This document shows, in pieces, positions 1 to 64,000 of a stretch of 64,000 nucleotides of DNA. This stretch comes from Nitrospirota bacterium (GTDB taxonomy: Bacteria; Nitrospirota; UBA9217): the NCBI GenBank assembly GCA_963737155.1, contig CAVTRN010000001.1, positions 1,280,001-1,344,000 of the forward strand, written 5' to 3'. A program made the position numbers and the translations under genes. The notes under the pieces were generated by a model. That model did no database searches. It was not told where the DNA came from and saw only the letters and a program-made list of their open reading frames with translations. Position 1 is the stretch's first letter, and each line of letters opens with the position of its first letter.

Positions 1-1
1 G

Positions 2-118
2 ATGGTTGCTTTTGATAGCGTCCCCTGTTTCACGGAAACAACAGTTGTCGCTCCCGCCCCTATTTTTATTGGTTATTGCTCATACTATTCCCTGAAAGAT
101 CGCGCTCCTCCTGTGTAG
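2..118 (+). CDS. C-terminal part (or short ORF) of a RAPP-motif leader peptide, DUF2946/CruR/CutF-like
   Basis: Frame 2 reads MVAFDSVPCFTETTVVAPAPIFIGYCSYYSLKDRAPPV*. It ends in RAPP and lies upstream of a TonB-dependent receptor. Probably truncated by the window edge. Confidence 0.65.
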   Translation: MVAFDSVPCFTETTVVAPAPIFIGYCSYYSLKDRAPPV

Positions 119-161
119 ATATCTCAATTTACATCTTACAATTTAATGGTTAGAGCGGGAC

Positions 162-195
162 TTCCCTGCCGATTATCGTTTAGTTGGGCAGGGAA
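162..195 (+). promoter_or_regulatory. Stem-loop in the leader between the RAPP ORF and the receptor
   Basis: TTCCCTGCC (162-170) pairs with GGCAGGGAA (187-195). Confidence 0.4.
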
Positions 196-478
196 TCTGC
201 CTTCCTAATCTTCCCGGAATAGTTTACATCTTTCGGGAAAATTGCGTCCGTGTGCAATGAAAAGCCCGCTTGATCTATTTGCACATAATAGACCTATCCA
301 CACGGGATTTTTTGTCTGCATTCTGTCTATGCGCTCAGTCTGGCGGTATAAACAGGTCTGACTGACGATTACTTCTGCTGCGGGTGGGGGAGAGGTGTCG
401 CGGGGCAACTTTCATAATCTAGGGTAATATGGCGTTACAAGCAATTCGACGTCATTCGGAATATAATAGGAGAATGCA

Positions 479-2848
479 ATGCGATCAATCAAGGTTTTAA
501 CAGGCTCGGCATTGGCGTTCGCTATTTTCATCATAATGGCAGCCGCAGTATATGCCGCCCCTGTAGCTACTAATGAAATCCATGGAACGATCAAGGACGC
601 CCTAGGAAGACCTTTGTCCGGGGCAAGTCTGACACTGAAATCACCCAATGCAACTATCATAGGCAAGACTCAGAGTGATGCCGACGGCCACTTCGTGTTT
701 TCGAGTGTACCGCCGGGCATCTATGCAGTCATGGCGGAAAAAAACGGTTTTCAAGCAAGCACCGCCAAAGTGACAGTAGAAGCCGGGACGATAGCCACTC
801 CGACGCTGACCCTGGCTGCCCAAGAAGCACTGGAAGTGTCAGTCGTGGCTGAACGCTTGAACCAGGCTCGAAACAGTCTGTCACCAAAGACAGGAGGCAG
901 TGAGTACAATTTTGACCAGAGTGATATTACCGCCTTACCTCAGGGGGATAGCACGCCCCTAAACCAGGTATTGCTCCAGGCGCCCGGCGTGGCCAATGAC
1001 TCGTACGGCCAGCTGCATGTGCGGGGTGACCACGCTAATCTCCAGTACCGCTTTAACGGTGTCATCCTACCCGAGGGGATTACCGGATTCGGCCAGGCGC
1101 TGGACACCCGGTTTATCGAACGGATGGATCTTCTGACCGGTGCCCTGCCGGCCCAATATGGCCTGCGCACGGCGGGAGTAATCGAAATAGAAACCAAGGC
1201 CACCTATGAGACAGGAGGGCGTATCGATCTCTACGGAGGAAGCTTTAACACCTTGGAACCGAGCTTCGAGTTCGGAAGTACGACGGGGAATGTGACCTAC
1301 TATCTGACCGGTTCCTACTTGCAGAACGACTCGGGCATCGAAAACCCCACCTCAAGTCCCAGCGCGATCCATGACCACACGGATCAAGGAAAGGCCTTCG
1401 CGTATGTATCAGATCTCGTCAATCCCACGACGCGGGTAAGCCTGATATTCGGCAGCTACGACGGTTGGTTTGAAATTCCCAATAATCCGGGACAACCTAT
1501 CACCAATTCGAGCTACCTGACCGAAACTGGCATTACCGGCTTCAACTCCGCTGCATTGAACGAGAATCAGTACGAGAATAATCGTTATGGAGTCGTAGCC
1601 TTGCAAAGTTCTATCGGGTCGGACTTCGATTATCAAATCTCCACGGTCACCCATTACACGAGCGTCCATTTCACGCCTGACCCCATCGGCGACCTTGTTT
1701 TCAACGGTACTGCATCGGATGTTTTCCAAAGCAGTTTTAGCCAGGGATTACAGGGTGACGGAAGTTATCGCCTGAACAATGCTCACACGATCCGGATGGG
1801 CTTTTTTACGAGCATCGAAAATATCGAAAGCAACAACACCTCCACGGTTTTCAATGTGGACGCCAATGGTAACGCTACCGGACCGGCCTACGCTGTCACG
1901 GACAATACCCCGAAGAGCGGTAACATCCTTGCGTCGTTGTACCTCCAGGACGAGTGGAAGGCGATTGAAAAATTGACGGTTAACTATGGGCTCCGGTATG
2001 ACGCGATGGACGCCTATGTGAAAGCTAGTCAACTGAGTCCCCGACTAGGCATGGTTTACAAGTGGACACCGGAGACTACGCTGCATGCCGCCTACGCCCG
2101 AGAATTCACACCGCCACCGACCGAGCTGGTCTCGTCCAGGACAGTAAACGATTTCATTGGCACCTCCAACTTATATGGCTTTTCGACCTTGAATTCCCCC
2201 GTTGAGCCGGAACGGGACCATTATTTCGATGCGGGGGTAACCCAGAAGATCACCTCCTCGCTGAATGTCGGCGTTGATGCTTTCTACAAGACAACCAGGG
2301 ATCTGATCGATGAGGGCCAATTCGGCCAGGCTCTGATCTTTACCCCTTTCAATTATTCAAAAGGAAAAATTACTGGTCAGGAGCTGACCGGCAACTACCA
2401 CTCCGGCAATTTTTCCTCTTATGCGAATTTTGCCCATACCGTCAGCCTGGCCGAAGATGTTTCGTCGGCACAGTTTAACTTCACGCAGGCTGAGCTGAAT
2501 TACATCGCTAATAACTGGATACATTGTGACCATGACCAGCGCTATACAGTTTCCGCGGGTGTTTCCTATCTCTGGCTGGGAACTCTATATAGCTCCGATG
2601 GTACCTTTGGAAGCGGCTTACGGGGTGGATTCGCCAATACGGTTAATTTGCCGAGCAACACCCAGGTCAATCTGGGGGCGACGCGTAAGTTTGTGCTGGG
2701 GAGCTTCGGCCCTATGGAGGCGCGTCTGAGCATAATCAACGTTTTTAATAAGATCAATGAAATAAGGAGCGGAACTGGAATCGGCGTATTTGCGCCTCAG
2801 TATGGGCCGCGGATTGGGTACTTCGCCGGCATTACCAAATTATTTTGA
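479..2848 (+). CDS. TonB-dependent outer membrane receptor with N-terminal carboxypeptidase-regulatory-like domain
   Basis: Signal peptide, CarboxypepD_reg-like segment (GTIKDALGRPLSGASLTL), plug (LLQAPGV...HVRG), beta-barrel motifs (NYGLRYD, SPRLG), terminal Phe, AGGAG RBS. Confidence 0.92.
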   Translation: MRSIKVLTGSALAFAIFIIMAAAVYAAPVATNEIHGTIKDALGRPLSGASLTLKSPNATIIGKTQSDADGHFVFSSVPPGIYAVMAEKNGFQASTAKVTVEAGTIATPTLTLAAQEALEVSVVAERLNQARNSLSPKTGGSEYNFDQSDITALPQGDSTPLNQVLLQAPGVANDSYGQLHVRGDHANLQYRFNGVILPEGITGFGQALDTRFIERMDLLTGALPAQYGLRTAGVIEIETKATYETGGRIDLYGGSFNTLEPSFEFGSTTGNVTYYLTGSYLQNDSGIENPTSSPSAIHDHTDQGKAFAYVSDLVNPTTRVSLIFGSYDGWFEIPNNPGQPITNSSYLTETGITGFNSAALNENQYENNRYGVVALQSSIGSDFDYQISTVTHYTSVHFTPDPIGDLVFNGTASDVFQSSFSQGLQGDGSYRLNNAHTIRMGFFTSIENIESNNTSTVFNVDANGNATGPAYAVTDNTPKSGNILASLYLQDEWKAIEKLTVNYGLRYDAMDAYVKASQLSPRLGMVYKWTPETTLHAAYAREFTPPPTELVSSRTVNDFIGTSNLYGFSTLNSPVEPERDHYFDAGVTQKITSSLNVGVDAFYKTTRDLIDEGQFGQALIFTPFNYSKGKITGQELTGNYHSGNFSSYANFAHTVSLAEDVSSAQFNFTQAELNYIANNWIHCDHDQRYTVSAGVSYLWLGTLYSSDGTFGSGLRGGFANTVNLPSNTQVNLGATRKFVLGSFGPMEARLSIINVFNKINEIRSGTGIGVFAPQYGPRIGYFAGITKLF

Positions 2849-2851
2849 CGG

Positions 2852-2883
2852 TTGATGGAGGGGAACTCGTTCCCCTCCATCAA
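2852..2883 (+). terminator. Perfect 15-bp hairpin after the receptor (terminator or mRNA stabiliser)
   Basis: TTGATGGAGGGGAAC-TC-GTTCCCCTCCATCAA. Confidence 0.6.
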
Positions 2884-2909
2884 ATTTCTATTGAATTGAG
2901 AGGTTTACG

Positions 2910-3554
2910 ATGCAAGAAATACACATAGCTTTAGAAACATTGAGATTCGGCGGCGCGATGGTCTATCCGTTGATGCTGCTCGCGGTCTTGGCAGCGGTAG
3001 TCATACTCGACAAGGCATTCGTTTATTGGCGGTACGTAAGCCTTCCGGGTCCACTGCTTAAACTCGTTGAAACCTATGATTTTTCATGGGCTGATTTAGA
3101 TCTGCAGTTGACAGGGCTCACCCAGCAAAACTATTTCCGGCGGTTTTTCCGTGTGGTCATGGACAATCGTGGGAAGCCGGTCTGGTGGGTGGAATCGCGC
3201 GCTGGCGATGAAGCCCAGTTGATTGAGAAGGATTTAAGCCGTGGTTTGTGGGTGCTTGAAACCATCGTTACGGCTGCTCCTCTCTTAGGACTGCTTGGTA
3301 CGATCACCGGGATGATGCATGCCTTCAACCTGATCGGCAACAACGGCTTGGTGGACCCAACCGGAGTGACAGGAGGAGTAGCCCAAGCACTTATAGCGAC
3401 CGCGCTAGGTCTCTTCATTGCTGTCATTGCCCTGTTCGCGTTTAATTTCTTTTCGCGCCGGCAGTCACAAATGCTTGATGAAATGGAACGACTGGGGACG
3501 CGGCTAGTGGACAACATCCGCATGGCGGAAGTTGTCCAGGAGGATACCTTATGA
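2910..3554 (+). CDS. exbB: MotA/TolQ/ExbB proton channel protein
   Basis: APLLGLLGTITGM and GVAQALIATALGL motifs, three TM segments. Confidence 0.9.
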   Translation: MQEIHIALETLRFGGAMVYPLMLLAVLAAVVILDKAFVYWRYVSLPGPLLKLVETYDFSWADLDLQLTGLTQQNYFRRFFRVVMDNRGKPVWWVESRAGDEAQLIEKDLSRGLWVLETIVTAAPLLGLLGTITGMMHAFNLIGNNGLVDPTGVTGGVAQALIATALGLFIAVIALFAFNFFSRRQSQMLDEMERLGTRLVDNIRMAEVVQEDTL

Positions 3555-3955
3555 AACTACGTAAATCCCGCCAACACCGGCGTGGCCGAATCGAAATCAT
3601 CCCGATGATCGATGTGATGTTCTTTCTCCTTGTCACGTTCATGCTTGCTTCGCTCTCAATGCAGAACTTGCATTCACTGGCGGTCAATCTCCCCCAAGGG
3701 CACGCTGCAGCCATGCAGCCCAAGACCTCGGTGACGCTTACTATCACCCGGGACAGCCGCATACTCTTGGACGAGATCCCGGTAACTTTGGAGACGCTTG
3801 CCGCTTTCTTGAAACCGATGCTTAAGGGGGAGGACTCGAGTGTTATTGTGGCGGCCGACAGCGCGGCGCCATACGGAGTAACGGTCCAGGCGATGATGCA
3901 GTGCCGCGAAGCGGGTGCCCAGCATTTTCTTATAGCTGTCAAACATGTCAGGTGA
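3551..3955 (+). CDS. exbD: Biopolymer transport protein ExbD
   Basis: IEIIPMIDVMFFLLVTFM motif, ATGA overlap with exbB. Confidence 0.9.
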   Translation: MKLRKSRQHRRGRIEIIPMIDVMFFLLVTFMLASLSMQNLHSLAVNLPQGHAAAMQPKTSVTLTITRDSRILLDEIPVTLETLAAFLKPMLKGEDSSVIVAADSAAPYGVTVQAMMQCREAGAQHFLIAVKHVR

Positions 3956-4673
3956 AATTATATTAATGAGGACGTCCCGAAGCATAGATAGCCCTTGGCA
4001 TCGCCTCCCCTGGACGCTGCCGACAGCCCTGCTAATTTGGGCAGTGGCGTTATTGGGGTTAGCATATTTTATGGAAAAGCCGACCCAGAGGCTGATGGAG
4101 CCATCAGCCATTGATGCCCAGTTGTTGATTGAGCAGTCCGTTTCGCCTCCGCCTGCGGCCGTGCACCAACCCAAACCGCTGCCTCAAGTCAGGCCACAGC
4201 CGGCTCCTGTGATATCTAAGGTGACGCCCACTATCGAGCAGAAGCCATCAGTCCAGAAGGCGGAAGAGACAACGAACGTGCCCAATGGTGCCCATGCCAC
4301 TACAAGTGAGGGTCAGACAACGACTGGGGTGAACACCTCCGCAAATAGCAACACCCAGGTCGGGTCATATGACGGACAAGGCTCTTCTCAGGGTAACATA
4401 AGCGCGAGCAGCGGAGCCCGGGCAATTGTCCAGCCAATGCCGCAAATCCCGGATGATTTGCGGGCTGAAGTGTTTAATTTCTCTGCACTTGCTCGCTTCC
4501 ATATTGCCGTTGATGGCAGCGTAAAGGTAGAACTCGCAAAGCCGACGCCGAATCCACGTCTTAATAGGATATTGCTGGATAGCCTCAAGAAGTGGCGGTT
4601 TATTCCGGCGATAAGGAACGGTAAGCCTGTTGCCTCGACAGAAGAGATCGTTGTCAGAATGGAAGTCAAATGA
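3945..4673 (+). CDS. tonB: Energy transducer TonB
   Basis: N-terminal TM anchor, Pro-rich linker, C-terminal KWRFIPAIRNGKPV motif. Confidence 0.85.
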   Translation: MSGEIILMRTSRSIDSPWHRLPWTLPTALLIWAVALLGLAYFMEKPTQRLMEPSAIDAQLLIEQSVSPPPAAVHQPKPLPQVRPQPAPVISKVTPTIEQKPSVQKAEETTNVPNGAHATTSEGQTTTGVNTSANSNTQVGSYDGQGSSQGNISASSGARAIVQPMPQIPDDLRAEVFNFSALARFHIAVDGSVKVELAKPTPNPRLNRILLDSLKKWRFIPAIRNGKPVASTEEIVVRMEVK

Positions 4674-4996
4674 TTTCAATACGAATAGCGTCGCATTTGC
4701 ATGGTCGGACGTGAATCAACTTTCAAATCGCGTTCAAGAGTATGATTGGATTCTTTCCCCTTGTCACAATATTGGCACTAAAGACTTGTAGATGTTCCTC
4801 ATGGCCAGAATTGATTAGAAGTGAAGAAGTGCGATTGAAACTTGCAGTGTCAAAGAGCAATGGCTCCGGTATTGCGACTTGACCTTATCCAATTTGGGAT
4901 GCTATTGTTGGTCTCGCTTGCAGAGGCAGTTATTTTACGATCAATGCGTACTACGTGGTTGACTGTCATCTCCATTCTGCTCTCTCCTTGACGTTT

Positions 4997-5641
4997 ATGC
5001 AATCGAACGGTACAAAAAATCGTCGTCAGAAGCAACCACCGCAGCACCGGCACTGCACTGTGGAGGTTGATGTCGAATCGCTCCTGTCGCTCGAGAACCA
5101 TTGCAAGGGCTGCGCCAAGGGCGAGCGCTGCTGCTGCTCGTCGTACGAGGTATGCGTAAACACCGCGGAGATGAAGAGGATCATCAAGGTTCTGCCCGAG
5201 GCTGCCAAGTTCTGCCATCATCTTCTGACCGCAGGGGGCTACGATAATGTTTTCGAAAAAGAGGAACCGGGACTTTTTTCCATCGACACGACCGAGGACG
5301 GCCTCTGTCTCTTCGCCTACTGGTCTCATCACCGGATCCATTGCTCGCTGCACACCGTCGCCGTTAAACTTGGCTTGCCCCTGGCGCAAGTGAAACCGAA
5401 GGTCTGCCTGCTCTGGCCCATGCACTTCTCGGACGGCGAGGAGGTCCTGGCCACGATCAATGATGCATTTCTATTCGCCTGCAATGCCCGGAAAGTTCCG
5501 GGTTCGCACAGTCTGAGCCGCGGCTTTGTCCAGGCGATTGAGTCGGTGTACGGCGAGGGGTGCGGGACCCAGGTGAAGTACGCGGCGGAGAATGGGGACC
5601 GGCGCACGCTACTAGTCATCCCGCGGTGCGCAAAGACGTAA
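4997..5641 (+). CDS. Cys-rich putative metal/Fe-S binding protein (DUF3109/YkgJ-like)
   Basis: CKGC, CCCS, GLCLF, CSLH and KPKVCLLWP cysteine clusters. Start uncertain. Confidence 0.6.
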   Translation: MQSNGTKNRRQKQPPQHRHCTVEVDVESLLSLENHCKGCAKGERCCCSSYEVCVNTAEMKRIIKVLPEAAKFCHHLLTAGGYDNVFEKEEPGLFSIDTTEDGLCLFAYWSHHRIHCSLHTVAVKLGLPLAQVKPKVCLLWPMHFSDGEEVLATINDAFLFACNARKVPGSHSLSRGFVQAIESVYGEGCGTQVKYAAENGDRRTLLVIPRCAKT

Positions 5642-5649
5642 TTTGCTTA

Positions 5650-5902
5650 TATCATGCATTTTCGGTGGACGGTGGTATCGGGGGCTATATTACAACGGCC
5701 CGTGGGAACTTGCTACCACGAGGGGTTTTCCGCCGGTTTTACTAAGGTACCGAATTGACCAATCCGACATTACCGTGACCTGGAGTTCGGACGATATGAG
5801 CACGATAGAGCTCACTATAATGGACGATTTCTCCGTCCTGAATTTCGTGGTGATAAAGGGGAAATAGAGCATAGAAGGACAGAAGTAAAGCAGCTGGTAT
5901 GA
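5650..5902 (+). pseudogene. Frameshifted remnant of a small Tyr/Arg-rich protein
   Basis: GGRWYRGLYYNGPW...PPVLLRYRIDQ continues in another frame as IRHYRDLEFGRYEHDRAHY. Confidence 0.3.
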
Positions 5903-6040
5903 TAACGTTGCGACACGAGCGTAATTAAACCTTTTCCCACAATACGTGTCTATATCATCGCTTTCATCAAGTGATAAACGAGATTACGGAAAATCAGAGC
6001 GATGCTTATCAACATGATATTAAAGGGGAGGGAAAAAGCA

Positions 6041-6598
6041 ATGATTGGTATGAATGAAGTGCGGAAGTATGGATATTTTGTCGTTGGAAGCTTATTCTCT
6101 TTGGGTCTGTTAATCGCAACACAGATTTCACAAACGAATAAGGCGTATGCAGATGATGATCATGAATCTGGCGATCCCATTGCGCACCGCAGTGGGTCAG
6201 CGCCGTTACGCGGGCTTGAAAAAGGGAGGACATGGATTCAATACGGAAAGCACGATCGCCTGTGGCACGCCCTTAGACAGCTTGATCTTACAGCCGATCA
6301 AAAAACAGCTATACACGAGATCAATAGTACATTGATGCAGGATATGATCGAGAAACGAGCTGTCACCAGGATCGCTAAGATTGAGCTTCGGGCACGGCTA
6401 CGCAAGGACAATGTGGACACGGACGCTGTCGGAGCGCAAGTAAAAAAGATCGAGGGCTTGAAAACTGACATGATGCTTAATGTGATTAAGGCGCGCGAAG
6501 AAATTAAATCGAAGTTAACGCCAGACCAGCGGAAGAAACTAACGGAGCTAATACAAAAACCACATCAAAATCATCATCATGTAAAGCAAGCTGGATAA
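6041..6598 (+). CDS. Spy/CpxP-family periplasmic protein with His-rich ends
   Basis: Signal-like N-terminus, LTADQ and LTPDQ (LTxxQ) motifs, C-terminal HQNHHH, GGAGG RBS. Confidence 0.75.
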   Translation: MIGMNEVRKYGYFVVGSLFSLGLLIATQISQTNKAYADDDHESGDPIAHRSGSAPLRGLEKGRTWIQYGKHDRLWHALRQLDLTADQKTAIHEINSTLMQDMIEKRAVTRIAKIELRARLRKDNVDTDAVGAQVKKIEGLKTDMMLNVIKAREEIKSKLTPDQRKKLTELIQKPHQNHHHVKQAG

Positions 6599-7016
6599 AC
6601 AATTGTGTTCTATAGATAGTTCTTAATTCCGCATGAACCGTGCGATCTCGGAACAGTACAACAGCTATAGTATTCAGGAAGCAAAAGTTGCCTTTCCATA
6701 TGCCAGCGAATATAGGTTACGTTTCAAATATTGCAATGTACGGAACTTCATACATTCAATCACCCATACGTGCGAAATGATTATTTCGTCAAGATTTGAA
6801 ATAATTCATTACTTGCCTATGAATATACTTTAATCCAGCTCGTCATCTGTTATAGTTATAATACGAAGGTATCGAAGAATGCAACAAATTGTCTAATAAG
6901 TGGCTAGGCTGGCTGCCCTTATCAAGTCGCCATCCGTTGCTAGCAGCAACTCAGCGGTGCAAGAGAAAATAATATCTTTTTATAGAGTGCGTTGCCGCAC
7001 AAAAAAGGCCAATTCA

Positions 7017-7634
7017 ATGCATAATTTTATTTATACGTTTCTCATTGCCTTATCGAATAATTTTGATAATGTTGGTGCCAGAATCGCATACAGCATTCGA
7101 GGAATAATGATATCGCCGTTGATAAATCTTTGGATTTCTGTAATCACGTTTGTCATTTCATTTTTTGCCGCTTACTCAGGAACTTTAATATCAGGCGTAA
7201 TTAGTAAACAACTATCCTCACTGATTGCGATGTTGCTGCTTACTGCCATTGGCTCGTGGATTATATTAGAACCATATCTGAAAAAAGACAATGATTGTAT
7301 GGACGAGTCTGTCCAAGGAGACAAGAAAAGTGCCCGTCATGCTTCGCAGAATTCCAAAAATCCCGATATGGATTATTCAAGACATATTAATTTTCGAGAG
7401 GCAACGCTCCTTGGCCTTGCACTTTCGATAAACAATGTAGGCGGCGGAGTAAGTGCAGGGATAATTGGACTTAACTCATTTTGGGTGGGACTCTTGTCCG
7501 CGGTGATCAGTTTTCTTGCTCTTTGGTCGGGGAACTACATAGCAGAATTCTTTATAAAATGGAATATATCAAAAAAAGCCTCGGTTGTTGCGGGAATCTT
7601 ATTAATTGCACTTGGGATAGAACAGATCATTTAA
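7017..7634 (+). CDS. MntP/YtaF-family membrane protein (putative Mn efflux)
   Basis: Duplicated ALSNNFDN / ALSINNVGGG motifs, about six TM helices. Confidence 0.75.
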   Translation: MHNFIYTFLIALSNNFDNVGARIAYSIRGIMISPLINLWISVITFVISFFAAYSGTLISGVISKQLSSLIAMLLLTAIGSWIILEPYLKKDNDCMDESVQGDKKSARHASQNSKNPDMDYSRHINFREATLLGLALSINNVGGGVSAGIIGLNSFWVGLLSAVISFLALWSGNYIAEFFIKWNISKKASVVAGILLIALGIEQII

Positions 7635-7938
7635 TCACTGTCAGATCTTGCCTAGCCGCCTGATTGAACAACGGAGCGCTCCGGTTTCAAAGGGTAAATG
7701 GTGGTTCAGGTCGTACGCCGCAGGGTTTGAGGATACACACGATATAAAAAATCGAGGTGCTCTATCATTCGGGTTCGATTGGATAGCACATCGAATAGGG
7801 TCAACACGAACGCGAGACTTTTATGTTGTAAAATCAATTCCGCTAATATAATTTATCTTTGCTCATTGTGCCTATTGCCGTGATTACGTCACAATGTTAT
7901 AAAGCAATGAACATTCCATGCCGACAGGAGGTGACTAT

Positions 7939-8322
7939 ATGGGCTATCTGGAGAGCTTAAACTGGAACGCAATCAAGAAAGACTTGCAGCAAGGGCTGGG
8001 AAAAAGCATGGCAGCAGTGAAGCAAAGCGCCTCCGCAGTGCAGAAGAAAGCAGGGGAATTCACAGTAGAAGGAAAACGGCAGTATACGATATTAAAACTC
8101 AAAGCGAGGATTCACGAAGCGATTATGGACCTCGGCGCAAAGACGTATGTACTCATGAGCGGTGCCAAAGCCAAAAACCCTGCTCTTGATGCAGGGGTGA
8201 AGGAGCTCATGACCCGGATCCAGGACCTTGAAGCGCAGATCGGGATACTGGAAGGCAAGACCAGTGAAGGGCGTGCTAAAACTCAACCCAAGTCACGTAA
8301 GAAAGTGCTTAAAAAAAAATAA
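7939..8322 (+). CDS. Hypothetical coiled-coil, basic protein
   Basis: AGGAGG RBS, helical composition. Confidence 0.65.
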   Translation: MGYLESLNWNAIKKDLQQGLGKSMAAVKQSASAVQKKAGEFTVEGKRQYTILKLKARIHEAIMDLGAKTYVLMSGAKAKNPALDAGVKELMTRIQDLEAQIGILEGKTSEGRAKTQPKSRKKVLKKK

Positions 8323-8384
8323 AATAGAGAAAATATTTCACAAGTGTCCGTCGTGGGTGCTTCGTCATTCGGAAGCTCGGCTGA

Positions 8385-8620
8385 TGTTGTGGAATCTGAG
8401 ATGTGTTCTACCGGTAGGAAGAACCAGCACTGCCAATCTTTCCAGTTAAATCTGTTACGTGCCGATATCCTCAAAAGGTCAAAGGCCGCCACAAAGGAGT
8501 ACGGGCATGATGTCAATGTGTAGTTCCTTTGCAAGTCCTGCTTTTAATGGCACTTTGTATGCCGTCAGTCTCGAAAGTATAGGTTAGCTTGCCTTTCTCC
8601 TTTGGCAACCTTTTCGGAGC
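8385..8620 (-). pseudogene. Dihydrofolate reductase/RibD C-terminal family remnant
   Basis: Minus strand reads LTYTFETDGIQSAI / AGLAKELHIDIMPVLLCGGL*PFEDIG...LPTGRTHLRF, with stops and an internal deletion. Confidence 0.6.
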
Positions 8621-8903
8621 CTTATTCGATTTACAAAGCAGAGTTGGCATAAGAACGATTAAACGAGCATAATACATGCGAAATAAGATCAAGCTGGCAT
8701 TGTTCTTCCAGCCGCATGTATAGAGGAATTATATTAACTGACTAACGAACAAATACATACAGTTTTCACCCCTTTAAATTATGATACATTTTTAATTTAG
8801 AACGTGATATACGATAAATTATTTGCTGTTAAGCGAGCTGGTGATCGTGGGTATACGACCGAGTGTTGCCTTTTCGTAATTCTACGTCCGCGATGGTCTG
8901 GTT

Positions 8904-10199
8904 TCAGTATCCGATTGCTTTTTTTAGCGGCTTAAGGAGGGCAAAGAACGCCAAGCCTGCCACGAAGGACAGGGCGAACATCAGCAGGAAGAAATTCTCC
9001 TTAGATATTTTCCCCCAGAATGTTCCAAGATATCCCGACAGGGAGTTGCCGAAAAAGCTCGAGAGGAACCAAACGCCCATCATCATGGAAACGATCCGGG
9101 CGGGCGCGATTTTGGTTACCAGCGAGAGACCGATTGGGGAAAGATAGATTTCACCAAGCGTGAGTACGAATGTGCAGGCTGCCAACCACCAGAGGCTCGC
9201 CTTCGGGTTGACTGCCAGTTCCCGAGCTGGTGGAATCAGGATCAGGAAAGCTGCGGCAAGCAGGATGCAACCGATTCCCATCTTGGCGATACTCGAAGGT
9301 TCTTTTCCACGGCTATCCTGCCAGCCCCAGAACATGTTCAGCATTGGAACGAAAATGAAGATCATGAGCGGATTGAAAGATTGGAACCACGATGCCGGCA
9401 TTACCCAGCCGAAGATCATCCGGTCCGTATTTGCGTCAGCCCAAAGCGCCATTGTGTTGCCCTGCTGCTCGTAAACGCTCCAGAAAACGATGCTCAGGGA
9501 CATCATGGCGAATATCGCTCCGATCTTCAGCCAGTCCTCGCGCGTAAGGGGCTCTGAATACATCTGCTGATTGGCTACCTTCTTCTTCATGATCAGATCG
9601 GAGGCAAGGTACTTCTGGCCCCAGAGATAGACGGAAAGCCCGATAACCATGCCGACGCCGGCGGAGACAAACCCCCAGTGGAATCCGACTTTCTCGCCGA
9701 GGGTTCCGCAAACGAGAGGTGAAAAGAACGCTCCGAGATTGATTCCCATATAAAAAATGCTGAACGCGCGGTCGCGGCGATGGTCGCCTGCAGGGTAAAG
9801 CGCCCCCACTTGAGTCGAGATATTAGGCTTGAAGAAGCCATTTCCGAGGATAAGGAAAATCAGCGCCGGGAAGAACAAGCGTTCAAAAGCCATCAAGAAA
9901 TGTCCGATGGCCATGAGCACCCCTCCTAGGATCACCGTACGGCGCTGTCCAAGGAGCCGGTCCGCGAGCATGCCACCGAAGAGAGGAGTGAAGTAGACAA
10001 ACCCGGTATAGAGCCCGTAAATTTCGGATGACCGTTCTTGCGTGAACTGAAGATGTTTGATCATGTAGTAGACCAACAGTGATCGCATCCCGTAGTAGGA
10101 AAACCTCTCCCACATTTCTGTAAAAAAAAGAACATACAAGCCAGCGGGATGTCTCTGGCTTTTTGTCATGTCCTCGGCTACGACTATAGGATTGCTCAT
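8904..10199 (-). CDS. Proton-dependent oligopeptide transporter (POT/PTR family)
   Basis: FFTEMWERFSYYG (ExxERFxYY), GNGFFKPN and FSIFYMGINLGAF PTR2 motifs. Confidence 0.93.
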   Translation of the reverse strand: MSNPIVVAEDMTKSQRHPAGLYVLFFTEMWERFSYYGMRSLLVYYMIKHLQFTQERSSEIYGLYTGFVYFTPLFGGMLADRLLGQRRTVILGGVLMAIGHFLMAFERLFFPALIFLILGNGFFKPNISTQVGALYPAGDHRRDRAFSIFYMGINLGAFFSPLVCGTLGEKVGFHWGFVSAGVGMVIGLSVYLWGQKYLASDLIMKKKVANQQMYSEPLTREDWLKIGAIFAMMSLSIVFWSVYEQQGNTMALWADANTDRMIFGWVMPASWFQSFNPLMIFIFVPMLNMFWGWQDSRGKEPSSIAKMGIGCILLAAAFLILIPPARELAVNPKASLWWLAACTFVLTLGEIYLSPIGLSLVTKIAPARIVSMMMGVWFLSSFFGNSLSGYLGTFWGKISKENFFLLMFALSFVAGLAFFALLKPLKKAIGY

Positions 10200-10276
10200 C
10201 TTTCGCTCCGAATAATTTGGTATGAGGATGAAGACCAATGCATCACATATAGTCAGCGATAATTAAATCGGACGCA

Positions 10277-11047
10277 TCAATTCCTTTTCACAATCACTTT
10301 CGCAAGTAATGCAGTGGCGACAACCACAAACTCATTAGGTTTGAGCATGGGACCAAGGAGAGCAGTCTGACCGGCCTTACTTAGCAGTCGTTCATCGTAT
10401 TGGGCGCCTGTGCAGAGGCGGCGCAATTTCGCTACGAGCTGTAAGAAATTTGCTGAACGGGACAGCTCGCGTGCGAGTGAGAGAGAATCATAAATAAGAC
10501 CGCTTTCATGGAAGGCAAGCGTCGGAAGGTGTCCAGCATAGAGTGTCAAAAATCTTTCGCGCTCTTCTTTTGATGCCTCGTGCGTGTTCTTCGTCACCTT
10601 CGTCACTTTTAGGCCACCGGTAAGAACAGCATTGCTGATGCTTACTGTACGCTTGGTGGTTGTTTCCATCGAAGTGCTGCATAAAATTCCAATGCCATGC
10701 AGAATGAGATTGATATCGCGATAGGCGATTGTTAGACTGCTGCCATCATTTGATTTGACAATGAGATCTTTTTCGCCAAAAGCAAACCTTCTTACGAGCC
10801 ACGGGGCCCTCTCTAGCTTAATCTCGTCGTTATGCAGAACTAATGCGGAGAAGCCTTTGGACTCAAGCTCACCTGCAAGTTTCTTGGCCTTCATCTCCTC
10901 CGCAAACACGCCTACGACAAGGGGTCCGTTTCCGGGGGCGCGCAGACGCGAATGCGCCTCAAAAACCGTAACTTTAAGAACAGTTGCTAGCACTTGGGCC
11001 AGCTCCTGTTTATTTTCCTTGACGTTGTATATTGCCAGAATATGCAT
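10277..11047 (-). CDS. Hypothetical protein
   Basis: 256-aa ORF co-oriented with the POT gene. No motif recognised. Confidence 0.65.
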   Translation of the reverse strand: MHILAIYNVKENKQELAQVLATVLKVTVFEAHSRLRAPGNGPLVVGVFAEEMKAKKLAGELESKGFSALVLHNDEIKLERAPWLVRRFAFGEKDLIVKSNDGSSLTIAYRDINLILHGIGILCSTSMETTTKRTVSISNAVLTGGLKVTKVTKNTHEASKEERERFLTLYAGHLPTLAFHESGLIYDSLSLARELSRSANFLQLVAKLRRLCTGAQYDERLLSKAGQTALLGPMLKPNEFVVVATALLAKVIVKRN

Positions 11048-11399
11048 AATTATTTCCCTTTGCTCAGGTTTTGCCTTTGAGGCAATGCTAGTTGAAACAG
11101 CCTTTTTCCCAGATTTTATAGCCTATAAAATGGGATAAGTAAGAAAAGCAAAGCTTTCTGATTTCAATTATGATGGTTCTAACGAAAGAATATCATGCTC
11201 TGAAAGGAAAGCTATGCTTATTAAGACAATAATGAATCAATCAGAAAAGTTCAAGTCATTTGTTTACGATAAGTTCCAGTTTGAAATGGTGAATAGCCAT
11301 AAATTCCTGATCGTTAATATTAAACCAGGAAAAACATAATGCCGATCTACCATAATTTATCTATAAAAGGATTCCATTCACGATACGCAGAAAGAATGA

Positions 11400-11820
11400 C
11401 TGTATAAGTGCATCCCCATTTTAAATTTCAAAATGTTCTTCCGCTATGCGTGGCGTCGAACAGATTTTATCATCAACGGTTCTACCATTGAGAGCATTCC
11501 CTGGGCAGTGGGCAAAGAGCATCAGATGACCACGTATAAAGTTTACCTTGCTCGGTGAGCCAGGCGTCTTTCGTGGCAGGAGACGGTGGGCATATTCAAG
11601 ACCAGATGGGACAGCGTTTGCTGGGCAGTCAAATGAGTGGTGGAATACGGCCTTGCCCACCAGAGTCTGGGCGGGATCAAACAGCTCGGCATTGATGAAA
11701 TCAGCTACAGAGGAGGGGAACAAGTCTCTTACCCTTGTTTATAAACTGGATGAAGGATGTCGTTGACTTTTTTTATGGAGTTGTCCAAAGGGAAGAGTAA
11801 AGACCTTGCTCCGGTTGTGA
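11400..11820 (+). pseudogene. ISL3-family transposase fragment
   Basis: PWAVGKEHQMTTYKVYLAR*ARRLSWQET...WDSV...GIKQLGIDEISYR / KSLTLVYKLDEGCR*, with stops and frameshifts. Confidence 0.75.
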
Positions 11821-12083
11821 GGGTATTGATTTATTGTGCTCTTGTGAAACCTGATATCTGAGACAGTTGCGATGAGCGAATCACCTCATCATCTATGATG
11901 ATCGTAATAATGCAGGCGATGGTGAGTCATTGAAAACTAATTTTTATTGTATACGATGGGGATTTGTTCTGAGCGATGGCTTGGCATCAACTTGTGTTAA
12001 ATTTCGCTGTTTTGCCCATTCGCGTAATTTCTAAAACAGTTCTCAACCCGCATCAAGATGCTCAGCAATCCGTTCCCAAAAAT

Positions 12084-12114
12084 AAAAAAACCGGCGCTTT
12101 AATCTGCGTCGGCT
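12084..12114 (-). terminator. Rho-independent terminator of lpxC
   Basis: Minus strand GCCGACGC-loop-GCGCCGGT imperfect stem followed by a T run. Confidence 0.5.
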
Positions 12115-12141
12115 TTGAACTTTGTCGCATGGCTATTTTTT

Positions 12142-13050
12142 TTATAGTGCAGCGTGCTGGAATTGACACTCCTGTTGGCTGGCATCCCTTTCCTCAGACG
12201 AACCTATAGTAATCCAGGTCTGCGGATTGTGCAGAAGTTCGCTGACCATCTGCGCATTCAGGCCATGGCCGGACTTGTGCGCCACGATGTGGCCGACAAT
12301 GGGCATGCCGATGAGCGACAAATCGCCAATGAGGTCGAGGATTTTATGTCGCACAAACTCGTCCTCGTAACGGAGACCGTCTTCATTCAGAACTGAGTCG
12401 TCGCCGAGCGCTACGGCATTGTCCAAGGAAGCGCCCTTTGCAAGTCCATTTGCCTGTAATGTCTTGACATCGCTCATAAAACCGAAGGTGCGGGCGTTGG
12501 ATACCTCACGCAGGAAAGCTTCTTCGGACGGCTGATACTGCAGGCTTTGCTCCTTGAGCATCGGATGGTTAAAATCGATGAAATAGGATATGCTCGTCGT
12601 CTCCGCAGGCCAGATGGCAAGCTGCTTGTTGCCCTCGCGCACGAAAATAGGTTTGATGACTTTCAATACCGGCTGAAGAATTTCCTGGGATTGAATGCCA
12701 GCATCGGTAATGAGCCGGACAAAAGTCTGGGCACTTCCATCCATAATCGGGACTTCTCCGGCATCGATCTCGACGTATACGTTGTTGATGTTGAGGCTCG
12801 CAAAGGTGGAGAGAAGATGCTCGACTGTTGTTACAGACACTCCGCTCTGACTCAGCGTGGTTGCATAGCTTGTTGCTCCTGTATTGGATGCGATTGCCTT
12901 GATTTCCGCATTGCCTAGGTCTGTACGGATGAAAACGACACCTGTACCCGCCGGGGCAGGTTTGAGGATCATCTTTACCGGTTTGCCGGTATGGAGGCCG
13001 ATGCCCTCACAGGCGATGTTTTTCTGTATTGTGCGTTGAAATCTGATCAT
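12142..13050 (-). CDS. lpxC: UDP-3-O-acyl-N-acetylglucosamine deacetylase
   Basis: QRTI...GIGLHTG, TVEHLLS, PIMDGS, ARTFGF, HKILDLIGDL and KSGH motifs. Confidence 0.96.
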   Translation of the reverse strand: MIRFQRTIQKNIACEGIGLHTGKPVKMILKPAPAGTGVVFIRTDLGNAEIKAIASNTGATSYATTLSQSGVSVTTVEHLLSTFASLNINNVYVEIDAGEVPIMDGSAQTFVRLITDAGIQSQEILQPVLKVIKPIFVREGNKQLAIWPAETTSISYFIDFNHPMLKEQSLQYQPSEEAFLREVSNARTFGFMSDVKTLQANGLAKGASLDNAVALGDDSVLNEDGLRYEDEFVRHKILDLIGDLSLIGMPIVGHIVAHKSGHGLNAQMVSELLHNPQTWITIGSSEERDASQQECQFQHAAL

Positions 13051-13080
13051 GGTAAAATCCCCTTTTCGTAATAGTAAAGA

Positions 13081-13096
13081 AGCAATAGTCATGCCA
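13081..13096 (-). promoter_or_regulatory. Sigma54 (-24/-12) promoter of lpxC
   Basis: Minus strand TGGCAT-GACTA-TTGCT matches TGGCAC-N5-TTGCW, 30 nt upstream of the ATG. Confidence 0.7.
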
Positions 13097-13383
13097 TGAA
13101 AGTTACACAATAATGTCTCAATAAATTAGTGTGTTATAAATCATATCCACAGCATGTGTGGTAAAAAAGACTCTATAATCCTGTGTCCATGTTGCCATAC
13201 TGCCACAGTGGGCCGCGTAATTTTTTTTATTTTTCTTAATTTGTACTATATTAATTCATCGGTGACAAATCAAACGCTAATGAGCCATCATAGGTTTTTC
13301 AGAATAAGTTTCTCTTTGTTTTTCATTGACATATCAGGTATATGTATGATAAATTTTTTCTTACTCTAACAGGTGGATGAAGT

Positions 13384-14226
13384 CTGATATGGCTCACAGA
13401 GCCAAGTGAAAAAACAGTCCCTGGCCCCTTTTTGTTTCAAGGGTTAAGTGGTCATCTTGCTTCAGAGCATAAGAAGGTACGAGGCCGACTATTGCAACGT
13501 TTGATCTTTCTTCACCACGGAGCTGTCTCGCTCTATATGCGGAAGTCGGCATTGCCTTATTCCATAGAGTTGTCGAGGGCTCTCCGTAAACGTTGCCGCG
13601 TCCTCACTTGTGATTGGGGTGGTTGTTTATTACCTGATAGCGTTCTCTTGTAATGACGTTTTGTTCTTTGATATTTTATGCGCTCTGTAGCTTCACTTCA
13701 CGGGCAGTTGCCCAATGAAGCCGCATAATTCTCTGGCAATAGCTGTTATCACCTCGTTTCTAGGTTTTTCCCTTTTGCTGTAAGATTACGGAATCGGCCA
13801 CAGAGACGCACCTGGGCTTCCTCCAAGAGACGTCGAAAATGTTTTTCGGTAGCCTCTCTTGTCGCTTGAGGAGAACTCGGCTGACTCGGACTCTGAACTA
13901 TGCATTTGTAACCTTGGTTAGATGGTGGTATATTTCGTAACTACACGGTCCTACATATACAAAGTGCAGTTCTGAGCCTTTGCTTTCAAGCTCGCGGATC
14001 ATCTTGTCCAATGATGCAATGTCGCCGCCAATCTTACAATAGTAGAGAACTTATTGGATGCCGCCTATTTCTGCCGTTGTAACAGCTATGGAGTTTTTTG
14101 CCGAATCGAGATCGACCATTGTGATAGAATTTGATGACCTGCTTCCTTGTTTGTGGCTCCATATTTGGACTACTATTAAATCCAAGTATAAACCACGGTG
14201 GCATGGGTCAGGTCACTTTCTCATCT
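13384..14226 (-). mobile_element. Internally deleted IS110-family element with both ends and a long 3' non-coding region
   Basis: N-terminal VDLDSAKNSIAV...YYCKIGGDIASLDKMIRELESKGSELHFVYVGPCSYEIYHHL is joined to C-terminal RVSRVLLKRQERLPK.../AQVRLCGRFR.../VITAIARELCGFI. Ends read ATGAGAAAGTGACCTG and GCCATATCAG. Boundaries approximate. Confidence 0.75.
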
Positions 14227-14260
14227 ATCAACCATTATGTCTATAGGTTGCGGGGTGAAT

Positions 14261-14986
14261 ATGACGCCTAAGCTCGGGGAATTATACAAACAGGGCATAG
14301 ATGCGTTCGATAAAGGTGATTACACTGCGGCAGAGCGTTTTTTTTACGATATACTGCGCCAGAACTCTCGTTTTGCTGATATTCAGAACAAAATCGGAAT
14401 TATTTACAATCAGACGAACAGGCTCGGCCTGGCCACGGAAGCGTTCGAAAAAGCGTTGGTAATCAACCCTGGGTACACCGAGGCATCGCTCAATCTGGCT
14501 ATCACGTACAGTGATCTTGGGAAATACGAAAAAGCGCGCGAGGTTTTTGAGCGGGCGGCTCACTTCATAGAGAAGGCCGGGGCATCAGTAACCTCCACAT
14601 CGGGCATCGACCCCTTTATAAAAGGCAAGCTGGCCGACGAGCACCTGCGGCTTGGCAACATGTACTATCAAATCCCGCTGCTTGATGAAGCGATCGAGGA
14701 ATATCAGAAGGCCCTTCGCCTCTCACCCAATTTTGCGGATATCATCACCCATCTCGGTATCGCCTACCGCGACAAAGGCATGTATGACGAAGCAATCGCG
14801 GAATTCAACCATGCCAAGGAGTGCAACCTTCGTTACTCGCCTGCACGTCTGCACCTCGGCATTACCTACTACTCGCAAGGATTTTACGGCCTTGCCGAGG
14901 AGGAGTGGCGGGAAGCGTTGGTGTTTGACCCCGACAATCCCGCTGTGAAGACCTATTTAAATTTCGTAAAACTACGGACTTCATGA
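14261..14986 (+). CDS. Tetratricopeptide repeat protein
   Basis: Multiple TPR motifs (e.g. LGNMYY...EAIEEYQKALRLSPNFA). Confidence 0.88.
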   Translation: MTPKLGELYKQGIDAFDKGDYTAAERFFYDILRQNSRFADIQNKIGIIYNQTNRLGLATEAFEKALVINPGYTEASLNLAITYSDLGKYEKAREVFERAAHFIEKAGASVTSTSGIDPFIKGKLADEHLRLGNMYYQIPLLDEAIEEYQKALRLSPNFADIITHLGIAYRDKGMYDEAIAEFNHAKECNLRYSPARLHLGITYYSQGFYGLAEEEWREALVFDPDNPAVKTYLNFVKLRTS

Positions 14987-15978
14987 GTGGAGAATCTTCG
15001 TTGGATCTTCTCGAAATACAGGGCCTTACCACCCATTTTTTCACGCGTTCTGGCGTCATCAAGGCGGTAGATAATCTGAGCATTCGTCTCCGGAAAGGTC
15101 GCGTTCTCGGTCTGGTTGGCGAGTCCGGGTGCGGAAAAACAGTTACCGCTCTCTCAATACTCAATCTGGTACCCTATCCCGGCACAATTGTTGCGGGCAG
15201 AATTGTCTTCGAAGGCCATGACCTTCTCACGATTTCATCGGATCAGTTGAGAGCGATCCGCGGCGCCCGGATTGCCATGATCTTCCAGGAGCCCATGACC
15301 GCTCTTAACCCCGTCTTTACCGTGGGAAACCAGATCGCCGAAGTTCTGACTGCTCACCAGCACATTACCAAAAAAGAGGCATGGAAGAGGGCCATTGAAC
15401 TCCTTCGCTCCGTCGGCATTCCTTCCCCGGAAAAGCGCGTTGACGAGTACCCTCATCAGCTTTCGGGTGGCATGCGACAGCGCGTCATGATCGCCATGGC
15501 CATCGCGTGCAAGCCGGCACTGATCCTCGCTGATGAACCGACTACAGCCCTCGACGTAACGATCCAGGCACATATTCTCGAACTGCTCGGCAAGATTCAG
15601 GCGGAAATGGGCATGGCCATGATCCTAGTCACCCATGATCTCGGGCTGATTGCCGAGCGTTCCCACGAGGTGGCTGTGATGTACGCGGGCAGGATCGTAG
15701 AGCAGGCTGAGACGGGTGAACTCTTCAAAAACCCACAGCACCCCTATACACGTGGCCTCATGGCTTCGATCCCCAAGCCGGGACAAGAGGGGCATCACCG
15801 GTTGCACACAATCGCCGGGAATGTTCCCCGGTTGATCGATCTGCCGAAAGGATGTTCGTTTGCTCCTCGCTGTGATATCAAAAACGCTCAATGCGCATTA
15901 GCTCCGGAGCTGGTGGAAGTAAAGCCGGGTCATCTGGTAAGATGCTGGGAGAGCGAAGTGAGAATTACAGACAGGTAG
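14983..15978 (+). CDS. dppD: Oligopeptide/dipeptide ABC transporter ATPase (DppD/OppD)
   Basis: [28 protein letters not shown] and C-terminal Cys motifs. Confidence 0.88.
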
Positions 15979-16055
15979 CAAAGGTTAATTGGCAAGGAGC
16001 AAGAGACAAAAAAGGGGAAAATGCGAAACGGGGAATTTTGAATCTCGAAATCGAT

Positions 16056-17018
16056 ATGTCTGATACATTACTCTCCATCAACAACATATTTAAAAAATTT
16101 GCCGTAACCTCGGGATTGGGCAAAAAACTCGAAGCAACGGCAGTGGACGGCGTGACGCTGTCTGTGGCACGTGGAGAGGCAGTGGGCCTCGTCGGCGAGA
16201 GCGGATGTGGCAAATCCACGCTTGGCAGGCTGTCGCTCAGACTGCTCGGACCCACATCGGGAAATGTGCTATTCGAGGGCCGGGATCTTGGCACGCTGGG
16301 GAAAGAGGAACTTCGAGCGCTCCGAAAGAACATGCAGATCATCTTCCAAGACCCTTTTGCATCGCTCAATCCTCGCATGCGCATCCAGGAAATCATTACT
16401 GAGCCACTTGTGATCCATGGCCTTGCAAAGAAGCATGAACTTGAAGAGCGAGGAGGGGTTCTGCTTGGAAAGGTGGGTTTACCCGCGGACGCTCTTCGCC
16501 GCTATCCTCACGAATTCTCCGGAGGTCAGCGGCAGCGCATCGGCATTGCGCGGGCTCTTGCGAGTAGTCCGTCGTTCATCGTGGCCGACGAACCGGTGTC
16601 CGCTCTTGATGTCTCAGTGCAGGCGCAGATCATCAATCTCCTTGAAGACCTGCGAGGGGAAATGAAACTTTCGTTCCTGTTCATAGCCCACGATCTGAAT
16701 ATTGTTCGTAATTTTTCAGACCGTGTGGTTGTGATGTATCTCGGCAAGATCATGGAAATCGCGCCAGCCGAGGAGATCTACCGCAATCCTTCCCATCCCT
16801 ACACTGAGGCGCTGCTGGCCGATATTCCTGTCGCCGACCCTACGGTGAAGAAAAAACACATCCTGCTCAAAGGCGACATTCCGAGCCCCACCCACATCCC
16901 ACCCGGTTGCCGGTTCCATACCCGCTGCATCTATCGCTTCGATCCGTGTGACAAAATCGTTCCACGCACGACTGATCTTGGAAACGGGCATTTCGTGGAC
17001 TGTCATTTGCGGGGCTAG
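16056..17018 (+). CDS. dppF: Oligopeptide/dipeptide ABC transporter ATPase (DppF/OppF)
   Basis: GESGCGKS, FSGGQRQRIGIAR, DEPVSALD, GCRFHTRC. Confidence 0.88.
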   Translation: MSDTLLSINNIFKKFAVTSGLGKKLEATAVDGVTLSVARGEAVGLVGESGCGKSTLGRLSLRLLGPTSGNVLFEGRDLGTLGKEELRALRKNMQIIFQDPFASLNPRMRIQEIITEPLVIHGLAKKHELEERGGVLLGKVGLPADALRRYPHEFSGGQRQRIGIARALASSPSFIVADEPVSALDVSVQAQIINLLEDLRGEMKLSFLFIAHDLNIVRNFSDRVVVMYLGKIMEIAPAEEIYRNPSHPYTEALLADIPVADPTVKKKHILLKGDIPSPTHIPPGCRFHTRCIYRFDPCDKIVPRTTDLGNGHFVDCHLRG

Positions 17019-17456
17019 ATTGCTGGGTCTTAACCGATTCTTTAAATAATTTTCTTGGGTAGAAAAAGCTGACTGGCACCTTGTGTATGGCTTTTTACGC
17101 TTGAGTAGTGTGGTTGCGAAACGCAGTTAACGGCTGGCGGTACAGCCACTGCTATCCAGAGCGGCCGCATATTCGGCGGTACTGTATGAGATACTTAACA
17201 AATAAAAATTGTTGAACCTGCTAAAGAGCCTGATCTGCAAACAATGACTTCCTTCGGCAAAAAATTACTATAACTTACTTTTATGAAAGTTACGTTGAAC
17301 TAAATTGTGCTTTTTATGGTACAATGCCAATACGATTGGCTACTATGGTCAGAGGTCTTATTACGAGGCCGCCACTGACCGGAAATGGACGCAGATTGAT
17401 GTGTTCCCGGTCGATTTTGCTTCGGTGTCATTATTTCTGATTTTGGGGGGCAATTA

Positions 17457-19715
17457 ATGCCGATACAAGAAGGTACAGTTTTAATCACTGCATTGCATTC
17501 TGAAGTGGAAAACAGGTTTTTAACCTATGCACTGTCAACCATTGTTTCACGTTCGCTTCCCGATGTCCGTGACGGGCTCAAACCGGTTCACCGGAGAATT
17601 CTCTATGCCATGTGGGAGATGGGCCTCAGGCCATCAGCGAAGTTTAGGAAGAGCGCGGCCGTGGTTGGCGAGGTACTCGGGAAATTCCATCCGCACGGCG
17701 ATCAGGCTGCCTATGATGCGATGGTAAGGATGGCCCAGGATTTCTCGCTTCGCTATCCACTCGTCGAAGGCTCTGGAAATTTCGGTAGCCTCGATGGTGA
17801 TCCAGCGGCGGCTATGCGGTACACCGAAGCACGGCTTTCGCGAATAGCCGAAGAGCTGCTCGTGGAAATTGAAAAGGACACTGTCGGGTTCCGGCCGAAC
17901 TACGACAACTCGCTCAAGGAGCCGGTCGTGCTCCCCGCAAGGTTTCCGCAGCTTCTCGTGAACGGAACTTCAGGGATAGCTGTTGGCATGAGCTGCTCCT
18001 TTCCGCCGCATAACATCGCCGAGGTGATTGATGGACTTGCGGCCCTAATTGATGATTCGAACATCGAGGTTAAGGATATTCTCAAGCATATCAAAGGCCC
18101 CGACTTTCCCACAAGTGGACAGATTCTGAATTCGAAGAAGGATCTCAGGGATATTTACCAGTCCGGATCGGGCGGCATCAGGATACGGGGCGAGTATACT
18201 GCCGAGGATTTGCCACGCGGAAAGCAGGCGATCGTGTTCACTTCCATTCCGTATATGGTGAACAAAGCGAAGCTGCTCGAGAAACTCATCGGCCTGATGG
18301 AGGACAAGAAGCTGCCCCAGGTTTCAGCCGTAAGAGACGAGTCCACCGACTTGGTGCGGATTGTGCTTGAGCTAAGGGCAGAGACGAACGCCGAGCTTGT
18401 GACCGCATACCTGTTCAAGCACACGGACCTCGAGTCCACGTTCCCGATTAACTTCACGGCTCTCAAGCCGAACATGGAGCCTGAGCGCTTGTCGCTTAAG
18501 GAGCTCATGCGGTATTTCCTCGACTTTCGGCATGAGCTTGTGACGAAACGGCTGAACTTCGACCTCAAGATTTTAAAAGCACGGCTGCATATTCTTTCGG
18601 CATTCGAAAGGCTCTATGACGACCTAGATACGGCCATCAAGATTATCCGCAAGGCTAAGTCTCGCGAGGACGCGACCGAGAAACTTATGAAACATTTCAA
18701 ATTCGACGACGAGCAGGTGAAGTCGATTCTTGAGATGCAGCTCTATAAGCTGGTCGGGCTCGAGATTGATCGCATACTTAAGGAAAAAGCCGAAAAGACT
18801 AAGCAGAAAAAAGACATCGAGACAATTCTGGCGAGCCAGAGAAAGATATGGGATATCATCAAGTCCGAGCTTCTGGAGATCAAGGGGAAATACGGAGACA
18901 AACGAAAGTCGGTCATGAAGGCGGCTGAGGATGTGGAGTTTTCGCAGGAGGATTTTATCGTTCATGAGGATGTCACCGTGATCCTGACTAGGATGGGATG
19001 GATCAGGCGCGTTAAAACGGTGGGAGAGAACCTCCGGTTCAAGGAAGGAGACGACCTGCTCGTGCTCCTGCCGGCCAACACGAGGGATAATATAGCTGTT
19101 TTTTCCTCGGCAGGTAAAATCTATGTCCTGAAGGCTTTCGATCTGCCATCGGGCTCCGGTTTCGGCGAGCCGGTTCAGCATTTGTTCAAATTTGGTGACG
19201 GCGAACGGATGGTGACGGCCATGAACCTGTCGGCTGTTTTTGCAGGCACTCCAGGCGCCGAGGGAGCAGATCCCCAGGCCGAGCTTGCGCTTACACCGAA
19301 AGAAGTTACGGCGCTGACCGTGTCGACTCACGGCGTGGGTTTTGCGTTCGACCTTTCGCAATTCAATGCAGTGACCACCCGGGCAGGGAAAAAATTTGCA
19401 GGTGTGAAGCCCGGCGACAGCATCATGGGAGTCGATATCCTTGATATGCCGAATGTCCTGTTTCTTACGACTGAAGGCAAGGCCATTGTGGTGGCTGCGA
19501 AGGATATTGCGGTGCTTAGCGGCGCAGGCAAAGGGGTAAAGCTTGTGAATGTGAAGAACGGCGAGGTTGCCCTCTTCCGGCCTGTACGCAAGGGCGAGCA
19601 AATCAAAGTAATCGATGACAAGGGTAAGGAAAGAACGATTGACCTGAAAGACTACGGTGTTATGACGCGGGGTGCAGTAGGGCTCAAGGCCGTGAAGGCG
19701 GTGAAGTTCGCTTAA
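17457..19715 (+). CDS. parC: Type IIA topoisomerase subunit A, ParC-like (no GyrA box)
   Basis: [17 protein letters not shown], catalytic AAMRYTE. Short C-terminal domain lacking QRRGGKG. Confidence 0.75.
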
Positions 19716-20528
19716 ATGGAATACTACATAGCGTGGAGCCTATCTGCTCAAGACGCAGTGCGTCCCGGCCTTGATCTTTTTAAACGGGGAACGCTCGGGC
19801 GAGGGGAGTTTCCGGCAAAGGTGATCGAGCCTTTCCCCTTCTTGAACATCAGAATGCTCCGTAAGGCCTAAATTTTTAAGCCCCGAAATTCGTTCAGCAC
19901 AAGTGACACCTACCCCTGTTCCCAAACCTTTAATATTTGCATATAGCATAAAGACGATTAATCCACCATCTATAGATATGTCCCGACCATGATAAGTCCT
20001 TCTTTTCCATTTTTTGGTATACTCTCATCTCAGGAGGGCCGCCATTTACGAAGAATTTTTCTTCAACACTATCAGCCTCCCATTTTCGACCGTCGCATCC
20101 GGTATCTCGAAAAAGAGATTCAGGGCAGGGCCTCAGCAAGGCCTTCGCCCGGGATGAGAGTGAGAAGCTATTCAAAGGAACCATGAAGGCGAAAACAACT
20201 TGGAATACAGTCCCGATCGACGTGACTACAAGAAAGCATCTTTTTCTGCACGTGATAGAGAAGGAGGTTCTCGTACTACCCTACAGAAATTAATGGGTAT
20301 GGTACGAACCGATCAGCGAGTAAGATTTTTCATTCTGCCGCGCTCGCGCGATGTTTGGGCTATCCCGAATAATCAGGCGCGCCCATCACGGGACGTCCCG
20401 GCATCATTAAATTTTGTCACGACCCCCGTTGTCTGACTTTGTTCCGCGTCTCTGCAATGAAGCGGTGTCTTTGTAAGAACTCCACATTCGAAGATGCTAT
20501 ACTTAAATACGATAGGAGGAGTAACAGG

Positions 20529-21584
20529 ATGCCAGAAAAAATTCTTGAGTCCTTTCAGGTTAAACGTCTGGACATTCTCGATGAAAAAGGGAATGCGGAC
20601 GTATCGCTTGCGCCTGCGTTGACCGATGAAGAATTGAAGAGGATGTACGAAACCCTCGTGCTTGTGAGGACATTTGACCAGCGCGCGCTCAACCTGCAGC
20701 GGGAAGGGCGGCTCGGAACATATCCTTCCAACATGGGGCAGGAGGCGTCCCAGGTGGGCAGCACTTTTGCATCGGAGAAAACGGACTGGCTGTTTACTTC
20801 CTTCCGCGAAAACGGCGTATATGTTGCGGCGGGTTATCCTCTAGAACTCCTCTTTCAGTACTGGGCCGGCGATGAGCGGGGCATGAAAACTCCAGGTAAC
20901 TTGAACATCTTTCCTCTCTCCATTCCCGTGGGCACCCAGATCGTCCATGCAGTGGGTGCAGCCATGTCGGCGAAATACCGTAAGGACCGAGTCGGCGTTC
21001 TCGTGTACTTCGGCGACGGTGGCAGTTCTCGGGGGGATTTCCACGAAGGACTGAACATGGCCGGCGTGTTTAAGGCACCCGTCGTTTTCCTCTGCCAGAA
21101 CAATCAATGGGCCATATCGGTGCCGAGAGAGCGGCAGACCGCGGCTCAGACCATTGCCCAGAAGGCCGTTGCCTACGGCTTCGAAGGCATCCAGTTGGAT
21201 GGCAACGACATCTTTGCAGTGTACAAGGCAACGAAGGAGGCCCTCCAAAAGGCAAAAGAAGGTAAGGGGCCGACCTTGATTGAATGTTTCACCTATCGGA
21301 TAGCGGACCATACGACTTCTGACGATGCCTCGCGCTACCGACCGAAGGAAGAGCTGGAGATGTGGAAAGCACGGGACCCCATAATTCGTTTACGGTTGTT
21401 CATGGAGAACAAAGGCGTCTGGACGGAAGCGTACCAGAAAGATGTGGAAGCGCGCACGAAGGCCGTGATTGACGATGCCCAGAGAAAGGCTGACGCCGCT
21501 GCCCCTCCTGATCCACGGGATATGTTCACGTACACGTACAGCAGCCTCTCGCAGCAACAGATACGAGAGCTCAAGGATTTCTAA
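20529..21584 (+). CDS. pdhA: Pyruvate (2-oxoacid) dehydrogenase E1 alpha
   Basis: TPP motif GDGG...NNQWAIS, HTTSDDASRYR, AGGAGG RBS. Confidence 0.88.
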   Translation: MPEKILESFQVKRLDILDEKGNADVSLAPALTDEELKRMYETLVLVRTFDQRALNLQREGRLGTYPSNMGQEASQVGSTFASEKTDWLFTSFRENGVYVAAGYPLELLFQYWAGDERGMKTPGNLNIFPLSIPVGTQIVHAVGAAMSAKYRKDRVGVLVYFGDGGSSRGDFHEGLNMAGVFKAPVVFLCQNNQWAISVPRERQTAAQTIAQKAVAYGFEGIQLDGNDIFAVYKATKEALQKAKEGKGPTLIECFTYRIADHTTSDDASRYRPKEELEMWKARDPIIRLRLFMENKGVWTEAYQKDVEARTKAVIDDAQRKADAAAPPDPRDMFTYTYSSLSQQQIRELKDF

Positions 21585-21585
21585 T

Positions 21586-22548
21586 ATGGCGACTATGAAC
21601 ATGGTCCAGGCATTGAACTTGGCATTGCGGGAAGAAATGGACCGCGATAGGGACGTGGTTGTTCTCGGTGAGGATGTAGGCAAGGACGGTGGAGTGTTCC
21701 GCGTGACCGACGGCCTATTTAACCGCTTTGGATCCGAACGGGTAATCGACACTCCCCTCGCGGAAACCGGGATCGTGGGCACCGCCATCGGAATGGCCGC
21801 CTACGGACTAAAGCCCGTGGTGGAAATTCAATTCATGGGGTTTATTTATTCGGCCGTGGATCAGCTGTTTTCCCATGCTGCGCGCATTCGGGCTCGTTCG
21901 CGCGGAAGATTTGCCTCCTCTCTCGTCATCAGGACCCCGTATGGCGGTGGCGTTAAGGCGCTGGAACATCATTCAGAAAGCACGGAGGCACTCTTCTGTC
22001 ACATGCCGGGCATGAAAGTGGTCGTGCCGTCTTCTCCTCGCTTGGCGAAAGGCCTGCTACTTTCCGCCATCAGGGATCCAGACCCTGTTGTGTTTCTTGA
22101 ACCGACCCGGCTCTATCGTCTTATCAAAGAAGACGTTCCCGAGATCGACTACACCACTCCCCTGGGGAAGGCGAGGGTTGTTCAGGAAGGAAAGGACGTC
22201 ACTGTGATCGCGTGGGGTAGCATGCTCCATAGGACGATGAAGGCAGTGGAGGGATTCAATGCGGAGGTGATCGACCTTATGACCCTCTGCCCCTTTGATG
22301 AAGAGACCATACTTCAATCAGCGAAAAAAACGGGACGAGTGGTGATCGTCCATGAAGCCGTCGCCACCTGCGGGATGGGAGCCGAGATTTCCGCAACAAT
22401 TGCTGAGCATGCAATGCTTCACATGAAAGCTCCCATCGTCAGGGTCACGTCCTATGACGTTGTACTTCCCCTTCCAAAGCTCGAGGATTACTACCTGCCG
22501 AGTATTGAAAGAATTCGGAAAGGGATCGAGACAGTGCTGCAGTATTAA
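21586..22548 (+). CDS. pdhB: Pyruvate (2-oxoacid) dehydrogenase E1 beta
   Basis: GEDVGKDGGVFR, DTPLAE, EIQF, EHHSES. Confidence 0.88.
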   Translation: MATMNMVQALNLALREEMDRDRDVVVLGEDVGKDGGVFRVTDGLFNRFGSERVIDTPLAETGIVGTAIGMAAYGLKPVVEIQFMGFIYSAVDQLFSHAARIRARSRGRFASSLVIRTPYGGGVKALEHHSESTEALFCHMPGMKVVVPSSPRLAKGLLLSAIRDPDPVVFLEPTRLYRLIKEDVPEIDYTTPLGKARVVQEGKDVTVIAWGSMLHRTMKAVEGFNAEVIDLMTLCPFDEETILQSAKKTGRVVIVHEAVATCGMGAEISATIAEHAMLHMKAPIVRVTSYDVVLPLPKLEDYYLPSIERIRKGIETVLQY

Positions 22549-22560
22549 AGCCTAAAAACT

Positions 22561-22786
22561 GGGTCACCGGGTCGACCACGGGTTCGCTTCACGAACATAC
22601 GGAGGGGCAACCTTTGATCGAAAGCACGTAAACACTGAAAAAAAGAAATTACGGAGTTGACTTTTGATGTCAGTCCGGTTTGTGCGGCATGACGTCAGGA
22701 ATTGTGCATAACCAAGTTAAGACGTTCATTGAGTCTTATTAAAAGTAAAGCAGAAAACCACAGGCGTAAGCCCGTGGCTATCTACT
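22561..22786. mobile_element. Possible IS200/IS605-derived non-autonomous remnant
   Basis: Terminal hairpin CCACAGGC-GTAA-GCCCGTGG followed by CTATCTAC, and a related GTCGACCACGGG at the other end. No ORF. Confidence 0.4.
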
Positions 22787-22847
22787 CAGTTTTTTTGTTT
22801 CAAACCGTGTCTATACGTTGTTATAATTACGCTAAAGGACGGTGACT

Positions 22848-24098
22848 ATGGCGTTCGAATTTTTATTGCCTGACTTAGGCGAGGGCATTGCCGAGGCGGA
22901 AATCAGAAAATGGCTGGTCAAGGTTGGTGATACCGTGGAGGAGCATCAGTCTGTTGTGGAGGTGGAGACGGACAAAGCGGTTGTAGAGGTTCCGTCACCG
23001 AAAAAGGGGAATGTTCTGAAGATCGCTAAAGAGGAAGGCGAGATGGTTAAAGTCGGTGAGGCGCTGATCGTGCTTGGCGAGGCAGGGGAGAAAATTGACG
23101 AGCCAAGGCCGGCAGCGGAAAAGCCGAAAAAGGAAGAACGCGAGAAATCAGTGTCTGTAGTCGGTGTGCTTCCCGAGGAAGAGGAGGAAGTGAAACCGAG
23201 GGCTGCAGCGCCTGCGGCCGCTTCTCCGCGGAGAGAAGCGGCTGCCATCCTCGCCACGCCTGCCGTGCGAGCGGCTGCAAGGGAGCAGGGCGTGAGCCTC
23301 GAAAAAATTAAGGGAACGGGCCCGGGCGGCAGCATTACGCTAGATGAAGTTCTCAAGGCAAAAGTGCAAACGGCCAGAGCTTTGGAGCAGCCCGGAGAAA
23401 TCGAGCGGATCGTCATTCGGGGGCTTAGAAAGACAATCGCTAAGAACCTTGTGTTCACACAGAATACAATGGCCTCGGTAACGGAAACAGAGGAGGCGGA
23501 CATCACCGAGCTCTGGGATTTGCGGGAGCGGGAGAAGAAGGCTGTCCAGGAAAAGGGGGGCCATCTGACTTTCATGCCTTTTTTCATCAAAGCTGCTCAG
23601 CATACACTCAGGGAATTCGGCATGTTCAACGCTTCAGTAGATGAGAACCGCGAAGAAATCATGGTGAAGAAGTATTACAACATTGGCGTAGCCGTGGACA
23701 CGGCGGAAGGACTTATCGTTCCGGTCGTCAGGAATGTGGAAAAAAAATCGGTCCGCGAATTGGCCACCGAGCTTCAGAATTTAAGCGAACTTGCGCGGGA
23801 TCGGAAAATTAAGCTCGAGGACCTGAAAGGCAGCACCTTTACAATCACGAATTACGGAGCATTTGGAGCAGCGTTTGCCACGCCTATTATCAATTATCCT
23901 GACGTGGCAATCCTCGGCACTGGAAAAATTTCGGAAAAGCCTTGGGTGAAGGGAGGGAAGATAGAAATTAGGAAGATCCTCCCCCTTTCCTTGACCTTCG
24001 ACCATCGGGTGAACGATGGAGCCGGGGCAGCAAAATTTCTGACGCGGCTGGTCGGCTATCTGGAAGACCCGGCGTCGTTGTTTATGGAGAGTGTGTAG
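22848..24098 (+). CDS. pdhC: Dihydrolipoamide acyltransferase E2
   Basis: Lipoyl domain ETDKA, E3-binding ATPAVR, catalytic DHRVNDG. Confidence 0.9.
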   Translation: MAFEFLLPDLGEGIAEAEIRKWLVKVGDTVEEHQSVVEVETDKAVVEVPSPKKGNVLKIAKEEGEMVKVGEALIVLGEAGEKIDEPRPAAEKPKKEEREKSVSVVGVLPEEEEEVKPRAAAPAAASPRREAAAILATPAVRAAAREQGVSLEKIKGTGPGGSITLDEVLKAKVQTARALEQPGEIERIVIRGLRKTIAKNLVFTQNTMASVTETEEADITELWDLREREKKAVQEKGGHLTFMPFFIKAAQHTLREFGMFNASVDENREEIMVKKYYNIGVAVDTAEGLIVPVVRNVEKKSVRELATELQNLSELARDRKIKLEDLKGSTFTITNYGAFGAAFATPIINYPDVAILGTGKISEKPWVKGGKIEIRKILPLSLTFDHRVNDGAGAAKFLTRLVGYLEDPASLFMESV

Positions 24099-24123
24099 CC
24101 TTTTTGTCGTTCTCCCAGCCATA

Positions 24124-24281
24124 TCAACAACAGTTGCTTTCCCTGGCTGGATCACTGCCGTCGCGAGGTCGGCTATCTGCCAGTAAGCAGAGCAGTAGTG
24201 ATGGCTGCGGCTCAACCCACGCCGGGATTGCCGCTCAATGCCCCGAAGACGCAATTCCCGGGGGCAGGCACCACATTCCAT
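24124..24281 (-). pseudogene. hgcB: HgcB ferredoxin C-terminal remnant
   Basis: MECGACPR / NCVFGALSGNPGVG*AAAITTALLTGR*..., ending SNCC*. Matches the second CxxCxxCxxxC half, the GVGC motif and the C-terminal CC of HgcB. Confidence 0.7.
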
Positions 24282-24600
24282 TATACGCCTGGTCAGTTTT
24301 GCCGTTCCGAGTGTACCCTTGCCCGCTGTACATCAGATATAGATGCACAGCGTATGGAGCACTAGGAGCCCGCATTCATAACTTTGAGTTCGCGCCGAAG
24401 GAGTCGAGAGTCGTTTATAGTTTACGGTAATTAAGATGTCCGAATCAGTCGCGGTGTCGCCTATTGCGTAGAGTCCCGGTGCAACGGATATTTCATCCGG
24501 AAGGTGCCAATCCGGCTTTTAATCATGCCCAGTCGGTCCGCATCCGACCAATCCGATAAGGCGCGGAAGACCGAGCCCACGGGATTCGACATCAACCTAA
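24282..24600 (-). pseudogene. hgcA: HgcA corrinoid protein N-terminal remnant
   Basis: DWSDADRLGMIKSRIGTFRMKY / VAPGLYAIGD...ILITVNYK / LRRELKVMNA / LLVLHTLCIYI*CTAGKGTLGT. The cap helix N(V/I)WCAAGK has Trp changed to TGA. Confidence 0.8.
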
Positions 24601-24679
24601 TGACGACCGTGAGGAATCGAATGGCGCTTTGGCCTTATGTGGAATCTTCAGTTCTCCGTCATTTAGAAAGGCAAAAGTC

Positions 24680-25171
24680 ATGAATATCGAGATATCCGCG
24701 ACAGAATATCGCGACCTGCTTGACATCCTGCACATCGCTGATGTGGTCACGTCAGGACATCGGAGAGAAGAAGACAAGCGTAGCGCGCGGCATCGCTCGC
24801 TTATTCAGAAACTCTATGCCCTCGCAGGGCGAGAAGGTCTTGACCGGCTGATCGGCTATAACGAAAGTTCGCGTACCTATGTACCGACCGCAGAATATGA
24901 AGAAAACAGCTTATCGCATGTATTGATCGATGAGTTTGGAGACCACCTCTTCTGGGATGAACTGATCTCTCGATTATCAGTGCGAGACGCGGCGCAGAGT
25001 GCAGGAGGAATGAACCGCCTCATTGCAATGAGCGACGATGAACGACAGGCAGCAGAAGGGCCTATCCGGCAAAAATATGTTGAAGAATTCTCAAACAATG
25101 GTATTGCCAATCTCGCTGTCATCGAACGGTTCACCTTGGGCGGAGCGATGCGGGTCAAGACGTCGGACTGA
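24680..25171 (+). CDS. Hypothetical protein
   Basis: 163-aa ORF with protein-like composition. No motif recognised. Confidence 0.65.
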   Translation: MNIEISATEYRDLLDILHIADVVTSGHRREEDKRSARHRSLIQKLYALAGREGLDRLIGYNESSRTYVPTAEYEENSLSHVLIDEFGDHLFWDELISRLSVRDAAQSAGGMNRLIAMSDDERQAAEGPIRQKYVEEFSNNGIANLAVIERFTLGGAMRVKTSD

Positions 25172-25788
25172 TCTCGTCATATTTGCCTAAACAAAGGAAG
25201 TATTCGCCCGGTAGATTGGGCAAAATGAGGCACCCACTTGCCCAACATATTCTCGATCACGACATTGGTCGTGCTTATCCCAGCCTATGGAACTTCGTAT
25301 TATACCTGGAGCTCACGCCTGGCCTTCGCAACTCACTGTTCCAGCTCATGTTTTACCCTTCTCGTTATTTTGACTCAATCTTCTTTTCAGGATGATGTAA
25401 TGCCGTGTTGTTTATGATGCACCTTCTCCTGAAGGACGCCATGCTTTACATGAGCAAGAATAGCACTCAGGGTCGACGATTCGCTGCAGAATCCTCTCGA
25501 TAGGTCATTAACTTTAGGTTCCAGCAGAACTAGGTGGACCCAACTTGGGTTAAATTCCAAAGCATAGTCGATGCTTAGTAATAAACGGGGGTGAAGCTTG
25601 CACGATAGCAATTAAACAATATTTTCGTAAAAAATCTGCTACTTTGATATATATATGCTCCTCCTCTGGGACCAATTATCAGCGGCATAGGTTGACGAGA
25701 GCCCATTCCGGTGATAAGCTGTAAATAGAAATAGGATTATATTCATCCTTTATTAGATGTACATGTTGTGCGTATGGGAGGTGTAGGT

Positions 25789-26688
25789 ATGATAGCGATA
25801 TTGGGTGCAACGGGTAATGTGGGTGGCAAGATAGCCACTATTCTGGCAAAGAAGAGCGAACCGGTTCGCGCGGTCTCGCGCTCTATTGAGCGTCTTCGGC
25901 CACTGGCGAGCAAGACCGTCACGGTGTTCGCAGGGGACGCCAAGGAGACTGAGTTTCTGGTAAAAGCCTTCACAGATGTTGATGCCGTGTTTGCACTTAT
26001 ACCACCGAACCCGGCAGCGCCGGAGTTCATGCGCTATACTGACACGATTGGTCAGAGCATCGCGCGAGCACTGGCCATCGCTAAGGTGAAGCACGTTGTC
26101 TTCCTATCGAGTGTCGGCGCGGAGCTTGCAGGCGAACCGACTGGGCCAATCAAGGGTCTGCATAATATGGAAGAGCGGTTGAACAATATCAAGGGGCTGA
26201 ATGTTATGCATGTGCGGGCCGGCTACTTCATGGAGAATCTGCTCTCGAACATTGACCTGATCAGGTCCAAGGGCATCACCGGCAGCGCGGTCCGAGGAGA
26301 CGTCAAGATTGCCACGATCGCAACGAAGGACATTGCAGTGTATGCGGCTGAGCATCTGGCAAAACGGGATTTTATCGGCTCTTCGGTCCATTATCTCCTT
26401 GGCCAGAGGGATATCACTTTGATCGAGGCGTCAGACATTATCGGGAGCAAGATCTCGAAACCTGGCTTGCCATATGTTTTGTTCCCTTATGATGAGGCTG
26501 AAAAGACCATGGTTGCCATGGGACTTTCCCCTGATATGAGCAGGACCTACGTCGAGATGGCCCGGGCCTTCAATGAGGGAAAGATTAAGGCTGAGAAGCG
26601 CACTAAGGAGAACACAACGCCGACCTCGATCGAGTTATTCTGCGACGAGGTGTTTGTTCCGGCATTCACAAAAAAGAAAGCCGCATAA
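25789..26688 (+). CDS. NmrA-like NAD(P)-binding protein
   Basis: GATGNVG Rossmann motif, LSSVGA, RAGYFMEN. Confidence 0.85.
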   Translation: MIAILGATGNVGGKIATILAKKSEPVRAVSRSIERLRPLASKTVTVFAGDAKETEFLVKAFTDVDAVFALIPPNPAAPEFMRYTDTIGQSIARALAIAKVKHVVFLSSVGAELAGEPTGPIKGLHNMEERLNNIKGLNVMHVRAGYFMENLLSNIDLIRSKGITGSAVRGDVKIATIATKDIAVYAAEHLAKRDFIGSSVHYLLGQRDITLIEASDIIGSKISKPGLPYVLFPYDEAEKTMVAMGLSPDMSRTYVEMARAFNEGKIKAEKRTKENTTPTSIELFCDEVFVPAFTKKKAA

Positions 26689-27708
26689 ATGGACTATATT
26701 GGACAAGATCAGCGGCAAACAGGATTCTTTGAGTGTGGTGGCGTGACCGATGCCGACGTTCACCCAGCCTCAATTGTCTGTTATATCATAGATGCGGAGG
26801 GGCTAATCTTGTCCAATCATTTACCCTGAATATTGTGGCCCTTTATTTCTGAAGCGCAACTGCGTGTGGAGTTCTATGTCGTTTTTCTTGAAGTTGCCGA
26901 CAAACATTTCTTTCTTTGTGTCCACTGATAATACAGGCTGATCACTACGCATTTTTGATGTGTTCAAATTGAGTATTCCAATAAGAGTGTTGCGTTCTGA
27001 GAACAGAATAACAATAGCGTGTTGTGCAATTGCAGGCATATGATCAGTTTGAAGTGCCGTTCGGGTTGTTAGCATTTGACGTGCCGCTGCTTCCTCGATG
27101 CACGGCAATCAAGCCCGCTGCGAGCAGTATTCTGCATCGCGCAGCAGCGATTGTGTTGCCTTCGCTTTATCCGGTTGTACAGGGAGGACGGTATACTCGT
27201 CAGAGAGTGGAAAGCACGGTTATAGTTGTGAAAACGAGAATTGGACCGTATAGCCGCTGCCGGATATTCCTCTACCGCGAATACAAAATCTGACAGGTAT
27301 ACTCTCAGCAGGCGATCGTGTGCGGGGTATAGTGACGCAAAAAAAGTCTGCAATAGACGCTCCAGTATCAACTACGCCGTAGCCTTTAGAAAGCGAGCAA
27401 CCTTTTCTCTGTTGACCGCGGATATCCTGCCGGAGTCTGCATTGAACCTCTTCCGGCACCGAAGCGCGAGAAGCGTGTCGTTCTGGTTGCCCTTATGCTA
27501 AACACAGGATCTCATGCACTGAATCTCGGGTCAGTTAAACAGCCTAAAATGGCAGAAAGACACTTTCTGCACAGGCAACGACGATATTATACCATCTACC
27601 CTTCTATCGCGGGGCTTTACATGGCGCGTCGTCGACGCCTCTCCGGTCCTACGGATGGGATGCGATGCGACCTTCACATTCGCTTCACCACGATGCGATA
27701 CTACAACA

Positions 27709-28374
27709 TTACGCTGCGCGAATATTTTTGCTCACGGCTTGGCCGCGCTGGACTAAACTAAGAGCGATGCCTGTGCCGCGCTTTGCCATATAGCCGAACC
27801 AGATGTTTAGCATGCCCATCGGCTCGAGATAGCGAGCGTTTGCAAGCGGCCCCGCGTCGATTGCTTCGAAGCCTATGCTCTCAATAAGTTGTTGCACAGT
27901 CTTCCGGGCAGACTCATCGTCGCTGCAGTAGAATGCTGATGCGCGAATTCCCTTGCCGAAGTCAGGCCCTTCGTTAAACACTTGGGCGAATACCGTGTTG
28001 AATGCCTTTACGATCTTTACGCCTGGGAGCGCCTTCGCGAGTTCTTCTGCAAATGATGTGGTAAACCCAACGCTCAATCCTGACATGTCTGGCTGAAGCG
28101 GGTTGGCAATGTCGATAACGATTTTATCATTGAGATTCCCACAGCTTTTAAGCGCATTCAGCTGCTCTCCTGCTGATGTTGCTGCAATCAGTATGTCCAC
28201 TCCCTTTGCAACCTCCGTTGGCGGCACGACTTTTACCCGAGGCCCGATCTGCTTCGCGGTCTTCTCGGCTGCCGAGAGGTTTCTGGCAGTCATTAATACG
28301 TCGTGTCCCGCGAGCGTGATACAGCGGGCAAGTGCGGAACCCATGTTACCTGATCCGACGATCCCTATTTTCAT
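27709..28374 (-). CDS. NADPH-dependent F420 reductase-family dinucleotide-binding oxidoreductase
   Basis: GSGNMG, IDIANP, VKAFNT, DAGPLANARYLEP, GGAGG RBS. Confidence 0.85.
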   Translation of the reverse strand: MKIGIVGSGNMGSALARCITLAGHDVLMTARNLSAAEKTAKQIGPRVKVVPPTEVAKGVDILIAATSAGEQLNALKSCGNLNDKIVIDIANPLQPDMSGLSVGFTTSFAEELAKALPGVKIVKAFNTVFAQVFNEGPDFGKGIRASAFYCSDDESARKTVQQLIESIGFEAIDAGPLANARYLEPMGMLNIWFGYMAKRGTGIALSLVQRGQAVSKNIRAA

Positions 28375-28544
28375 TGTAGTTCCCTCCTCATATTTTGATA
28401 TATCTTCCTGTTTAATTTGTAGCTCTGGCATGGGGAGTTGTCAAGCGAGTGGAACTTCAGGAATGATCAGTAAGTATGAACAAATAAAGATTCATAAATT
28501 GGGGATCCCTTTCTGTTGCTTACCAAGTTGAAGTATCGCGCTGT

Positions 28545-28950
28545 CCTCCTGTTCAGGGGGTGCCGATGTGCGTGAGCGCTTTTGATTGCGCCCGGGTGTG
28601 CGATCCTCGTCCGCCGATCAGAATAACGTCGGGTATCCTGATCAGTTTATTGAGGGCCGCGATGATTGCTGGGTCTTCACGGAACAGCAAAGTCCGGTTT
28701 TTTCGGGGGCTATACTTGTTTCTTCACGGTAGCCTGCCCCATAAACGTCTGTCGCGGATATCTATACAGATAGTCTGCTACATATACCGGTTTCTCGAAG
28801 AAGCAGCATCAATGCCTGAGAGATGTTCTGTTTCCAATGCGGGGGTTCGATCGAAGCATGTCTCCTGCAAGCAACTGCATTTCACGGGCAGTCTGTTATC
28901 TTTGGCCATAAGATACCCGGGGCCTTCATAACCGTTCAGACATAGTCATA
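28545..28950 (-). pseudogene. nfi: Endonuclease V remnant
   Basis: GIDAASS...LLFREDPAIIAALNKLIRIPDVILIGGRG...HIG resembles Nfi motifs (LSFREGP, PDLILFDGQG), with frameshifts and stops. Confidence 0.65.
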
Positions 28951-29047
28951 TTCTCATCCTTGGTTTTGGCCGAGCTGCCAGCATCAGAGGCACTTCTTTA
29001 TTACAACCTTTGTACTAAAAGTCTTAGGACAAAACTGACAGGCATCG

Positions 29048-29076
29048 TTGACGCCTGCATTACGCGGTGCTACGCT
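29048..29076 (+). promoter_or_regulatory. Candidate sigma70 promoter of the Ku cluster
   Basis: TTGACG-N17-TACGCT. Confidence 0.35.
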
Positions 29077-29136
29077 TAAATTAGAAGATAGTTTTTGCCC
29101 TTTTTTGATATGCAAAAAGGGTGGAGAGGATTTCCA

Positions 29137-29916
29137 ATGGCAGGAGCAACGATCTGGAAAGGATATATTCATTTTGGGGACACGGATGTGTTCGTGAAGT
29201 TGCATTCTGCAGTCAGGGAAGAGCGGCTTCAGTTTCACATCCTGCACAAACATGATCACGTAAGATTGCGTCAGCAGATGATCTGTGCTTATCAAAAACA
29301 GCCGGTGCCAGCAGAAGAACAGATAAAGGGGTTTGAGGTAGAGGAGGGGAAATATATCATTGTTGATCCTGAGGAGTTCGAGCAAGCGGTTCCTGAAAGC
29401 AATCGGATGATCGAGGTTCACGAATTTGTCAAAACCGACCAAATCGACCCTATCTTCCTTGATCGCGTCTACTATCTCGAACAGGATATGGCACAGATTC
29501 AGGGAAAGGGATATGTCGCACTAGCCAAAGCTATGAATGAGATGGACTTGCAAGGCATCTGCACTTGGACAATGCGAAAGCGTTCTTATCTCGGCGTCCT
29601 ACAGGCGAACAAGAAGGTTCTTCGCTTGAATACGCTTCGTTATGCCGACGAAATAATCCCGGTGGAATCCCTCGGACTGCAAGACCTTGTCTTGTCTGAA
29701 AAAGAATTGAAAATCGGGAGCGATTTGATCAATCAGATGACCAGTGCTTTTGAGCCGCGGAAATTTGAAGACGAACATCAAAAAAAGCTTAAGGATATGA
29801 TCGAAAAAAAAGCCCGCGGTGAGAACATTACGGTCGTAGCTCCCAGGCGCTTGAAACCCACCGAATCAGACCAACTGCTTCAGGTTCTTGAAGCCAGTCT
29901 GAAAAAAGTCGCCTGA
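29137..29916 (+). CDS. ku: Ku protein (NHEJ), paralogue 1
   Basis: IWKGYIHFG...VKLHSA, IKGFEV, LRYADEI, LLQVLEASL. Confidence 0.88.
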   Translation: MAGATIWKGYIHFGDTDVFVKLHSAVREERLQFHILHKHDHVRLRQQMICAYQKQPVPAEEQIKGFEVEEGKYIIVDPEEFEQAVPESNRMIEVHEFVKTDQIDPIFLDRVYYLEQDMAQIQGKGYVALAKAMNEMDLQGICTWTMRKRSYLGVLQANKKVLRLNTLRYADEIIPVESLGLQDLVLSEKELKIGSDLINQMTSAFEPRKFEDEHQKKLKDMIEKKARGENITVVAPRRLKPTESDQLLQVLEASLKKVA

Positions 29917-29977
29917 GGGAAAGGCCCGCGATTAGATCGGGTGCCGTTGATGTTATCTTCAAACGGAGGGAAAGGAG

Positions 29978-30763
29978 ATGGCTGTGCAAGGAATATGGAG
30001 CGGGACGATCAGCTTCAGCCTGGTTGCGATTCCGGTGCGGTTGGTCAAGGCAATAGAGCCTGGCCGATTGTCTTTTCACCTGCTCCATAGTAAGGATTAC
30101 TCCCGCTTGTCACGGAGAATGGTTTGTCCGGAAGAAAAAACCATGGTCTCCCCGGATGAGATCATCAGGGGATACGAAATCGTGCCTGACAAATTCATTC
30201 TGATGACGGATGAGGAGCTGGAATCCGTGTCCCCGGAACGGAGTCGTACAATCGAGATCGTCGAGTTCATCGATAAGAAGGAGGTTGATACGATCTATTA
30301 TGATCACCCTTATTATCTCGTTCCTTCGAAGGGGGGCGAAAAAGCATATCAGCTTTTGGTCGAGGTGATGCGCCGGACGAAAAAGGCCGGGCTTGCAAAA
30401 TTCGTTTTGGCTGAACGTGAGTATTTGGTGGCAATTAAAAGCAGGGACGGAGCGCTGGAGCTGACCACGCTTCATTATAGCGACGAAATACTTTCCGATG
30501 AAGACATTTCGCCAAAGAAGGAAAAAATCGACGCTGAGGAGGTAAGCCGGATAACAAAAAGCATTAATCAAATGATCGAGGATTTTAACCCAGCAAAGTA
30601 TGCCGACAGGCGCCGGAAAAAACTCATGGATCTTCTCGCGACGAAGGTGAAAGATCAAACTCCGGTAGAGGCTCCTGCAGCGGAGGAAGAGGATGGAGAA
30701 GGTCCGGCAGATCTGGTCGCCGCACTGGAGGAGAGCATGCGGAAAGTGAAGGAGAACAGGTGA
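29978..30763 (+). CDS. ku: Ku protein (NHEJ), paralogue 2
   Basis: IWSGTISFSLVAIPV, IYYDHPYYLVP, KAYQLL, DLVAALEESM. Confidence 0.92.
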   Translation: MAVQGIWSGTISFSLVAIPVRLVKAIEPGRLSFHLLHSKDYSRLSRRMVCPEEKTMVSPDEIIRGYEIVPDKFILMTDEELESVSPERSRTIEIVEFIDKKEVDTIYYDHPYYLVPSKGGEKAYQLLVEVMRRTKKAGLAKFVLAEREYLVAIKSRDGALELTTLHYSDEILSDEDISPKKEKIDAEEVSRITKSINQMIEDFNPAKYADRRRKKLMDLLATKVKDQTPVEAPAAEEEDGEGPADLVAALEESMRKVKENR

Positions 30764-31665
30764 ACCGAACAGTCGTCAAGATAGCAGGAAGGCGACTTCC
30801 TTTATCGAACCTCGAGAAGGATCTCTACCCTTCCTATGGTTTCACAAAGTCCTGTATCCTGGAATATTATCGAGGGATTTCATTGTTTATCCTCCCCCAT
30901 TTGAAAGATCGAGCCTTGACCTTTAAGCGCTATCCCGACGGGGTGGAAAAGGATTTCTTTTTCGAGAAGCGTTGTCCTAAGCACCGTCCGGACTGGGTGA
31001 AAACAGCGGAGATGCTCCAGAATGGTGGTGAGCCGATGATTGTCTGCCTGATCAACGATCTGGAAACGCTGCTATGGGTGGTGAATCTTGCCTCTCTTGA
31101 ACTCCATGTGCCTCTGGCCAGGGTCGGATCGCCTCAGACGCCTGATGCCATGGTCTTTGATCTGGATCCCGGAGATCCGGCAAACATTTTCGAGTGTGGG
31201 CGGGTAGCTTTGATACTTCGGGACCTGCTCTCTCGCATGAACCTTGTGAGCTATGTAAAAACCTCAGGTAGAAAGGGACTGCATGTATATGTACCCTTGA
31301 ACAACAGAGAGACAACCTTTGAGGATACGAAGACATTTTCAAAAGCCGTGGCAGGAATCATGCAGAAACATTATCCTAATCTGGTGACTTCAAAAATGAC
31401 AAAGCAGGAGAGGAAGGCGAAAGTTTTTATCAACTGGGCTCAGAATGACGCTTCAAAAACGATGATCTGCGTTTACTCACTTCGTGCTCGGGAAAAACCC
31501 TTTGTTTCATTTCCCCTTGAATGGAGGGAAGTGGAGAATTTTGACGGGCAGGATGCCCCGGAAAGATTGCAAGTAGAGCATTGGCAAGCTGTGAGTAGAG
31601 TTGAAAGAATGGGGAACCTTTTTCAGGATATGCTCATAAAAGAACAGAAGCTGCCTCATCTGTGA
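30760..31665 (+). CDS. Stand-alone LigD primase-polymerase domain
   Basis: LSNLEKDLYP, RYPDGV, FFEKRCP, FDLDPG, KTSGRKGLH, YSLRAR. Confidence 0.92.
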   Translation: MNRTVVKIAGRRLPLSNLEKDLYPSYGFTKSCILEYYRGISLFILPHLKDRALTFKRYPDGVEKDFFFEKRCPKHRPDWVKTAEMLQNGGEPMIVCLINDLETLLWVVNLASLELHVPLARVGSPQTPDAMVFDLDPGDPANIFECGRVALILRDLLSRMNLVSYVKTSGRKGLHVYVPLNNRETTFEDTKTFSKAVAGIMQKHYPNLVTSKMTKQERKAKVFINWAQNDASKTMICVYSLRAREKPFVSFPLEWREVENFDGQDAPERLQVEHWQAVSRVERMGNLFQDMLIKEQKLPHL

Positions 31666-31941
31666 CAGAATCATCACGCGAATGATAGCTTCTGTGCAAA
31701 AAGGATAAACAGTATTGAGCTGTCGAAGCTAGTTCCCAGAAGCATGCTGTCTTCCTTGCGTGTCCAAGAAAGCCAACCCAACGAGGGACACGGACGGAAT
31801 ATTTTTTCAGGGTGCAGATCGTTCACGGTACATTTCGAAAACTCACTCTTCTCGCTCAGAGACAGCCGGAAATGTTTCACCGTCGGCTCGATTGCACGCT
31901 TAATTCTCGAAGGGATTATGTATCCTGCATTGGTAAATGGT

Positions 31942-33552
31942 ATGGGATTAAGAGAATACGCATCGAAACGGGAATTCGAGAAAACGCCCGAACCGAAGCC
32001 TGGCGTTCGCCAAGAGAGGAATCGTCTCATGTTTGTTGTTCATAAGCACGCAGCCCGTACTTTGCATTATGATCTCAGATTGGCGCTGGAGGGGGTTTTG
32101 AAGAGCTGGGCTGTCCCGAGGGGGCCCTCGCTGGATTCTTCCTTAAAAAGGTTGGCAGTCATGGTTGAAGACCACCCGCTCGGATATAAAGAGTTTGAGG
32201 GCGTTATACCGGAGGGCAATTACGGCGCAGGAAGCGTCATCATCTGGGATAAAGGTCTATATCATCATCCTTCTACACGTGACGAAGACGAAAGCGAAAA
32301 ACTTCTTTTGGACGGATTCAGAAAAGGGGATATGAAGTTTGTCCTCGAAGGGGAAAAACTTCATGGTGAATTTGCGCTGGTTAAAACAAGAAAGGACGGG
32401 AAATCGTGGCTGCTCCTGAAGAAAAAAGATCGAAATGCGACTAAAGGGAACATTCTCAAAGAGAACCGCTCAGTAGTGTCTCATAGAACTCTGGAGGAGA
32501 CACTCGAAGCCGATGCCCTAAAATCTTTCAGACAAAAGAAAGTCAACCAAATCCGTGTTGATGAAGCAATAGAAAGCGAAGACCTGAAGGATGTGCCAAG
32601 CAAACCTATGCCGCAGGCTATAAAACCGATGCTCGCGATAATGGTCAAGGAACCTTTTGATCATCCCGATTGGATTTTTGAGGTGAAATGGGATGGATAC
32701 CGGGCCTTTGCCGAAATTCGTGATAACGCTGTTTCGCTTTATTCCCGGAATGGGATCTCCTTCAATAAAAAGTTCTCTCCTGTTGTCGAGTCGCTTCGGA
32801 TATTTGGAATTGACGCAGTTCTGGACGGCGAAATTGTTGTGGCTGACGACCAGGGACGCCCTAATTTTCAGATGCTACAGCATTATGAGGAATCGAGACG
32901 CGGTCATTTGCTCTACTACGTTTTTGATATCCTCTATTTTCAGGGACATGATCTGACGAACCTGCCCCTGATCAGGAGGAAAGAACTCTTGAAAAAAATT
33001 CTCCCGATCGGCACAAAAATAAGATTTAGCGATCACGTATGGAAGGAAGGAGTCTTGTTTTACCATGTTTCCAAAGAAAAGGGGTTGGAGGGGATCATCG
33101 CCAAACATTCTCAAAGCGCGTACGAAACGGGAACAAGAAGCCGGAAGTGGTTAAAAGTCAAGACGCGGTTCACGCAGGAGGGCGTGATAGCAGGATTTAC
33201 AGAACCGGGAGGGAGTAGAGAATATTTCGGTGCCCTTGTCCTGGGAGCATTCGAAAGGGACGAGTTGAAGTACATAGGCCATGTAGGAGGCGGATTTACG
33301 ACGAAATATTTGAAGGATATCCGCGAACAATTGGGTCCCCTGATCCGGAAAGAATGCCCCTTTAACGTAACACCGGAGACCAATGCCCCGGTCACTTGGG
33401 TAAAGCCGGAGCTGGTCTGCGAGGTCACATTATCCGGCTGGACTGATGATGCTATCATGAGGCAGCCCGTATTTCTGCGGTTGCGCGAGGACAAAGTCGC
33501 CAGCGAAGTTGTGCGAGAGAAACCACTGACGAGCAGCGAGGGAGGACCGTAA
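31942..33552 (+). CDS. ligD: LigD: 3'-phosphoesterase plus ATP-dependent ligase domains
   Basis: HAARTLHYDLRL, KSWAVPRGPS, VEDHP, EVKWDGYR, GLEGIIAK, WLKVK. Confidence 0.92.
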   Translation: MGLREYASKREFEKTPEPKPGVRQERNRLMFVVHKHAARTLHYDLRLALEGVLKSWAVPRGPSLDSSLKRLAVMVEDHPLGYKEFEGVIPEGNYGAGSVIIWDKGLYHHPSTRDEDESEKLLLDGFRKGDMKFVLEGEKLHGEFALVKTRKDGKSWLLLKKKDRNATKGNILKENRSVVSHRTLEETLEADALKSFRQKKVNQIRVDEAIESEDLKDVPSKPMPQAIKPMLAIMVKEPFDHPDWIFEVKWDGYRAFAEIRDNAVSLYSRNGISFNKKFSPVVESLRIFGIDAVLDGEIVVADDQGRPNFQMLQHYEESRRGHLLYYVFDILYFQGHDLTNLPLIRRKELLKKILPIGTKIRFSDHVWKEGVLFYHVSKEKGLEGIIAKHSQSAYETGTRSRKWLKVKTRFTQEGVIAGFTEPGGSREYFGALVLGAFERDELKYIGHVGGGFTTKYLKDIREQLGPLIRKECPFNVTPETNAPVTWVKPELVCEVTLSGWTDDAIMRQPVFLRLREDKVASEVVREKPLTSSEGGP

Positions 33553-33553
33553 T

Positions 33554-34306
33554 ATGATGAAAATCTATACAGGAACAAGTGGGTTTGCGCATAAGGAATG
33601 GAAAGGAAAATTCTATCCTGAAAAGATCTCGCCCAAGGAAATGCTTCATTCTTATGCGGAACGTTTTAAAACTGTAGAGATCAACAATACTTTTTATCAT
33701 ATGCCCAAAGAGAGTGTGCTCACATCCTGGACAGACCAAGTCCCGAGTGATTTTGTGTTCGCACTCAAGGCGCCTCAGGTCATAACACATATTAAGCAGT
33801 TGATAAATGTGTTTGAGCAGACCGAGTACCTCTTTAAGTCGCTGTCTGTTATGGAGAGGAAACTGGGGCCAATCCTTTTTCAGTTCCCCAAAAGTTTTTT
33901 TGCGAACGTGCGTGTGCTAAAGGATTTTCTCGCACTGATTCCTGGCACTGCGGCCTGCGCATTTGAGTTTCGCAGCCCATCTTGGGTCGATGCTGGCATG
34001 CCAGATCTCCTTCGTGAAAGCGGATGCAGCCTGTGTATCGCCGATACCGATGAGAATCCGGCACAGGAGATCATCAGCACAGCGCAATGGGGGTATTTAC
34101 GCCTGCGCCGTTCAAATTATAGGGATGCCGATCTGTCACAATGGGTGGAAAGAATCTGTTCTCAAAAATGGGAGAAGGCCTTCGTTTATTTTAAACATGA
34201 GGACGAGGCCAAAGGGGCCGAAATGGCAATGCGCTTTCAGGAGTTCGTCGATTCTAGATTAAACAAGGGAAAAAGCAAGATAGGAAAGATACGGAAAGCC
34301 GGCTAG
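33554..34306 (+). CDS. DUF72 family protein
   Basis: GTSGFAHKEWKGKFYP, VEINNTFY, LGPILFQFP, FEFRSPSW. Confidence 0.9.
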   Translation: MMKIYTGTSGFAHKEWKGKFYPEKISPKEMLHSYAERFKTVEINNTFYHMPKESVLTSWTDQVPSDFVFALKAPQVITHIKQLINVFEQTEYLFKSLSVMERKLGPILFQFPKSFFANVRVLKDFLALIPGTAACAFEFRSPSWVDAGMPDLLRESGCSLCIADTDENPAQEIISTAQWGYLRLRRSNYRDADLSQWVERICSQKWEKAFVYFKHEDEAKGAEMAMRFQEFVDSRLNKGKSKIGKIRKAG

Positions 34307-34329
34307 AGGAGGGCCGCAGAGTAAATTCC

Positions 34330-34356
34330 GTCATGTCTGCGTAAGCGGGGAACCAG
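34330..34356 (+). repeat. Degenerate GTCATTCCCGCG..GCGGGAATCCAG-type palindromic repeat
   Basis: GTCATGTCTGCGTAAGCGGGGAACCAG. Single copy in the window. Confidence 0.3.
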
Positions 34357-34559
34357 GTTGTTTATTGTTTGCACATTCCCTTCGCGGCCTAAAAAAAAAT
34401 TTTAACCAGTCTAAACTCTTGGTTGTGTGTTGTCCGTTTGAGTGGTGTAAATATGAACTCGCGATTTCCTTCGGGAATTATGCAGGTTTAGACGGAATCA
34501 ACAAGAACATGGTTAATTGCTGATAAGTTGTCGCACGCAAACCCGATCATTGGGTAACC

Positions 34560-35144
34560 ATTCTTCTGAATGAGGTGCTGCAATTTTTCGAAATCGATTT
34601 GGGGGCAAGACAACCTTGGGCGAAGACCAGGTGACCGCACTTTTACGGAGGGCCATTTTATCTAGTTTGAGCAGGCCCGTGAATGCGAGTTGCACCATTC
34701 GTACCAGCAGATCGCGCCCGCACTCAAACCCGCAAGCACTGTTCTCTGTTACCCAACTTTGATAAGCAGCTCGTCGATCCCCAGGCGCAGCCACATTATC
34801 ATCATGCGAAGGGCATTGCTTCCTTCGACATAAATCAGATCGACCGACTTGATTTTCCTGGTTGCCGCTACCCGGTCATAGGGGTTTCTATAGAGATGGA
34901 TCTTGTCAGTTTTGCACCATGGCAAAACCCCGTAGAAATGGTCGAACGCCGCGCAATGGCCAACTGGATCGTAGCTTGCAGTGGGTCTGAAGAGCACACG
35001 AGGAGTTTTCTTGCTTGTGGTTTTGACGATATACCTGTCGATCTCAAGTGTCTCCTTCTTCTTCAAACTGTTGCCACAGATGGCAATAATATTCATAGCT
35101 TCTTTGTCATTCTCCGACTTACCAAAGTAGGGTTTTTTTATCAC
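34560..35144 (-). pseudogene. Peptidase E (S51 family) pseudogene
   Basis: PTAS and DLIYVEGSN motifs. A premature TAA precedes the in-frame catalytic LAGLSAGAICW. Confidence 0.7.
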
Positions 35145-37093
35145 GTTCTTTTTTCCCCGCCGAACATTTTCACAATATTCTTGACCAAGGCAGGCAGCGA
35201 CGGATCCCGTGCTCCCATGACAAGCACACAGTCTCCTGATCTCGCCTCAGTTTTTAATTCGGTCAATAACTCATCGCGATTCTGAACCGCATGTGCTTTG
35301 AACGCGACGGGGCCAAGACCCTGTATAATGTCTTCTGAAGAAATGTTTTTTTCCACACTGCCTCCTACATAATAGATCGGCAGGAGAAAGAGCGAGTCAT
35401 GTTGCATAAAGGCGGTCTGGAAGGTTGAGATGTATTCATTCTTTAAGAATCGTGTTGAACCGAACCCGTGCGGCTGGTATATGGCAAGAATGCGGTCGGA
35501 AAGACCGCGCGCGGCACTGACGGCAGCCGCTATCTTTGCTGGATTATGAGCAAAGTCGTCGATCACCTGTATGTTCTGATTTGTGCTAGTCACGGAAAAA
35601 CGACGGGCCACTCCCTCATAATTGATAACAGCATCGGCAAGTGCCGTTTGCTCGCATCCAAAATGCTCGCATACGCAGAGCGCCGCATGTAGGTTCTCAA
35701 GATTATGACTGCCAGGGAGTGGTAGGTGATATTCAGTATCTCTTTTAAAAAGCTTGACTGACGTCGGCAGGAGTTCCTCACGATCCCCTCGACACAAGGC
35801 CGAACCATTTTGGCCGAAGCGCTCGGATGCAGGAAGGGAATAAAGGACCGGATCAGCTGCATTCGAAGCAGTCCAGAGAGATTGTGATACAAGTATTTCG
35901 AAAAGTAGTTTTATATCGTCAATACTTTTATGGTCCTTGGAAAGATTCAAGATAACTGCAGCCTCAGGACGGTATTTGACGATGGTTCCGTCGCTTTCAT
36001 CCGCTTCTACGACCAGGAGCTCGGAGCCCCCATTATAGGCATTCCCAATAAGCCCCTGCTTTTCGAGCCTGCGCAGACTGGCGCCGCTTATGAGGGAGGG
36101 CGATTTTCCACAGGCGGTCAGGAATTCGAATATCATTGCTGTCACTGTCGATTTGCCGCTTGTGCCGGCGACGACAATTGTCTTTTTTGTCGTGATGATT
36201 GCGGCGAGCAGATCGGAGCGATGGATGATTGGAACGCCGTGGCTGTGCGCAGCGATGATGTCAGGATTTGATTCTTCTATTGCTGTTGAAACGCAAACAA
36301 CATCGGTATTCGTACCCACACCCGATCCGTCCTGAGGAACGATCGCACACCCAAGCCCTTCCAGTGATTGCCGGAGAGAGGTTGTATCCTCACTTGCCAT
36401 TAAACGATCAGAACCCGAGACCGTGATTCCCTGAAAGCGCAGGTATTGTGCAAGTGCGCTCATGCCGCTTCCGAAAATGCCGGTAAAATGGACGCTGTGG
36501 CATCGGCTTTTGTTGATAACGATGGGAGGAGGATCAATGTAAACGAGCGTCCCTTCCTGGACAGTTTCAAATAACTGGATGATATCGCGATTTCGCATGC
36601 AGACACAACCGTGCGACAGAGGAGTGCCAATGAGGTCCTCCCGCCCGGTGCCGTGGATATAGATATAGCGCTCAAAGGAATCCACACCCGTGCCCTTGTT
36701 GATCCCTTCCTCAAGACCTTCGAGCCGCAGAATGCGGGTCAAGATCAGATTATCTGCAGACAGACTGTGATCCCAGTCAATGCTTGTATCCTCACGGTCT
36801 CTGAAAATACGGCCGACAGGCGCGCCTGATCCAAACTTTTCCTTAATCCAATGCATGCCGAGAGGCGTTTTAAGTGAATTTTCCCGGTTGCCGTTGCCGA
36901 AGCGTGACGTCGAGATGTCGTATCGCTCGACAATGGTATCGTTCGCGCAGACGAGGAGCGTTTGTGCCTCGATGGACACCACGAGATAAAGCTCTTGCGG
37001 GTCTATTAAAAATTTGCGTAATTTTTCGTAAATACGACTTGATCGAGCTGTTTCCATATGAGAAGATGCGTTACTTTCTTTAATATTGTGCAA
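35141..37093 (-). CDS. Fusion of a YkuD L,D-transpeptidase/carboxypeptidase domain to a MurC/Mpl-like ligase
   Basis: N-terminal YIHGT...SHGCVCMRN, then GIFGSGMSALA, AGTSGKSTVT, VEADESD, DDFAHNP, QPHG. No signal peptide. Confidence 0.85.
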   Translation of the reverse strand: MHNIKESNASSHMETARSSRIYEKLRKFLIDPQELYLVVSIEAQTLLVCANDTIVERYDISTSRFGNGNRENSLKTPLGMHWIKEKFGSGAPVGRIFRDREDTSIDWDHSLSADNLILTRILRLEGLEEGINKGTGVDSFERYIYIHGTGREDLIGTPLSHGCVCMRNRDIIQLFETVQEGTLVYIDPPPIVINKSRCHSVHFTGIFGSGMSALAQYLRFQGITVSGSDRLMASEDTTSLRQSLEGLGCAIVPQDGSGVGTNTDVVCVSTAIEESNPDIIAAHSHGVPIIHRSDLLAAIITTKKTIVVAGTSGKSTVTAMIFEFLTACGKSPSLISGASLRRLEKQGLIGNAYNGGSELLVVEADESDGTIVKYRPEAAVILNLSKDHKSIDDIKLLFEILVSQSLWTASNAADPVLYSLPASERFGQNGSALCRGDREELLPTSVKLFKRDTEYHLPLPGSHNLENLHAALCVCEHFGCEQTALADAVINYEGVARRFSVTSTNQNIQVIDDFAHNPAKIAAAVSAARGLSDRILAIYQPHGFGSTRFLKNEYISTFQTAFMQHDSLFLLPIYYVGGSVEKNISSEDIIQGLGPVAFKAHAVQNRDELLTELKTEARSGDCVLVMGARDPSLPALVKNIVKMFGGEKRT

Positions 37094-37359
37094 TGCTATT
37101 TATATTTTACGACCCCATGAAAAGTCAACTTTTAGCCGGAGACTGGGAGAAAAAAGGTGTGCTGTGCCTACAACAATATAATGGCAGCTGTGTCACATGT
37201 CAAGATGATAGGCAGCATATTTATTATACCAAAGGAGGAATGTTTCATTATTTTACATAAAAAAGCGTCTCTGGCCGTAGTCAAACTGAACCTTTTAAAT
37301 GGTACTCAACAGTTAACTTTTATCTTATATGATATTATATATTGTGATATATTATGTAC

Positions 37360-37665
37360 ATGAAATTAAGCGGTTGGGTAAAACAACTGGGGATTACCTA
37401 TCAAGCTGCATGGAAACGGTGGAAGGCTGGCAAACTTCCTGTTGAGGCTGCACAGATGCCAACCGGCACAAGCATCGTCAAAGAGCAGAAAACCGTTCAA
37501 GGTGCCCTTGCTCTTTATGCCCGGATATCCAGTCATTACCAAAAGAAAGACATGGACGTGCAGCTTGGTCGGCTTTCCGCATATGCCGCTTCTAATGCTC
37601 TTTTGTCTTTTATGATGCGTAGAACAAATTGCAGGTGCATCGATACGGTTTTCTATGACAATTGA
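37360..37665 (+). pseudogene. Truncated IS607-family serine recombinase (TnpA)
   Basis: MKLSGWVKQLGITYQAAWKRWKAGKLP...LYARISS.. Diverges after about 75 aa. No tnpB follows. Confidence 0.75.
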
Positions 37666-37770
37666 ACAATTAAATTATTACCTTGATGTGGGAGATTTCT
37701 ATTTTGATGTGACAGATGATAGGTGGTATATTTTTCACAGATGATGTAAAATGAAACTGAGGTGTAGGGA

Positions 37771-37962
37771 ATGATCATACGTTTACCAAAAACCGTTGAT
37801 TCAGGCGGCTCGGGGAAAGAGTACAAAGTCGCAGAGAACCAAGCGACGCCAGATAGTGAAGAGTCCTGCAGATGTAAGGAAGCCTCGAAAATGACGCCGC
37901 GTGAACTTCTCAGACTCATGATGAGCGACTTGATTTTCTGGAAAAAAACTAAAAAGGGTTGA
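37771..37962 (+). CDS. Small hypothetical protein
   Basis: GAGGTG RBS, 63 aa, ends SDLIFWKKTKKG. Confidence 0.45.
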   Translation: MIIRLPKTVDSGGSGKEYKVAENQATPDSEESCRCKEASKMTPRELLRLMMSDLIFWKKTKKG

Positions 37963-38030
37963 TCTTGGGACCACGCTGCAATGTTCACATGAGATACCGA
38001 GAAAACTGTTCTGAACGGAGAAAATGATCA

Positions 38031-38636
38031 ATGGGTGAAAAGCAGATATTCCAGTCCCTTACCAGGGAAGATAAAATAACGGTTGTACTCTACCGCGTGG
38101 GTATAGTCCTATCCGCAATCTTCATCGCCGGTCTCGCGTGGTTCCTAAGGATAGCATCATCAAATATCAATACTTCACTCATCAGCCCATCATCGGATAT
38201 TCTCACCTATGGGCTCTATATATCTGTCGGGATGAGTGTATTCTTCATTCATCTTTATATAGGCCAGTTCAAAAAATATCTAAGAAATCTATACCTCATT
38301 GGCCTTGCTTGTCTTGTAGCGCTTCTCTTTGTAGGAAAGGGGTCCCCGTCCGGTGCGATCGAGCACCAGCCTTACAGCCTGCTGCTTCTGCTGCCGCTAT
38401 CCGGATGCTTGGGATTTGTGACCGCGAAGGAGGCTTTCTGCTTCCAGCTCTTTGAAGGTTATCTCCTTGCTATGATCATGCCGCTTTATCTGCTCTTGGT
38501 TTCGAGCAGTAGCCTCACAGGTGGTGGCGCATCTTATGGTTTGATTTTGATCGCTGTTGTACTGGTCATTTTCACACTGCGAAAAGCTTTCATGCCCATC
38601 GCTTACGATATTGGCGACAAATCCGCTTATCGCTGA
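38031..38636 (+). CDS. DUF2301-family membrane protein
   Basis: DKITVVLYRVG, FIHLY, KEAFCF, DIGDKSAY. Confidence 0.8.
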   Translation: MGEKQIFQSLTREDKITVVLYRVGIVLSAIFIAGLAWFLRIASSNINTSLISPSSDILTYGLYISVGMSVFFIHLYIGQFKKYLRNLYLIGLACLVALLFVGKGSPSGAIEHQPYSLLLLLPLSGCLGFVTAKEAFCFQLFEGYLLAMIMPLYLLLVSSSSLTGGGASYGLILIAVVLVIFTLRKAFMPIAYDIGDKSAYR

Positions 38637-39037
38637 CAAAAGGCCGTCCAGGTGCAGATGTGCAGACCTTAATACAGTTTTACTTCGTCTTCTCGCGCAA
38701 TAGCGCTCAAATCCTTCTTGTTTTAACCTCAGTATTCGGATGCTCAGAGTAAATATTCGATTCTTGGTCCAATAATTGATAACGGTTCTATCCCGAGCTA
38801 TGCTTTGACTAAGAGGGCGCTTATCCATATTCGAAATCAATAGTATTGCTAAACTTCGATGGTCCATACAAGGGATGCATTTGGACGAAATCCAGATTCC
38901 TCCGGTACCTGTCCTCGGGGCTTCGCTTATTCGATTATATCGATAGCGGGCTGATCACATGGAAAAGGACCAAGGTAATAGATTCCATGGGGTTGCCCAT
39001 ATCAGATTCCATGCTGTAAAATAAGGGAGGCATTTAT

Positions 39038-39424
39038 ATGATAGCCAACAACGCCGAGGCTCGAAAACAAGTTGCCGTACAATTCCTGCAGCTTGTCGTG
39101 GCAGGCCGCATCGACGAAGCTTACGAAAAGCATGTGGATCTGCAAGGTAAGCACCACAATCCGTCCTTTCCTGCAGGTTTTCCAGCGCTGAAAAAGGCAA
39201 TGATCGAGAATCACATTGAGTTCCCGATCAAGCAGTTTTTTGTCAAGAATGTCCTCAGCGATGGCGACATGGTGGCCGTGCACTCTCACATTGTACTGCG
39301 TCCTGGCGAGACAGGCATGATGGCCGTGCACTTGTTTCGCTTCCAAATTAGCAGGATCGTAGAAATGTGGGACTGCGGTCAGCCTGTGCCGCCTGATTCT
39401 CCGAATAAGGATGGGGTATTCTAG
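39038..39424 (+). CDS. SnoaL-like/NTF2-family protein
   Basis: KHHNP, DGDMVAVHSH, HLFRF..RIVEMWD. Confidence 0.8.
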   Translation: MIANNAEARKQVAVQFLQLVVAGRIDEAYEKHVDLQGKHHNPSFPAGFPALKKAMIENHIEFPIKQFFVKNVLSDGDMVAVHSHIVLRPGETGMMAVHLFRFQISRIVEMWDCGQPVPPDSPNKDGVF

Positions 39425-39435
39425 GAGGTAAGATT

Positions 39436-39860
39436 TTGAGAAAAGTGACCGTAACCGAAGACGTAACCCCGATAGGAGTCATGGAAAACCTCGGAGGTGC
39501 TGAAAAATCCGAACACGGTGGCTGAAGCTTTGAATTCCGGAACGAGGAAACAGCGAAGTATAAATTCGATGAACTCATTGCAAGCAGCCTTCTCCTGCTG
39601 GGACGATAGACCTGCTAAAGCTTTAACAAGCCGAGGGAGAAAATACAAAGCTGATCAAAAAAATGTCGCTGCAGGGGTCTCTAAGATGAAGCAACAGCCT
39701 GGTTAGGATGCTTGGTGGCCGTAGCGGAGAACTGGTACGCACGCCTTATGCAACATGACCTTATTGCTGAGTATCGGCTCATGGTTCATCCCGTTGCTCG
39801 GAGCAGTGGCAAGCGTCTTTCCCAAAAAGGGAGGGGAAGGAAGGACTTGAAGCTGATGGG
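39436..39860 (+). pseudogene. Dihydrofolate reductase-family pseudogene
   Basis: AGGAGG RBS, LRKVTVTEDVTPIGVMENLGGAEKSEHGG*...YKFDEL, later LMQHDLIAEYRLMVHPV..SGKRLF. Stops and a deletion. Confidence 0.7.
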
Positions 39861-40099
39861 TAAAAAGGATGTTTGCTAAAGGCATTTGTTTTTAGATTAT
39901 CAAAGACAACAATCAATTGCCATGCGGAGTGGTGCAAATACGCTTAGTAAAATAATTTGACATTATTAAAATGGGGTGCTATTTATTGTTATAATTTGCA
40001 AATCGCAATCTGCTCGCCGGTTGTTTTATTAGAATGTCATTCTATGTCATAAGTAGAAGGCACAAAAATCATTGCCTCTTGAAAGGAAATAAACACATA

Positions 40100-40468
40100 A
40101 TGGAAAACAAGGAGTTTGTATTTGTTATCACACACTCGTATGATGCAATTGAGCGCGCGGCTGCGGCTCTTCAACTTGCGACGAACATGGCAGTATTCGA
40201 TGCAAAGATAGACTTCTTCCTAATGAACGAAGGGATTCACTTGGCGAAAAAAGGTTTCGCAGAGTCCGTCACATGGCAGAAGGGATTTTCCCCGGTTGCG
40301 GAGCTTATGAAAAGCTTAGTGGAGGATTTTGACTGCAAGTTTTATATATGCGCATCCTGTGTTAAGACCTACGGTCTTGAAGGCATGGAATGGATAAAAA
40401 ATGCAGAGGTCAAACCGGGTTCCTACTTGGGAGAGCTCCTCATGAAGCGCCAGAATGTCACCTTCTGA
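40100..40468 (+). CDS. DsrE/DsrF-like sulfur relay family protein
   Basis: FFLMNEGIHLAKKG, YICASC. Candidate TTGACA-N17-TATTTA promoter at 39957-39985. Confidence 0.75.
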   Translation: MENKEFVFVITHSYDAIERAAAALQLATNMAVFDAKIDFFLMNEGIHLAKKGFAESVTWQKGFSPVAELMKSLVEDFDCKFYICASCVKTYGLEGMEWIKNAEVKPGSYLGELLMKRQNVTF

Positions 40469-40510
40469 TTGGTGCTCAGCGATATGTACTCCCCCCAAAT
40501 TCGTATTTTT

Positions 40511-41158
40511 TCAGGGACGAGAAATCGTCCCCTCTTTCATGAGCAGCAGTACATCCTCTAGGCGATTTCCCTGTTCCCGGTCGTGAGTGGTCATGATGAC
40601 GGTGGTACGGCCATCGATTTTCATTGCTCTTATGATAGACTCGATGATATCGGTATTTTCCTGGTCCACCGATGCGGTGGGTTCATCAAGGAAAAGGATT
40701 TCGGGCTCGATGGCCAGTGCCCGGGCAATGCCGAGTCGCTGGGTTTCGCCGCTCGAGAGGGTGAGGGCGCGCTGGTTTATTTTATGTTCCAGACCGACAA
40801 AGGCAAGAGCAGTATTGACTTTATGATCGATTTCCCGGTGGGGCATTCCCCGGATGCTCAAGCCGTAAGCGACGTTTTTGTACACAGTCGTATTGAATGC
40901 CCCGGTCCGGGAGAGCACGAGTGTTATCCTTCTCCTGAGTAAAAGATTCTGCTGCAAAGGCACCTTGCCGTCAAAAAAAGCAATATCGCCTCCATCCCTA
41001 TTTTCAATCAAAGCGCAGATTCTCAGAAACGTGGATTTACCGCATCCGTTCGGCCCCATCAAGACGTAGGTGCCTCGGCTGTCAAAGGAGGCGGAGCAAT
41101 CGCGAAGAATAGCTTTCCCCCCGTATTCCTTTCTGATATGAGAGACAATGAGCTTCAT
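40511..41158 (-). CDS. tupC: Tungstate ABC transporter ATPase
   Basis: GPNGCGKS, LSSGETQR, LDEPT, position in the operon. Confidence 0.8.
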   Translation of the reverse strand: MKLIVSHIRKEYGGKAILRDCSASFDSRGTYVLMGPNGCGKSTFLRICALIENRDGGDIAFFDGKVPLQQNLLLRRRITLVLSRTGAFNTTVYKNVAYGLSIRGMPHREIDHKVNTALAFVGLEHKINQRALTLSSGETQRLGIARALAIEPEILFLDEPTASVDQENTDIIESIIRAMKIDGRTTVIMTTHDREQGNRLEDVLLLMKEGTISRP

Positions 41159-41181
41159 AAGCTAAAGCAAGGGGCAAAGGG

Positions 41182-41877
41182 CTATGCCGCTCCTCTTTTT
41201 TGCACTGCATGAAACGCCATGTTGATGATGAATGACATTAGCAACAGTATGATGCCAAGGGCAAGAGCTAGTTCGAAGTTCCCCTTGTCCGTTTCAAGCG
41301 CTATGGTAGTCGTCATGACACGGGTGTAGCCCGCGATGTTGCCGCCTACGATCAGGATGGAACCCACTTCCGCGCTGACCCTCCCGAAAGCCGCAATAAC
41401 GGCGGAAAGGATGCCATGGCGCGCTTCCCGGATAAGGGCCGTCGTTTCCTGCAGTGGTGTTGCACCGAGGGTGCGTGCCGCCTGTCTGATGATGGGGTCT
41501 ATGCTCACGATGGCGGAGTAGCAGAGGGCGGACACGATCGGGACCGCAAGAATCGTCTGGGCGATAATCATGGCTGACGGAGTATAAAGCAAGCCGAGGA
41601 ACCCTAGAGGGCCTCGCCGGGAAAGTGCGAGATAGACAAAGAGACCAATCACGACTGGTGGGAGCCCCATGAACGTATTCATCAAACTGACAGTGAGATC
41701 TCGTCCCGGGAATTTATTTAGTCCCACAATCGCGCCGAAGGGCAGACCGAGAATGGTTGCGAACAACAGGGCAAGGCCGGACACCCTAAGGGACAGGGAA
41801 AAAATGCCGAGGAGCTCGGGATTAAGGTTGAGGATGAGGTTGAAGGCTTGTATGAATCCGCCGAGGAGAGAGTCCAT
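41182..41877 (-). CDS. tupB: Tungstate ABC transporter permease
   Basis: MGLPPVVIGL, SRRGPLG, FGRVSAEVG...VGGNI...TRVMTTTIALET. Confidence 0.9.
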   Translation of the reverse strand: MDSLLGGFIQAFNLILNLNPELLGIFSLSLRVSGLALLFATILGLPFGAIVGLNKFPGRDLTVSLMNTFMGLPPVVIGLFVYLALSRRGPLGFLGLLYTPSAMIIAQTILAVPIVSALCYSAIVSIDPIIRQAARTLGATPLQETTALIREARHGILSAVIAAFGRVSAEVGSILIVGGNIAGYTRVMTTTIALETDKGNFELALALGIILLLMSFIINMAFHAVQKRGAA

Positions 41878-42002
41878 ATGATTCTGACAGGCCGCAGCTT
41901 TCCGCAGAAAAAGAAAGGATCAAGCAGCAGGTTATCAAATTGGGAGAACGTGTCGCCTCCTGTCTGATCTCGGGCCTTGGCAGTTCCTCACTTTCACTTG
42001 AA

Positions 42003-42830
42003 TTACTCTGCATTCGGAATAAAGAGTTGATTCCCGTTCTTGTCCTTGAAAGCAGCTATCGTGTCCTGGCCTTCCTTGGAGATGATCCAGTTCACGAACT
42101 CCATCGCCTCTTTGTATTTAACGGTATTGAACTTCTCCGGGTTCACAGCCATGACGCCGTATTGGTTAAACAGGGTTGGGTCGCCTTCCAGGATAACGAC
42201 CATGTCGAGTTTGTCCTTGGTAGCGAGCCAGGTTCCGCGGTCTGTAAGCGTGTAGGCCCGCTTCTCGTCAGCGATACGCTGAGTTTTTTCCATGCCCTGA
42301 CCGACCTTGAGATACCATTTTTTGCCCGCCGGATCAATGCTTGCTTTTTTCCAGATTGACAATTCCTTGGTATTGGTGCCCGACTTGTCTCCCCGAGAAA
42401 TAAAGTCAGTGTTAGCTTCGGCAATCTTCTTAAATGCGTCAACAGCGGATTTCAAACCTTTGATCTTTGCCGGGTCTGCCGAAGGGCCTATGATTAGAAA
42501 GTCGTTGTACATTACGTCATGACGGTTCAGGAAGAAACCTTCTTCAACGGCCTTCAGCTCCTGCTCCTTGGCATGAACGAAGACGAAGTCTACATCGCCG
42601 CGCTTCCCGATTTCTATGGCCGCGCCTGTGCCGACTGCCACCACATCGATCTTGACGCCGGTCTTCTTCTCGAAAATCGGAAGAAGATATTCGAAGAGTC
42701 CGGAGTTCTGCGTACTTGTTGTGGAGGCGCAGCGGATGCGGGTTTCAGCTGAGGCTGCTTGGCCGGAGAGGGATCCGACTACAGATAACAGCAGTATAGA
42801 CAATATGAATACACTTTTTATTATTTTCAT
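42003..42830 (-). CDS. tupA: Tungstate ABC transporter substrate-binding protein
   Basis: Signal peptide, STTSTQNSGL, VGTGAA, SRGDKSGT, YTLTDRGT. Confidence 0.9.
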   Translation of the reverse strand: MKIIKSVFILSILLLSVVGSLSGQAASAETRIRCASTTSTQNSGLFEYLLPIFEKKTGVKIDVVAVGTGAAIEIGKRGDVDFVFVHAKEQELKAVEEGFFLNRHDVMYNDFLIIGPSADPAKIKGLKSAVDAFKKIAEANTDFISRGDKSGTNTKELSIWKKASIDPAGKKWYLKVGQGMEKTQRIADEKRAYTLTDRGTWLATKDKLDMVVILEGDPTLFNQYGVMAVNPEKFNTVKYKEAMEFVNWIISKEGQDTIAAFKDKNGNQLFIPNAE

Positions 42831-42919
42831 TGAAGAGATATCCTCCTATAATTGCATTGGTATTAAACGAGTTAATCGTTATATTATTTCGCGTACCAAC
42901 CGCGTTATTGTATACTCGA

Positions 42920-43310
42920 GTCTCTTTGCTGTTTGCCGCTTTCCCGTATTTCGATACTCTTTGACCTTGAGGGGGAGCCGCGCAGTCGATTAACTTCGAT
43001 GCAGTCGCCGATCCTGCAATTGCACCCGTCGGCCGGGATAGTGTGTGATGGGTATTACGAGGAATTTGCCCGCCCGTAACAGGACGGCCAGGTTCGGAAC
43101 GTTATATTTTTCCGCTGCCCAGGCGCTGCTGTCGGTCATGATGCAGTCCTTTTTCGAGTCGCCCGATCAAACGTGGCGGTTATAAAATCCCTCGTAACTA
43201 TGTACCAGTCTCCTGATGGAGTGATTTCAGTTCTTTCTAGACATCCATTTCCTTTTTGCACATTCCCGAGTTGTTACCGCGTGAAGAGATGCTGTTTTGG
43301 TATTTAGCCA
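42920..43310 (-). pseudogene. Decayed third TupA-like gene
   Basis: SRGNNSGMCKKEMDV* / ITPSGDWYIVTRDF...MTDSSAWAAEK..PNLAVL, with frameshifts. Confidence 0.6.
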
Positions 43311-43368
43311 GCATCATAACGCCAACTTTATTTCGCAGTAGCGGTGTACTTCCTTATGAAATGTAATA

Positions 43369-44148
43369 TTATTTTCCCCCAGTACGAGAGTAAACCGCAT
43401 CGGGATTGAAAAGGCGTGTCCCGTGCTTGGTATATTTGGCTATTATTCCTTGGCCCTCCGGAGAGGTGACATAAGCGATGAAATCCATGGCTTCGCGGTA
43501 GCGAATGTTCGGGAATTGTTCAGGGTTGACGGCGATAACGCTATAGCAGTTTTTGAGCGCCGGGTCGTCGTGGAGGAGTACTTTCAGTTGTAGTTTCTTT
43601 TCAAAGTTCAGAAAGGTACCGATGTCAGTAAGGGTATAAGCTTTTTTCTGACTTGCTATGATCAGGGTATCGCCCATCACGCTGCCGGCCTCGAAATACC
43701 AGCCTTTGCCTTTGGGATTGATTGCCGCATCGTCCCACAAATCCAACTCCTTGATATTGGTGCCCGAGTCGTCGCCACGCGACACAAAGGGAGCTCCCAC
43801 TTCCGCAATTCGTTCGAGGGCTTCTGCCGCGGTTTTCGTATTTTTGATTCGGGCTGGGTCCTTTACAGGGCCCGCGATCACAAAAACATTATGCATGACG
43901 GCGCGCCGGTTCACGCCATATCCCTCGGCCACGAACTTTTCCTCGCGGAATGGGTCATGAACAAAGAGCAGGTCCGCCTCTCCTTTTTTCGCCATTCTGA
44001 TGGCTTTGCCGGTTCCGACGGCAATGATTTCAACTGACACGGCATGACGAGTTGCTTTTTCGTAAGCGGGGATGAGAATATCGAAAAGACCGGAGTTCAG
44101 CGTGCTGGTGGTTGATGCGAGGATCAGACGGGATGCTTTTTTCTTCAT
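43369..44148 (-). CDS. TupA paralogue lacking a signal peptide
   Basis: GGAGG RBS, then MKKKASRLILASTTSTLNSGL. VGTGKA, SRGDDSGT and YTLTD motifs intact. Confidence 0.82.
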   Translation of the reverse strand: MKKKASRLILASTTSTLNSGLFDILIPAYEKATRHAVSVEIIAVGTGKAIRMAKKGEADLLFVHDPFREEKFVAEGYGVNRRAVMHNVFVIAGPVKDPARIKNTKTAAEALERIAEVGAPFVSRGDDSGTNIKELDLWDDAAINPKGKGWYFEAGSVMGDTLIIASQKKAYTLTDIGTFLNFEKKLQLKVLLHDDPALKNCYSVIAVNPEQFPNIRYREAMDFIAYVTSPEGQGIIAKYTKHGTRLFNPDAVYSRTGGK

Positions 44149-44671
44149 GGTGTAACCCTCCGTATGTGGATTATTGTCATTGTAAGTCTGGCAAGATAGA
44201 AAGTAAAATGCAATAAATTCATAAAATATATGAGTATTAGTCATGGCAGTTAGTCCGCGCTGTTACATCCGTGGCTAATCAATGTCAGTGCGATTTTGAC
44301 AAGGTCGATGACGTTATGCCAATGACCAGCCATTGCAAATTTTGATAAAACATAACGATTTAACTGGTGCGCTTTTTCATCAAATGAATTATTGTCAATG
44401 CTGTATGCCTTTATGCCCGTCCGTGCGCACCGATGCCCGCGATCGAGGAAGGCATGGCCTTGTCCTCCTTCATGATTGCGTTTACCTTATCAACATCCTT
44501 ACCGGCGGTACGCGTCGGAAACTCATTCGGAAAACGCACAGCAGCAAGTTCGAGGTGATTCGGGCAAATGCAGTGAATAGGGAGGGGAGGTGTAAGGGCA
44601 GGGCAGGTAACAATTAGAAAGGGGCAAGATGCAAGTAACAGGGGGACTGTGAATACGGGCTAAGGTATACG

Positions 44672-44700
44672 TTGACAAAATCGGTCAGTATTCATAAAAT
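44672..44700 (+). promoter_or_regulatory. Sigma70 promoter of the LysR gene
   Basis: TTGACA-N17-TAAAAT. Confidence 0.65.
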
Positions 44701-44769
44701 GCGATCACTCATGCAGCTTTTTTTATCCGCATTAAAACGTATACGGGGCTCCACGATTTTGCTCGGACT

Positions 44770-45675
44770 ATGGAAGACCACAGACTGAAATCATATTGTC
44801 TCGTTGTCGAGACCAAAAGCTTTTCGCGGGCCGCCCTGGCAAAGCACATGACCCAATCGGCCATGAGCCGGCTGGTGAAAGGCCTCGAGGACGAACTGGG
44901 CGTCAACCTACTGCTTCGCGAACGCAAGACGGTCACCCCAACGCCTGAAGGAAAAATTTTCTACAACCACGCAAAAAAACTTCTGGAAGGTTACGTGCGG
45001 ATGGAGCAGGACATCAGCAGCGTGTCAGGCACTACCAGGGGATTGCTGCGCCTGGGATCGAGTAGAACGCCGGCTTTTCATCTCCTTTCGCAGGCACTCT
45101 ATGATTTTTCAAAAAATCATCCCGAGCTGAGGATCGATTTAACCATAGCGAGAACCGAAGGCGTGCTGCGCGAGCTTCGCGAAGGCCGTATCGATATCGG
45201 GATTGTAGAAAGCTGGGGCATCAACGACAAGTTTTTTTCCGAGACGCTTGCCGAGGACGAGATCGTCTTGATTGTGCCGGAAAACCATCATCTCGCTGCA
45301 AAGAAATCGATCACCCTCAAAGAACTCATAACCCAGTCATTCATCCTACCAGGGCCGGGGTCGGGTACGCGGACACTGGTGGATGATTTTTTTGAAAGAC
45401 AGGGATTCGATATGCGGCAGCTCAATGTGCGGATGACCGCGGGCAGTCCTGAGTTCGTGGTCCAAATGGTGCAGGCAGGACTCGGTGTCGCATTTGCGTC
45501 CAAATGGTCAGTGTTTTCCGCCGTCAAGGAAGGCACGGTGAAAGTACTGCGGGCGCCGGGAAAGAAAATCCTGCGCAAGTTCTATCTTGTGACCATAGAC
45601 CGAGAGCCGGTATCTTCCGCGGCCCGGACCTTTAAGGGGTTCATCAAACAGCACCGGTTTTTCGTTCCGTTTTAG
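44770..45675 (+). CDS. LysR-family transcriptional regulator (CysL-like)
   Basis: HTH SFSRAA..HMTQSAMS..LEDELG, GSGTR in the effector domain. Confidence 0.9.
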   Translation: MEDHRLKSYCLVVETKSFSRAALAKHMTQSAMSRLVKGLEDELGVNLLLRERKTVTPTPEGKIFYNHAKKLLEGYVRMEQDISSVSGTTRGLLRLGSSRTPAFHLLSQALYDFSKNHPELRIDLTIARTEGVLRELREGRIDIGIVESWGINDKFFSETLAEDEIVLIVPENHHLAAKKSITLKELITQSFILPGPGSGTRTLVDDFFERQGFDMRQLNVRMTAGSPEFVVQMVQAGLGVAFASKWSVFSAVKEGTVKVLRAPGKKILRKFYLVTIDREPVSSAARTFKGFIKQHRFFVPF

Positions 45676-46195
45676 GCACTTTCCTCCATAATGCAGATCA
45701 TCTGGGTGAATTTGTTCATGGGTATGGCGAAGTCAGTATATTCATTCGGGAAATAAGGCCGGACACATCGAACATCCCGAGAACTGCCCTAGGATGCGTG
45801 GATTGGTTTTCGAGGTAGAGATATTGAACGAGAGAACGCAACCGGCGCCATAAGGCAGAAAACTTCATTTGGTTCCGACTCATCACAGTTGGCGAGCGTG
45901 AAGAGGCCGGATAGGACATCGAGGATTGCAGAGAAAATAACGGCTTGGGGCGTGCAAGGTGCTTTGAACGGCACAACCTACATCATTTCCTTAACAATCT
46001 CAGGAGACTTTTATATCGTTCGCCTACTATTTTGCCCCGGATACTGCAGAAAAGAAAGTACTCGAAGTGAGCGCCGATAGGGACTCGTTTCGTGCGGTCC
46101 TCTTTATCCGTGTAATAAAAGGCGAGAAAAAGTTCCGCTTTACTGAAAAAGAATCTCTATGATTTCAGGAACTTATTTTTAAGCGTTATGTCCAT
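45676..46195 (-). pseudogene. DUF169-family pseudogene
   Basis: MDITLKNKFL*...HFEYFLFCSIRGKIVGERY / KSPEIVKE / DVLSGLFTLAN / RAVLGMFDVS, spread over several frames. Confidence 0.65.
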
Positions 46196-46250
46196 GAAAA
46201 CCTTTTCCCTTATTTTGAGATGCAAGCTGGAAGATTGACCGATAAAATCA

Positions 46251-47159
46251 TCACGGTGGACACTTTGCGCATATCGAGGTGAACAGCGCCGTGCTTAGGT
46301 ACCGGTCTCCGCGGTCGGGTAGTATCACGACGATAGTTCCGTCCTTCATTTCCTTCGCCTTCTTGATCGCAGCCCACATGGCTGCACCGCTGCTCATGCC
46401 CACGAACAGTCCTTCCTCAAGGGCCAGCCTACGCGTGGTATTGAATGCGTCGTCGTCCTGCACATTCCACTTTGCGTCCAGAGCTCCCGGATCGAAGATT
46501 TTCGGCACGATTGCTTCGGTCATGTTTTTCAAGCCTTGTATTTTGTGGCCTAGATTCGGCTCTACGCCGAGAACTGTAATCGAGTTGTTATATTCTTTAA
46601 GCCTCCTGCCCGCGCCCATGAGTGTGCCCGATGTGCCCATGCCCGCGACAAAGACGCTGATCTCTCCCTTGGTCTGCTCAAAGACCTCCCTGCCGGTCGT
46701 TTCATAGTGCGCACGTATGTTAGCAGGGTTGTCGAACTGGTTTGGCATGAAGTAATCGCTTCGATGCTCGGCATAGACCTTGTGGGCGAGACGGATCGCT
46801 CCGTCGGTGCCTTCGTTGCCCGGGCTCAGGACGAGCTCTGCACCGAACGCTTCAAGTATCTTTCTCCGCTCCAGGCTCACGCACTCCGGCATAACGAGCT
46901 TGACCTTGTATCCCATTGCCGTGCCTACCATGGCAAGTCCAATGCCGGTGTTGCCCGACGTGGCCTCAAAAATTGTTGAACCCTTTGTCAGACTGCCTTC
47001 CACTTCAGCAGCCCTTACCATATACAAGGCAATGCGGTCCTTTACCGATCCGCCCGGATTGCTCCCTTCAAGCTTGGCGAAGAGCCTTACTTTCGGATTG
47101 GGATTGATCCGGTCCAGCCGTACGAGCGGCGTGTTGCCAATGGAATCGAGAATGCTCAT
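46251..47159 (-). CDS. cysM: Cysteine synthase (CysM-like)
   Basis: IGNTPLV, NPGGSVKDR (PLP lysine), EATSGNTG, GMGTSGT, PDRGDRYLS. Confidence 0.88.
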   Translation of the reverse strand: MSILDSIGNTPLVRLDRINPNPKVRLFAKLEGSNPGGSVKDRIALYMVRAAEVEGSLTKGSTIFEATSGNTGIGLAMVGTAMGYKVKLVMPECVSLERRKILEAFGAELVLSPGNEGTDGAIRLAHKVYAEHRSDYFMPNQFDNPANIRAHYETTGREVFEQTKGEISVFVAGMGTSGTLMGAGRRLKEYNNSITVLGVEPNLGHKIQGLKNMTEAIVPKIFDPGALDAKWNVQDDDAFNTTRRLALEEGLFVGMSSGAAMWAAIKKAKEMKDGTIVVILPDRGDRYLSTALFTSICAKCPP

Positions 47160-47188
47160 GAAAGTCAGCCCCCCGTTGCGGATGAATA

Positions 47189-47666
47189 ATTGGGTAGGTA
47201 GGGAGCCTTACAGCTCCTTTCCCCCCTCAGAATCGTGCATGAGAGTTTCCCCTCACATGGCACAAGCCGCTCAGCAGGAATCTCTGGTGGGTATTCCCGC
47301 AATGCAAATTAAATCGTTTCACGATACTTTCAGACTGTCAACACGGCCGAGACCGAAAGAGCACCGATACTGAGCAAAGCCTGGCATCGTCATGTGCGTT
47401 CCTTATCTTAGTCTGACTCATCCTGTGTTCTCGTGACGAGGAACCTGCCAATATCAGCTTCTTACGGCGTCCCATCATTACATCTCAGCCCAAACATTCA
47501 TCAGCATGAACTATGGTTAGACTACCCCGAATTACTTTGGAGCGAAGGTGCGGGGTTCCACGTGTGCATAAACGATCCTTTTTCAGCATAACGGTAGCAC
47601 GCTTACCACGTAGGGACCAGCAGGAAACATGCTGGGTACACTCATTTATACTGCATCGTGCCGCAC
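47189..47666 (-). mobile_element. ORF-less group II intron relic, 478 nt
   Basis: 5' end GTGCGGCACG. Domain V-like GTGCCATGTGAGGGGAAACTCTCATGCACGATTC. Domain VI GGAGC..GCTCC..CCTACCC, ending AAT. Confidence 0.75.
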
Positions 47667-47676
47667 GTACTTGGGT

Positions 47677-47705
47677 ATAATAGTGAATTTTCCGATGATC
47701 TGCAA
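47677..47705 (-). promoter_or_regulatory. Candidate sigma70 promoter of cysM, upstream of the intron
   Basis: Minus strand TTGCAG-N17-TATTAT. Confidence 0.45.
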
Positions 47706-47774
47706 CATCTTATTTATTTCCTCTGAAGGGTTTTTTGTTTTATAATCGGACGGTTGTTTTCACGATAGTGAAAA

Positions 47775-49139
47775 ATGCCGAGATTGACTGGTTTAATCAT
47801 GAACTTTAAAATATATATTGATAAAAGTGCTGAGCGCACCCGGCTTCTTATGCGTGCGCTGAGGCACCGTAACTATCGGCTGTTTTTCGGCGGGCAGACC
47901 CTGTCGCTGATTGGCACCTGGATGCAACAGATCGCCATGAGCTGGCTCGTGTACCGCGTGACCGGATCGGCGATGCTCCTGGGAGTAGTCGGTTTCGCTG
48001 GACAGATCCCGACGTTCCTTCTGGCTCCCCTGGCGGGAGTTCTTGCAGACAGGTGGAATAAGCACCACGTTCTGCTCTGGACGCAGTCGCTCTCCATGCT
48101 CCAGGCCGCGATACTGACAATACTTGTACTTGATCATCTAGTCCAAATCTGGCACATTATCGCTCTTAGTATTTTCATCGGCATGGTGAACGCATTTGAC
48201 ATCCCAGCGCGGCAGTCCTTTCTCATCGAAATGATCGACCGTCGGGAGGACCTGGGGAACGCCATCGCCCTGAATTCGTCTATGATGAACGGGACCCGCC
48301 TGATCGGACCGTCCATCGCAGGCGTCCTAATCGCCGCCCTAGGGGAAGGTATCTGCTTTCTGCTTAATGCAGTGAGCTACCTCGCGGTCCTCGCCGCCTT
48401 GCTCGCGATGCAGGTGAAGCCGAAAAAAGTAGAGTCCGCAGGGAAATCCATATTTCACGAGCTGCAGGAGGGAATTTCCTATGCGTACCGTTTTCCGCCA
48501 ATCAGGGTCATTCTCATGCTCATTGGCCTCGTGAGTCTCACGGGAATTCCTTATACCGTGCTCCTCCCTGTGTTCGCACGGGACATTCTACATGGCGGCG
48601 CCCACACCTTCGGCTTTCTTATGGCAGCGGTCGGCATCGGCGCTTTTACGAGCGCAATCCTGCTCGCCTCGCGCAAGAGCGTGATCGGGCTCGGCAAGAT
48701 CATTCCTCTGGCTGCAGGAGTATTCGGTCTGGCAGTGGCTACCTTTGCCTTCTCTCGCTCGCTCTGGCTTTCTCTCGTGCTGCTGTTCTTCGCTGGACTT
48801 GGCATGATGGCGCAGATCGCTTCGAGCAACACGATCCTCCAGACACTCGTGGATGATGATAAACGGGGGCGTGTCATGAGCCTCTTTACCATGTCGTTCA
48901 TGGGCATGGCACCCTTCGGAAGCCTGTTTGCCGGCGTACTCGCGGGCAAGATCGGCGTAACCTATACGCTCCTCATGGGTGGTACGGCCTGCTGCATCGG
49001 GGCGTTAGTCTTTGCGAGTCGTCTCAGCATGATACGAGAGCATATCCTTCCTATCTACCGGCGAAAGGGGATCATCCCAGAAGTTGTTTCCGCCCTCCAG
49101 ACCGCGACGGAACTCACGATCCCGCCCGAAGAGCAGTAA
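47775..49139 (+). CDS. MFS transporter (MFS_3/EntS-like)
   Basis: RALRHRNYRLFF.GQ..S..GTWMQ, GVLADR, DIPARQSF, RGRVMS, about 12 TM. Start uncertain. Confidence 0.9.
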   Translation: MPRLTGLIMNFKIYIDKSAERTRLLMRALRHRNYRLFFGGQTLSLIGTWMQQIAMSWLVYRVTGSAMLLGVVGFAGQIPTFLLAPLAGVLADRWNKHHVLLWTQSLSMLQAAILTILVLDHLVQIWHIIALSIFIGMVNAFDIPARQSFLIEMIDRREDLGNAIALNSSMMNGTRLIGPSIAGVLIAALGEGICFLLNAVSYLAVLAALLAMQVKPKKVESAGKSIFHELQEGISYAYRFPPIRVILMLIGLVSLTGIPYTVLLPVFARDILHGGAHTFGFLMAAVGIGAFTSAILLASRKSVIGLGKIIPLAAGVFGLAVATFAFSRSLWLSLVLLFFAGLGMMAQIASSNTILQTLVDDDKRGRVMSLFTMSFMGMAPFGSLFAGVLAGKIGVTYTLLMGGTACCIGALVFASRLSMIREHILPIYRRKGIIPEVVSALQTATELTIPPEEQ

Positions 49140-49470
49140 AGAACCGGACTCCTCTCCAAAATCAGCAATATCAGCAGTTTCCCCGCTAAGTACCACCTCA
49201 TCGGGTCCTATCATACGCCATCCCGTTGCTCCGTTTTTCGTTGCAGGCGGGCTCAAAAACGTATATGATCTTTCGTTGTGCCGGTGTGCCGGTGTTTTCA
49301 GAAAACTGACGGAAAATGAGGGATGAGATTTTCAGATCGTATCATAAGATAATTCAAGGGAGTTAATTTACCGGCGAAGAAAGCACGGGAAACGACTTCT
49401 TTTAAAGGTACCAACTTCGCGACCTTGGCGTCGTTGCTGTTTATCTACAGGGGGTCTATTTTATAACGCT

Positions 49471-50445
49471 ATGACAATACCACGTTCCTACACTATTCTC
49501 ATCACCGGCCTTGGAGCTCTTGGAACCGTGTTCGCAACGCTCATGAAAAAAACGGGCCACACGGTTTTTGCTCTCACAAAAGATAAATATCTTCCTGGAC
49601 TCTTGAATGGTATAGTGCGGGTCAAGGGTATCTGGGGAGAACACGAAGCCGTGCTTGACGGCGTGCTCGGCTCTATCGAGCCGCTCACCTGCAAAAAACT
49701 CGATCTTATTATCCTCGCGGTCAAGTCCTACGATACGAAGGCGGCGATTGAGCAGGTAAAGCCGCTCGTGAGTAAGGACACGCTGGTCCTCGTCGCCCAG
49801 AACGGATACGGGAACTACGAAACCGTTTCCAACGCAGTCGGCAAAGAACACACGCTCTTGGCGAGGATAATCTTCGGCGTAAAACTATCGTCCTACGGAA
49901 ATGCGGAGGTCACGGTTATTGCCGATGATGTACGGATCGGGCAGCCGCATGATGCGGTTGATCCTGAGCGCATTCGTGAGATCGCGGACGCTTTCAGGTT
50001 GGCCGGTATCCCGTCAGCATATGCTGAGAATGTGAATGCAATTCTCTGGGATAAGATTCTCTACAATGCGGCGCTGAACCCTCTGGGCGCGATACTCGAA
50101 TGCACCTACGGCGATCTCGCGGAGAATCCCAAATCTCGTGGGATTATGGATGCGATCATCGACGAGATATTCGGGGTAGCGCAGGCGTACGGGATAGTAT
50201 TGAACTGGAGATCACCGGATGAATATCGCGAACACTTCTACACACGGCTCGTCCCGCCCACGGCAAGGCATTACCCTTCGATGTACTATGACGTCAAGGC
50301 AGGCAAGCGCCTCGAGATTGATGCATTAAACGGGGCAATCGTGGGGCTTGCCCGCGAGAAGGGGATTGCTGTTCCGGTGAATGAAACCATTACGGCAATC
50401 ATCAAATCAAAAGAAGCGTTGGTACAACGGCATCCATCCGCATGA
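49471..50445 (+). CDS. panE: 2-dehydropantoate 2-reductase
   Basis: GLGALG, AVKSYD, QNG, WDKILYNAALNP, SMYYD, EIDALNG. Confidence 0.9.
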   Translation: MTIPRSYTILITGLGALGTVFATLMKKTGHTVFALTKDKYLPGLLNGIVRVKGIWGEHEAVLDGVLGSIEPLTCKKLDLIILAVKSYDTKAAIEQVKPLVSKDTLVLVAQNGYGNYETVSNAVGKEHTLLARIIFGVKLSSYGNAEVTVIADDVRIGQPHDAVDPERIREIADAFRLAGIPSAYAENVNAILWDKILYNAALNPLGAILECTYGDLAENPKSRGIMDAIIDEIFGVAQAYGIVLNWRSPDEYREHFYTRLVPPTARHYPSMYYDVKAGKRLEIDALNGAIVGLAREKGIAVPVNETITAIIKSKEALVQRHPSA

Positions 50446-50544
50446 ATGATCTGAAAAATATCCGCCTTGATGATGGGCAACCCGCGATAGATTTATCCTT
50501 CAACATAAAATAGTCAGGTTTATACTTGCTGTTGTCGAGAGTAT

Positions 50545-50980
50545 ATGAACGTATTCATGGCCGCAGCCGCAGAGGAACGGTTGCAGGAAAGACCGAAAGG
50601 GCGCAAACCGATACGCTCGGTCCTGGTATACGGTGGCGAAGTCATTGCACGATGCTGCAATCGGTGTGTGCAATGGGACAGAGCGATTCTGCACGCGGAA
50701 ATGGAAGCCCTGCAGAACGGCAGATGGCTGTCCCGGCCTTCTGCCGGGCTTCAACGCTCTACACGACGCTGTCGGCATGTGCTATGAGCTCCAGTGTGAT
50801 TCTTTTTTATACGGTATTCCCCGCGTTGATATTAGCCAAAATTTTCATTCAGAGAGGAAGAACTGCTAAAGAGCCGCGGCGTCAAGGAAGAGGTGCTACA
50901 GGAGTCCTGGGGTGCGTGTTATGTTCATGATTAAATTTAGCAATGAAGATATCGGGAAGAGTGCGCCGGGAAGAGATGTG
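50545..50980 (+). pseudogene. Cytosine/nucleoside deaminase pseudogene
   Basis: PIRSVLV...NRCVQ...ILHAEMEALQN / STLYTTLSACAM / YGIPRV in shifting frames. Confidence 0.7.
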
Positions 50981-51106
50981 TTTGAAGATGGGCAGCTTCA
51001 CATTTTCAACTAAATTAAAACAACCTATCAAAACACCGCTCGCCCACCTGTTAGCGTGTTTTACCACCTTGCAAATATCGGGTATTTATGATACTGTACG
51101 CCCTCT

Positions 51107-51709
51107 ATGGAAATCGTTCTCGCTACACGTAACAAAAAAAAGATCGAGGAAATTAGGCGGATCACAGCCGACCTGCCGATCACGATTCTATCACTCGATA
51201 ATTTCCCTGATTGCCAGGAAACGGTGGAAGATGAGAATTCGTTCGAGGGAAACGCCATAAAAAAAGCGACCGAGGTCTGCCGATACACGGGCAAACCAGC
51301 ACTTGCTGACGACTCCGGTCTCGAAGTCGACGTCTTGGGCGGTGCGCCGGGAATATATTCCGCGCGTTATGCTGGCGGCGCCGGTAGCGGCAGTGATGTT
51401 CGGAATTACGAAAAACTCCTTGACGAACTAAAAAATATACCGGACGAAAAAAGAGGAGCCCGCTTTGTGTGCTGTATGGCGATGGCTTATCCCGACGGAC
51501 TTGTCAAGACATTTTTCGGCTATGCCAAAGGGAGTATAAGTCGGGAGCCAAAAGGGAAAACCGGATTTGGATATGATCCGATTTTCATCCCCGAGGGATA
51601 TAAAATTACTTTTGCCGAGATGTCCGGTGAAGAGAAGGACCGGCTCAGTCATAGGGGCAAAGCTATTGAAAAACTTGTTGAATTTATACACGCCAATATT
51701 CATTTATAA
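51107..51709 (+). CDS. rdgB: XTP/dITP diphosphatase
   Basis: ATRNKKK, ADDSGL, PGIYSARY, GFGYDPIF, SHR. Confidence 0.95.
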   Translation: MEIVLATRNKKKIEEIRRITADLPITILSLDNFPDCQETVEDENSFEGNAIKKATEVCRYTGKPALADDSGLEVDVLGGAPGIYSARYAGGAGSGSDVRNYEKLLDELKNIPDEKRGARFVCCMAMAYPDGLVKTFFGYAKGSISREPKGKTGFGYDPIFIPEGYKITFAEMSGEEKDRLSHRGKAIEKLVEFIHANIHL

Positions 51710-51857
51710 ACAAAACTAATATTTAAATTATTATTTTTAACTTGAAAAATAACTCGTTTTCATCGATTATAGGCCGGTTAAAAAGTCCAAGGGGTTTAGT
51801 ACGCCCTTTTTCATTCTCATCCCCAAAAAATCGTTTTTTCAACGGAGGATAATCCCT

Positions 51858-52505
51858 ATGGCCAAGAGGGTAGTGTTGCTCGGAGCTCCTGGTGCCGGTA
51901 AAGGTACGCAGGCGAAGATGTTAATTGAGAAGTACAAGATCCCCCAGATTTCTACGGGAGACATTCTACGCAAGGCTGTGGCTGACGGTACGCCGCTCGG
52001 CAAAGAGGCGAAAGTGATTATGGACCAGGGCGGTCTCGTATCTGATAAAATCGTACTCGGTCTCGTTGAAGAACGCATTAAGCAGCCCGACTGCATGGCT
52101 GGTTTCATCCTCGACGGGTTCCCGCGCAATACCGTGCAGGCAGAGACCCTTGACAAGATGCTTGCTGCCATGAACATGCCGCTCACGTTTGCGCTCAACA
52201 TCGATGTGGACATGAACGACCTCCTGAAACGGCTCACCGGCCGCAGGACCTGTAAGAGCTGTCAGCAGATGTACAACATCTATTTTTCTGCTCCGAAAAA
52301 GGAAGGTGTTTGCGATAAGTGCGGCGGTGCTTTATTCCAGCGCGACGACGACAAGGAAGAGACAATCAAGAAGCGGCTCGATGTTTACCAGAAGCAGACC
52401 GCGCCGCTCATCGACTACTACTCCAAGAAGAATATAATGAAGACCATTATGGGCGTGGGCTCTATCGATGAGATTTTCAAGAAAGTAACAGCGGCGCTCG
52501 GCTGA
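51858..52505 (+). CDS. adk: Adenylate kinase with zinc lid
   Basis: GAPGAGKGTQA, ISTGD, LDGFPR, CxxC...CxxC lid. Confidence 0.96.
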   Translation: MAKRVVLLGAPGAGKGTQAKMLIEKYKIPQISTGDILRKAVADGTPLGKEAKVIMDQGGLVSDKIVLGLVEERIKQPDCMAGFILDGFPRNTVQAETLDKMLAAMNMPLTFALNIDVDMNDLLKRLTGRRTCKSCQQMYNIYFSAPKKEGVCDKCGGALFQRDDDKEETIKKRLDVYQKQTAPLIDYYSKKNIMKTIMGVGSIDEIFKKVTAALG

Positions 52506-52593
52506 TATCCCGTTTCACTCGTGTACTCGGCTGTGGCCCCTGGCTACAGCAGAATATATCTATATATAAAATTCATTTAAGGAGGAACATGTT

Positions 52594-53835
52594 ATGGCAC
52601 TGGTAAAACCGCACGGTAGTAAGAAGAAGCTTATGCCCCTTCTTCTCGCCGGCTCGGCCCTGCAGAAGGAACTGAAAAAGGCCAAGACGCTGAAGCAGCT
52701 CAAGATATCCTCGCGCGAGACCGCCGATCTCGTGATGATGGGCATCGGCGCGTTCACCCCCCTAACCGGCTTCATGACCAAGAAGGACTGGAAGGGAGTC
52801 TGTGATAAGTATAAAATGGCAGACGGTACATTCTGGCCCGTCCCGGTAACGCTCTCGGCCTCGACGGATTTCGTGAATTCCCTCAAGAAGAACGAAGAAA
52901 TCACCCTCGTCGACGATGAGTCTGGCACAATCATGGCAACCATGAAGGTTGCCGAGATGTATGCAATGTCCAAAGCCGACAAGGAACATGAGTGCAAGCA
53001 GATCTTCCGAACCGTTGATGTAGCCGGACATCCAGGTGTGCAGAAGGTCATGAACCAGCCTGACTTCAACCTGGCGGGTTCGGTAAAGGTCCTCTCCGAG
53101 GCCCACTTCCCCGAGACCTTCAAGGGCATCTACATGACCCCTGCACAGACCCGCAAGATGTTCGAGGAAAAAGGCTGGAGCAAGATCGCGGCGTTCCAGA
53201 CCCGCAACCCGATGCATCGCTCCCATGAATACCTTTCCAAAATCGCCATTGAGACCATGGATGGCGTTCTCATCCATCAGATTCTGGGCAAGCTGAAGGA
53301 AGGCGATATTCCAGCCGACGTTCGCGCCAATGCCATCGACACCCTCATGGAGAAGTACTTTGTGAAAGATACTGCGATCCAGTGCGGCTACCCCATGGAG
53401 ATGCGCTATGCCGGACCGCGTGAGGCGCTGCTTCACGCGCTCTTCCGCCAGAATTTCGGATGCAGCCACCTGATCGTCGGCCGCGACCATGCCGGCGTCG
53501 GCGACTACTATGGTCCATTCGATGCCCAGAAGATTTTTGACGAGATCCCTAAGGGCGCGCTTGAAACCCAGCCGCTTAAGATCGACCATACGTTCTACTG
53601 CTTCAAGTGCGACGGCATGGCATCCATGAGGACCTGCCCCCATCAAAAGGAAGACAGGCTCATGCTGTCGGGCACCAAACTCCGGAAGATGCTTTCCGAG
53701 GGAGAGAACGTTCCCGATCACTTCAGCCGCCCCGAAGTGCTAGAGATCCTCAAGAAATACTATGCGGGCCTCACCGAGAAAGTGGAGATCAAGCTGCACA
53801 GCCATGCGGAAGGCACACATACGGAGAAGAGATAA
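52594..53835 (+). CDS. sat: Sulfate adenylyltransferase
   Basis: [27 protein letters not shown]. Confidence 0.97.
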
Positions 53836-53895
53836 TAACGGATAAACGACTGCAGACGCAGTTTACTTCATTCCAAGGATAGGAGGTTCAGAAAT

Positions 53896-54327
53896 ATGCC
53901 GAGTTATGTGATTACAGAGAAGTGTGACGGCTGCAAGGCGCAAGATAAGACTGCTTGCCAGTATATCTGCCCGAACGACCTCATGGCCCTGAACAGGGAT
54001 CTCATGAAGGCGTACAATCAGGAACCGGAGCAGTGCTGGGAGTGCTACAACTGCGTAAAGATTTGCCCGCAGCAGGCGATCGAAATCCGGGCGTATCAGG
54101 ACTTCGCACCTTTGGGCGCGAACGTGATCCCCATGAGGGGTACGGACTCCATCATGTGGACCATCAAGTTCCGGAACGGGATACTGAAACGGTTTAAGTT
54201 CCCGATCAGGACCACTGCCGAAGGTTCGGTCGATCCCTACCAGGGAAAGCCTGAGGCGGATATGGCAAAACTCAAACAGCCGGGCTACTTCACAACGTCG
54301 AAGCCTATGCCGGTAATCAAGAAATAA
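53896..54327 (+). CDS. aprB: Adenylylsulfate reductase beta subunit
   Basis: CDGCK...CQYICP, CWECYNCVKICP, WTIKFRNG. Confidence 0.97.
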   Translation: MPSYVITEKCDGCKAQDKTACQYICPNDLMALNRDLMKAYNQEPEQCWECYNCVKICPQQAIEIRAYQDFAPLGANVIPMRGTDSIMWTIKFRNGILKRFKFPIRTTAEGSVDPYQGKPEADMAKLKQPGYFTTSKPMPVIKK

Positions 54328-54340
54328 GGAGGAAAGACTA

Positions 54341-56374
54341 ATGGAAAAAGAGACTTGTACCTTTTCATTTTGCAAGAAGCCGGCGATTGAAGAAATCACT
54401 ACTGATCTCCTCCTCATCGGCGGCGGTATGGCCTGTTGCGGCGCGGCATTCGAAGGCGCACGCTGGGCTAACCCCAAGAAGATAAAAATCACCATGGTGG
54501 ACAAGGCCGCGACCGACCGGTCCGGTGCCGTTGCCATGGGCCTGTCGGCCATCAATACCTATATGGGCGAGAACGATCCGGCAGACTATGTGAAGATGGT
54601 AAGAAATGACCTCATGGGCATTATTCGCGAAGACCTGGTCTATGATCTCGGCCGCCACGTGGATGATTCCGTGAAGCTTTTTGAGGAGTGGGGCCTTCCG
54701 ATCTGGAAAGTAGGCGATGACGGCTTCTCTCTCGACGGTTTCCAGGCAAAGGAAGCCGGAAAAGCCATGCTGAAAGACGGTGGTAAGCCGGTTCGCTCCG
54801 GCAAATGGCAGATCATGATCAATGGCGAATCCTATAAGGTGATCGTCGCGGAAGCCGCTAAAAAGGCCCTCCAGACCAACCGTGAGGCCACCGGTGTCGC
54901 GCAGAACCATTTCGAACGCGTGTTCATCGTGAAACTTTACAACGATGCAAAGGATCCAAACCGCGTTGCAGCAGCAGCCGGTTTCAGTGTCCGTGAGAAT
55001 AAGATCTATGTCTTCAAGGCACAAGCCATGGTGCTTGCCGCCGGCGGAGCGGTGAACGTGTTCCGTCCCCGGTCGACCCAGGAAGGCCAGGGCCGCGCAT
55101 GGTATCCCGTATGGAATTCCGGTTCCGGCTATGCACTTGGTCTCCAGGCTGGCGCAGAACTCACCATGATGGAAAACCGTTTCGTCCCCGCCCGTTTTAA
55201 GGACGGATACGGACCGGTGGGCGCTTGGTTCCTGTTCTTTAAGGCCAAAGCAACCAACAGCCTCGGCGAGGACTATTGCGCCAACCCAGAAGCCCTGGCG
55301 GAAGCGAAGGCCAAGTATGGCAAGTATGTTGATGTTCTCGGCACGGCACTCCGCAATCACCTTATGATGCGCGACATGAAGATGGGCAAAGGCCCGATCC
55401 TCATGAGAACCGATGAAGCAATGGCCGCCATCAACAAGACCTTCAAGGACAAGCTCGGAGACAAAGAGGGCGCCAAGAAGGTGAAACACCTCGAGGCTGA
55501 GGCATGGGAAGACTTCCTCGATATGGCCATCGGCCAGGCCGGACTCTGGGCCGCGAAGAACATCGAGCCGGACAAGACGCCGTCCGAAATTATGCCGACC
55601 GAGCCCTATCTCCTCGGTTCGCATGCGGGATGCGCCGGCTTCTGGTGCTGCGGTCCCGATGACCTCGGCGCTCCGGAAGAATGGAACAAGAAGTGGCCTG
55701 CAGGCAACTATAACCGCATGTCCACAGTGAAGGGCCTCTTCATGTGCGGCGATATCTGCGGCGCTTCCGGTCACAAGTTCTCCTCCGGTTCGCATGCAGA
55801 AGGCCGTATTGCGGTCAAGAGTGCTCTTGCATTCATGCTCGATAACCCGGGCTACACCCCGACCATTAAGGAAACGGCGGACCATCTGGCGGCTGAGCTC
55901 TACTTGCCTTTCGAGGTCTACGAGAAGCACAAGACCTACACCACGGCCCCGGAGATTAACCCGAACTACATCAAGCCGAAAATGCTCCAGACCCGTCTGC
56001 AGAAAATCTCTGACGAGTATTTTGGTGGTATCTCGACCTGGTACATGACCTCCAAGACCATGCTCAACGAAGGTCTGAAGCAGCTCCAGATGCTGAAGGA
56101 AGACACTTCCAAAATGGCGGCAAGCAACCTGCACGAGCTGATGCGCTGCTGGGAAAACTACCACCGCATCCTTTCCGTGGAGGCCCATGCGCGCCACATC
56201 CTGTTCAGGGAAGAGTCGCGGTATCCTGGCTACTACTATCGCGGCGACTTTGATCTCGTGGATGACGTCAACTGGAAGGCTTTCGTGAATTCCAAGTATG
56301 ACATCGAGAAAGACACCTGGGAAGTCAAAAAGGTGCCTTACGTACAGCTGGTTCCAGATGGATCTGGTCATTAA
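54341..56374 (+). CDS. aprA: Adenylylsulfate reductase alpha subunit
   Basis: RSGAVAMGLSAINTY, WQIMINGESYK, GHKFSSGSH, ESRYPG. Confidence 0.97.
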   Translation: MEKETCTFSFCKKPAIEEITTDLLLIGGGMACCGAAFEGARWANPKKIKITMVDKAATDRSGAVAMGLSAINTYMGENDPADYVKMVRNDLMGIIREDLVYDLGRHVDDSVKLFEEWGLPIWKVGDDGFSLDGFQAKEAGKAMLKDGGKPVRSGKWQIMINGESYKVIVAEAAKKALQTNREATGVAQNHFERVFIVKLYNDAKDPNRVAAAAGFSVRENKIYVFKAQAMVLAAGGAVNVFRPRSTQEGQGRAWYPVWNSGSGYALGLQAGAELTMMENRFVPARFKDGYGPVGAWFLFFKAKATNSLGEDYCANPEALAEAKAKYGKYVDVLGTALRNHLMMRDMKMGKGPILMRTDEAMAAINKTFKDKLGDKEGAKKVKHLEAEAWEDFLDMAIGQAGLWAAKNIEPDKTPSEIMPTEPYLLGSHAGCAGFWCCGPDDLGAPEEWNKKWPAGNYNRMSTVKGLFMCGDICGASGHKFSSGSHAEGRIAVKSALAFMLDNPGYTPTIKETADHLAAELYLPFEVYEKHKTYTTAPEINPNYIKPKMLQTRLQKISDEYFGGISTWYMTSKTMLNEGLKQLQMLKEDTSKMAASNLHELMRCWENYHRILSVEAHARHILFREESRYPGYYYRGDFDLVDDVNWKAFVNSKYDIEKDTWEVKKVPYVQLVPDGSGH

Positions 56375-56386
56375 GAACATTCACAA

Positions 56387-56420
56387 CTCCGGGGAGGGAC
56401 AACCCTCCCCGGAGATTTTA
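56387..56420 (+). terminator. Rho-independent terminator/stabiliser after aprA
   Basis: CTCCGGGGAGGG-ACAA-CCCTCCCCGGAG followed by ATTTT. Confidence 0.75.
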
Positions 56421-56539
56421 TTGAAAATTGAAAAGTGAAAATTTTACTATCCGGGCTAAAGACGATCTTAAAATTTCCAGTCTTCAATTTCCCATTCCAT
56501 TTGTTTCGGTTTCACTGCCTTAAGGAGGAATAAGATACC

Positions 56540-57790
56540 ATGGCGGAAAATAAGGTATTGGTTGTCGGCGGAGGCTTCAGCGGCCTTACGGCGGCAGTAG
56601 AGGCCGCAGAGGCGGGTTGCGATGTTGTTTTAGTTGAAAAGAACCCCTATCTCGGCGGCCGGGTGACGCAGCTGAACAAGTATTTCTGGAAGATGTGCCC
56701 CCCAAACTGCGGCCTCGAGATCCAGTACAAGAGGATCAAGAATAACGGGCAGGTGAAGATCTATACCATGACTGAAGTGGAGAAGATTTCTGGCTCGGAA
56801 GGCAACTTCGATGTGACCCTGAAGGTGCAGCCCCGATTTGTGAACGATAAATGCGTGGCCTGCAACAAATGTGCCGAGGCTTGCCCCGTAGATCGGCCAA
56901 ATGACTTCGATTTTGGCATGAGCAAGACGAAAGCGGCCTACCTCCCGCACAACCAGGCATTTCCACTCCAGTATGTCATCGACGGCAAGGTCTGCAAAGG
57001 GTCGGCCTGCAATAAATGCGCGGAAGCATGCGCCTATGATGCGATCAAGCTCGATATGAAAGCCGAGACAGTGAATGTAAAAGTCGGTGCCGTGGTCATG
57101 GCCACGGGCTGGAATCCTTACGATGCCACGAAGATGGACAACCTTTCCTTTGGTAAAGTTCAGAACGTTATCACGAACATGATGATGGAACGGCTGGCTG
57201 CTCCGAATGGCCCGACGGCTGGCAAGATCGTGCGGCCCTCGGACGGCAAGGAAGTTAAGAACATCGCTTTTGTGCAATGCGCTGGTTCGCGCGACGAGAA
57301 TCACCTGCCCTTTTGTTCATATATCTGTTGCTTGGCGTCTATTAAACAGGCGACCTATGTCAGGGAACTCTACCCCGACTCCAAAGTAAAGATTTTTTAT
57401 ATTGATATTAGAACTCCCGGACTCTTCGAGAACCGGTTCTATACTAAAATCAAAGAAGATCAGAACGTTTCCTTCCTCAAGGGCAAGGTCGCCAAGATTG
57501 AGCAGGGCCAGAACGGTGATGTTAAAGTCACGGCCGAAGACATCCACGGTGGCGGCAAGGTCACCGAGACGTTCGAGATGGTTGTGCTCGCTACAGGAAT
57601 GCAGCCTGAAGTAGACTCCCTCAAGAGTGCAGGTGTTGCGGCGACTGATGATGGCTTTGTGGATCAGGCAACGCTCCCGAAAGGCATCTACGCCACCGGG
57701 ACGCTCAAAACCCCCGTTGATGTGGCTCGGTCCGCACAGGATGCCACTGGAGTGGTCATGAAGAGCATCCAGAGCTTGAGGAGGAAATAA
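56540..57790 (+). CDS. qmoA: QmoA (HdrA-like flavoprotein)
   Basis: GGGFSG, CPPNCG, QCAGSRD, CSYICC. Follows aprA. Confidence 0.93.
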   Translation: MAENKVLVVGGGFSGLTAAVEAAEAGCDVVLVEKNPYLGGRVTQLNKYFWKMCPPNCGLEIQYKRIKNNGQVKIYTMTEVEKISGSEGNFDVTLKVQPRFVNDKCVACNKCAEACPVDRPNDFDFGMSKTKAAYLPHNQAFPLQYVIDGKVCKGSACNKCAEACAYDAIKLDMKAETVNVKVGAVVMATGWNPYDATKMDNLSFGKVQNVITNMMMERLAAPNGPTAGKIVRPSDGKEVKNIAFVQCAGSRDENHLPFCSYICCLASIKQATYVRELYPDSKVKIFYIDIRTPGLFENRFYTKIKEDQNVSFLKGKVAKIEQGQNGDVKVTAEDIHGGGKVTETFEMVVLATGMQPEVDSLKSAGVAATDDGFVDQATLPKGIYATGTLKTPVDVARSAQDATGVVMKSIQSLRRK

Positions 57791-57792
57791 GG

Positions 57793-60027
57793 ATGGAGAA
57801 GAAATACGGCGTATATATCTGTAAGGGATGCGGCATCAAGGAGGCGATCGACATTGCAAAGCTCGAGGGCGCAGCCAAGAAAGTGCCGCTTTGCAAAAAT
57901 CACGATATCCTGTGCAGCCCCGCGGGACTGGAGCTTATAAAAGACGATATAGCGAAGGAAGGCATAAACACGCTGATCATTGCCGCTTGTTCTCCTCGTG
58001 CAAAAACAGAGGAGTTCTCCTTTTCCGGTGCTCTCGTTGAGCGGGTGAACATTCGCGAATTCGTTGCTTGGGTCATGGAGCCGAATACGGATGCGACAAA
58101 TGACGCTGCCTATGATTACCTTAACATGGGCATTGTGAAGGCCCAAAAGGGTAATCTGCCGGAGCCGAGTATCCTGCAGGATCTGAGCAGCACGATTCTA
58201 GTCATTGGCGGTGGTATTGCCGGCATGACGGCAGCCCTCTCCGCAGCAAACGCGGGTCACCAGGTTGTGCTTGTGGAGAAGGATGCGCAACTTGGCGGAT
58301 TCGTAAACAAGCTCTACAAGAAAATCCCAACGGGAACGTATTTCAACAAGCCACTTATCGTGGACACCGATATTGCCAAGACCGTGAATGAAGTCGAAAG
58401 CAACGCGAACATCAAAGTATATAAGTCGACAACAGTTGCCAAAACCGATGGTCAGCCTGGCCTTTACGCTGTGACGCTTTCGAACGGAGAGGCCCTGAAG
58501 ATCGGTGCAATCGTCATGACCACGGGTTGGAAACCCTACGATGCAAATAAACTCGAATACCTCGGCTACGGAAAATTTAAGAACGTAGTCACGAACCTCG
58601 AACTCGAAGAGATCGCGAAGAAGAACAACGGTAAGCTCCTCCGGCCTTCTGATGGAAAGCCAGCTAAGAAGGTTGCTTTTGTCCAGTGTGCAGGCCAGCG
58701 CGACCCGAATCACCTTCCTTATTGCTCTTCCATGTGCTGCGCTACGTCGCTGAAGCAGGCGCAGTATGTACGCCAGAATGAAGACGCCCTTGCAATGATC
58801 TTCTACAAGGATATCAGAACGCCAGGAAGAACCGAGCTCTATTACAAAGAAGCGCAGAACAACCCGGGAGTGATGCTCTCCAAGGCAGATGTGACCGCCG
58901 TATCCGATGCCGGAAATGGCAATATGTTCGTAGAAATGGAAAATACTCTTTTTGGAACCAAGACTGGCGAAAGGGTGAAAGTTGAAGCGGATCTCGTAGT
59001 CCTTGCAACGGGCATGGTCCCGACCACGCGGTGGCCCCAGGATTACGCCGACGGCCTTACTAAGGCTGCCGGAGGCGGCGACGAAGCCAAAAAGAACTAC
59101 CTTGAGCAGACTCCAAAACCCGACTACATCTTAAACCTCGGTTATCGTCAGGGACCGGAAATTCCGACCCTCGAAGGGGCCGTCGGTTTTGCCGACTCCA
59201 ACTTTATCTGCTTTCAGTACGAGACGCGCAGGACCGGCATCTATGCTGCCGGCGGAGTGCATCAGCCCATGAATATGGCCGAGGCGCAGGAAGATGCCGC
59301 TGGAGCCGCTTTCAAAGCCATCCAGGCCATGGACCATGTGGCGCGCGGCGTTGCGGTCCATCCCCGGTCATGGGATGTCACCTTCCCCGACCCGATGCTC
59401 ATCAAATGCACGGCATGCAAACGGTGCACGGAGGAGTGCCCCTTCGGAGCAATCGATGAAGACGAAAAGGGCATTCCCAAGTACAACCTCAACCGCTGCC
59501 GTCGCTGCGGGACCTGCATGGGCGCTTGTCCGGAACGCATCGTTTCATTCAAGGACTACAGCGTGGACATTATCGGCTCCATGCTCAAGGGTATCGATGT
59601 CCCCGACGATGAAGACACGTTCCGGATTGTTTGCCTCGTATGCGAGAACGATGCATATCCCGCGCTTGACACGGCGGCGATTAACCGCAAGAAGATCGAT
59701 CCGTCAGTGCGCTTTGCATCACTGCGATGCCTCGGCGGTATGAACCTCGTCTGGGTCGCGGACGTACTCTCGAAAGGCATAGATGGCATGCTGCTCCTCG
59801 GCTGCAAGTTCGGAGAGAATTACCAGTGTCACTTCGTGAAGGGGAGCGAACTAGCGAATACCCGGTTTAGCAAGGTGAGCGAAACCCTGAACCGGCTGCA
59901 GCTCGAGTCCGACCGCGTCCAGTTGATGCAGATCGCGATTAACGAGTACGACAAGTTGCCTGACTTGATCAATGAATTCGTTGAGAAGGTCAAAGCGATT
60001 GGACCGAACCCGTTCAAGAGCATGTAA
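57793..60027 (+). CDS. qmoB: QmoB (HdrA-like with C-terminal MvhD-like domain)
   Basis: FAD motif, two ferredoxin motifs, CENDAYPALD, GCKFGENYQCHF. Confidence 0.93.
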   Translation: MEKKYGVYICKGCGIKEAIDIAKLEGAAKKVPLCKNHDILCSPAGLELIKDDIAKEGINTLIIAACSPRAKTEEFSFSGALVERVNIREFVAWVMEPNTDATNDAAYDYLNMGIVKAQKGNLPEPSILQDLSSTILVIGGGIAGMTAALSAANAGHQVVLVEKDAQLGGFVNKLYKKIPTGTYFNKPLIVDTDIAKTVNEVESNANIKVYKSTTVAKTDGQPGLYAVTLSNGEALKIGAIVMTTGWKPYDANKLEYLGYGKFKNVVTNLELEEIAKKNNGKLLRPSDGKPAKKVAFVQCAGQRDPNHLPYCSSMCCATSLKQAQYVRQNEDALAMIFYKDIRTPGRTELYYKEAQNNPGVMLSKADVTAVSDAGNGNMFVEMENTLFGTKTGERVKVEADLVVLATGMVPTTRWPQDYADGLTKAAGGGDEAKKNYLEQTPKPDYILNLGYRQGPEIPTLEGAVGFADSNFICFQYETRRTGIYAAGGVHQPMNMAEAQEDAAGAAFKAIQAMDHVARGVAVHPRSWDVTFPDPMLIKCTACKRCTEECPFGAIDEDEKGIPKYNLNRCRRCGTCMGACPERIVSFKDYSVDIIGSMLKGIDVPDDEDTFRIVCLVCENDAYPALDTAAINRKKIDPSVRFASLRCLGGMNLVWVADVLSKGIDGMLLLGCKFGENYQCHFVKGSELANTRFSKVSETLNRLQLESDRVQLMQIAINEYDKLPDLINEFVEKVKAIGPNPFKSM

Positions 60028-60132
60028 TTCACATGCTGAGTTCGGCCCCCTGCTTAAGACTTGCCGGGGCATGTTTCGTAGTACGGAGTTATAAAACAAA
60101 CAACTCCTAACTAGAGTAATGGGAGGAACTAC

Positions 60133-61293
60133 ATGTCTGACGCAACGGTTATCAAACCTGACTTACAATTTGTGAATGAGATCATCAACGGCGGCGGGGA
60201 GTCACTGAAAAAGTGCTATCAGTGCGCCACCTGCTCAGTCGTCTGCAATGTTACTCCCGACGACAATCCTTTTCCCCGGAAAGAGATGGTTCTTGCCCAG
60301 TGGGGCCAGAAGGACAAACTTGTCACAAGCCCCGATGTCTGGCTCTGTCACCAGTGCAGTGACTGTACGGCCTATTGTCCCCGCGGTGCAAAACCGGGTG
60401 AAGTGCTGAATGCCATCAGGAAGCAAAGCATCAAGCACGTTGCCATGGTGCCTCTCTTTGCAAAGATAGCGACGGACCCTTCACTCATCTGGCTTCTATT
60501 TGCGATTCCCATGGCGCTGTTCTACGCCATTCTAGTAGTGCTTGGGAACGGGAGCTTTACTGCGCCGAGAGCCGAGGGGAATATCATGGCCTATCATAAG
60601 TTTGTTCCCGTACCAGTGATCGATACGGTTTTCATTCTCACAGCGCTTTTTGCCGTAGTATCGGCCTTCGTCGGCATCAAGCGTCTTTGGAGCGGGATGA
60701 AAGCGCAAGCCGAAACGATGAAATCGACGGGAAGCCTGGGTGGGGACATCGTTGCATCTATCACCGAGATCCTAACCCACTCCAAATTCGCGGATTGCAC
60801 TGTGAACAAGGGCAGGCAACTTGGCCACATGCTCCTATTTTATGCCTTTGCCGGACTCGCCGTGGTCACCACGTGGGCGATAGTTTACCTCTATGGGTTT
60901 GAACTTCTCGGGATTCAGCCGTTTGGCCCGTTCCACTTCGGTGAATCGCCCTACCCGATAAACGATCCCGTGAAAATACTAGCTCTCGCTTGCTCAATGG
61001 CATTTGCCGTTGGCGTTATCCTTCTCTTGATGAACCGCCTTGCACAGGCCGGGAAGGCCGGGATGGGGTCCTACTTCGACTGGATATTCCTCACGATCGT
61101 GATCGGTGTTGGCGCAACGGGCATGCTGTCCTGGGCGCTCCGCCTTGCGGACATGAATGTGGGATATTTTGTCTATTATCTTCATCTTGTGTTCATATGG
61201 TCGTTGTTCGCCTATGCGCCTTATTCTAAATTCGCTCACTTGTTCTATCGCACGACCGCTATGGTATTTGTGAGACATTCCGGTCGCAAGTAG
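60133..61293 (+). CDS. qmoC: QmoC (HdrC-like FeS domain plus membrane domain)
   Basis: CYQCATCSVVC, CHQCSDCTAYCP, TM helices, PYSKFAH. Confidence 0.93.
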   Translation: MSDATVIKPDLQFVNEIINGGGESLKKCYQCATCSVVCNVTPDDNPFPRKEMVLAQWGQKDKLVTSPDVWLCHQCSDCTAYCPRGAKPGEVLNAIRKQSIKHVAMVPLFAKIATDPSLIWLLFAIPMALFYAILVVLGNGSFTAPRAEGNIMAYHKFVPVPVIDTVFILTALFAVVSAFVGIKRLWSGMKAQAETMKSTGSLGGDIVASITEILTHSKFADCTVNKGRQLGHMLLFYAFAGLAVVTTWAIVYLYGFELLGIQPFGPFHFGESPYPINDPVKILALACSMAFAVGVILLLMNRLAQAGKAGMGSYFDWIFLTIVIGVGATGMLSWALRLADMNVGYFVYYLHLVFIWSLFAYAPYSKFAHLFYRTTAMVFVRHSGRK

Positions 61294-61364
61294 GGTCAGG
61301 CTTCGCCTGCCCGGAAATAAAGGCCAACTGCGGAGATTGTCCTTACAGAATATGGGAGTATGCC

Positions 61365-61802
61365 ATGAAAGTTAAAGAACTGCTTAGTATCAAAGGTTTG
61401 GAGTGTTTCAGCATCACCGGCGATCAGTCGCTTCTTGATGGAGCGAAACAAATGGCGGAATGCAATATTGGTGCCCTGCTTGTTATGGATCGGGGCTCGC
61501 TCGTGGGCATCATTACCGAGCGTGACATTGTAAAAAACACGGCTAACGAGAAAGCTCAAAGCAAAGACGTGAAGATCAAAGATGTCATGAGCACCAATCT
61601 GCTTGTCGTTAAGCCTGGCGATGATCTCGATTATGTCATGGCGATCATGATTCAGAACAATATCCGTCATACGCCAGTTGTCGAGGAAAGCGGACTGGTG
61701 GGACTCCTTTCAATGCGCGACGTGGTGCGGGTCCTGGTCAAAAATCTGAAGGCGGAGAACCATTATCTGAAGGATATGATTGGCGGTAAGTTCGAGGTAT
61801 AA
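61365..61802 (+). CDS. Stand-alone CBS-pair protein
   Basis: IGALLV...GIITERD and IRHTPV...GLLSMRD. Confidence 0.9.
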   Translation: MKVKELLSIKGLECFSITGDQSLLDGAKQMAECNIGALLVMDRGSLVGIITERDIVKNTANEKAQSKDVKIKDVMSTNLLVVKPGDDLDYVMAIMIQNNIRHTPVVEESGLVGLLSMRDVVRVLVKNLKAENHYLKDMIGGKFEV

Positions 61803-61966
61803 CGGATCGCATCAAATAATATCAAAGAGGGAGGGATGCAGGGGAACGTTGTCGACAGATCTTACTGCAACACACTTCATCGCGGATGTGATGAACGGGT
61901 TTCATAACGATGTAATCGGAATTGACATTCCACATAGTAAATTTACGTAAGGGAGGAGATTATACA

Positions 61967-64000
61967 ATGAGCAACACGATTCTTTTCGCCCTGATATGCG
62001 GGATTGCCGGCGTTATCTACGGCATCATGACCGCAATTTGGGTGAACAAGCAGGATGCGGGAAATGCCAAAATGAGGGAAATTTCCGATGCAGTGAAGGA
62101 AGGCGCCTATGCATTCATAGCGCGCGAGTACAAGACAGTCGCAATCGTCGCAGTGATTCTGGTCGGGATACTAACCTTCGTTCCCGCCCTCGGAATGTGG
62201 GCAGCCGTCGGATTTATCATTGGTACTGTGGGTTCCGCCCTCGCCGGCTTCATCGGCATGTGGGTGTCGCTGCGTGCAAATGTGCGTACTGCCGCTGCAG
62301 CGAGCAAGGGCCTCCAAGCCGCGCTCAGTCTCGCGTTCAAAGGCGGCTCTGTGACCGGGATCATGGTTGTGGGTCTTGGCATCATCGGCCTTGCTGGTTT
62401 TTACCTCATTGCCAAGACGTTTGCTCCGGCCGAGCAGGTATCCCATGCTCTCATCGGGCTCGGCTTCGGCTGCTCGCTTATGAGCGTGTTCGCCCGTATC
62501 GCCGGCGGTATCTATACCAAGGCTGCTGACGTGGGTGCTGACCTCGTTGGTAAGGTTGAGAAGAATATCCCCGAAGATGACCCGCGCAACCCGGCTGTGA
62601 TCGCCGACAACGTGGGCGACAACGTGGGCGATTGTGCTGGCATGGCTGCTGACCTCTATGAGACCTACACGGTCACCCTCGTAGCCGCCATGCTCCTCGC
62701 CAAGACCGTGTTCGGCGCGGACAGCCCCTGGATCGAGTTCCCGCTTATGCTCGGTGGCGTTTCGATCATTGCTTCCATTATTGGCACCTATGCTGTGAAG
62801 CTCGGCAAGAATAACTACATCATGGGCGCACTGTACAAGGGCCTTGCCGTTGCAGGTATTATTGCGGCAATAGCGTTCTATTTCGTGTCCAAAAGCTTTA
62901 TTAGTGACCTCGGGACCAATGCCGGAGTTTTTACGGCGAACACGGTATTTTTGATCTCTCTTATCGGTCTTGTCCTCACCGGGCTGATCGTGTGGATTAC
63001 CGAATACTTTACCGCTAAGGAGTATTCCCCGGTGCAACACATTGCACAGGCCAGTCTAACCGGCCATGGAACGAATGTGATCGCGGGACTCGCGGTCAGC
63101 ATGAAGTCCACCGCAGCGCCTGTGATCGTGATCGTTGCCTCGATCCTCAGCGCGTACTGGCTTGGCGGCGGATTCTCCGGCCAAGCGAACGCAGCGGCCG
63201 GTGGCATCTTTGCTATCGCGCTGGCAGCTGTATCCATGCTTTCCATGACAGGTATCGTCGTGGCAATTGACTCTTACGGGCCGATCACGGACAATGCGGG
63301 CGGTGTCGCTGAAATGGCTGGGCTTCCGAAAGAGATCCGCGATATCACGGATCCACTCGATGCGGTCGGCAACACCACTAAGGCAGTGACCAAAGGCTAT
63401 GCTATCGGTTCCGCGGCTCTTGCCGCTTTGGTGCTTTTTTCAGAATATTCACGCTCTTTCGGAGCGACGATCCTGTTCGACCTTTCGAATCCGATGGTCC
63501 TCGCCGGCCTGTTCATCGGCGGTTTGCTCCCCTACTACTTTGGCTCGCTCCTCATGGAGTCCGTGGGTAAGGCTGCGGGTGGCGTGGTGGAGGAAGTGCG
63601 CAGACAGTTCCGCGAGATTCCGGGCATCATGGAAGGCACAGGAAAACCTCAGTATGGCAAGTGCGTTGACATCGTGACCAAAGGTGCCATCAATGAGATG
63701 ATGGTTCCGGCGCTTCTCCCGGTAGTCGTCCCGGTCCTGGTTGGTCTCCTCTTGGGCAAACAAGCCCTTGGCGGCGTGCTTATCGGCGCCATCCTAACCG
63801 GTCTGTTCCAAGCCATTGCCATGACGAGCGGCGGCGGCGCTTGGGACAATGCCAAGAAATCCTTTGAAGATGGCGTTACCGACAGCAAAGGCGTCGTGCA
63901 TAAGAAGGGCAGCGACGGTCACAAAGCATCGGTTACCGGCGACACTGTCGGCGATCCTTATAAGGACACTGCAGGTCCGGCTATCAACCCGATGATCAAG
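61967..64000 (+). CDS. hppA: Membrane-bound H+-translocating pyrophosphatase, K+-independent type (partial, runs off the window)
   Basis: [40 protein letters not shown] (Lys indicates K+-independent), [19 protein letters not shown]. Confidence 0.95.

What the first reader, a model, noticed from the sequence alone, without database searches (positions are those of the whole stretch)
35141..37093. Cytoplasmic L,D-carboxypeptidase-like domain fused to a Mur ligase: candidate one-protein peptidoglycan recycling enzyme
Seen: one 650-aa ORF with no signal peptide. The first ~190 aa form a YkuD domain (KTPLGMHWIKEKFG...ILTRILRLEGLEEGIN...RYIYIHGT...SHGC) with catalytic His and Cys intact, followed by a full three-domain MurC/Mpl-like ligase with atypical DDFAHNP/QPHGF motifs. 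Known: YkuD enzymes are normally exported, but Acinetobacter ElsL is a cytoplasmic YkuD L,D-carboxypeptidase for recycling (the motifs resemble it as I recall), and Mpl ligates recycled tripeptide to UDP-MurNAc. Inference: the fusion trims tetrapeptide and re-ligates it by channelling, or edits stem peptides. An overlapping downstream S51 peptidase gene, now broken, fits peptide turnover. I know of no characterised example of this fusion.
Basis: partly seen in the sequence, partly recalled or inferred. Interest (0 to 1): 0.8.

Follow-up and report, generated by a model that had tools for sequence, protein, structure and literature searches.

The report
Cell-wall peptide trimming enzyme fused to ligase
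One intact gene joins a cytoplasmic peptide-trimming domain to an unusual relative of the first cell-wall peptide ligase, a pairing conserved across several bacterial phyla that probably salvages old cell-wall peptides in bacteria thought to lack that route.

Summary
ORF 35141-37093 (-) encodes 650 aa (probably 638 from the ATG at 37057): a YkuD domain with its catalytic His and Cys, then a complete three-domain Mur ligase. The downstream S51 gene overlaps by 4 nt and has three in-frame stops.

The fusion is not an assembly oddity:
- It is in 24 of 28 sampled genomes of the window's family.
- It also occurs in Syntrophorhabdus, Syntrophus, Chitinispirillaceae and Methyloceanibacter.
- In 51 of 51 Fibrobacterota genomes that hold the ElsL-like gene, it is fused to (3) or directly upstream of (48) this ligase type.

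The ligase is neither MurC nor Mpl. It belongs to a large separate MurC-like clade lacking both arginines that hold L-alanine in MurC. A canonical murC sits elsewhere. No Mpl or LdcA was found in this genome.

Best reading, about 0.55: a two-step salvage enzyme that trims tetrapeptide and ligates tripeptide to UDP-MurNAc. Activity is untested. The S51 link is incidental (3 of 80 loci). I found no paper on it. I rate it a new variant of a known kind, of moderate to high interest.

The parts
35141..37093 (-). Whole fusion ORF, 650 aa from TTG; the likely true start is the ATG at 37057 (638 aa)
   Evidence: ORF.
36536..36988 (-). YkuD domain (residues 36-186), ElsL-like. Catalytic His147 is at 36653-36655 and Cys163 at 36605-36607.
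   Evidence: Pfam 72.5 bits. ElsL model 137.8 bits against 28.7 for the next L,D-transpeptidase model. His and Cys are kept in 214 of 214 fused homologues.
36188..36493 (-). Mur ligase N-terminal (UDP-MurNAc-binding type) domain, residues 201-302
   Evidence: Pfam PF01225, 49.8 bits. It aligns with the MurC nucleotide-binding motifs.
35669..36172 (-). Mur ligase central ATPase domain, residues 308-475, with P-loop GTSGKST and EADESDG
   Evidence: Pfam PF08245. Lys314, Glu363, Asp365 and His388 are kept in 214 of 214 fused homologues.
35207..35605 (-). Mur ligase C-terminal (incoming-substrate) domain, residues 497-629. It holds DDFAHNP (35540-35560) and QPHGFGSTR (35450-35476).
   Evidence: Pfam PF02875. 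Mapping onto H. influenzae MurC residues 346-349 and 374-382 is. The role of those residues is from PMC3060825.
34389..35144 (-). Peptidase S51 pseudogene with a 4-nt overlap on the fusion's stop codon. In-frame stops at 34749-34751, 34662-34664 and 34488-34490.
   Evidence: Pfam S51, 53.2 bits on the first 131 codons. Intact homologues lie directly downstream in L026 and L029 only.
37175..37203 (-). Promoter-like site TTGACA-17-TATATT (11 of 12), about 80-120 nt upstream of the start
   Evidence: This is a consensus match only; the total number of sites in the region (6) is not above shuffles (4.5 +/- 2.0).

Best explanation
This is a bifunctional cytoplasmic enzyme for salvage of peptidoglycan stem peptides. 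The N-terminal ElsL-like YkuD domain acts as an L,D-carboxypeptidase. It removes the terminal D-Ala from turnover-derived tetrapeptide (L-Ala-D-Glu-mDAP-D-Ala), whether free or still sugar-linked. [quoted passage not shown]

The ligase is a MurC-derived paralogue whose L-alanine pocket has been opened. Joining the two activities, as a fusion or as an overlapping two-gene operon, would keep untrimmed tetrapeptide from being loaded onto UDP-MurNAc. That loading is the toxic event in ldcA and elsL mutants.

Shown: domain architecture, conservation of catalytic residues, the gene linkage, and the paralogue status of the ligase. Inferred: both substrates and the order of the two steps.
For: 1. Both halves are intact and constrained. 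In 214 fused homologues, His147, Cys163, P-loop Lys314, EADE and DH are each kept in 214 of 214. The AlphaFold model has pLDDT 90.7 and pTM 0.89.

2. The YkuD half is specifically ElsL-like: 137.8 bits against 28.7 for any L,D-transpeptidase model. ElsL is a proven cytoplasmic tetrapeptide L,D-carboxypeptidase. Suppressors of elsL-ldtAb synthetic lethality map to ampG and mpl (PMC8649774, passages read).

3. The ligase keeps MurC's nucleotide and ATP motifs and fold (TM 0.86-0.87 to 1p31/1p3d). It has changed the residues that bind the incoming amino acid. The position of MurC Arg377 is Gly in 214 of 214. The position of Arg380 is Pro in 211, Ser in 2 and Gln in 1. The residue roles come from PMC3060825.

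4. It is an extra ligase. A canonical murC (572 bits) lies in the dcw region of this genome, and a separate murC is present in 5 of 5 other fusion genomes (4 intact, 1 broken).

5. Linkage. In 101 sampled Fibrobacterota genomes, 51 hold an ElsL-like gene. All 51 are fused to (3) or directly upstream, on the same strand, of this ligase type (48). The gap is -41 to +113 nt, median -8. Separate adjacent pairs also appear in metagenome loci L123 and L130. On the ligase tree the fused forms lie in two separated clades, one of them interleaved with unfused forms; the tree forces at least 5 changes of the label.

6. Complementary distribution.
- No Mpl and no S66 LdcA in this genome.
- S66 in 0 of 28 genomes of the window's family against 29 of 123 elsewhere in the phylum.
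- True Mpl in 1 of 151 Nitrospirota (G113, next to ldcA) and 1 of 101 Fibrobacterota (G165). Both lack this ligase type.
- Mpl was found in 0 of 5 further fusion genomes.

7. Within the window's family, 23 of 24 fusion genomes also hold the AmpG-like permease, and 3 of the 4 genomes without a full fusion lack it.
Against: - No activity data exist for any member.
- The ligase is much closer to MurC than to Mpl in sequence (277 against 107 bits) and in fold. A single amino acid other than L-Ala is therefore not excluded.
- Many genomes carry the ligase alone, with no ElsL-like or S66 gene: 13 Nitrospirota and 35 of 101 Fibrobacterota. The ligase's job does not always need a cytoplasmic L,D-carboxypeptidase.
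- This genome has no Amidase_2 (AmpD-type) match and no real AnmK. Its AmpG-like permease scores only 192.8 bits against a cut-off of 350. The textbook route that would deliver peptides is incomplete.
- AmpG occurs in many Nitrospirota families that lack any such ligase.
- One of five other fusion genomes (Syntrophorhabdus aromaticivorans) also has an S66 peptidase, so complementarity is not strict.
- The window's copy has Ser where 211 of 214 have Pro.
- All the distribution counts come from related genomes and are not independent.
Confidence: 0.55

Rival explanations
1. Same pathway, reversed order. The ligase loads untrimmed tetrapeptide (or a mix of tri- and tetrapeptide) onto UDP-MurNAc. 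The attached YkuD domain then proofreads the product, converting UDP-MurNAc-tetrapeptide to UDP-MurNAc-tripeptide.
For: Mpl enzymes accept tetra- and pentapeptides, though poorly (PMC3060825). The high pTM of 0.89 for the whole chain suggests a fixed arrangement of the two catalytic units. From my own recall, not checked here: E. coli LdcA acts on UDP-MurNAc-tetrapeptide.
Against: Nothing in the sequence data separates this from the main reading. ElsL was assayed on disaccharide tetrapeptide, not on UDP-linked substrate. Ligases without any L,D-carboxypeptidase partner are common. Those would make dead-end product if tetrapeptide were the normal substrate.
Confidence: 0.15
2. The ligase is a second MurC-type enzyme that adds a single amino acid other than L-Ala (for example Gly or L-Ser) to UDP-MurNAc. 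Alternatively it is a condition-specific MurC isozyme. The YkuD partner would then edit or trim cytoplasmic precursors independently.
For: It is closest to MurC by HMM score (277 bits), in the tree and by fold. The UDP-MurNAc and ATP motifs are conserved. The ligase often stands alone without an L,D-carboxypeptidase.
Against: Both arginines that hold the alpha-carboxylate of the incoming amino acid in MurC are replaced in all 214 fused members. That is hard to reconcile with any free amino acid bound as in MurC. This reading gives no reason for the tight linkage to an ElsL-like tetrapeptide L,D-carboxypeptidase in 51 of 51 cases. It also leaves unexplained why both Mpl-bearing genomes in the samples lack this ligase.
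Confidence: 0.15
3. The pair works outside peptidoglycan recycling. It might build or edit another UDP-sugar-peptide or small peptide, with the YkuD domain acting as a transpeptidase that swaps a terminal residue. The S51 peptidase would belong to the same peptide metabolism.
For: The S51 gene overlaps the fusion's stop codon here and is intact directly downstream in L026 and L029. The substrate pocket is divergent. Neighbourhoods are otherwise uninformative.
Against: S51 is present in only 3 of 80 related loci and is a pseudogene here. No biosynthetic cluster surrounds the gene in 81 loci or in 24 metagenome loci. The N-terminal domain type (PF01225) and the MurC-like UDP-MurNAc motifs are retained.
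Confidence: 0.07

Closest known systems
ElsL of Acinetobacter baumannii (cytoplasmic YkuD-family L,D-carboxypeptidase; NCBIfam NF040925)
   Same: A single YkuD domain of about 150 residues with no export signal and no peptidoglycan-binding domain. The catalytic His and Cys are kept. The ElsL model is by far the best-scoring YkuD-type NCBIfam model (137.8 against 28.7 bits). Stand-alone relatives of about 175 aa exist at 52-65% identity.
   Different: It scores below the model's cut-off of 270. Here it is covalently fused to a ligase. ElsL works with a separate canonical Mpl. The ElsL ortholog survey discarded proteins longer than 200 aa, so fusions could not appear in it.
Mpl, murein peptide ligase (TIGR01081; structure 3HN7)
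   Same: The proposed reaction is the same: tripeptide plus UDP-MurNAc plus ATP. The three-domain architecture is shared. It has DDFAH like Mpl rather than MurC's DDYGH, and a small residue where MurC has Arg377. Its distribution excludes Mpl in the genomes sampled.
   Different: It scores only 107 bits against a cut-off of 388.7. It lacks Mpl's GICGTxM and EPRS motifs. Foldseek ranks 3HN7 22nd, with TM 0.67. On the tree it groups with MurC, with Mpl as outgroup. If it does Mpl's job, it got there independently.
MurC, UDP-N-acetylmuramate--L-alanine ligase (TIGR01082; 1P3D)
   Same: Nearest family by sequence and fold (277 bits; TM 0.86-0.87). The nucleotide-binding, P-loop, EADESDG and DH motifs are the same.
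   Different: It is below the equivalog cut-off of 335, as are 10 of 10 unfused relatives. It forms a separate clade (98 SH-aLRT). The positions of Arg377 and Arg380 are replaced. It has clade-specific insertions and a GARDPSL motif. It lies outside the dcw cluster, and a true murC is present.
mpl-ldcA gene pair (seen here in genome G113 of the same phylum)
   Same: A peptide ligase gene next to a cytoplasmic L,D-carboxypeptidase gene on one strand. The same two steps are linked, using an unrelated S66 peptidase fold.
   Different: Different families on both sides (true Mpl, S66 LdcA). The order is ligase first and peptidase second, and the two are not fused.

Membership tests
YkuD / L,D-transpeptidase catalytic domain (PF03734) | Profile match above Pfam's gathering score | tested here: met
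   72.5 bits against 23.4, residues 36-186, profile positions 3-146 of 146
YkuD / L,D-transpeptidase catalytic domain (PF03734) | Catalytic His and the Cys of the SxGC motif | tested here: met
   His147 (HGT) and Cys163 (SHGC) are present and kept in 214 of 214 fused homologues. That these are the catalytic residues is recalled family knowledge.
ElsL-type cytoplasmic L,D-carboxypeptidase (NF040925) | Score above the NCBIfam cut-off (270 bits) | tested here: not met
   133.9-137.8 bits over model positions 8-159 of 164. It is the best YkuD-type model by more than 100 bits, but the model type is 'exception' and narrow.
ElsL-type cytoplasmic L,D-carboxypeptidase (NF040925) | No signal peptide, membrane anchor or peptidoglycan-binding domain | tested here: met
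   The highest 19-residue hydropathy mean is 1.43 and the N-terminus is charged. The only other domains are ATP-dependent Mur ligase domains. No SignalP-type tool was available.
ElsL-type cytoplasmic L,D-carboxypeptidase (NF040925) | Cleaves D-Ala from tetrapeptide but not pentapeptide stems | not testable with these tools
   This needs an enzyme assay. The ElsL data are in PMC8649774.
Mur ligase superfamily | Three domains (PF01225, PF08245, PF02875) with P-loop GxxGK(S/T) and the acidic and His metal-binding motifs | tested here: met
   All three are above gathering scores. GTSGKST, EADESDG and DH are kept in 214 of 214.
MurC (TIGR01082 equivalog) | Score above the equivalog cut-off (335.1 bits) | tested here: not met
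   277.3 bits. The genome's real murC scores 572.2.
MurC (TIGR01082 equivalog) | Residues that bind incoming L-Ala: Tyr346, His348, His376, Arg377, Arg380 (H. influenzae numbering; PMC3060825) | tested here: not met
   The window has Phe, His, His, Gly and Ser at these positions. In 214 fused homologues Gly is kept in 214 of 214, and the Arg380 position is Pro in 211.
MurC (TIGR01082 equivalog) | The genome's only UDP-MurNAc:L-Ala ligase, usually in the dcw cluster | tested here: not met
   A separate murC lies at G000:C1:496072-497403, next to murD/E/F-like matches. The fusion lies about 820 kb away.
Mpl (TIGR01081 equivalog) | Score above the equivalog cut-off (388.7 bits) | tested here: not met
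   107.1 bits in two stretches
Mpl (TIGR01081 equivalog) | Ligates L-Ala-gamma-D-Glu-mDAP to UDP-MurNAc | not testable with these tools
   Supported only indirectly, by the pocket changes, the linkage to an ElsL-like gene and the distribution that excludes Mpl.
Peptidase S51 (downstream gene) | Intact reading frame through the catalytic Ser region | tested here: not met
   Three in-frame stops. The first lies 7 codons before the GLSAG stretch. That this stretch holds the catalytic Ser is recalled.

The most novel reading that the evidence does not exclude
The MurC-like 'DDxAHNP' ligases are a third, independently evolved class of UDP-MurNAc peptide ligase. Together with an ElsL-like L,D-carboxypeptidase, fused or in an overlapping operon, they would form a hidden stem-peptide salvage branch. 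It would operate in phyla currently scored as lacking LdcA and Mpl: nearly all sampled Fibrobacterota, one Nitrospirota family, Syntrophorhabdus/Syntrophus and Methyloceanibacter. In the fused form the tripeptide would pass directly from the YkuD site to the ligase, so that tetrapeptide is never loaded.
Probability: 0.4. Interest if true: 0.75.

Novelty: new variant of a known kind. Interest (0 to 1): 0.62.

Why it matters
Reuse of whole stem peptides is currently tied to LdcA (or LdcV/ElsL) plus Mpl. Species without those homologues are assumed to break the peptide down to amino acids. That view is stated for Caulobacter and 'many other' species in PMC13046382 (passages read).

A widespread MurC-derived ligase locked to an ElsL-like peptidase would mean the salvage branch has been missed in several phyla. 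It would also give a natural example of two consecutive recycling steps fused into one protein, apparently to avoid the toxic UDP-MurNAc-tetrapeptide seen in ldcA and elsL mutants.

There is an annotation problem too. These proteins are named 'UDP-N-acetylmuramate--alanine ligase' or 'L,D-transpeptidase family protein' in public records. Both names are probably wrong for them.

The claim is directly testable with standard muropeptide biochemistry.

Tried and rejected
**S51 peptidase as a functional partner: rejected.** A homologue is present in 3 of 80 related loci (L026 and L029 adjacent, L080 about 3 kb away), and it is a pseudogene here.

**Conserved gene neighbourhood: none.** In 81 loci no real neighbour cluster occurs in more than 12 loci. 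The larger clusters are shadow ORFs on the gene itself. The same holds for 24 metagenome loci. The window's neighbours are Ku, LigD, DUF72 and DUF2301.

**Fusion as an assembly artefact or unique event: rejected**.

**Complex prediction** on the two halves (residues 196-650 against 13-190) returned no verdict (scores 0.00 and 0.01). I do not use it either way.

**Expression.** The look-up of sequencing runs listed no RNA holder, so I have no data on expression. Contigs of soil-metagenome run X1 cover 34371-34804 with no differences, including the three S51 stops. That run may be the source sample, so this is not independent confirmation.

**The protein-atlas search** returned only generic 'MurC family' clusters.

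**Upstream ORF.** By eye I took ORF 37354-37665 (+) for a truncated IS607-type recombinase. Pfam gave no match, so I dropped the idea.

**AmpG across the phylum does not track the ligase.** Families f8, f9, f16 and f17 have AmpG but no such ligase. Only the pattern within the window's family is suggestive.

**Frankia 'murC2'** (PMC7231273, passages read) is a replacement MurC in the dcw region and is unrelated to this question.

**Literature.** Six searches found no paper on a YkuD-Mur ligase fusion or operon. Supplementary files, such as the ElsL ortholog list (Data Set S3), could not be seen and might list related proteins.
Full report
**1. What is there**

The minus-strand ORF 35141-37093 is open for 650 codons from a TTG. 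The database entry identical to it is 638 aa, and most homologues align from query residues 11-13. The ATG at 37057 is therefore the likelier start. A strong promoter-like site (TTGACA-17-TATATT) lies at 37203-37175; this is a consensus match only.

Pfam finds four domains, all above gathering scores:
- YkuD, residues 36-186.
- Mur_ligase, 201-302.
- Mur_ligase_M, 308-475.
- Mur_ligase_C, 497-629.

About ten residues separate the YkuD domain from the ligase. There is no hydrophobic N-terminal segment. An ATP- and UDP-sugar-dependent ligase can only work in the cytoplasm, so the YkuD domain is cytoplasmic too.

An AlphaFold2 model built on 72 aligned sequences is confident throughout: mean pLDDT 90.7, pTM 0.89, and only residues 1-8 fall below 50. 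A pTM that high for a four-domain chain suggests the YkuD domain is predicted in a fixed position on the ligase. I could not inspect the coordinates.

**2. The downstream S51 gene**

This gene starts at a GTG (35144) that overlaps the fusion's TGA by 4 nt. It matches the first half of Pfam S51. Its frame carries TAA, TAG and TAA stops at 34751-34749, 34664-34662 and 34490-34488, with no frameshift. Short contigs from a soil-metagenome run agree with the assembly at all three stops, but that run may be the source sample.

An S51 homologue is present in only 3 of 80 related loci. I treat it as a lineage-specific passenger, now decaying, and not as part of the system.

**3. The fusion is real and widespread**
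- All 120 listed 90%-identity clusters nearest the query (76-100% identity) carry the same four Pfam domains.
- In species-representative genomes, 137 stretches encode relatives. The best 80 come from Nitrospirota MAGs, Syntrophorhabdus (including the isolate S. aromaticivorans UI, 73%), Syntrophus/Syntrophaceae and Chitinispirillaceae/Fibrobacteres (62-64%).
- A second set of fused proteins, about 653 aa and 40-43% identical to the window's, occurs in Methyloceanibacter and Xanthobacteraceae.
- In a sample of 151 genomes of the window's phylum, a near-full-length fusion is found in 24 of 28 genomes of the window's own family. A 25th genome, G062, holds a fragment at a contig end. None of the 123 genomes of other families has it.

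**4. What the ligase is**

It is not the cell's MurC. A canonical murC (572 bits against a cut-off of 335) lies at C1:496072-497403, beside murD/E/F-like genes. Five of five other fusion-bearing genomes also have a separate murC (four intact, one broken in a noisy assembly).

The fusion's ligase scores 277 bits on the MurC model and 107 on the Mpl model, below both cut-offs. All 150 best representatives from a 1.8-billion-protein library are of the same odd type:
- 132 have DDxxHNP, 2 have HSP and 4 have HNA.
- 12 have no match, and several of those are fragments.
- None has MurC's HHP.
- 102 have QPHG and none has QPHR.

Ten of ten unfused relatives also fall below the MurC cut-off.

I built a maximum-likelihood tree of 98 ligase domains (quick search, LG+G4, E. 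coli Mpl as outgroup). Six canonical MurCs form one clade (99). The 91 odd ligases form another (98).

Fused forms sit in two separated clades:
- The first holds the Nitrospirota, Syntrophorhabdus, Syntrophus and Fibrobacterota forms, with unfused P0122 and P0124 as sisters.
- The second holds the alphaproteobacterial forms, interleaved with unfused proteins of about 480 aa.

The tree forces at least 5 changes of the fused label, so fusion or fission happened repeatedly.

Foldseek places the model nearest H. influenzae and E. coli MurC (TM 0.83-0.87). Mpl (3HN7) ranks 22nd with TM 0.67. No PDB entry spans both a YkuD domain and a ligase.

**5. The substrate pocket**

The Mpl structure paper lists the MurC residues thought to bind the incoming amino acid as His376, Arg377, Arg380, Tyr346 and His348 (PMC3060825, passages read). 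The phmmer alignment to H. influenzae MurC lets these be read off directly: Tyr346 to Phe, His348 kept, His376 kept, Arg377 to Gly, Arg380 to Ser.

Across 214 fused proteins the Arg377 position is Gly in 214. The Arg380 position is Pro in 211, Ser in 2 (one is the window) and Gln in 1.

The clade also has its own features: a GTSGKST P-loop, a QDGSG motif, several short insertions and deletions, and an invariant GARDPSL near the C-terminus. MurC's nucleotide-binding motifs are retained.

My inference is that the acyl substrate is the same (UDP-MurNAc) and the amine substrate is different and probably larger. E. coli and G113 Mpl also lack both arginines at the aligned positions and share DDFAH. 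Beyond that the resemblance to Mpl is weak.

**6. What the YkuD half is**

The catalytic His147 and Cys163 are kept in 214 of 214 fused proteins. The isolated domain scores 137.8 bits on NCBIfam's ElsL model over nearly its whole length. The next L,D-transpeptidase model scores 28.7. The ElsL cut-off (270) is not reached, so this is an ElsL-like relative and not a certified ElsL.

ElsL is a cytoplasmic L,D-carboxypeptidase that converts tetrapeptide to tripeptide stems and does not touch pentapeptide. Suppressors of elsL-ldtAb synthetic lethality map to ampG and mpl, and the same recycling blocks relieve the elsL growth defect. In that paper's model Mpl loads the untrimmed tetrapeptide (PMC8649774, passages read). 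That paper's ortholog survey removed proteins longer than 200 aa, so fusions could not have been seen.

In the phylum sample, an ElsL-like match at E <= 1e-10 occurs in 24 of 151 genomes. Every one of those matches is the fusion gene itself.

**7. The strongest new evidence: a conserved operon**

I searched 101 Fibrobacterota genomes (centred on the genome of L087):
- 97 hold a ligase of this clade alongside a weaker MurC-type match.
- 51 hold exactly one ElsL-like gene.
- In all 51 that gene is fused to the ligase (3 genomes) or lies immediately upstream on the same strand (48 genomes). The aligned stretches are separated by -41 to +113 nt, median -8.

Two metagenome loci (L123, L130) show the same split arrangement. 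Stand-alone proteins of about 175 aa, 52-65% identical to the window's YkuD half, are common in public data.

Repeated fusion together with an overlapping two-gene operon is the classic signature of two proteins that act together.

**8. Pathway context**

This genome is 100% complete by marker genes. The searches gave:

| Function | Result |
|---|---|
| Mpl | none; best hit is the canonical murC at 210 bits |
| S66 LdcA | no match |
| Amidase_2 (AmpD type) | no match |
| AnmK | no real match; 27 bits inside a 1450-aa frame |
| GH3 (NagZ-like) | one gene |
| AmpG-like MFS permease | one gene, 192.8 bits against a cut-off of 350 |

Distribution across the samples:
- S66 is found in 0 of 28 genomes of the window's family and in 29 of 123 elsewhere in the phylum.
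- A true Mpl is found in 1 of 151 Nitrospirota (G113). There it sits directly upstream of an S66 ldcA gene, and no ligase of this clade is present.
- A true Mpl is found in 1 of 101 Fibrobacterota (G165), one of the four genomes without a ligase of this clade.
- Of five further fusion genomes, none has Mpl and one has S66.
- In Fibrobacterota, S66 occurs in 15 of the 50 genomes without the ElsL-like gene and in 2 of the 51 with it.
- Within the window's family, 23 of 24 fusion genomes have the AmpG-like permease. Three of the four genomes without a full fusion lack it.

These patterns fit a ligase that stands in for Mpl and a YkuD domain that stands in for LdcA. They rest on related genomes and on only two Mpl-bearing genomes, so they are suggestive and not statistical proof.

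**9. Evidence that cuts the other way**
- The ligase often occurs with no cytoplasmic L,D-carboxypeptidase candidate at all: 13 Nitrospirota genomes and 35 Fibrobacterota genomes.
- The genome lacks the amidase that would free peptides from anhydro-muropeptides in the cytoplasm. Peptides would have to arrive already free, for example through an oligopeptide importer that I did not look for.
- AmpG is common in Nitrospirota families with no such ligase.
- The ligase is closer to MurC than to Mpl by every measure.
- No biochemical data exist, and I could not obtain expression data.

**10. Verdict**

The ligase is a member of neither MurC nor Mpl, the S51 argument falls, and channelling is unproven.

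I put about 0.55 on trim-then-ligate and 0.15 on ligate-then-trim. I put 0.15 on a single-amino-acid MurC variant with an independent editing partner, and 0.07 on a role outside peptidoglycan.

Six literature searches found no description of this fusion or operon. A 2026 paper still treats species lacking LdcA and Mpl as unable to reuse tripeptides (PMC13046382, passages read).

I rate it a new variant of a known kind, with interest about 0.6.

Noticed in passing
window 29978-33552 (+): A complete non-homologous end-joining set: Ku (29978-30763), LigD primase-polymerase (30760-31665), and LigD phosphoesterase plus ATP-dependent ligase (31744-33552). DUF72 follows at 33554-34306. The same LigD and DUF72 genes lie near the fusion in 4-5 related loci (clusters 15-17).
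   Followed up: partly
L197 (G113:C43:205500-212000), ORFs 3083-4993 (-) and 2166-3770 (-): The only true Mpl found in 151 Nitrospirota genomes (405.7 bits) lies directly upstream of an S66 LdcA gene on the same strand. The open frames overlap. This is an analogous ligase/L,D-carboxypeptidase pairing built from unrelated families.
   Followed up: partly
Ligase tree: Fusion ligases of Nitrospirota and Syntrophorhabdus are much closer to each other (path 0.31 between the window and L046) than the canonical MurCs of the same two genomes (about 0.68). This suggests transfer of the fusion gene between phyla, or much stronger constraint on it.
   Followed up: no
G005:C45:27144-28469 and 34169-35458: In one deltaproteobacterial MAG the fusion gene lies about 5.7 kb downstream of canonical murC, on the same strand and contig, and so close to the dcw cluster.
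   Followed up: no
window 35450-35476 (-), residue 546: The window's protein has Ser at the position equivalent to MurC Arg380, where 211 of 214 fused homologues have Pro. This is a rare substitution in the putative substrate pocket.
   Followed up: no
window 37354-37665 (+): A 103-aa ORF upstream of the fusion. By eye it resembled the N-terminus of a serine-recombinase-type transposase, but it has no Pfam match at E <= 0.001. Together with the S51 pseudogene, it hints that this stretch is decaying.
   Followed up: partly
Phylum sample, (G119, G143, G151, G095, G073, G147, G060, G131, G027, G018, G135, G123, G155): Thirteen Nitrospirota genomes outside the window's family carry an unfused ligase of the same clade (34-39% identity, 450-520 aa frames). 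At least six of them also show a separate canonical MurC match. None has an ElsL-like or S66 gene.
   Followed up: partly
Public annotations seen: Source names for this family are inconsistent. They include 'UDP-N-acetylmuramate--alanine ligase', 'L,D-transpeptidase family protein', 'glutamate ligase domain-containing protein' and 'hypothetical protein'. Some 175-aa stand-alone YkuD proteins are even labelled as alanine ligase.
   Followed up: no
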